15,154 nt of DNA, from assembly GCA_964647565.1 (NCBI GenBank), contig CAZYIM010000048.1, positions 1 through 15,154 of the forward strand. Reading direction: 5' to 3'. The translations under genes were made by a program, and so were the position numbers. Of this stretch, positions 1 through 15,154 are shown piece by piece. Numbering within the stretch: position 1 is the first letter of the stretch; every line of letters starts with the position of its first letter. This stretch comes from an uncultured Methanosarcinales archaeon. GTDB taxonomy: Archaea; Nanobdellota; Nanobdellia; Woesearchaeales; CAZYIM01. The notes beneath the pieces are model-generated. The model was given only the letters and a program-made list of their open reading frames with translations. It searched no databases and was not told where the DNA came from.

Positions 1-1
1 C

Positions 2-319
2 TATAGCGACACTGGCCGTGTTGAGCTTGTAGAGGATGATGAGATAACTCCTGAAGAAGAAGCCTTTATGCAGGGCTATGAACAAGAGACTGAGGAGAAG
101 CCCAAGACAGATGTAGATGAGATCTATGCTTCTGCTTTTGAAGGTGCATCATCCAAGAAGAAAAGGTCTGTTGCTTATAAGAAACCTGCTAAGAAGAAGC
201 CTAAGCCTAAACCAAAGAAAAAAGCTAAAACTAAGGCCAAGAAGAAGGCTGTCAAAAAGAAACCAGCTAAGAAGTCTAAACCTAAGAAAGCTGTAAAAAA
301 AGGAAAAAAGAAAAAATAA
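2..319 (+). CDS. Hypothetical protein, 5'-truncated by window edge; acidic segment followed by Lys/Ala/Pro-rich histone-H1-like tail
   Basis: Frame of the 68..319 ORF stays open to base 2 (YSDTGRVELVEDDEITPEEEAFMQGY...), so the ATG at 68 is probably internal; C-terminus is KKPAKKKPKPK...KKGKKKK. Confidence 0.75.
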   Translation, partial: YSDTGRVELVEDDEITPEEEAFMQGYEQETEEKPKTDVDEIYASAFEGASSKKKRSVAYKKPAKKKPKPKPKKKAKTKAKKKAVKKKPAKKSKPKKAVKKGKKKK

Positions 320-324
320 TAAAT

Positions 325-2250
325 TTATAACACATCAAGTTCAAGCTTTTTCTCAGAGATGTTCTTTTTCAGCGTATCTATGAACTCATCCAGCTTGACA
401 TCAAACTTGAGCTTTCCATCCAAGGTCCTGACTGCAATGGTCTGCTTCTGCTCTTCCTTCTCTCCAACATTAATGATTAGGGGGATCTTCTGCAATTGAG
501 CATCCCTGACCTTTCTTCCAACACTCTCTGTACGAAAGTCCATCTCTGCCCTGATTCCAGCTTCAACAAGTTTCTTATGAATCTCTGTACCATAGCCATT
601 GAACTTCTCTGAAACTGTAAGTACAACAGCTTGTACAGGCGCAAACCATAACGGGAACCTGCCTGCAAAGTGTTCGACAATTATGCCAATAAATCGCTCA
701 AGCGCACCATAAATGACCCTATGTATCATCACAGGTCTGTGCTTGGTGCCATCCTTGCCTTCGTATGTCATGTCGAATCTTTCAGGCAAACTCATATCCA
801 GCTGGATTGTGGCGCACTGCCATGTCCTGCCGATAGCATCTGTGACATGTACATCTATCTTTGGGCCGTAGAATGCGCCGTCTCCTGGATTGATCTTGTA
901 CGGTTTCTTGGACTTGTCAAGGGCTTCTTTGAGCTTGCTTGTGGTCAATTCCCAGTCTTTGTCAGATCCTATTGACTTCTCAGGCCTTGTAGACAACTCT
1001 AGATAGTATGACAGGTTAAAGACCTTGTAAAAGCGGTCAACCAGGTTCAACACACCCAAGACCTCATCAACTATCTGGTCTTCTGTCATGAAGATGTGCG
1101 CATCATCCTGATGGAAGCATCTTACCCTAAAAAGACCTGCTAGTGTACCTGAAAGTTCGTGTCTATGCACTAATCCTACTTCGCCAGCACGAATTGGAAG
1201 TTCCCTATAGGAATGTACTTTTTCATTGTAGATCAGCATTCCGCCAGGACAGTTCATGGGCTTGACTGCAAAATCCTGGTTGTCGATCTTGGTTGTATAC
1301 ATGTTTTCCCTGTAGTTCTCCCAATGGCCTGATTTTTCCCATAATACCCTGTTAAGGATTATAGGGGTTTTGAACTCAACATAGCCAGCCTTTTGGTGCT
1401 CCTCTCTCCAGAACTTCATAAGCTCATTCCAGATGACCATACCCTTGGGCAGGAAGAATGGACAGCCTGGTGCTTCGTCATGGAAGCTGTACAGCTCTAG
1501 TTGCTTGCCGATCTTCCTATGATCCCGTTTTTCAGCCTCTTCCAGCCGCTTAAGATAAGCGTTCAGTTGTTTCTTGTCTGGAAAACTGACGCCGTAAATA
1601 CGCTGTAAAGGCTTGCTTTTTGCATCCCCTCTCCAATAGGCCCCAGAGACTTTTGTCAGCTTAAAAGCCTTTATTTTAGCTGTGGAAACAATATGCGGTC
1701 CTCTGCACAGATCTATAAAGTCGCCATTCTTGTAAATGGATAGCTTTTGGCCTTCTTCAGCAAACTCTTCAATAAGCTCAATCTTGAATGGATTGTCCTT
1801 GAAGATCTTCAGTGCTTCTGCCTTGTTAAGTTCCTGCCTTACAAAGGGATGATCCTCCTCAGCAAACTTCTGCATCTGCTTCTCAATCCGCTCCAGATCA
1901 GACGGCTTCAACGGTTTGATATCTATATCATAATAGAAGCCGCCCTCTACTGTAGGTCCGATTGTCAGCTTTGCAGCAGGATAGAGCTTCAATATAGCCA
2001 TAGCCATCAGATGCGCTGAGCTGTGGTGGAAAACCTCCTGTCCCTCATGCGTATCATATGTAATGAACTCTACTTTAGCATTCTCTTCAATCGACCTGTT
2101 CATGTCAAACAGGCTGTTGTTGACCTTAGCAGCCAAAGCAGCATCTGCTAACCTTGGCCCAATACCCTTGACGATCTCCTCTGGCTTTACGCCTTTATCA
2201 TATTCCTTTTTGGAGCCGTCTGGAAACTCAATTGTTATTTTATTTGACAT
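325..2250 (-). CDS. thrS: Threonine--tRNA ligase, bacterial-type (TGS + N2 editing + class II core + anticodon-binding domain), 641 aa
   Basis: Motifs ITIEFPDGS (TGS), HSSAH and DLCRGPH (editing), KPMNCPG, FYGPKID, WQCATIQLD, IHRVIYG. True start is the ATG at 2250, preceded by the RBS GGTGA (2256-2260); the extension to 2394 in the ORF track is structured leader RNA. Confidence 0.97.
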   Translation of the reverse strand: MSNKITIEFPDGSKKEYDKGVKPEEIVKGIGPRLADAALAAKVNNSLFDMNRSIEENAKVEFITYDTHEGQEVFHHSSAHLMAMAILKLYPAAKLTIGPTVEGGFYYDIDIKPLKPSDLERIEKQMQKFAEEDHPFVRQELNKAEALKIFKDNPFKIELIEEFAEEGQKLSIYKNGDFIDLCRGPHIVSTAKIKAFKLTKVSGAYWRGDAKSKPLQRIYGVSFPDKKQLNAYLKRLEEAEKRDHRKIGKQLELYSFHDEAPGCPFFLPKGMVIWNELMKFWREEHQKAGYVEFKTPIILNRVLWEKSGHWENYRENMYTTKIDNQDFAVKPMNCPGGMLIYNEKVHSYRELPIRAGEVGLVHRHELSGTLAGLFRVRCFHQDDAHIFMTEDQIVDEVLGVLNLVDRFYKVFNLSYYLELSTRPEKSIGSDKDWELTTSKLKEALDKSKKPYKINPGDGAFYGPKIDVHVTDAIGRTWQCATIQLDMSLPERFDMTYEGKDGTKHRPVMIHRVIYGALERFIGIIVEHFAGRFPLWFAPVQAVVLTVSEKFNGYGTEIHKKLVEAGIRAEMDFRTESVGRKVRDAQLQKIPLIINVGEKEEQKQTIAVRTLDGKLKFDVKLDEFIDTLKKNISEKKLELDVL

Positions 2251-2304
2251 TATTATCACCTTTGTTGTGTTTGTATGCTTTGATTTTAAATAGTTTACCT
2301 TTAG

Positions 2305-2530
2305 AACCTGCCTTCCCTGGCGAAAGACGGCCAAACGCTTTGCGTTTGTCCTACGAGGCACCCCACAGGGGTTCCCCCGCCTCGTCTTTGCCAAGGCAGG
2401 TTAAAACCATCTTGCCTCGTTACCTTCGGCAATCATGCCAATCAGGGCACAGACGGTCTTGGCTTTCGACTTTTTGTTCCTTTTCCAGGCCGCTTGCCCC
2501 AGGTTAACAACGCCCATGACTTATGCCTGT
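2305..2530 (-). promoter_or_regulatory. GC-rich structured RNA upstream of thrS (multibranched fold with alternative pairings)
   Basis: Perfect 10-bp stem AACCUGCCUU (2402-2393)/AAGGCAGGUU (2314-2305); AAAGACG/CGUCUUU; ACGAGGC/GCCUCGU; CAAACGC-AAA-GCGUUUG (2348-2332); ACCCC-UGU-GGGGU (2372-2360). Visibly more GC-rich than other intergenic DNA here. Confidence 0.75.
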
Positions 2531-2549
2531 TGAGAGAACAATGAAAAGA

Positions 2550-2636
2550 TTATATAGTTGTAGTGGTGGTTGTAGAACTAGCTAAGAAAAAGTGCTTTGA
2601 TCCGACATTCGATTTGTTTTCGATATTGTTCTTCAT
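2550..2636 (-). CDS. Thr-rich leader peptide, 28 aa (MKNNIENKSNVGSKHFFLASSTTTTTTI), thrL-like
   Basis: ATG at 2636, RBS AGGTGG at 2648-2643, six tandem Thr codons ACA ACC ACC ACT ACA ACT (2573-2556), TAA at 2552-2550; co-oriented with and upstream of thrS. Confidence 0.85.
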   Translation of the reverse strand: MKNNIENKSNVGSKHFFLASSTTTTTTI

Positions 2637-2672
2637 TTATGTCCACCTATTCCGACTGATAAATAGTATATA

Positions 2673-2688
2673 CTTATAAATGTTTTTA
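2673..2688 (-). promoter_or_regulatory. BRE/TATA promoter for leader peptide-thrS transcript
   Basis: TAAAAACA-TTTATAAG on minus strand, about 25 nt before the leader RBS; similar CGAAACATTTATATA boxes precede the 5742 and 11085 minus-strand genes. Confidence 0.65.
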
Positions 2689-2780
2689 CTCCAGAGGACG
2701 ACTAAAAACAAAAAGTTTAAATATGTGCGACCTCAAAAACAGACTATTAATCATTATTATAAATTAGCTGAGGTGTTAGG

Positions 2781-4028
2781 ATGAAAAAGAAGATAATCTT
2801 ATTGGTTGTAATAATGGCATTAATGGTAATGCCCGCATTTGTAACTGCCAATGCTTTTGAAAGCATTTTTGATGTTATTAATGATGGTGCGGAACTTCTT
2901 ATGGGCAAACAAAGATCTACTAAAGAATCATTAAAAGATCTTCCTCAGGATGAGTTATGGAAACCTGTCTTATTGACAATGGCGTTAGTCGGAGGTCTTG
3001 TATCTGCAGGTCTTGCAAATATCAAGCTCTTTGATAAGAAAAAAGGCGCCGTAACTACAATTGCAATAATAATGGCTATTGCCACTGTTAGTTCACCAAT
3101 AACAGGCGTAATCTGGTCTATGAATTGGATACTTATAGGCGGTATGTTGATTTGTGTACTAGTATTCTTAGTCTTGAGTGTAGTCAGATCTTCAAAAGCC
3201 TCATCTGAAAGGGCGAAAGTCGATCTGACAAAAATGAAGTCTGATCAAGCATCCGCTGAAAAAGACTTAAAATATGCTGAAAAAGACAGAGCAATTGCAG
3301 AGAGTGAACTTCGCAATGAAGAGAAAATGATTGATAATGAAACACAATCAATGAATTATGCAATGAATAGCATAGATATGTTAAGCAGTTTAGGAAAAGA
3401 CGAGCTTAGAGATCTAGAAGCGATCTTAGATATAGTCAAGCAGCTATCATATGTAAGCGATGAAAGGGATGCAGCAAAACTAAAAGAGAGCGCTTTGCGA
3501 GCATTATCTGCTGCGGCTTCCGCAATAACTCATAAAAGAGAATCTATCGCTAAACTTGAAAAAGAAATGAAAAATATTCAGGGATATGAACATGAAGGCC
3601 TTGGAATGGAAGTTGATTTGTCTAAAATAGAAACAAAGCTTATTGAGCTATATAAGCGAAATGTTGGTACTGCACCTGGCGCTGCAACTAATAAGATGAA
3701 AACCCTAAAAGCTTTTGCTCAAAGGACCTATGAATTCTTTAGGGAAAGAGATACTCTAATCAAAGAATTGGCTGCTGAGATAGATTCATTTGATAAAAGG
3801 GATCAACAAGCAAATCAGCATGTACAGAACATCATCTCAAGGTTGCACGAGAATAATTTCCCTTCAGCACTTACTGAAATAAATAATGCGATAACATTAA
3901 AGAAACAGACAGTGACCGCAACCCAAAGATTTAAGGCATTCTCTGACAGGATAGACGCATTAGCAGCTGAGCTTAACAAATTATTTAAAGCAACTGGAGC
4001 GGAAATAGAAGCAGTAGTTAATAAATAG
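2781..4028 (+). CDS. Membrane-anchored coiled-coil hypothetical protein (signal peptide, ~3 TM helices, long helical domain)
   Basis: RBS GAGGTG at 2770-2775; MKKKIILLVVIMALM signal-like start; hydrophobic segments, then ~280 aa of heptad-like E/K/A/L-rich sequence. Confidence 0.8.
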   Translation: MKKKIILLVVIMALMVMPAFVTANAFESIFDVINDGAELLMGKQRSTKESLKDLPQDELWKPVLLTMALVGGLVSAGLANIKLFDKKKGAVTTIAIIMAIATVSSPITGVIWSMNWILIGGMLICVLVFLVLSVVRSSKASSERAKVDLTKMKSDQASAEKDLKYAEKDRAIAESELRNEEKMIDNETQSMNYAMNSIDMLSSLGKDELRDLEAILDIVKQLSYVSDERDAAKLKESALRALSAAASAITHKRESIAKLEKEMKNIQGYEHEGLGMEVDLSKIETKLIELYKRNVGTAPGAATNKMKTLKAFAQRTYEFFRERDTLIKELAAEIDSFDKRDQQANQHVQNIISRLHENNFPSALTEINNAITLKKQTVTATQRFKAFSDRIDALAAELNKLFKATGAEIEAVVNK

Positions 4029-4036
4029 AGCTAATA

Positions 4037-4059
4037 CTTTATTTTTTTATTTCTTTTTT
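4037..4059 (+). terminator. Oligo-T archaeal terminator for 2781..4028
   Basis: CTTTATTTTTTTATTTCTTTTTT immediately after the stop codon. Confidence 0.5.
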
Positions 4060-4267
4060 ATTTAGGCTTGGTTGTAGTATATGGCAATTTAGCCCTGAAA
4101 AGAACATTAAAATGATCTGATAAGGTCATCTCATCATGATATTTTATCCTTCTTGAAACGTATTTATTAGATGTTTTAAACGGTACAAGTTTCACTTTTG
4201 GTGTCCTTTTATAATCAATAGTATCATGATAGGTTTCATTGATTTTAAAGCATAAACGATCAAACAT
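4058..4267 (-). CDS. Possible small hypothetical protein (69 aa, MFDRLCFKINE...)
   Basis: Non-overlapping 3' part of the 4058..4453 ORF fills the gap after 4293..5009; no clear RBS. Confidence 0.35.
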   Translation of the reverse strand: MFDRLCFKINETYHDTIDYKRTPKVKLVPFKTSNKYVSRRIKYHDEMTLSDHFNVLFRAKLPYTTTKPK

Positions 4268-4292
4268 GCTAAGTGTTGGCGTCGCTTCTTGT

Positions 4293-5009
4293 TCAGTTGT
4301 CTGTTCTTGCGTTGTTGTTTGAGCTATAAGATGGAACACGAATCTTTCTTGTCGTATTCGTTGCATCTGCTGCAAGAATATTTGCATCTTGGGTGAAGTA
4401 GGTTGATTTGTTCCTGTTAAAGATCTTGAGTTTAGGACCTGCTTTCTTAGCATCTTGGTATTCTGCCAACACTTTGCTCATGTAATCGCTTGCTTTCTTG
4501 GCATTCTTTAACCGCATGCCTGACAGTGAAGCAGCAAGGGATTGCATTTTTTTTATCTTGGAATATATTTCTACAACATTAAACTCATAAATAACCTGCA
4601 CATTTGGTGAATTCATTAAGTGAATGTAATTTGTTGCCATATCTCTTATGTTTTTCTCTGTTGGTTTCTTTTTATTCGAAACCTCTGATATTTCATTAAC
4701 CCAGCCTCTGACTTCTGTATGTTCCTCGTCTGTTTGGCTCAAGCTCTGTTGTACAGCGCTTTCAAGGGCAGCATATGATTGATCGATGGGATCAGAATTA
4801 TCTCTTAGTTGAAAATTAGCTTCAGTAGATTCAGTTACTTGAGGTGTATAAAAGCCTTCATCTGATATGCTATGATCAAGATCAGTATATGCATGGGTGC
4901 TAAACCTAGCATCCCTTATGCTTTTATCATTTGGTAGAATAATAGATTCATACAACTCTTTTGACCTGATGAAATGTTTTAGGAATGTTTCAGCTCTTGC
5001 TTCTTGCAT
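4293..5009 (-). CDS. Hypothetical protein, diverged paralogue of 5050..5742
   Basis: RBS GAGGTGAG before the ATG; colinear motifs shared with the neighbour (E..Y.P.V; Q.Y...E..V.Q.L; YEFN....Y). Confidence 0.75.
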   Translation of the reverse strand: MQEARAETFLKHFIRSKELYESIILPNDKSIRDARFSTHAYTDLDHSISDEGFYTPQVTESTEANFQLRDNSDPIDQSYAALESAVQQSLSQTDEEHTEVRGWVNEISEVSNKKKPTEKNIRDMATNYIHLMNSPNVQVIYEFNVVEIYSKIKKMQSLAASLSGMRLKNAKKASDYMSKVLAEYQDAKKAGPKLKIFNRNKSTYFTQDANILAADATNTTRKIRVPSYSSNNNARTDN

Positions 5010-5049
5010 TTTAACTCACCTCGAATTTTAAAAAATGATTAAAAAAAAT

Positions 5050-5742
5050 TTATAATTTCTGCAAATAAATTAGGTTTGCAGCTGTATCGATTGATAATTT
5101 ACCGTTATAAGATCCTTCCATCTTACCAATCTTTTTATGCCGTTTAATAGCTGCTTTTGCAGTCAAATTAGCTGCCTGAGCACCCTGACATCCATTATTT
5201 TCTGTTTGCTTTGCTATTTCAGTTACTAGATGATATAGGTTCTTGGCATTGAATTCATAGCTAAAGCTTGTATGTGAATGTAGAGTTACCAAATTGGTTC
5301 TTATTTCGTCAAATGTTTTCCTTCCTGGTGAAGAAATAAAAGTTTGTGCGGCCTTAACTCTTTCTGTTTTTGCTTCTTCAGAAGTTAAAGCTTGTCCGAC
5401 ACCTTGCTCAAAGTTTTGATATCCTTGTTCAAAATCAGATACTTTAAAATCATTTTGATTAAAAGGTAAAACAGCTCTAACATCAACACAAGGGATATAT
5501 GTTCTTTCTGCGTCTAATTCAGCTTCTAATGGCTTGAATTTGGCTTTTAATCTTAATGCATCTCCGCCATACTGAGAAATTGGAGACTTATCTTCTCCAA
5601 AATTAATTGGTGTTTCATCTTCTCTTTGTACGGTTCGCTGTCTTGTTTGCATGTTTGCAACGGCATCAAGAATTGCCATGTAATCATTAACAAAGTTAGA
5701 AATTTGATCTGAATTGATTTTTTTCTTTGTTCTTATGTTCAT
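5050..5742 (-). CDS. Hypothetical protein, diverged paralogue of 4293..5009
   Basis: RBS GGGTGAT; promoter CGAAACATTTATATA at about 5801-5787; 230-aa ORF. Confidence 0.75.
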   Translation of the reverse strand: MNIRTKKKINSDQISNFVNDYMAILDAVANMQTRQRTVQREDETPINFGEDKSPISQYGGDALRLKAKFKPLEAELDAERTYIPCVDVRAVLPFNQNDFKVSDFEQGYQNFEQGVGQALTSEEAKTERVKAAQTFISSPGRKTFDEIRTNLVTLHSHTSFSYEFNAKNLYHLVTEIAKQTENNGCQGAQAANLTAKAAIKRHKKIGKMEGSYNGKLSIDTAANLIYLQKL

Positions 5743-5892
5743 TGGTTATCACCCATTCAATTGTAACTACTTTATAATAGTATTAATATATAAATGTTTC
5801 GGTTTCAGTCCGGATATCCTCCGACATGAACCAAAAACTCTCCGGTTTTTTCTAGACAAAATATAAATTACTCGGAAAACATACGGTTAACT

Positions 5893-6591
5893 ATGGCTGA
5901 GACAACTCAAACCCCAACTTTGTATGAACAGATCGATGATCTGCAATATTCACCAAGGCTCTACAAGCGGGCCACTGCAGAAAAGAATATTGTGCTGTTT
6001 CTTCGATATCACGAGAACAGGAAGACAACAGATGATAAGAATTATCAAACAATTAATGACAAGTTCAAGAATATAATATTCCAGCAGACTGAGCTTACCT
6101 ATAAAGATTATGAGCCCATCAACCAACTGGAGCAATACCTATTGAATTTAGCTCGAATACAAAGTATTGGTAAGATGGGCGTCTCAGGTAACCGCAAGGA
6201 ATACAAAGAAGGGCTCACAAAACTAATAAAAAAGATAATCAAAAAAGACGATAGCTACAAAACTCTTGATAGAAAAGGAAAAAAGACCTTAATGAACAAG
6301 GCCACAATATATGCACACACAGCCGCAAATATACGGAATGATAGTTTTAATTTATACTGCAGACGTGCTAAGTTAAGAACAGACTTTGAAAAGCTAGTAG
6401 ATACATATAATCATTTTAGCCAGAACTACAAATTGGCTATAATAAAGAATATTGATTTTATGCCTGAACTAAAGGATAAAGATGTTACAAAAATAAAGGC
6501 TGAAAACAACCTGCTCATGAACTTAAAAGGTATTAAAAAAATCATGACTTGTGATGCAATGCAATTCTGTTTAGAAGTGCTCAATCCTTAA
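5893..6591 (+). CDS. Hypothetical basic, helical protein
   Basis: 232-aa ORF with TATA-like ATATAAAT about 25-30 nt upstream (leaderless-type); 11-bp convergent overlap with the HDAC gene. Confidence 0.7.
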   Translation: MAETTQTPTLYEQIDDLQYSPRLYKRATAEKNIVLFLRYHENRKTTDDKNYQTINDKFKNIIFQQTELTYKDYEPINQLEQYLLNLARIQSIGKMGVSGNRKEYKEGLTKLIKKIIKKDDSYKTLDRKGKKTLMNKATIYAHTAANIRNDSFNLYCRRAKLRTDFEKLVDTYNHFSQNYKLAIIKNIDFMPELKDKDVTKIKAENNLLMNLKGIKKIMTCDAMQFCLEVLNP

Positions 6592-7408
6592 TTAGAAGGT
6601 TTACGCCGTCTCTTATGCTTTCAGCTGAATAACCACCCTCGAGCAGATAAAAGGTCTTATATGGCTTTAAAATGGCTTTAAGCACATCATAGCTTTTCCC
6701 GGTAATCCTAAAGCCGACGCCAGGATGAAGCACGTCAAGATCAGTACAATAGCTGTCAAAACCAGCGCTTACGCCTACAATATCAGGATCAAATTTCTCA
6801 AGCTCCACTTTCAATTTCTTCTCTAATATGCTTATATAGCCAACATCACTAGTCTGATAAGGCATAGGGATGTTCACACAGTTTCTTTCAGGGTACTGCC
6901 CGGTTCCAGGATACATGGGTGATTGGTGTATAGAAAAGAACATTGCATTCTCCTCACCTAATAATATATCCTGCGTCCCATTGCCATGGTGCAGGTCAAT
7001 ATCAAGTACAAAGACCCTTTTGCCTTCAGAAACAAGCTTTTTAGCGACTATGCCCATATTATTGAATATGCAAAAACCCATCGACTGATCACGAGTAGCG
7101 TGATGCCCTGGAGGCCTTACTAGTGCAAATGCACTGTCTTCTGCAGCTTTAATCGCAGCTCCAACCGCATAACAAGCAGCTTCGTAACTCTTCTCATTAG
7201 TATAAGTATCTCCGTCGAGCCAGGCCCCCCTTTTACTGGCTTCTTTAACAGCGTCAATCATGCGTTTTGTATGTGCCAAAGAAAGATATTTCTCCCCATT
7301 TTCAACTACAGTCTCCTCTAACTCTTTGAAGTATTTCAGTCTTGTATTGTTCTCTGGATGCTGAGGATTGTTATGCTCCAAAAATTTTTTATTAAAAATC
7401 AGTTTCAT
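6581..7408 (-). CDS. Histone deacetylase family (Zn-dependent amidohydrolase) protein
   Basis: HPE, RPPGHHA, GFCIFNN, DIDLHHGNGTQD, SAGFD and EGGY motifs all present. Confidence 0.95.
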   Translation of the reverse strand: MKLIFNKKFLEHNNPQHPENNTRLKYFKELEETVVENGEKYLSLAHTKRMIDAVKEASKRGAWLDGDTYTNEKSYEAACYAVGAAIKAAEDSAFALVRPPGHHATRDQSMGFCIFNNMGIVAKKLVSEGKRVFVLDIDLHHGNGTQDILLGEENAMFFSIHQSPMYPGTGQYPERNCVNIPMPYQTSDVGYISILEKKLKVELEKFDPDIVGVSAGFDSYCTDLDVLHPGVGFRITGKSYDVLKAILKPYKTFYLLEGGYSAESIRDGVNLLIKD

Positions 7409-7452
7409 GATTTTGGGTAATTTCTATTTTTTAAAATAAAAATTGTTCTGTA

Positions 7453-7489
7453 AAATATATTTTCAATCGCATCTAAAACTTTTAAGCAA
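7453..7489 (+). repeat. Left copy of 37-bp imperfect direct repeat (partner 12467..12503)
   Basis: AAATATATTTTCAATcgcaTCTAAAActTTTAAGCAA vs AAATATATTTTCAATagttTCTAAAAtaTTTAAGCAA; 32/37 identical by manual alignment. Confidence 0.75.
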
Positions 7490-7526
7490 AAACTAGAAAT
7501 CTTAGAATCTATTTTTTTCATTAATT

Positions 7527-7590
7527 TATTGTAAAACCAATATATTGTTGAAACAATATATCATCCATTATATGTGTTGTATAACCAATA
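7527..7590. repeat. Phased array of 16-bp palindromes TATTG-N6-CAATA (putative protein-binding sites)
   Basis: TATTGTAAAACCAATA (7527), TATTGTTGAAACAATA (7543), degenerate unit (7559), TGTTGTATAACCAATA (7575); followed by TTTATAAA at 7593-7600. Confidence 0.75.
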
Positions 7591-7629
7591 TATTTATAAA
7601 GTTTAAAAGTTTTAAGCAATGATAGAAAA

Positions 7630-7971
7630 ATGAAAAAACAAACAAAATCATCGTCGGAAATGCTCGAACTTAAGGGATTTTTATCTTTTTTAATACTGCA
7701 CGAACTAAAACTAAAGAGTCTATGTGGAGAAGACCTGGCCAAGAAGATTGGAAAACGGAAAGGCAACATGTTGACCCCTGGTACAATATATCCTGCCCTA
7801 AAGAAACTCAGAAAAAAGAAATTAGTCACCTACAAACGCTTTGGAAGAAAGAAGATATATTCCTTGACTGATCTTGGCAACAAAGAACTAACCAAGCAAT
7901 ACAAGCTCTTTAGCCAGTACTTCTATGGTCTTAAGCATATCATCAGACGTCAGACAATTAAAAAGAAGTGA
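7630..7971 (+). CDS. PadR-family winged-helix transcriptional regulator
   Basis: LKGFLSFLILHEL, G.DLAKKI, PGTIYPALKKL, RKKIYSLTDLG: typical PadR pattern. Confidence 0.9.
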   Translation: MKKQTKSSSEMLELKGFLSFLILHELKLKSLCGEDLAKKIGKRKGNMLTPGTIYPALKKLRKKKLVTYKRFGRKKIYSLTDLGNKELTKQYKLFSQYFYGLKHIIRRQTIKKK

Positions 7972-7976
7972 ACTAA

Positions 7977-8618
7977 TCAAACTCCGTGTAGGATCCTGAG
8001 TATCTGGTCTTTATGATACTCTTTAACTTCTTTTTCATGCTTCTTAGAATAGAATTGCCTGAATTTCTTTCTAATTGATGATTTCTCTCTCTTTAAGACC
8101 GAGATTAAGATATCTGAATAAACAAAGTAGGCTTCATCTATTCTTTTATTCTGCTTAAATTCCTTTAATCCTCTTATCACAGGTACAGTATGTTCTGCCA
8201 ATTTAAAAGTCAGGAAACCAAAAAGACCCACATTTATCAATGGGTTATATGCAGGAATATCTCTTAAGAAGAAAAATGCACCAATACCCATATATCCGAA
8301 AAAATGTTGAAATGCTTCAAAATATTCATAGATTTGTCCTGTTCTTTCTGTAAAGTCTCCTCTGGTGCGTGTATGATATTCCTGATTATACAACTGTATT
8401 TCCTTAACTACTTGATCTACAGATAACTTATTGCTACGATAGTTATTCATGATATTGATAAAATCATAATCCTTCCAATGGGCTTTTTTCATGTCAGAAC
8501 TAGCCATTGCAAAATCAATCATCTCATGTATCCTAGATTTAGCCAAAGTTTCAAGTCCGGAACGCTTTTTATAGTTCAAAGGGTTCGCTTTTTGTTCTTT
8601 TCTTGTACTTTTGCGCAA
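7977..8618 (-). CDS. Hypothetical membrane protein (2 TM), probable paralogue of 8665..9231
   Basis: TTG start after GGTGA RBS; two central hydrophobic segments. Confidence 0.7.
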   Translation of the reverse strand: MRKSTRKEQKANPLNYKKRSGLETLAKSRIHEMIDFAMASSDMKKAHWKDYDFINIMNNYRSNKLSVDQVVKEIQLYNQEYHTRTRGDFTERTGQIYEYFEAFQHFFGYMGIGAFFFLRDIPAYNPLINVGLFGFLTFKLAEHTVPVIRGLKEFKQNKRIDEAYFVYSDILISVLKREKSSIRKKFRQFYSKKHEKEVKEYHKDQILRILHGV

Positions 8619-8664
8619 TGAGCATCACCGAGAAAAAGGAAGCGGGAAATGATAATAAATATTG

Positions 8665-9231
8665 CTATTTTGCAAGCTCAGCCCTTATATGGCCTAATGC
8701 AGATTCAAGCATATATCTATTTTCCTTTGTGTTTGCAAACATATGTGCCATGTTTCCATTGTAAATGGCCCTGTAATCTGAGTAATCAATTTCTTTAGTA
8801 GCTGGTCCGCCAGTTTTGTAGAATTCCAAGCAGGCACGTACTACAGCTATGCCTGCAATGATAAAACATGCTGCCTTGCTAATTGGTTCAGGAGAAACAT
8901 TGCCAACCAGGGTTGCTGCCACAGCTAAGACACCATACTTTAGGAAAGTATTGACAGACTCATATAATTCATCTCTTGGAGGTTGGCTCTCTACCCCCTC
9001 TCTTTGCATCTGATGCTGATAACTTGCAGAAATACAATTGAGCACTTCTCCAGAGACCTCTTTTTCATTATAACGCTTTTGGCCGTAGTTTGTCAATAGA
9101 TTGCATAGGCCAGGATTATAATCTGGATTTTTTTGCGAATATCGAAATTCACTCAATAATATCTCACCAAGGCTTTTTGTTGAAAAACTAGAAAGATCAG
9201 ATGCTTTTTGGGTTTCGTTGTTTTCTATCAT
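8665..9231 (-). CDS. Hypothetical membrane protein (2 TM)
   Basis: 188-aa ORF; TM segments FLKYGVLAVAATLVG and AACFIIAGIAVVRACL. Confidence 0.7.
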   Translation of the reverse strand: MIENNETQKASDLSSFSTKSLGEILLSEFRYSQKNPDYNPGLCNLLTNYGQKRYNEKEVSGEVLNCISASYQHQMQREGVESQPPRDELYESVNTFLKYGVLAVAATLVGNVSPEPISKAACFIIAGIAVVRACLEFYKTGGPATKEIDYSDYRAIYNGNMAHMFANTKENRYMLESALGHIRAELAK

Positions 9232-9340
9232 TATGTTTTAATCATAAATAGGCCGGCCTTTTTCGTTGAAATATGGCCTTCAACGCCATTTTGTGCTTAA
9301 TAAACACTGTTTTAAGATGTTTTTTGAGCCAAAATGACTA

Positions 9341-9832
9341 TTATAGTCGTCTAGGCTTAAATCCTTCTTGTAAAATTCCCTTTGTTTTCAAGATTTGTAA
9401 AATTTCCTTATAAAATTGATGCGAATGTAGCATTTTATGACAGTTTGGACATAATGCAATAAAATTTTCTTTTGAATTGTTATTCTTGTCTCCATCCAAA
9501 TGATGTAATTCTACAATCTTTGAAAATGAGCAGATAATGCATTCTTTTGTTAATTCGCGATATTGTTCTAAGGAAATACCGAAATATTTTCTTTTATTAT
9601 AAGAAAGAACTTTATCATAGTGATGAAGACGATTATGGCAGCTTGCGCAAAGCCCCAACGCTTTATGGGGTAAAATGCGCTTACAGTTCTTACATTCTAT
9701 GTTCCTAGCTTTCCATTTCTGCTTATAGCATTTATAGCACACATCTTTGGCATGAAGTTCTTTTCTTTCACCACATTCAGTGCAATCAATTAAAACGCGG
9801 CCATTAACATTAGGATTAGGATATCTCTTCAT
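9341..9832 (-). CDS. HNH endonuclease with multiple CxxC zinc-finger motifs
   Basis: CIIC...ELHHLDGDKNNNSKENFIALCPNCHKMLH (HNH); N-terminal CTEC/CYKC/CKNC/CASC; TATA TTTATAAA at 9862-9855. Confidence 0.9.
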   Translation of the reverse strand: MKRYPNPNVNGRVLIDCTECGERKELHAKDVCYKCYKQKWKARNIECKNCKRILPHKALGLCASCHNRLHHYDKVLSYNKRKYFGISLEQYRELTKECIICSFSKIVELHHLDGDKNNNSKENFIALCPNCHKMLHSHQFYKEILQILKTKGILQEGFKPRRL

Positions 9833-9885
9833 AAAACGCTATTTTATGATATTATTTATAAAAGTTCGCATTAAATAAGCAGAAA

Positions 9886-9913
9886 ACTTCCGATAATGTG
9901 CGTTAGACGAACT
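9886..9913 (+). other. dif-like 28-bp Xer recombination site (11-6-11)
   Basis: ACTTCCGATAA-TGTGCG-TTAGACGAACT; TAA-N6-TTA core, arms 7/11 palindromic; 9/11 and 7/11 matches to B. subtilis dif arms as recalled (ACTTCCTAGAA / TTATGTAAACT); intergenic and 1.6 kb from xerA. Confidence 0.6.
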
Positions 9914-10592
9914 ATTCGGGTTGTTTTGTATCTAAGTAAATATTTTCAAAATTTCCTCTGTGAAATATTAAACTCTTCATAGATGTGTAAAACAGGTGTA
10001 CTAAACCTCCTTTATGTAAAAATCTTTCTTTTGTTGGATATGGAATTTTAGTGCCTGGAAAAGTCACAGAGTAAGGATTTGGATTTTGACATCCTTTTTC
10101 AAAAATAATATGCATTTAGTCTGCGTATTCTTTAATACTCATTTTTTCCTCAACCATAGTTTTGCTTGAATTCTCAGTAGGTTCATAATGTTTCCAAACT
10201 GCTCCATCCTTATATTGTATCCAATTATGGCCGCTACATGTATCGTCCATAAGGGGACTTGATGTTAACCTGATCATCTTCTTCAATTCGCTTTTGTTGT
10301 TTTGCCTGATCAGTTGATTATACACTTCGAATGTTGTCAAGGGAAAGTCCTTGCAATTGCCTTTACCTGTGCCTTTTTCAAAGATTATCTTGTTAGCCAA
10401 CATCAGATAATCCAAGGCAGTAGAATCATCAGAAAGACCGGTGTATTTTTCTATTTCTTCTTTAGAGACTTTAATACGGCTTTTTTTATGATGAGAAACA
10501 ACTGAAGATACTGTATCTACAATTGGAAAAGTGAATTGGTTTAATGCAGCATATGTTCCTATTATTGTAGCAATATCCGAGATCTCGATCAA
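9912..10592 (-). pseudogene. Transglutaminase-like (Cys-His-acid) protein interrupted by an in-frame TAA at 10118-10116, or two abutting genes
   Basis: RBS GGAGG + TTG start; motifs GNCKDF, GHNWIQY, WKHYEPT; the 67-aa ORF 9912..10115 continues in the same frame directly after the stop. Confidence 0.5.
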
Positions 10593-10632
10593 ATTTATTG
10601 CCTCCGTTAAATAACATTCACAATATCAGAGT

Positions 10633-11085
10633 TCATTTCGTCATATCAGGTAGATTTAGGCTTTTGCCAGCAAGGATCTCGAACTGACCATATATCTTTT
10701 CTCCATGCTCAGTAATTGTTGGCTTGTCGAACGTTCTGTATCTTCCAGCGCCTGATTGGATAGCAAGGGTCTCGAGATTGGTGATGTAAGCTCTTGAAGT
10801 ATCAGCACCTACAACCCCCATCTTGTTAGCAATACTCCTTGGGGAATCCCCTTTTTGAATAGTGTAGTTAATTGTGGGGTGCGTATTAATTTCATCAATG
10901 ATCTGACCTTGTTTCACTTGGGGTTTGATCAATGTGTGGTAGAACGCAGTGCTTAAAATTACCAACCCTATAGCAGCACCTGCAACATATTTCAGATTAG
11001 TAAAATTTAATCTCTTTTTGCTTCGCTTTAATCGGCTGCTTTTCCTTTGTTTTTGTTTAAAATTGATTCTGTTATAGTTAGTCAT
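10633..11085 (-). CDS. Membrane-anchored LysM-like domain protein
   Basis: Basic N-terminus, one TM helix, YTIQKGDSPRSIANKMGV ... ILAGKSLNLP (LysM ends with an inserted loop); RBS GAGGTGG. Confidence 0.75.
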   Translation of the reverse strand: MTNYNRINFKQKQRKSSRLKRSKKRLNFTNLKYVAGAAIGLVILSTAFYHTLIKPQVKQGQIIDEINTHPTINYTIQKGDSPRSIANKMGVVGADTSRAYITNLETLAIQSGAGRYRTFDKPTITEHGEKIYGQFEILAGKSLNLPDMTK

Positions 11086-11209
11086 ATGACCACCTCAAAT
11101 GTATAATTGATTTAGTCATATATAAATGTTTCGTTTTTTTAACTACTGCGGAGTAACAATAACGACATTATGCGAACCTTTAAATAGAGGTTTGTCTAAG
11201 AAGAATCAT

Positions 11210-11545
11210 ATGGCTGAAGATTTTAAGATGCCGGATATGAACATGGATATGCCAGATATAGATGCAAAACCCGCATCAGAAGAACCAACAGGAGGTGATT
11301 TTAGTAAAATGTCAAGCACAAGCTTACCTGGAGACAAAAAGAAGTTTTCATTTTCCATTGTTATACTAATTATTGCAATCATTTCTTTAATCATATCAGT
11401 ATATTATATACTGCTTGACTTGAGCATAGCACCGTTCTTTTTCATCATCCCAACTGTGATATTTCCCATATTACTTTTTATATGCTCAGCAGCCTTGATT
11501 ATCTTTATGATTATGTACCATCATCTAAAGGGAAAAGGGATCTAA
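11210..11545 (+). CDS. Small membrane protein (2 TM, acidic Met/Pro/Asp N-terminus), co-transcribed with xerA
   Basis: ATG at 11210 (MAEDFKMPDM) lies about 25 nt after TATA TTTAAATA (11179-11186); stop is 1 nt before the xerA ATG. Confidence 0.7.
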   Translation: MAEDFKMPDMNMDMPDIDAKPASEEPTGGDFSKMSSTSLPGDKKKFSFSIVILIIAIISLIISVYYILLDLSIAPFFFIIPTVIFPILLFICSAALIIFMIMYHHLKGKGI

Positions 11546-11546
11546 T

Positions 11547-12356
11547 ATGCTTGAAAAACTCGAGACAGAGCTTAAATTAAGGGGTTTTAGCAAGAGAACT
11601 ATAAGCACATATATCTTTCAGAACGAAAAGTTTCTCAAATATATACATAAGGATCCTCTTAATATCCAGACTGACGATATCAAGATGTATCTAGCACACT
11701 TGATTTCTGATGCAGGCAAATCAAATGCTACAGTAGCTTTGGCAAAGGCAGCTATTAAATTCTATTATGATGAGGTATTGAAGAGGAATATTGTCAACAT
11801 CAAGACGCCAAAAATAGGTAAAAAACTGCCGACTGTGCTAACTAAAGATGAAGTAAAAAGACTGATATCTGCTGCTAAAAGCATCAAAAGCAGATTGATA
11901 ATCAAGATGCTCTACTCGACGGGGATGAGGGTCTCTGAACTGGTAAATATGCGTGTAAATGACTTGGAGTTGGATGAAAAACATGGTTGGATTAGGGGTG
12001 GTAAAGGTTCAAAAGATCGGATGGTGATATTGTCTGATAATCTGATCTGTGATCTGAGAAAATTTCTCTCAACTTATTCAAGAGAATACTTGTTTTCAGG
12101 ACGAAACATGCAGTTAACTCCGAGAAATATACAAAAAATAATTCAGAATTCTGCCAAGAATGCAGGCATAAACAAACGTGTCTCGCCGCACACATTGAGA
12201 CATAGTTTTGCCACTCATTTATTGGAATCTGGTACAGATATCCGGGTCATACAGGAGCTATTAGGACATGCCAATCTTCAGACGACACAGATATATACTA
12301 GGGTCAGTTCTGAGGAGATAAAAAAGGTCAAAAGTCCATTAGATTCTATCTTCTAA
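11547..12356 (+). CDS. xerA: Site-specific tyrosine recombinase, XerA/XerC-D-like
   Basis: N-terminal SAM-like domain (LKLRGFSKRTISTY); catalytic set TGMRVSE (R), GKGSKDR (K), HTLRH (H,R), LGH (H), TQIY (Y). Confidence 0.9.
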   Translation: MLEKLETELKLRGFSKRTISTYIFQNEKFLKYIHKDPLNIQTDDIKMYLAHLISDAGKSNATVALAKAAIKFYYDEVLKRNIVNIKTPKIGKKLPTVLTKDEVKRLISAAKSIKSRLIIKMLYSTGMRVSELVNMRVNDLELDEKHGWIRGGKGSKDRMVILSDNLICDLRKFLSTYSREYLFSGRNMQLTPRNIQKIIQNSAKNAGINKRVSPHTLRHSFATHLLESGTDIRVIQELLGHANLQTTQIYTRVSSEEIKKVKSPLDSIF

Positions 12357-12408
12357 AAATTCTAAAAAATGCTTAAAACTTTTAGTTCAATATTTTTTAA
12401 TTATGAAG

Positions 12409-12456
12409 TATTGGTTATCTTATCTATTGGATAAACAATTTATTGTATTTACAATA
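12409..12456. repeat. Second phased array of TATTG-N6-CAATA palindromes
   Basis: TATTGGTTATCTTATC (12409), TATTGGATAAACAATT (12425), TATTGTATTTACAATA (12441); exact 16-bp period. Confidence 0.7.
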
Positions 12457-12466
12457 ATATTCTTAG

Positions 12467-12503
12467 AAATATATTTTCAATAGTTTCTAAAATATTTAAG
12501 CAA
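12467..12503 (+). repeat. Right copy of 37-bp imperfect direct repeat (partner 7453..7489)
   Basis: Matches the left copy; the copies start 5014 bp apart. Confidence 0.75.
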
Positions 12504-12526
12504 TAATTAAAAAAATAAGAAATACT

Positions 12527-13057
12527 CTAAACTGTGTTTTTGGCAACAAGGGTTTGAGAAAACGATTCTGTAATTCCCATGACATTTCTTCTGGCCTGGA
12601 ATTCCTTGAATCGCCTGTCAATATAGAAATATACCTTGTCGTCGAGGGATCTTTGTTCGATTATCTTAACTCCTTTGTTGATCAGGGTGTTAATATAACC
12701 CAGAAGCATCCTGTTATTTAGATCCGTCTTCATTGAGATATCATCTAATGTCATTCCTGTCTCAGACATATACAGGACCATGAAAACCCTTTTTTCCATC
12801 TCTCCAAAGTTCATTTTAGTGTACTCAGGATTGAAATCTTCCTCACAACCTATTGCAAGTTTCAACTCAAAAAGTTCTTCCTTAACTTTTTCAAGCATAA
12901 GACGAAGCTCTTGCATTTCAGTTGTGTTTTCATTAATAGAATCCCGATGTTCATTCAATTCTCCCTTAACAGAACCAAATGCTTTTTTCAGCTTTTTCTC
13001 GTCGATACTGCGTCGTTTAAAAAAACTCAAAACACTGTCAATTATCACTATACTCAT
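12527..13057 (-). CDS. Hypothetical protein with N-terminal coiled coil and C-terminal winged-helix-like domain
   Basis: RBS GGGGGTGA; heptad segment (VKGELNEHRDSINENTTEMQEL...); EKRVFMVLY...MTLDDISMKTDL...YINTLINKGVKI is wHTH-like. Confidence 0.7.
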   Translation of the reverse strand: MSIVIIDSVLSFFKRRSIDEKKLKKAFGSVKGELNEHRDSINENTTEMQELRLMLEKVKEELFELKLAIGCEEDFNPEYTKMNFGEMEKRVFMVLYMSETGMTLDDISMKTDLNNRMLLGYINTLINKGVKIIEQRSLDDKVYFYIDRRFKEFQARRNVMGITESFSQTLVAKNTV

Positions 13058-13233
13058 AACTTCACCCCCAATTAAACTGATTTTGATTTCTTTAAATAGT
13101 TTTATATCTTTAGAAAAATATAATGAAACAATTTTGATTCAATTGCCTATTTTCTAGAAGTCAAATATTAGTATGGATAAGTATTCTGTATTTAGGAAAT
13201 ATTTTAAAACAACTACAACTATTCCTTAATAAA

Positions 13234-13863
13234 ATGTCTAAAACAGAGCTAGCATGTATCCTATCCAAGTTAAAAACCTTTGATAATCCTAAGATATATC
13301 TAGAGCAATATCCGACAGACTCAGAGATAGCTGCAGATGTGTTGTGGCATGCTGCGCTATTAGGGGATATAAAAGGTAAGTGTATATTAGATCTAGGTTC
13401 AGGTTCAGGAATTCTTGGTATTGGAGCTTTAATCATGGGTGCAAAGCAAGTTAGTTTCATTGATATTGATGAAGATACAGAGTCCCTACTGGCAAAGAAT
13501 TTAGAATCAATCAAGAGCCAATATGAGCTTTCTGGAACTACAAAATTCATTAATAAGGATATAACTCTTGTTTCTAAAAAAGACGTTGGTAAAATTGATT
13601 TAATAGTGCAAAACCCGCCCTTTGGTACTAAGAATAAACATATTGACTGGCAATTCTTAGAAAAAGCAATGCATCTATCGGATGTTATCTATTCTTTCCA
13701 TAAGACTGAAACGCGAGAGTATATTGAAAAGAAAATAGCAGATTCTGGCTTTAAGATAACCCATTATTTCCAATTCAATTTTCCTATAAAAAAAACCATG
13801 AAACATCATAAGAAAAAGATCGAAAGAATTAATGTGAGTTGTTGGAGATTGGTCAAATCATAA
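13234..13863 (+). CDS. METTL5-family SAM-dependent (N6-adenine-type) RNA methyltransferase
   Basis: LEQYPT, DLGSGSGILG, NPPFG, YSFHK motifs. Confidence 0.92.
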   Translation: MSKTELACILSKLKTFDNPKIYLEQYPTDSEIAADVLWHAALLGDIKGKCILDLGSGSGILGIGALIMGAKQVSFIDIDEDTESLLAKNLESIKSQYELSGTTKFINKDITLVSKKDVGKIDLIVQNPPFGTKNKHIDWQFLEKAMHLSDVIYSFHKTETREYIEKKIADSGFKITHYFQFNFPIKKTMKHHKKKIERINVSCWRLVKS

Positions 13864-13904
13864 AGCAAAAATTTATAAATAATTTGGGGTTTCACTGAAG
13901 AATT

Positions 13905-14180
13905 ATGGAAATAAAAGTTATTGAATACTCGAAGAAGAGAATCTTGTTTGAACTTAAAGACGCAGACAACACATTTACAAATGCGCTTAAGAAAGAGCTA
14001 ATTAATGATAGTTCTGTAAAGGTTGCTACCTTTAATATTGACCATCCGCTCATAGGAATTCCTAAGATGATCATAGAGACAGACGGAAAGAAAGATGTTA
14101 AAAAAGTAATGACTGATGCCTGTTCCCGACTGAAAAAAAGGAATGACGCTTTCTTGAAGAAATTCAAATCCTTGAAGTGA
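13905..14180 (+). CDS. rpoL: DNA-directed RNA polymerase subunit L (Rpo11)
   Basis: MEIKVIE...D.TFTNALKKEL...V.VATFNIDHPLIGIPKMIIET; TATA TTTATAAA about 26-33 nt upstream. Confidence 0.93.
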   Translation: MEIKVIEYSKKRILFELKDADNTFTNALKKELINDSSVKVATFNIDHPLIGIPKMIIETDGKKDVKKVMTDACSRLKKRNDAFLKKFKSLK

Positions 14181-14249
14181 TTTTGAAAGAAATCTATTAA
14201 ATTGTACTACCTATTTAAGGTTTAGAAATGTTCAAAGCATTTCAGTAAC

Positions 14250-14257
14250 TTTATAAA
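14250..14257 (+). promoter_or_regulatory. TATA box for tRNA transcript
   Basis: TTTATAAA 43-50 nt upstream of the tRNA-Ile 5' end. Confidence 0.55.
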
Positions 14258-14299
14258 CTTTCATCTTTTCTAATACAAATCATGAGCTGCAATGCTTGT

Positions 14300-14454
14300 G
14301 GGCCTGTAGCTTAGCCTGGAAATGGCTTTTGACCATTGGGAATTGGAGCGCTGGTCTTATAAGTCCACGTTTCGTACAACGACTACGAGAGCCAGTGGTC
14401 CGGAGTTCAAATTCAAGAAGATATATCTTCTGGATGAAAGTCTCCGCAGGCCCA
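14300..14454 (+). tRNA. tRNA-Ile(UAU) with three introns (D-loop ~14320-14343; 37/38 14362-14389; 59/60 14412-14440)
   Basis: Acceptor GGGCCTG/CAGGCCC+A; D stem GCTT/GAGC; anticodon stem CTGGT/GCCAG with CT-TAT-A; T stem CGGAG/CTCCG. Each insertion folds into a BHB or relaxed BHB; the D-loop boundary is uncertain by 1-2 nt. Confidence 0.85.
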
Positions 14455-14506
14455 TTAAAAAACATATATGACACGGCCTTCGGAGGCCTAGCAACTTGTT
14501 GCTCAT

Positions 14507-14523
14507 GTCTCCGCAGGCCCATT
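14507..14523 (+). repeat. 17-bp exact duplicate of the tRNA-Ile 3' end (14440..14456)
   Basis: GTCTCCGCAGGCCCATT at both positions. Confidence 0.9.
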
Positions 14524-14578
14524 TTATTCTTTTTTTCTGAAAAAATTTAAAAAGAGATTGCATCTCCAAAACATCAAT

Positions 14579-14721
14579 GCCCCGCTGGTGTAGTCCGGAA
14601 GGTATCACATAGTGGTGCCTGGACAACCAATCATACTGGCTTTTCGAGCCAGTGACATGGGTTCAAATATCCTGGAGGAAGACAGAAAATCCCTCTGGGT
14701 TTGAGAGTCCCGTGCGGGGCA
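14579..14721 (+). tRNA. tRNA-Glu(UUC) with two non-canonical introns (D-loop 14599-14626; 59/60 14668-14707)
   Basis: Acceptor GCCCCGC/GCGGGGC+A; spliced D arm GGTGTAGTCCGG^CCAATCAT typical of archaeal tRNA-Glu; CTGGC-TT-TTC-GA-GCCAG; BHB central helices GTCC/GGAC and TTCA/TGAG. Confidence 0.92.
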
Positions 14722-14795
14722 TTTATTTTTCTTTAAAAAGTTTGAAAAAATTGACTGTAATTGGAAACCCAATCTATCATTTACAAGCAGACTTT

Positions 14796-15152
14796 TCAGA
14801 GTTGATGTAGTTTGTTGATAAACCAGTCAGCTGCATTCTGCATTCCATATTGCTTCTGGACTTCGATGTCATAATTATTGATATTGTTTGACACCTGCTT
14901 CAATCCGCATGTATACGCTTTGGATGCTGAATGAAGATCGCCTATTCCCTCGTAATGTTGACCTAGAGCTCTCCAGACGTCATATTTTGAATGAATCGGT
15001 GTAATTCTTTCTGCCATAAGCAGGTTACCTATTGCCGAACCTAATGTTATTCCGTATGGATCATCACCTATCTCATACCGTACGAAATGTAGCTTTGCAA
15101 GATTCATGAATGTTCTTGCTAAATTTGCATCTATCTCCCCTTCAGATTTAAC
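14796..15152 (-). CDS. Hypothetical protein with TPR-like helix pair, probably 5'-truncated by window edge
   Basis: Frame is open from the window end (VKSEGEIDANLARTFMNLAK...); VWRALGQHYEGIGDLHSASKAY is TPR-like. Confidence 0.6.
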   Translation of the reverse strand, partial: VKSEGEIDANLARTFMNLAKLHFVRYEIGDDPYGITLGSAIGNLLMAERITPIHSKYDVWRALGQHYEGIGDLHSASKAYTCGLKQVSNNINNYDIEVQKQYGMQNAADWFINKLHQL

Positions 15153-15154
15153 TA

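Follow-up and report, generated by a model that had tools for sequence, protein, structure and literature searches.

Does the pyrimidine-rich stretch that lies directly behind the stop codon of a threonine-rich leader ORF act as a signal, and if so, of what kind? The question is raised by an archaeal DNA stretch of 15,154 nucleotides (referred to in full as the window), in which the gene for a bacterial-type threonyl-tRNA synthetase, thrS, is preceded on the minus strand by a short ORF that ends in a run of Thr codons. The first-pass annotation of this DNA had proposed that a ribosome stalled on the run would cover the tract and prevent transcription termination or cleavage, an occlusion-type mechanism in place of a hairpin terminator.

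A family of threonine-codon leaders

The leader ORF comprises 28 codons plus TAA (2550..2636, minus strand; ORF list) and encodes MKNNIENKSNVGSKHFFLASSTTTTTTI. It closes with the six Thr codons ACA ACC ACC ACT ACA ACT (2556..2573, minus strand), one ATA codon for Ile (2555-2553) and the TAA stop (2552-2550), and it is unique in the genome when ORFs of up to 60 codons are searched for at least five terminal Thr codons, one further codon and a stop. A Shine-Dalgarno (SD)-like AGGTGG is found 6 nt 5' of the leader ATG (2643..2648, minus strand) and may serve its translation, while the TATA-like box TTTATAAG (2673..2680, minus strand) marks a putative leader promoter, P1. The spacer between this box and the ATG measures 36 nt, SD included, and in 20 of 27 family members a TTTA[TA]A[TA][AG] box is located 22-25 nt 5' of the leader ATG. 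With transcript starts placed by the usual archaeal TATA-to-start distance, the short spacing implies that the leader transcripts of the relatives would start at or near the AUG, i.e. that they would be leaderless; given its 36-nt spacer and SD, the leader transcript of this genome is probably leadered. A contig from an independent DNA run spans 2200-2619 with zero differences to the window, and contigs of four DNA runs are identical to it, free of variants and joints; the succession of thrS, GC-rich part, tract and Thr run was thus not created by the assembly.

Relatives of this leader were sought at 147 thrS loci of the same archaeal order (30 initial loci plus 117 usable ones of 120 further fetched). 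Thr-run leader ORFs precede thrS at 13 of them, and all 13 share the same ending, which consists of four to eight Thr codons (sometimes interrupted), exactly one codon for Ala, Cys, Ile or Asn, and a stop. The bearers are distributed over 11 families of the order. When the 300 nt upstream of thrS at the 147 loci were searched for runs of at least four of any residue with a stop within two codons, Thr runs were obtained 12 times, Lys runs four times, a Gln run once and runs of other residues not at all; the run of this genome begins at -323, outside the 300-nt range, and adds one to the 12. The Thr excess is seen although an A+T-rich composition favors Lys. Within the family, the codons of the run are synonymously variable, and the N-terminal parts of the peptides as well as the spacers to the next gene are dissimilar, while the nucleotides right after the stop are alike. 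A named collection of 80 thrS loci, by title mostly bacterial with five archaeal, contained no Thr-run uORF (0/80), which led us to reject an origin of the leader in Bacteria together with thrS; the nearest archaeal thrS loci in this collection belong to Candidatus Woesearchaeota or Nanoarchaeota, and together with the archaea-specific aCPSF1/FttA gene described below they led us to regard the genome as that of a DPANN archaeon of the Woesearchaeota type. A bacterial-type thrS has acquired here a control element that is not seen in these 80 mostly bacterial loci.

The leader is also found outside the thrS context. A pattern search recovered it 5' of homoserine dehydrogenase (hom; Pfam PF00742, E 8e-63) in three more genomes (G139, G269 and G069), and in G069 the order is leader, 45 nt including an SD, hom, thrS. 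With so short a gap, the leader transcript must be the one from which hom is read in this genome. A Thr-codon leader before two different Thr-related genes is a signature of Thr-supply regulation. A scan of metagenome contigs returned at least 119 stretches, most of which are chance; among the matches listed are eleven new members (L305, L319, L322, L323, L332, L338, L340, L360 and L382 and, less surely, L281), L282 is a re-find of L176, and thrS lies downstream in L282, L305, L322, L323, L338 and L340. Genomes flagged as unpublished enter only the tallies of the thrS-place listing and of the loose-pattern scan described below.

The conserved core behind the leader stop

The tract begins where the first-pass annotation had placed it, directly after the leader TAA and behind the terminal Thr run: the stop at 2552-2550 is followed without a gap by the U/C-rich UCUUUUCAUUGUUCUCUC at 2549-2532, both together forming the feature 2532..2552 on the minus strand. 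Sixteen of the 18 nucleotides of TCTTTTCATTGTTCTCTC at 2549-2532 are pyrimidines (11 T and 5 C, next to 1 A and 1 G), and of all 18-nt segments of the genome, both strands counted, 0.40% reach at least 16 pyrimidines (21221/5350558). The tract contains a single U4 run (2547-2544), and runs of five or more U are absent. Family comparison defines within it the conserved core UCAUUGUU (2537..2544, minus strand), which includes an invariant CA at 2543-2542.

That the spacing be compared across genomes had been suggested along with the original proposal, and the comparison bears it out. At eight of the 13 loci that were found without the motif, UCAUUGUU lies 5-7 nt 3' of the stop, with TCATTGTT at 5 or 7 nt; the core of this genome, at +5, has the family spacing as well. 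CAT occurs within 8 nt of the stop in 12 of these 13 motif-independent loci and CAG in the thirteenth. The C and the A of the core are invariant in 26 of 26 aligned distinct members, with the flanking T, T and G nearly so, a count in which half of the rows were found via the motif, so that only the 13 loci are to be taken as unbiased. The tail of the core has diverged in this genome, reading CUCUC vs UCUUU in the relatives. More generally, the T content of the 30 nt after the family stops is 45%, compared to 33% behind ordinary ORFs, and TTTT follows 15 of the 27 family stops vs 30% of ordinary ones.

The specificity of the arrangement lies in the combination of its parts. TCATTGTT was found in none of the first 20-nt stretches behind 1843 long ORFs of this genome (0/1843). 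A strict pattern, in which four Thr codons, a single further codon and a stop are followed at a distance of 4-8 nt by the core, matched six of 301 genomes of the phylum, all of them at known leader sites of this order, as compared to none for the reversed control, and it had no match in the 83 genomes from other orders. A loose pattern that dispenses with the stop (four Thr codons, 3-24 nt, core; 401 genomes) was no commoner than its control, with matches in 15 genomes vs about 40 for the reversed version, and was discarded. We likewise rejected the view that the tract is a terminator or repeat of general use: of the 30 copies of the core plus CT in the genome, only this one has the leader context, and a 12-mer searched in five relatives occurs 1-3 times per genome, approximately as often as the reversed control, with only the thrS copies following a Thr ORF.

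Several other candidates for what the core might be were tried and dropped. The reverse complement of the core contains an ATG, and an antisense peptide could be read from the ORF at 2523..2585 on the plus strand; it was rejected because the Thr codons vary synonymously and because, by eye, L176 has a stop in the antisense frame after 4 codons. For a second small ORF that would begin with the UUG of the core, the lengths vary widely and a link to the next gene is missing, again by eye. The complement of the core falls into a tRNA-like gene in two relatives, from which aragorn yields no clean tRNA, and the match was treated as chance.

The tract is real, and no other piece of the recurring leader element is as well conserved. 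On these comparative grounds it is not due to chance and represents a selected element directly 3' of a Thr-codon leader, and it is probably a ribosome-sensed transcription stop signal.

Possible modes of action of the tract

How could such an element act? We consider the tract to be the effector of a threonine-sensing leader, with the ORF and its terminal Thr run, one codon and stop as the presumed sensor. With slightly less than even confidence, we favor a model in which transcripts are terminated or cleaved at the tract as a U-tract-type site, and in which the position of the ribosome on the last leader codons sets how far this site is used. The U4 run, the invariant CA and UUGUU-CU would together most likely constitute an archaeal U-tract-type stop or RNA cleavage site for aCPSF1/FttA. 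When charged tRNA-Thr is scarce, ribosomes would dwell on the last Thr, Ile and stop codons, where they would open local pairing (in the relatives, a hairpin whose loop contains the stop codon), cover the 5' part of the tract and leave no free room behind the polymerase, resulting in readthrough into thrS. When tRNA-Thr is plentiful, the ribosome would leave at the stop, the naked U-rich RNA would be bound, and the transcript would be ended or cut before thrS. The sequences show how the leader is built, that it is conserved, that it is linked to Thr genes and that the factor gene is present, while we infer that the leader is translated, that ribosomes stall on it, that transcripts end at the tract and which way the response goes.

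The genome encodes the factor that the first-pass annotation had nominated: the aCPSF1/FttA gene (TIGR03675) is located at G000:C44:10526-12409 and scores 856 bits against a cut-off of 580. aCPSF1 is reported to bind U4 tracts and to cooperate with them in termination (PMC8716108), and the Pyrococcus enzyme to cut preferentially at single-stranded CA (PMC3553952). According to PMC11616081, the nascent RNA must be free over 36 nt at an FttA terminator, the U-rich part lying at -30 to -36 and the cut at -22/-23; the optimum given there for Thermococcus FttA, a U at the cut and a U-rich stretch 9-14 nt upstream, is not matched by the leader CA. The tract does hold the U4 that characterizes archaeal U-tract/FttA-dependent terminators, namely one U4 (2547-2544) in 18 nt with 11 U. 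The putative factor site (U/C-rich, with U4 and CA) starts immediately after the TAA and is conserved.

A ribosome usually covers some 12-15 nt of RNA past the codon in its A site. If this is the last Thr codon, the ribosome is expected to reach approximately 2546-2543, corresponding to the first 3-6 nt, or at most the first third, of the tract; from the stop codon it would reach about 12 nt of the tract, a geometry derived from the usual footprint sizes; and ribosomes on earlier Thr codons would reach none of it. Such a short reach means that strict occlusion would work only from the last Thr, Ile or stop codon. The original idea of a tract covered by the stalled ribosome can be kept for these positions and for part of the tract, and has to be given up for the earlier Thr codons, from which the footprint falls short. 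Part of the effect would have to come from melting of the hairpin or from keeping the factor off the polymerase. Ribosomes stalled on the first Thr codons would leave the tract and its CA fully exposed, which predicts more, not less, termination under starvation.

Mutual exclusion of ribosome and FttA on the polymerase has been put forward as a hypothesis by the authors of PMC11616081 and PMC8116511. It is conceivable, if rather doubtful, that the leaders represent a natural regulatory use of this ribosome-FttA/aCPSF1 competition, with the CA and the U-rich core placed at the leading edge of a held ribosome and the charging of tRNA-Thr setting the extent of cutting or termination before thrS or hom. 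If true, archaeal ribosomes would here control attenuation through a cleavage factor of eukaryote-like type. Competition behind the polymerase is presented as an open hypothesis in these sources (PMC11616081, PMC8116511). At about 120 nt, the leaders form a small natural system for examining it, with a defined sensor (the Thr codons) and a nucleotide-conserved effector (UCAUUGUU plus its U-rich tail) that can be moved to a reporter in a tractable archaeon.

The strongest alternative is built on RNA structure. A hairpin of at least four pairs spans the stop in 21 of 27 family members (mean z -2.0 vs shuffles), and it is formed by the stretch from the last Thr codon through the extra codon and the stop to the fifth nucleotide behind it, with 4-6 bp and the stop codon in the loop. 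Its typical form is ACAGC-GUAA-GCUGU, with the variants ACUGC/GCAGU, CCUGC/GCAGG, GACC/GGUC and CAGCU/AGCUG, and the U-rich core lies 3' of the hairpin in these 21 members. In ten members the hairpin is lengthened by pairing of ACAA from the Thr run with UUGU of the core, a pairing present in 85.6% of cells; for the named structure as a whole, 76.4% of cells are paired, compared to 18.7-54.1% when the partner is slid by 1-3 columns. The extra codon specifies Ala or Cys in 24 of the 27 members, which agrees with a need for G-C pairs. These observations would suit a factor-independent attenuator consisting of a single hairpin, in which the last Thr codon or codons, the Ala/Cys codon and the stop pair with the post-stop GCUGU...UUGU. 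Hairpin and U-rich tail would in effect form an intrinsic terminator whose 5' arm consists of the regulatory codons, and a ribosome on any of the last five to six codons would block it; the number of Thr codons, four to eight, may also match the reach of a ribosome over the 5' arm.

We nevertheless regard such an attenuator as unlikely. Covariation within the hairpin is not above the shuffle control (58 of 500 and 152 of 500 shuffles do as well as the family), so the hairpin is backed by conservation and folding and not by compensatory change. In addition, hairpins are reportedly unnecessary for archaeal termination (PMC8716108), and a ribosome at the stop would cover the hairpin too, with the consequence that termination under plenty would need fast release or polymerase pausing. 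The window itself has no stop hairpin (0.0 kcal/mol) and has Ile as its extra codon, yet it retains the core: this genome has lost the stop hairpin of its relatives, and if the hairpin were the effector, the element here would be a degenerate remnant because its inner stem is gone. The earlier statement that no hairpin terminator exists between leader and thrS is accordingly true of the window, where a consensus scan for hairpin-plus-T-run terminators on both strands of 2100-2900 gave 0 hits vs 0.7 expected, and does not extend to a family in which 21 of 27 members carry a stop-spanning hairpin followed by the U-rich core.

The region between the tract and thrS bears on two further explanations. 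thrS occupies 325..2250 (minus strand, ATG at 2250; ORF list and domain search) and encodes the TGS, SAD, class II core and anticodon-binding domains; a likely SD, GGTGAT, is found at 2260-2255 (minus strand), and the TATA-like TATTTAAA (2285..2292, minus strand), 34 nt 5' of the thrS ATG, is a possible second promoter. The distance from leader stop to thrS is 299 nt here vs 45-148 nt in most relatives, with L338 at 314 nt, and about 230 nt of it (2520-2294) are GC-rich and strongly folded. This insert consists of a GC-rich structured stretch (2413..2520, minus strand; folding), to which short similarities exist in two relatives, and of one copy of a dispersed structured repeat, the 119-nt R1 (2294..2412, minus strand; covariance model). 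The R1 copy is an insertion that is unrelated to threonine and accounts for the long spacer here. With 299 nt, two stable structures and a TATA-like box and SD of its own for thrS, the coupling between leader and thrS may be weakened in this genome.

Among the relatives, a consensus AAAATATATAAA box stands 24-28 nt 5' of an SD-less thrS ATG in L305, L322, L323, L338 and L340, where it lies 35-45 nt beyond the core; because of this second promoter, readthrough need not be productive in these five. The arrangement fits equally well with a leader that is a separate short transcription unit and a tract that is its terminator, insulating the thrS promoter; the response to Thr would then arise by transcriptional interference, readthrough occluding the thrS promoter, and the TATTTAAA box and SD before thrS in the window could be viewed in the same way. 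We find this quite improbable. A box at leaderless spacing is missing in most SD-bearing members, G069 has no room for a second promoter in its 45 nt with SD, so that readthrough must express the downstream gene there, and the logic of interference requires termination to rise under starvation.

It could also be argued that the tract has no regulatory role in this genome, being either a relic whose link to thrS was broken by the structured insertion of about 230 nt or a companion to a Thr-tailed peptide with a function of its own. The lost hairpin, the Ile in place of Ala or Cys, the diverged 3' part of the core, the long spacer and the promoter-like box at thrS all point in this direction. 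Against it, an intact ORF with six Thr codons is still accompanied by an intact SD and TATA box, the core is kept at the family spacing of +5, and it is the Thr run and the post-stop nucleotides that are conserved in the family, whereas the N-termini of the peptides are not; we therefore hold a loss of function to be improbable, a shade more so than insulation of the thrS promoter.

Least of all do we expect an RNA pairing switch that acts on translation, for which the pairing tests provide a few favorable results that do not carry over to the family. As the first-pass annotation had noted, the tract can pair with the leader start: AGAACAAU in codons 2-4 (2625..2632, minus strand) is the exact 8-nt complement of AUUGUUCU within the tract, the 8-bp duplex of -9.8 kcal/mol is matched by 1% of 200 shuffles, and the helix is also drawn in the minimum free energy (MFE) fold of the whole region. 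The second partner named at the time, GGAACAA, is present at 2480-2474. However, start:tract pairing beats 95% of shuffles in only four of 27 members, and pairs of tract and own start (mean -5.67 kcal/mol) are no better than those with the starts of other members (-5.16 kcal/mol). As the pairing is not conserved in the family, it is probably incidental in this genome. UCAU is able to pair with AUGR in every member, yet the AUG:CAU register shows no covariation with the leader start (3755 of 20000 permutations do as well). Duplexes between the stop/tract and the downstream ribosome binding site (RBS) stay at shuffle level in 12 of 14 loci, the present one among them (z 0.29), and thus lend no support to RBS sequestration at the thrS loci; the two exceptions are both hom-linked (L251, z -1.92; L259, z -1.66), i.e. 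both tested hom-linked leaders pair with the hom RBS above shuffles.

Known leader systems and the inserted repeat

Control through leader peptides that are sensed by the ribosome is a textbook mechanism of Bacteria. In the literature covered by our search, we found no description of leader-peptide attenuation in Archaea, only bacterial work or general surveys of archaeal small ORFs. The closest bacterial parallel to a conserved site behind the stop is E. coli tnaC-tnaA, in which a stalled ribosome masks a Rho site adjoining the leader stop codon. The archaeal leaders resemble it in having a short ORF with a pyrimidine-rich, putative factor-binding stretch directly after the stop, and in that factor-dependent termination in an untranslated spacer is proposed to depend on where the ribosome stands near the stop. 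They differ in the sensor, which would be a run of cognate codons responding to tRNA charging where tnaC uses its nascent peptide and the free amino acid, and in the factor, which would be the nuclease aCPSF1/FttA where tnaC uses the helicase Rho; most archaeal relatives also carry the stop-spanning hairpin.

With thrL (Rfam RF00506) and pheM-pheST, the leaders share a short ORF, a Thr-codon run before Thr genes (thrS, hom) and, by analogy, a possible sensing of charged tRNA through the speed of the ribosome; the feature typical of RF00506, an ORF of Thr codons upstream of Thr genes, is present in the window with 28 codons and six consecutive Thr. Unlike thrL, the window holds neither the alternative 1:2, 2:3 and 3:4 helices nor a hairpin-plus-U terminator, as judged by MFE fold and scan, and the fold around the leader ORF offers no alternative helix set beyond the start:tract helix. 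Moreover, the regulatory codons close the ORF, with a single codon between them and the stop, the host is an archaeon, and the transcripts of the relatives look leaderless. At gathering score, Rfam found no family in the whole window; matches at E values up to 10 in 2150-2800 were at chance level only, Thr_leader RF00506 was not among them, and a tRNA scan of the window found none. Lacking both a model match and the alternative helices, the element is not a member of the Rfam Thr_leader family.

The E. coli pyrBI attenuator, whose coupling is set by UTP-sensitive polymerase pausing, is comparable in that the end of the leader ORF overlaps a single hairpin and that a ribosome close behind the polymerase prevents termination; here, codon supply would take the place of UTP-sensitive pausing, and the window is without the hairpin. 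The polycysteine leaderless sORFs of mycobacteria (the 'ribulon') are reported to carry a run of codons for a single residue at their end, before several genes of the metabolism of that amino acid, with ribosome pausing as the sensor and a stalled ribosome opening a structure that hides the downstream RBS (bioRxiv 10.1101/834739). The archaeal leaders are similar with respect to the terminal codon run, its recurrence before several genes for the same amino acid and the leaderless transcripts, predicted for the relatives although probably not for this genome; unlike the leaders described in that report, their RBS pairing is at shuffle level in 12 of 14 loci and the conserved part is the post-stop U-rich core. 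Finally, the tract shares with the archaeal U-tract terminators described in PMC8716108, PMC11616081 and PMC3553952 the U-rich single-stranded RNA, the U4 and the CA, and the factor gene is present in the genome. Those sources describe ordinary gene-end signals, whereas the tract keeps a constant place 5-7 nt behind the stop of a putative sensory ORF, has its nucleotides conserved and contains a single U4 here. What our analysis adds is the post-stop core as a conserved effector, the invariant CA, the hairpin with the stop in its loop, the two promoter architectures and a repeat insertion that explains the anatomy of the window.

A second thrS fragment of this genome, on contig C79, has a higher G+C content and is without a leader. 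The inserted repeat has no Rfam match, and its covariance model detects 15 copies in this genome and copies in 27 of 101 scored genomes (this one included), with up to 35 per genome. Four copies from this genome align as a three-way junction in which 23 of 41 pairs show compensatory change, and eight of the 12 best R1 copies here are intergenic, clear of predicted ORFs.

A structured repeat between the leader and thrS

The interval between the threonine leader and thrS, the threonyl-tRNA synthetase gene, harbors a GC-rich structured element of ~120 nt (2294-2412, minus strand), which is dispersed in the same genome, G000, at 15 copies (C3:23789-23905, C3:43205-43325, C27:9601-9707, C2:9556-9673, and others). 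The element has the consensus GCCUUGGC..AGA-hairpin-UAGGAC-hairpin-GGCCGUCU...GCCAAGGAAGGC and folds as a three-way junction; comparison of four copies revealed covariation in 23 of its 41 pairs. The repeat is present in 27 of the 101 genomes scored, G000 counted, reaching a maximum of 35 copies per genome; 8 of the 12 best copies of G000 are intergenic, and no matching Rfam family was found. A second GC-rich folded stretch (2413-2520, minus strand) lies immediately 3' of the U/C-rich tract that follows the leader stop, and has short similarities to loci of two relatives, G026 and G038. Given that this stretch includes GACCGUCU and GGCCUGGAAAAGG, which are similar to portions of the element at 2294-2412, it may represent a broken or permuted copy of the repeat.

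Leaders and promoters at related loci

The same threonine leader precedes the homoserine dehydrogenase gene, hom, in three relatives (L251 of G139, L252 of G269, and L259 of G069), and the L251 enzyme contains an ACT domain. When the stop and tract region was paired with the downstream ribosome-binding site, a test that included the hom-linked loci L251 and L259, pairing exceeded that of shuffled sequences at 2 of 14 loci, and these were L251 and L259 only, suggesting that the hom leaders may act on translation as well. In one subfamily of metagenome contigs (L305, L322, L323, L338, and L340), a consensus AAAATATATAAA box is located 24-28 nt upstream of a thrS ATG devoid of a Shine-Dalgarno sequence, an arrangement from which thrS would be expressed as a leaderless transcript from its own predicted promoter. 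This box is placed only 35-45 nt past the conserved core of the tract. G000 also carries a second, partial thrS (C79:3792-4730), which shares 53% identity across residues 4-318, is located where a contig of 4.7 kb ends, and has no threonine leader upstream. The G+C content of C79 is 0.44, compared to 0.37 for the contig of the window, and C79 may be foreign to this bin.

Sequences complementary to the leader region

An antisense ORF of 20 codons, MPVERTMKRLYSCSGGCRTS, overlaps the leader (2523-2585, plus strand), and the CAT in the core, read on the opposite strand, supplies its internal ATG. Its frame is not kept in relatives, and the product is rich in Cys, Ser, and Gly only because threonine codons are read backwards. 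L402 (G020:C40) and L399 (G316:C11) contain a 12-nt sequence, AAGAAACAAUGA, that is perfectly complementary to the core. By eye, it falls into the apparent intron of a tRNA-like gene that shows a GUA anticodon loop and, in the T-loop, a second insert. No clean tRNA was reported by Aragorn at this site, and we consider the complement probably a chance match, shared by descent between two congeners.

Other reading frames of the window

Divergent from the leader, a 415-aa ORF (2781-4028, plus strand) displays hydrophobic segments at its N terminus and an extended charged part, which is probably coiled-coil; no Pfam family was matched at E up to 0.001. Positions 2-319 (plus strand) encode the C-terminal end of a protein, in which an acidic stretch precedes a long tail rich in Lys, Pro, and Ala (KKKPKPKPKKKAKTKAKKK...) that recalls histone H1-like tails.

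Follow-up and report, generated by a model that had tools for sequence, protein, structure and literature searches.

A candidate threonine-sensing leader-peptide family upstream of thrS and hom genes in a small-genome archaeal order

Results

The locus: a short ORF ending in six Thr codons precedes thrS

The window, that is, the whole stretch of 15,154 nucleotides analyzed here, carries on its minus strand a gene for a bacterial-type threonyl-tRNA synthetase (ThrRS) and, upstream of it on the same strand, a short ORF that terminates in a run of threonine codons. The features of this region, in the order of their coordinates, are as follows.

325–2250, minus strand: thrS, bacterial-type ThrRS of 641 aa with TGS, tRNA_SAD, tRNA-synt_2b, and HGTP_anticodon domains
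2256–2260, minus strand: Shine-Dalgarno site GGTGA of thrS, by direct sequence reading
2283–2290, minus strand: TATA-like box TTTAAAAT, a possible thrS promoter, ending 32 nt before the thrS ATG
2296–2520, minus strand: GC-rich structured element between leader and thrS, ~220 nt, about 55–68% G+C
2532–2549, minus strand: T-rich tract TCTTTTCATTGTTCTCTC after the leader stop, including the conserved box TCATTGTT at 2544–2537
2550–2636, minus strand: leader ORF of 28 codons plus stop, translating to MKNNIENKSNVGSKHFFLASSTTTTTTI-stop
2556–2573, minus strand: run of six Thr codons, ACA ACC ACC ACT ACA ACT, the presumed sensing site
2643–2648, minus strand: Shine-Dalgarno-like AGGTGG, 6 nt 5' of the leader ATG, by direct sequence reading
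2673–2680, minus strand: TATA-like box TTTATAAG, ending 36 nt 5' of the leader ATG

The leader ORF begins with the ATG at 2636 and ends with the stop codon at 2552–2550. The Thr run is followed by ATA and then TAA, and Thr occurs nowhere in the peptide outside this terminal run of six. A sequence-only reading of this DNA had described a 28-codon minus-strand ORF with a TATA box, an AGGTGG site, a Thr6-Ile-stop ending, and no other Thr, located about 300 nt upstream of thrS; all of these elements were present on re-reading, and the distance from the leader stop to thrS was measured as 299 nt.

The window belongs to a genome (G000) of 2.68 Mb in 86 contigs, which is 86.9% complete. In this genome, the distance from the end of a TTTA[AT]ATA box to the ATG is ~30–47 nt for genes that have a Shine-Dalgarno site and 21–25 nt for those that lack one (the leaderless class). 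The spacing of 36 nt assigns the window leader to the Shine-Dalgarno promoter class, and this spacing together with the AGGTGG site indicates that the ORF is not leaderless. The window leader is the sole short ORF (8–60 aa) outside long ORFs in G000 with a terminal run of at least four Thr. Runs of Leu, Ser, Phe, Lys, and Ile are common noise among the short ORFs of G000, and a search limited to obvious cognate neighbors found no further intergenic short ORF that ends in a run of the amino acid concerned. The box TCATTGTT was not attached to any other codon-run ORF in G000.

Neither hom nor an archaeal-type ThrRS gene was detected in G000 (for hom, at 87% completeness), and the window thrS is therefore probably the main ThrRS of this genome. 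A tRNA scan of the window found none. Among the sequence sets listed as containing positions 1800–2900, none was RNA, the eight listed being DNA contigs. A second, partial thrS lies on contig C79 (44% G+C) and has no leader; this contig appears to be foreign to the bin.

Recurrence of the Thr-run ORF before thrS

The 700 nt upstream of bacterial-type thrS was surveyed in 130 genomes of the same order, nearly all of a different family. One hundred of the 130 loci were chosen as the best-scoring thrS matches for which the N-terminus was complete, the upstream DNA was long enough, and no "unpublished" flag was set. An ORF was counted when it had at most 70 aa and a run of at least four Thr ending no more than two residues from the stop. 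Such ORFs were found on the sense strand in 12 of the 130 genomes and on the antisense strand in none of the 130. No other single amino acid gave a terminal-run ORF at more than two of the 130 loci, and all other amino acids pooled gave three loci in the sense and five in the antisense orientation. The 12 Thr loci compare with ~0.2 expected (Poisson P ~1e-17), a value that has to be read with the non-independence of kin in mind, the 12 loci representing nine families. The peptides found in the survey end with TTTTT, followed by Ala, Cys, Ile, or Asn and the stop; their N-terminal parts are unrelated and unconserved. The sequence-only reading had proposed looking in relatives for Thr-run ORFs before thrS with synonymous variation, and the leaders do vary at the third positions of their Thr codons.

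The closest ThrRS relatives in named genomes were also inspected (79 loci, mostly from Desulfobacterales and Clostridia, with five records labeled as Woesearchaeota or Nanoarchaeota). An ORF with a C-terminal Thr run was present at none of these 79 loci; three of them had a run of three Thr located >540 nt upstream, never at a C-terminus. A pattern scan of metagenomes, covering at least 120 stretches and at least 80 loci, gave three leader-like sequences (L241, L291, and L240) among the 60 in-frame matches listed, the rest being attributable to chance. On the contigs L241 and L291, the leader is linked to thrS.

Specificity for threonine genes

Pattern searches were then extended to 401 sampled genomes. 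A composite pattern made of four Thr codons, the stop, and the box matched once each in 11 of the 401 genomes, and its reversed control gave one match in total. Nine of the 11 matches precede thrS, and the other two (G139 and G269) precede a homoserine dehydrogenase gene (hom, PF00742). Relaxing the pattern to five Thr codons, one arbitrary codon, and T-R-R gave 125 places in 95 genomes. After exclusion of 28 places ending in TGG, which is no stop, four from unpublished genomes, and one duplicate, 92 of the 125 were examined, and a place was called leader-like when it was intergenic and possessed a start codon as well as either a promoter or a Shine-Dalgarno site. By this definition, 21 of the 92 were leader-like, and 20 of these 21 precede a threonine gene: 16 are located before bacterial-type thrS, three before hom, and one (G059) before the gene for a ThrRS of archaeal type, which carries the PF08915 editing domain. 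The remaining one (G331) precedes an HTH_10 protein and is doubtful. The other 71 of the 92 places were out-of-frame coding stretches or C-termini of long proteins.

The search was also made from the side of hom, which is present in 60 of the 401 genomes. A Thr-rich leader was found at 6 of the 29 hom loci analyzed; three of the 29 came from unpublished genomes, and none of those three had a leader. Three carriers (G069, G161, and G049) were newly found in this way. In G139 and G069, the gene order is leader, hom, thrS, and in G100 it is leader, hom, and a GHMP kinase, presumably homoserine kinase. At archaeal-type thrS, a leader was found at only 1 of 30 loci. Taken together, a leader adjoins a threonine gene in 25 of the 401 genomes (~6%), representing 16 families, and on the two metagenome contigs. 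The downstream genes are thrS, hom-thrS, hom-GHMP kinase, or archaeal-type thrS, with the leader always upstream on the same strand. These comparisons of sequences support the exclusion of a chance origin for the leader class and point to a conserved, threonine-specific family.

Promoter, codons, and post-stop box of the typical leader

Eighteen of the 23 leaders carry a TTTA[TA]A[TA]N box with its end 20–26 nt upstream of an in-frame ATG, the spacing of leaderless genes. The remainder, that of the window among them, are preceded by a Shine-Dalgarno site, and their spacing is longer. The terminal runs comprise four to nine Thr (24 leaders), and in most relatives a single codon separates the run from the stop. 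Alignment of 22 leaders shows that the first and second positions of four consecutive Thr codons are invariant and the third varies; all four Thr codons are employed (65 ACA, 37 ACT, 27 ACC, and 6 ACG). The stop is followed in most leaders by a box, (G)CTGT-TCATTGTT-TCTTT, which in RNA reads (G)CUGU-UCAUUGUU and leads into a U-rich tract. Of 23 leaders, 14 have at least four consecutive T in the 30 nt that follow the stop, and at several hom loci the hairpin described below is not followed by a U tract.

A Shine-Dalgarno site precedes thrS at 11 of 12 leader loci versus 51 of 117 other loci (Fisher p 0.0016), and many thrS loci with no leader look leaderless. This enrichment is consistent with a longer mRNA in which thrS follows the leader as a later cistron. 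Most spacers between leader and thrS measure 68–157 nt. The leader stop and the start of hom are separated by only 28 nt in G100 and 45 nt in G069, so that a separate hom promoter has no room there.

A predicted hairpin built from the Thr codons

RNAfold predicted a hairpin spanning the stop at 20 of 22 loci. Its 5' strand consists of the last Thr codon and the next codon (mostly GCN, sometimes TGY, GTA, or CTG), its 3' strand consists of the bases directly after the stop, and the stop codon lies in the loop. The stems differ between lineages in a compensating manner (ACAGC/GCUGU, ACUGC/GCAGU, CCUGC/GCAGG, GACC/GGUC, and CGACC/GGUCG). A count of covariation at fixed columns of a MAFFT alignment was null (62.9% paired versus 59.2% in shuffles, with 54 of 500 as high), since the loop lengths differ, MAFFT misregisters the arms, and many loci share one stem. 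Because of this misregistration, a permutation test of locus specificity was used instead, in which the 5' and 3' halves were re-paired between loci and the fold energies compared. The native halves gave −6.30 kcal/mol as against −4.19 ± 0.37 for the permuted ones, and 0 of 2000 permutations were as low. With 16 non-redundant loci, the values were −5.62 and −3.47, again with 0 of 2000 as low.

The stem can be lengthened by the box, whose UUGU pairs with ACAA of the Thr run. In G069 this takes the form of an 8-bp AACAAUGA:UCAUUGUU extension, with a fold energy of −14.5 kcal/mol. This pairing accounts for the conservation of the box, since the Thr codons dictate the partner strand. The conservation of the nearly invariant CAU at +7 is only partly accounted for. 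Pairing of this CAU with the 5'-terminal AUG was considered and rejected (extension of pairing 1.75 versus 1.58, with 1144 of 5000 permutations as high). No mutually exclusive antiterminator was found at the leader loci; there is one conserved hairpin only, which a ribosome would have to occlude directly. A second hairpin is present at the hom loci of G161 and G049. Ordinary gene ends of G000 have a run of at least five T in 27% of cases versus 8.6% inside genes, and hairpins are not enriched at them. Archaeal polymerases are not known to need a hairpin for termination.

The atypical copy in the window

The window leader departs from this anatomy downstream of its Thr run. It ends with ATA-TAA rather than GCN-TAA, and the box is kept but its inner-stem partner is absent. 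No hairpin was predicted across its stop (0.0 kcal/mol), the leader transcript was no more structured than shuffled sequences (z +0.32), and a simple scan found no terminator-like site in it. The spacer to the next gene is 299 nt, as compared with 28–157 nt in relatives, and most of it is taken up by the GC-rich element. The predicted fold of this element has a z of −2.96. A single partial copy of 52 nt occurs elsewhere in G000, also between two same-strand genes, and the element is not present in the leaders of relatives. It matched no Rfam family, the best weak match being HgcC (E 1.2) over part of the element, and no Rfam match was obtained at the locus of the second copy. Pairing of the Thr run with the GC-rich element was examined as a substitute for the hairpin and rejected as not significant, with 54 of 300 shuffles as good.

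The GC-rich element and the TATA-like box 32 nt before the thrS ATG, both in the spacer, suggest that the window thrS may be transcribed on its own. Besides, the end of the leader, from its last codons through the stop (ACT ATA TAA T), itself resembles a TATA box and terminates 24 nt short of the GC-rich element. These features, together with the missing hairpin and terminator-like site and a spacer element absent in relatives, are what would be expected if the family is real and the window copy is a relic or works in a different mode, its hairpin having been lost on insertion of the GC-rich element and the proximal promoter now driving thrS. We regard this as unlikely, although it is the most probable of the alternatives, because the window copy has kept the promoter, the Shine-Dalgarno site, the start codon, the six-codon Thr run, and the box, and a decaying ORF of 87 nt in a contig of 37% G+C would soon gain stops. 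Judged from its atypical sequence, the window leader may act via a different downstream structure or be partly disabled.

Discussion

Proposed mechanism

Here, we propose that the window ORF belongs to a threonine-sensing leader family of a small-genome (DPANN-type, Woesearchaeota-like) archaeal order and that it is a Thr-run ribosome attenuator, a reading to which we assign a probability of roughly 60%. The leader ORF would be transcribed from its own promoter and translated, and the speed of the ribosome over the terminal Thr codons would report the supply of charged tRNA-Thr. With abundant Thr-tRNA, the ribosome would reach the stop and leave, the hairpin would form, and transcripts would end at the U-rich tract or be silenced there in some other way. 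Under a shortage of Thr-tRNA, the ribosome would stay on the Thr codons and hold the hairpin open, and RNA polymerase would continue into thrS (or hom-thrS or hom-thrB). The gene so reached would then be translated from its own Shine-Dalgarno site.

We infer translation of the leader, stalling, a shared transcript, the direction of the response, and an action of the hairpin on termination from the conserved arrangement of the loci. Direct occlusion appears to be the simplest reading of this arrangement, and it would be physiologically sensible, as more ThrRS and homoserine dehydrogenase would be made when Thr-tRNA is short. The direction of the switch is not derivable from the sequence, because a ribosome at the first Thr codon may miss the inner stem. 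For the same reason, and because gene ends show no hairpin enrichment, archaeal termination is not known to require a hairpin, and some hom loci have no U tract, termination at the hairpin is put forward in conditional terms. The claim of the sequence-only reading that the ORF is a Thr-tRNA-sensing attenuator gained support for the family as a whole from the recurrence (25 of 401 genomes), the promoter spacing, the synonymous Thr codons, and the hairpin of the relatives, and it lost support for the window copy itself, which has neither hairpin nor terminator-like site.

Comparison with known attenuators

Leader-peptide attenuation is the textbook regulatory use of coupled transcription and translation. 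The classical systems are E. coli thrL and hisL, pheL, leuL, trpL, and pheM, the last of which precedes pheST. To our knowledge, leader-peptide attenuation has been described in bacteria only. A full-text literature search, screened at result level, found no report of it in archaea, in agreement with the statement of the sequence-only reading that no well-characterized archaeal example was known.

Like thrL and pheM, the archaeal leaders are short ORFs that end in a run of cognate codons and precede hom (as thrL precedes thrA) or the cognate synthetase gene (as pheM precedes pheST). They also resemble the classical attenuators in that a predicted hairpin and, at many loci, a U-rich tract follow the leader and only the regulatory codons are conserved in the peptide. 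They differ from them in the archaeal host, the TATA-box promoters, and the leader mRNAs, most of which are predicted to be leaderless, and archaeal termination chemistry is different as well. Moreover, there is a single hairpin, of which the Thr codons are the 5' strand and the stop lies in the loop, and no separate antiterminator or pause hairpin was found.

The leaders did not match known RNA families. The Rfam Thr_leader family (RF00506) gave no match in positions 2200–2800 of the window (gathering score, and E up to 10) or at the loci of 16 relatives, and neither did the T-box (RF00230) in the same sequences. No Rfam family at all reached its gathering score in the window or at these 16 loci, and searches with E up to 10 gave only weak, chance-level matches.

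Two further bacterial systems are informative. In E. coli pyrBI, the translating ribosome occludes the terminator hairpin, and UTP is sensed via pausing of the polymerase. The archaeal leaders would share the direct occlusion, with no alternative antiterminator, but would sense an amino acid through codon runs. In Firmicutes, thrS is preceded by T-box leaders, and E. coli thrS has a tRNA-mimic operator; both exert cis-control with no ORF. The proposed system would be similar to these in regulating thrS in cis by the charging of tRNA-Thr or the level of ThrRS and different from them in being ORF-based.

Alternative outputs of the same sensor

The sensor could also have a translational output, in which a stalled ribosome or termination at the leader stop alters downstream initiation, through either termination-reinitiation or an unmasked ribosome-binding site. 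This is the mode of action of the closest published analogue, the mycobacterial "Cys ribulon" (Canestrari et al., 10.1101/834739), in which polycysteine leaderless sORFs attenuate translation by means of Cys codons that base-pair with the Shine-Dalgarno region of the following gene. The two systems are alike in that a codon-run sORF, leaderless in mycobacteria and predicted to be so at most archaeal loci, is the first cistron before several unlinked loci of the cognate metabolism and in that the codon run supplies one strand of a duplex that inhibits expression in mycobacteria and would do so in the archaeal leaders. They differ in the position of the other strand, the archaeal Thr codons pairing with the post-stop box, 30–100 nt before the next ribosome-binding site. 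Some of the hom loci, with spacers of 28 and 45 nt, a Shine-Dalgarno site, and no U tract, would be compatible with such an output. Most thrS spacers are much longer, however, and the Thr run was not found to be complementary to the Shine-Dalgarno site. A simulated stalled ribosome left the predicted accessibility of the ribosome-binding site unchanged (positions −16 to +3, mean change −0.006, 19 loci), which gives no support to masking of the downstream Shine-Dalgarno site by the codon run. A translational output is rather improbable in our view.

The polarity of the response may also be the opposite of that proposed. Stalling would then uncouple the ribosome, aCPSF1/FttA-type termination or the hairpin would end the leader RNA, and a thrS promoter would be freed from occlusion. 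TATA-like boxes 23–34 nt before the thrS ATG at several leader loci, and a thrS with no Shine-Dalgarno site at leaderless spacing at two, could be seen as such promoters, and on geometric grounds, an early stall in a run of six to nine Thr would leave the inner stem free. At 6 of the 12 leader loci, however, no strict TATA box precedes thrS, the presence of Shine-Dalgarno sites at 11 of 12 argues for a longer transcript, and the hom spacers of 28–45 nt are too short for a second promoter. We consider an interference of this kind to have a slim chance of being correct. A chance ORF, a low-complexity ACN repeat, or a small functional peptide with no regulatory role is very improbable, since, although spurious short ORFs are many in AT-rich genomes and the window ORF alone is indistinguishable from chance, the recurrence is sense-only and beside threonine genes of three kinds, the promoter spacing is correct, and conservation is limited to the Thr run and the post-stop sequence.

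Implications

Returning to attenuation by a ribosome on the Thr run, we lean toward the wider view that archaea use ribosome-mediated attenuation. A threonine "ribulon" of mostly leaderless Thr-run mini-ORFs would control thrS and hom operons via a hairpin made of the sensing codons, would be simpler than the bacterial three-hairpin attenuator, and would be attached alike to horizontally acquired bacterial-type thrS, archaeal-type thrS, and hom. If this is true, the leaders would provide a mutable test object for an archaeal ribosome that steers RNA polymerase or the fate of the transcript. Unannotated mini-ORFs between archaeal genes could then be functional, and the design, in which the sensing codons are themselves a strand of the hairpin, would be a minimal attenuator that may serve engineering. 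It would also mean that archaea with small genomes, uncultured and in many cases devoid of amino-acid synthesis, still gauge the charging of their tRNA.

The GC-rich element between the leader and thrS

Besides the box, the conserved sequence just after the leader stop codon, two features are noted here, one formed by the end of the leader and one between the leader and thrS.

2549–2556, minus strand: TATA-like sequence TATATAAT, made of the final leader codons and the stop (ACT ATA TAA T)
2296–2520, minus strand: GC-rich element of ~220 nt, 55–68% G+C, with a strong predicted fold, flanked by the leader on one side and thrS on the other

The TATA-like sequence ends about 24 nt before the start of the GC-rich element, which may thus be a small RNA gene of its own, with a candidate promoter overlapping the end of the leader. 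No Rfam family matched the element, the top-scoring one being a weak HgcC-like hit (E value of 1.2), and the element of the window is absent from relatives. A partial second copy was found once in the same genome, at G000:C27:9637–9688 (about 1501–1552 of locus L002), in a different intergenic region whose flanking genes both lie on the same strand. The part shared by the two copies is a 52-nt hairpin core with 83% identity. Across the genome, a consensus TATA box ends 21–25 nt before the ATG in many genes that have no Shine–Dalgarno site, and leaderless mRNAs therefore appear common in this organism.

The CAT triplet and a leader-like ORF in a relative

In the MAFFT alignment of 22 leaders, a CAT triplet is nearly invariant at +7 to +9 past the stop codon. 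Among the 24 leaders examined, CAT was found in 20, and in 14 of these it stands exactly 6 nt past the stop. A role of this triplet as the pairing partner of the start codon was rejected; the leader of genome G069 is the only one where it pairs with an in-run ATG.

At locus L380 of genome G331 (contig C4, about 9820–9840), a leader-like ORF, MDNAKQMVTVYSRLVITPTTTTTL, is preceded by a Shine–Dalgarno site. An ACUAC/GUAGU hairpin spans its stop codon, and a box-like UCAUAGUCUUUUC is present. The gene 155 nt downstream is not a threonine gene; its product is an HTH_10 DNA-binding protein.

Other genes of the window and the bin

Pfam gave no match for the divergently transcribed 415-aa protein or for 15 of the 19 other window ORFs tested.

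2781–4028, plus strand: 415-aa protein; hydrophobic N-terminal stretch, long tail of coiled-coil-like character
6581–7408: histone-deacetylase-domain protein (Pfam match)
9341–9832: HNH_2 (Pfam match)
11547–12356: tyrosine recombinase (Pfam match)
13234–13863: small methyltransferase (Pfam match)

The bin also holds a second, partial bacterial-type thrS (G000:C79:3792–4730; 53% identical), which is without a leader. Its contig, of 4.7 kb and 44% G+C versus 37% for that of the window, is probably foreign to the bin.

Probable threonine synthesis in part of the order

The homoserine dehydrogenase gene (hom) is paired with thrS or with a GHMP kinase gene in several families of this order; hom gene-pair loci in relatives are L425 and L364 (G139), L430 (G069), and L348 and L365 (G100). 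Since homoserine dehydrogenase occurs in 60 of the 401 sampled genomes, some members of this small-genome order are probably able to synthesize threonine.
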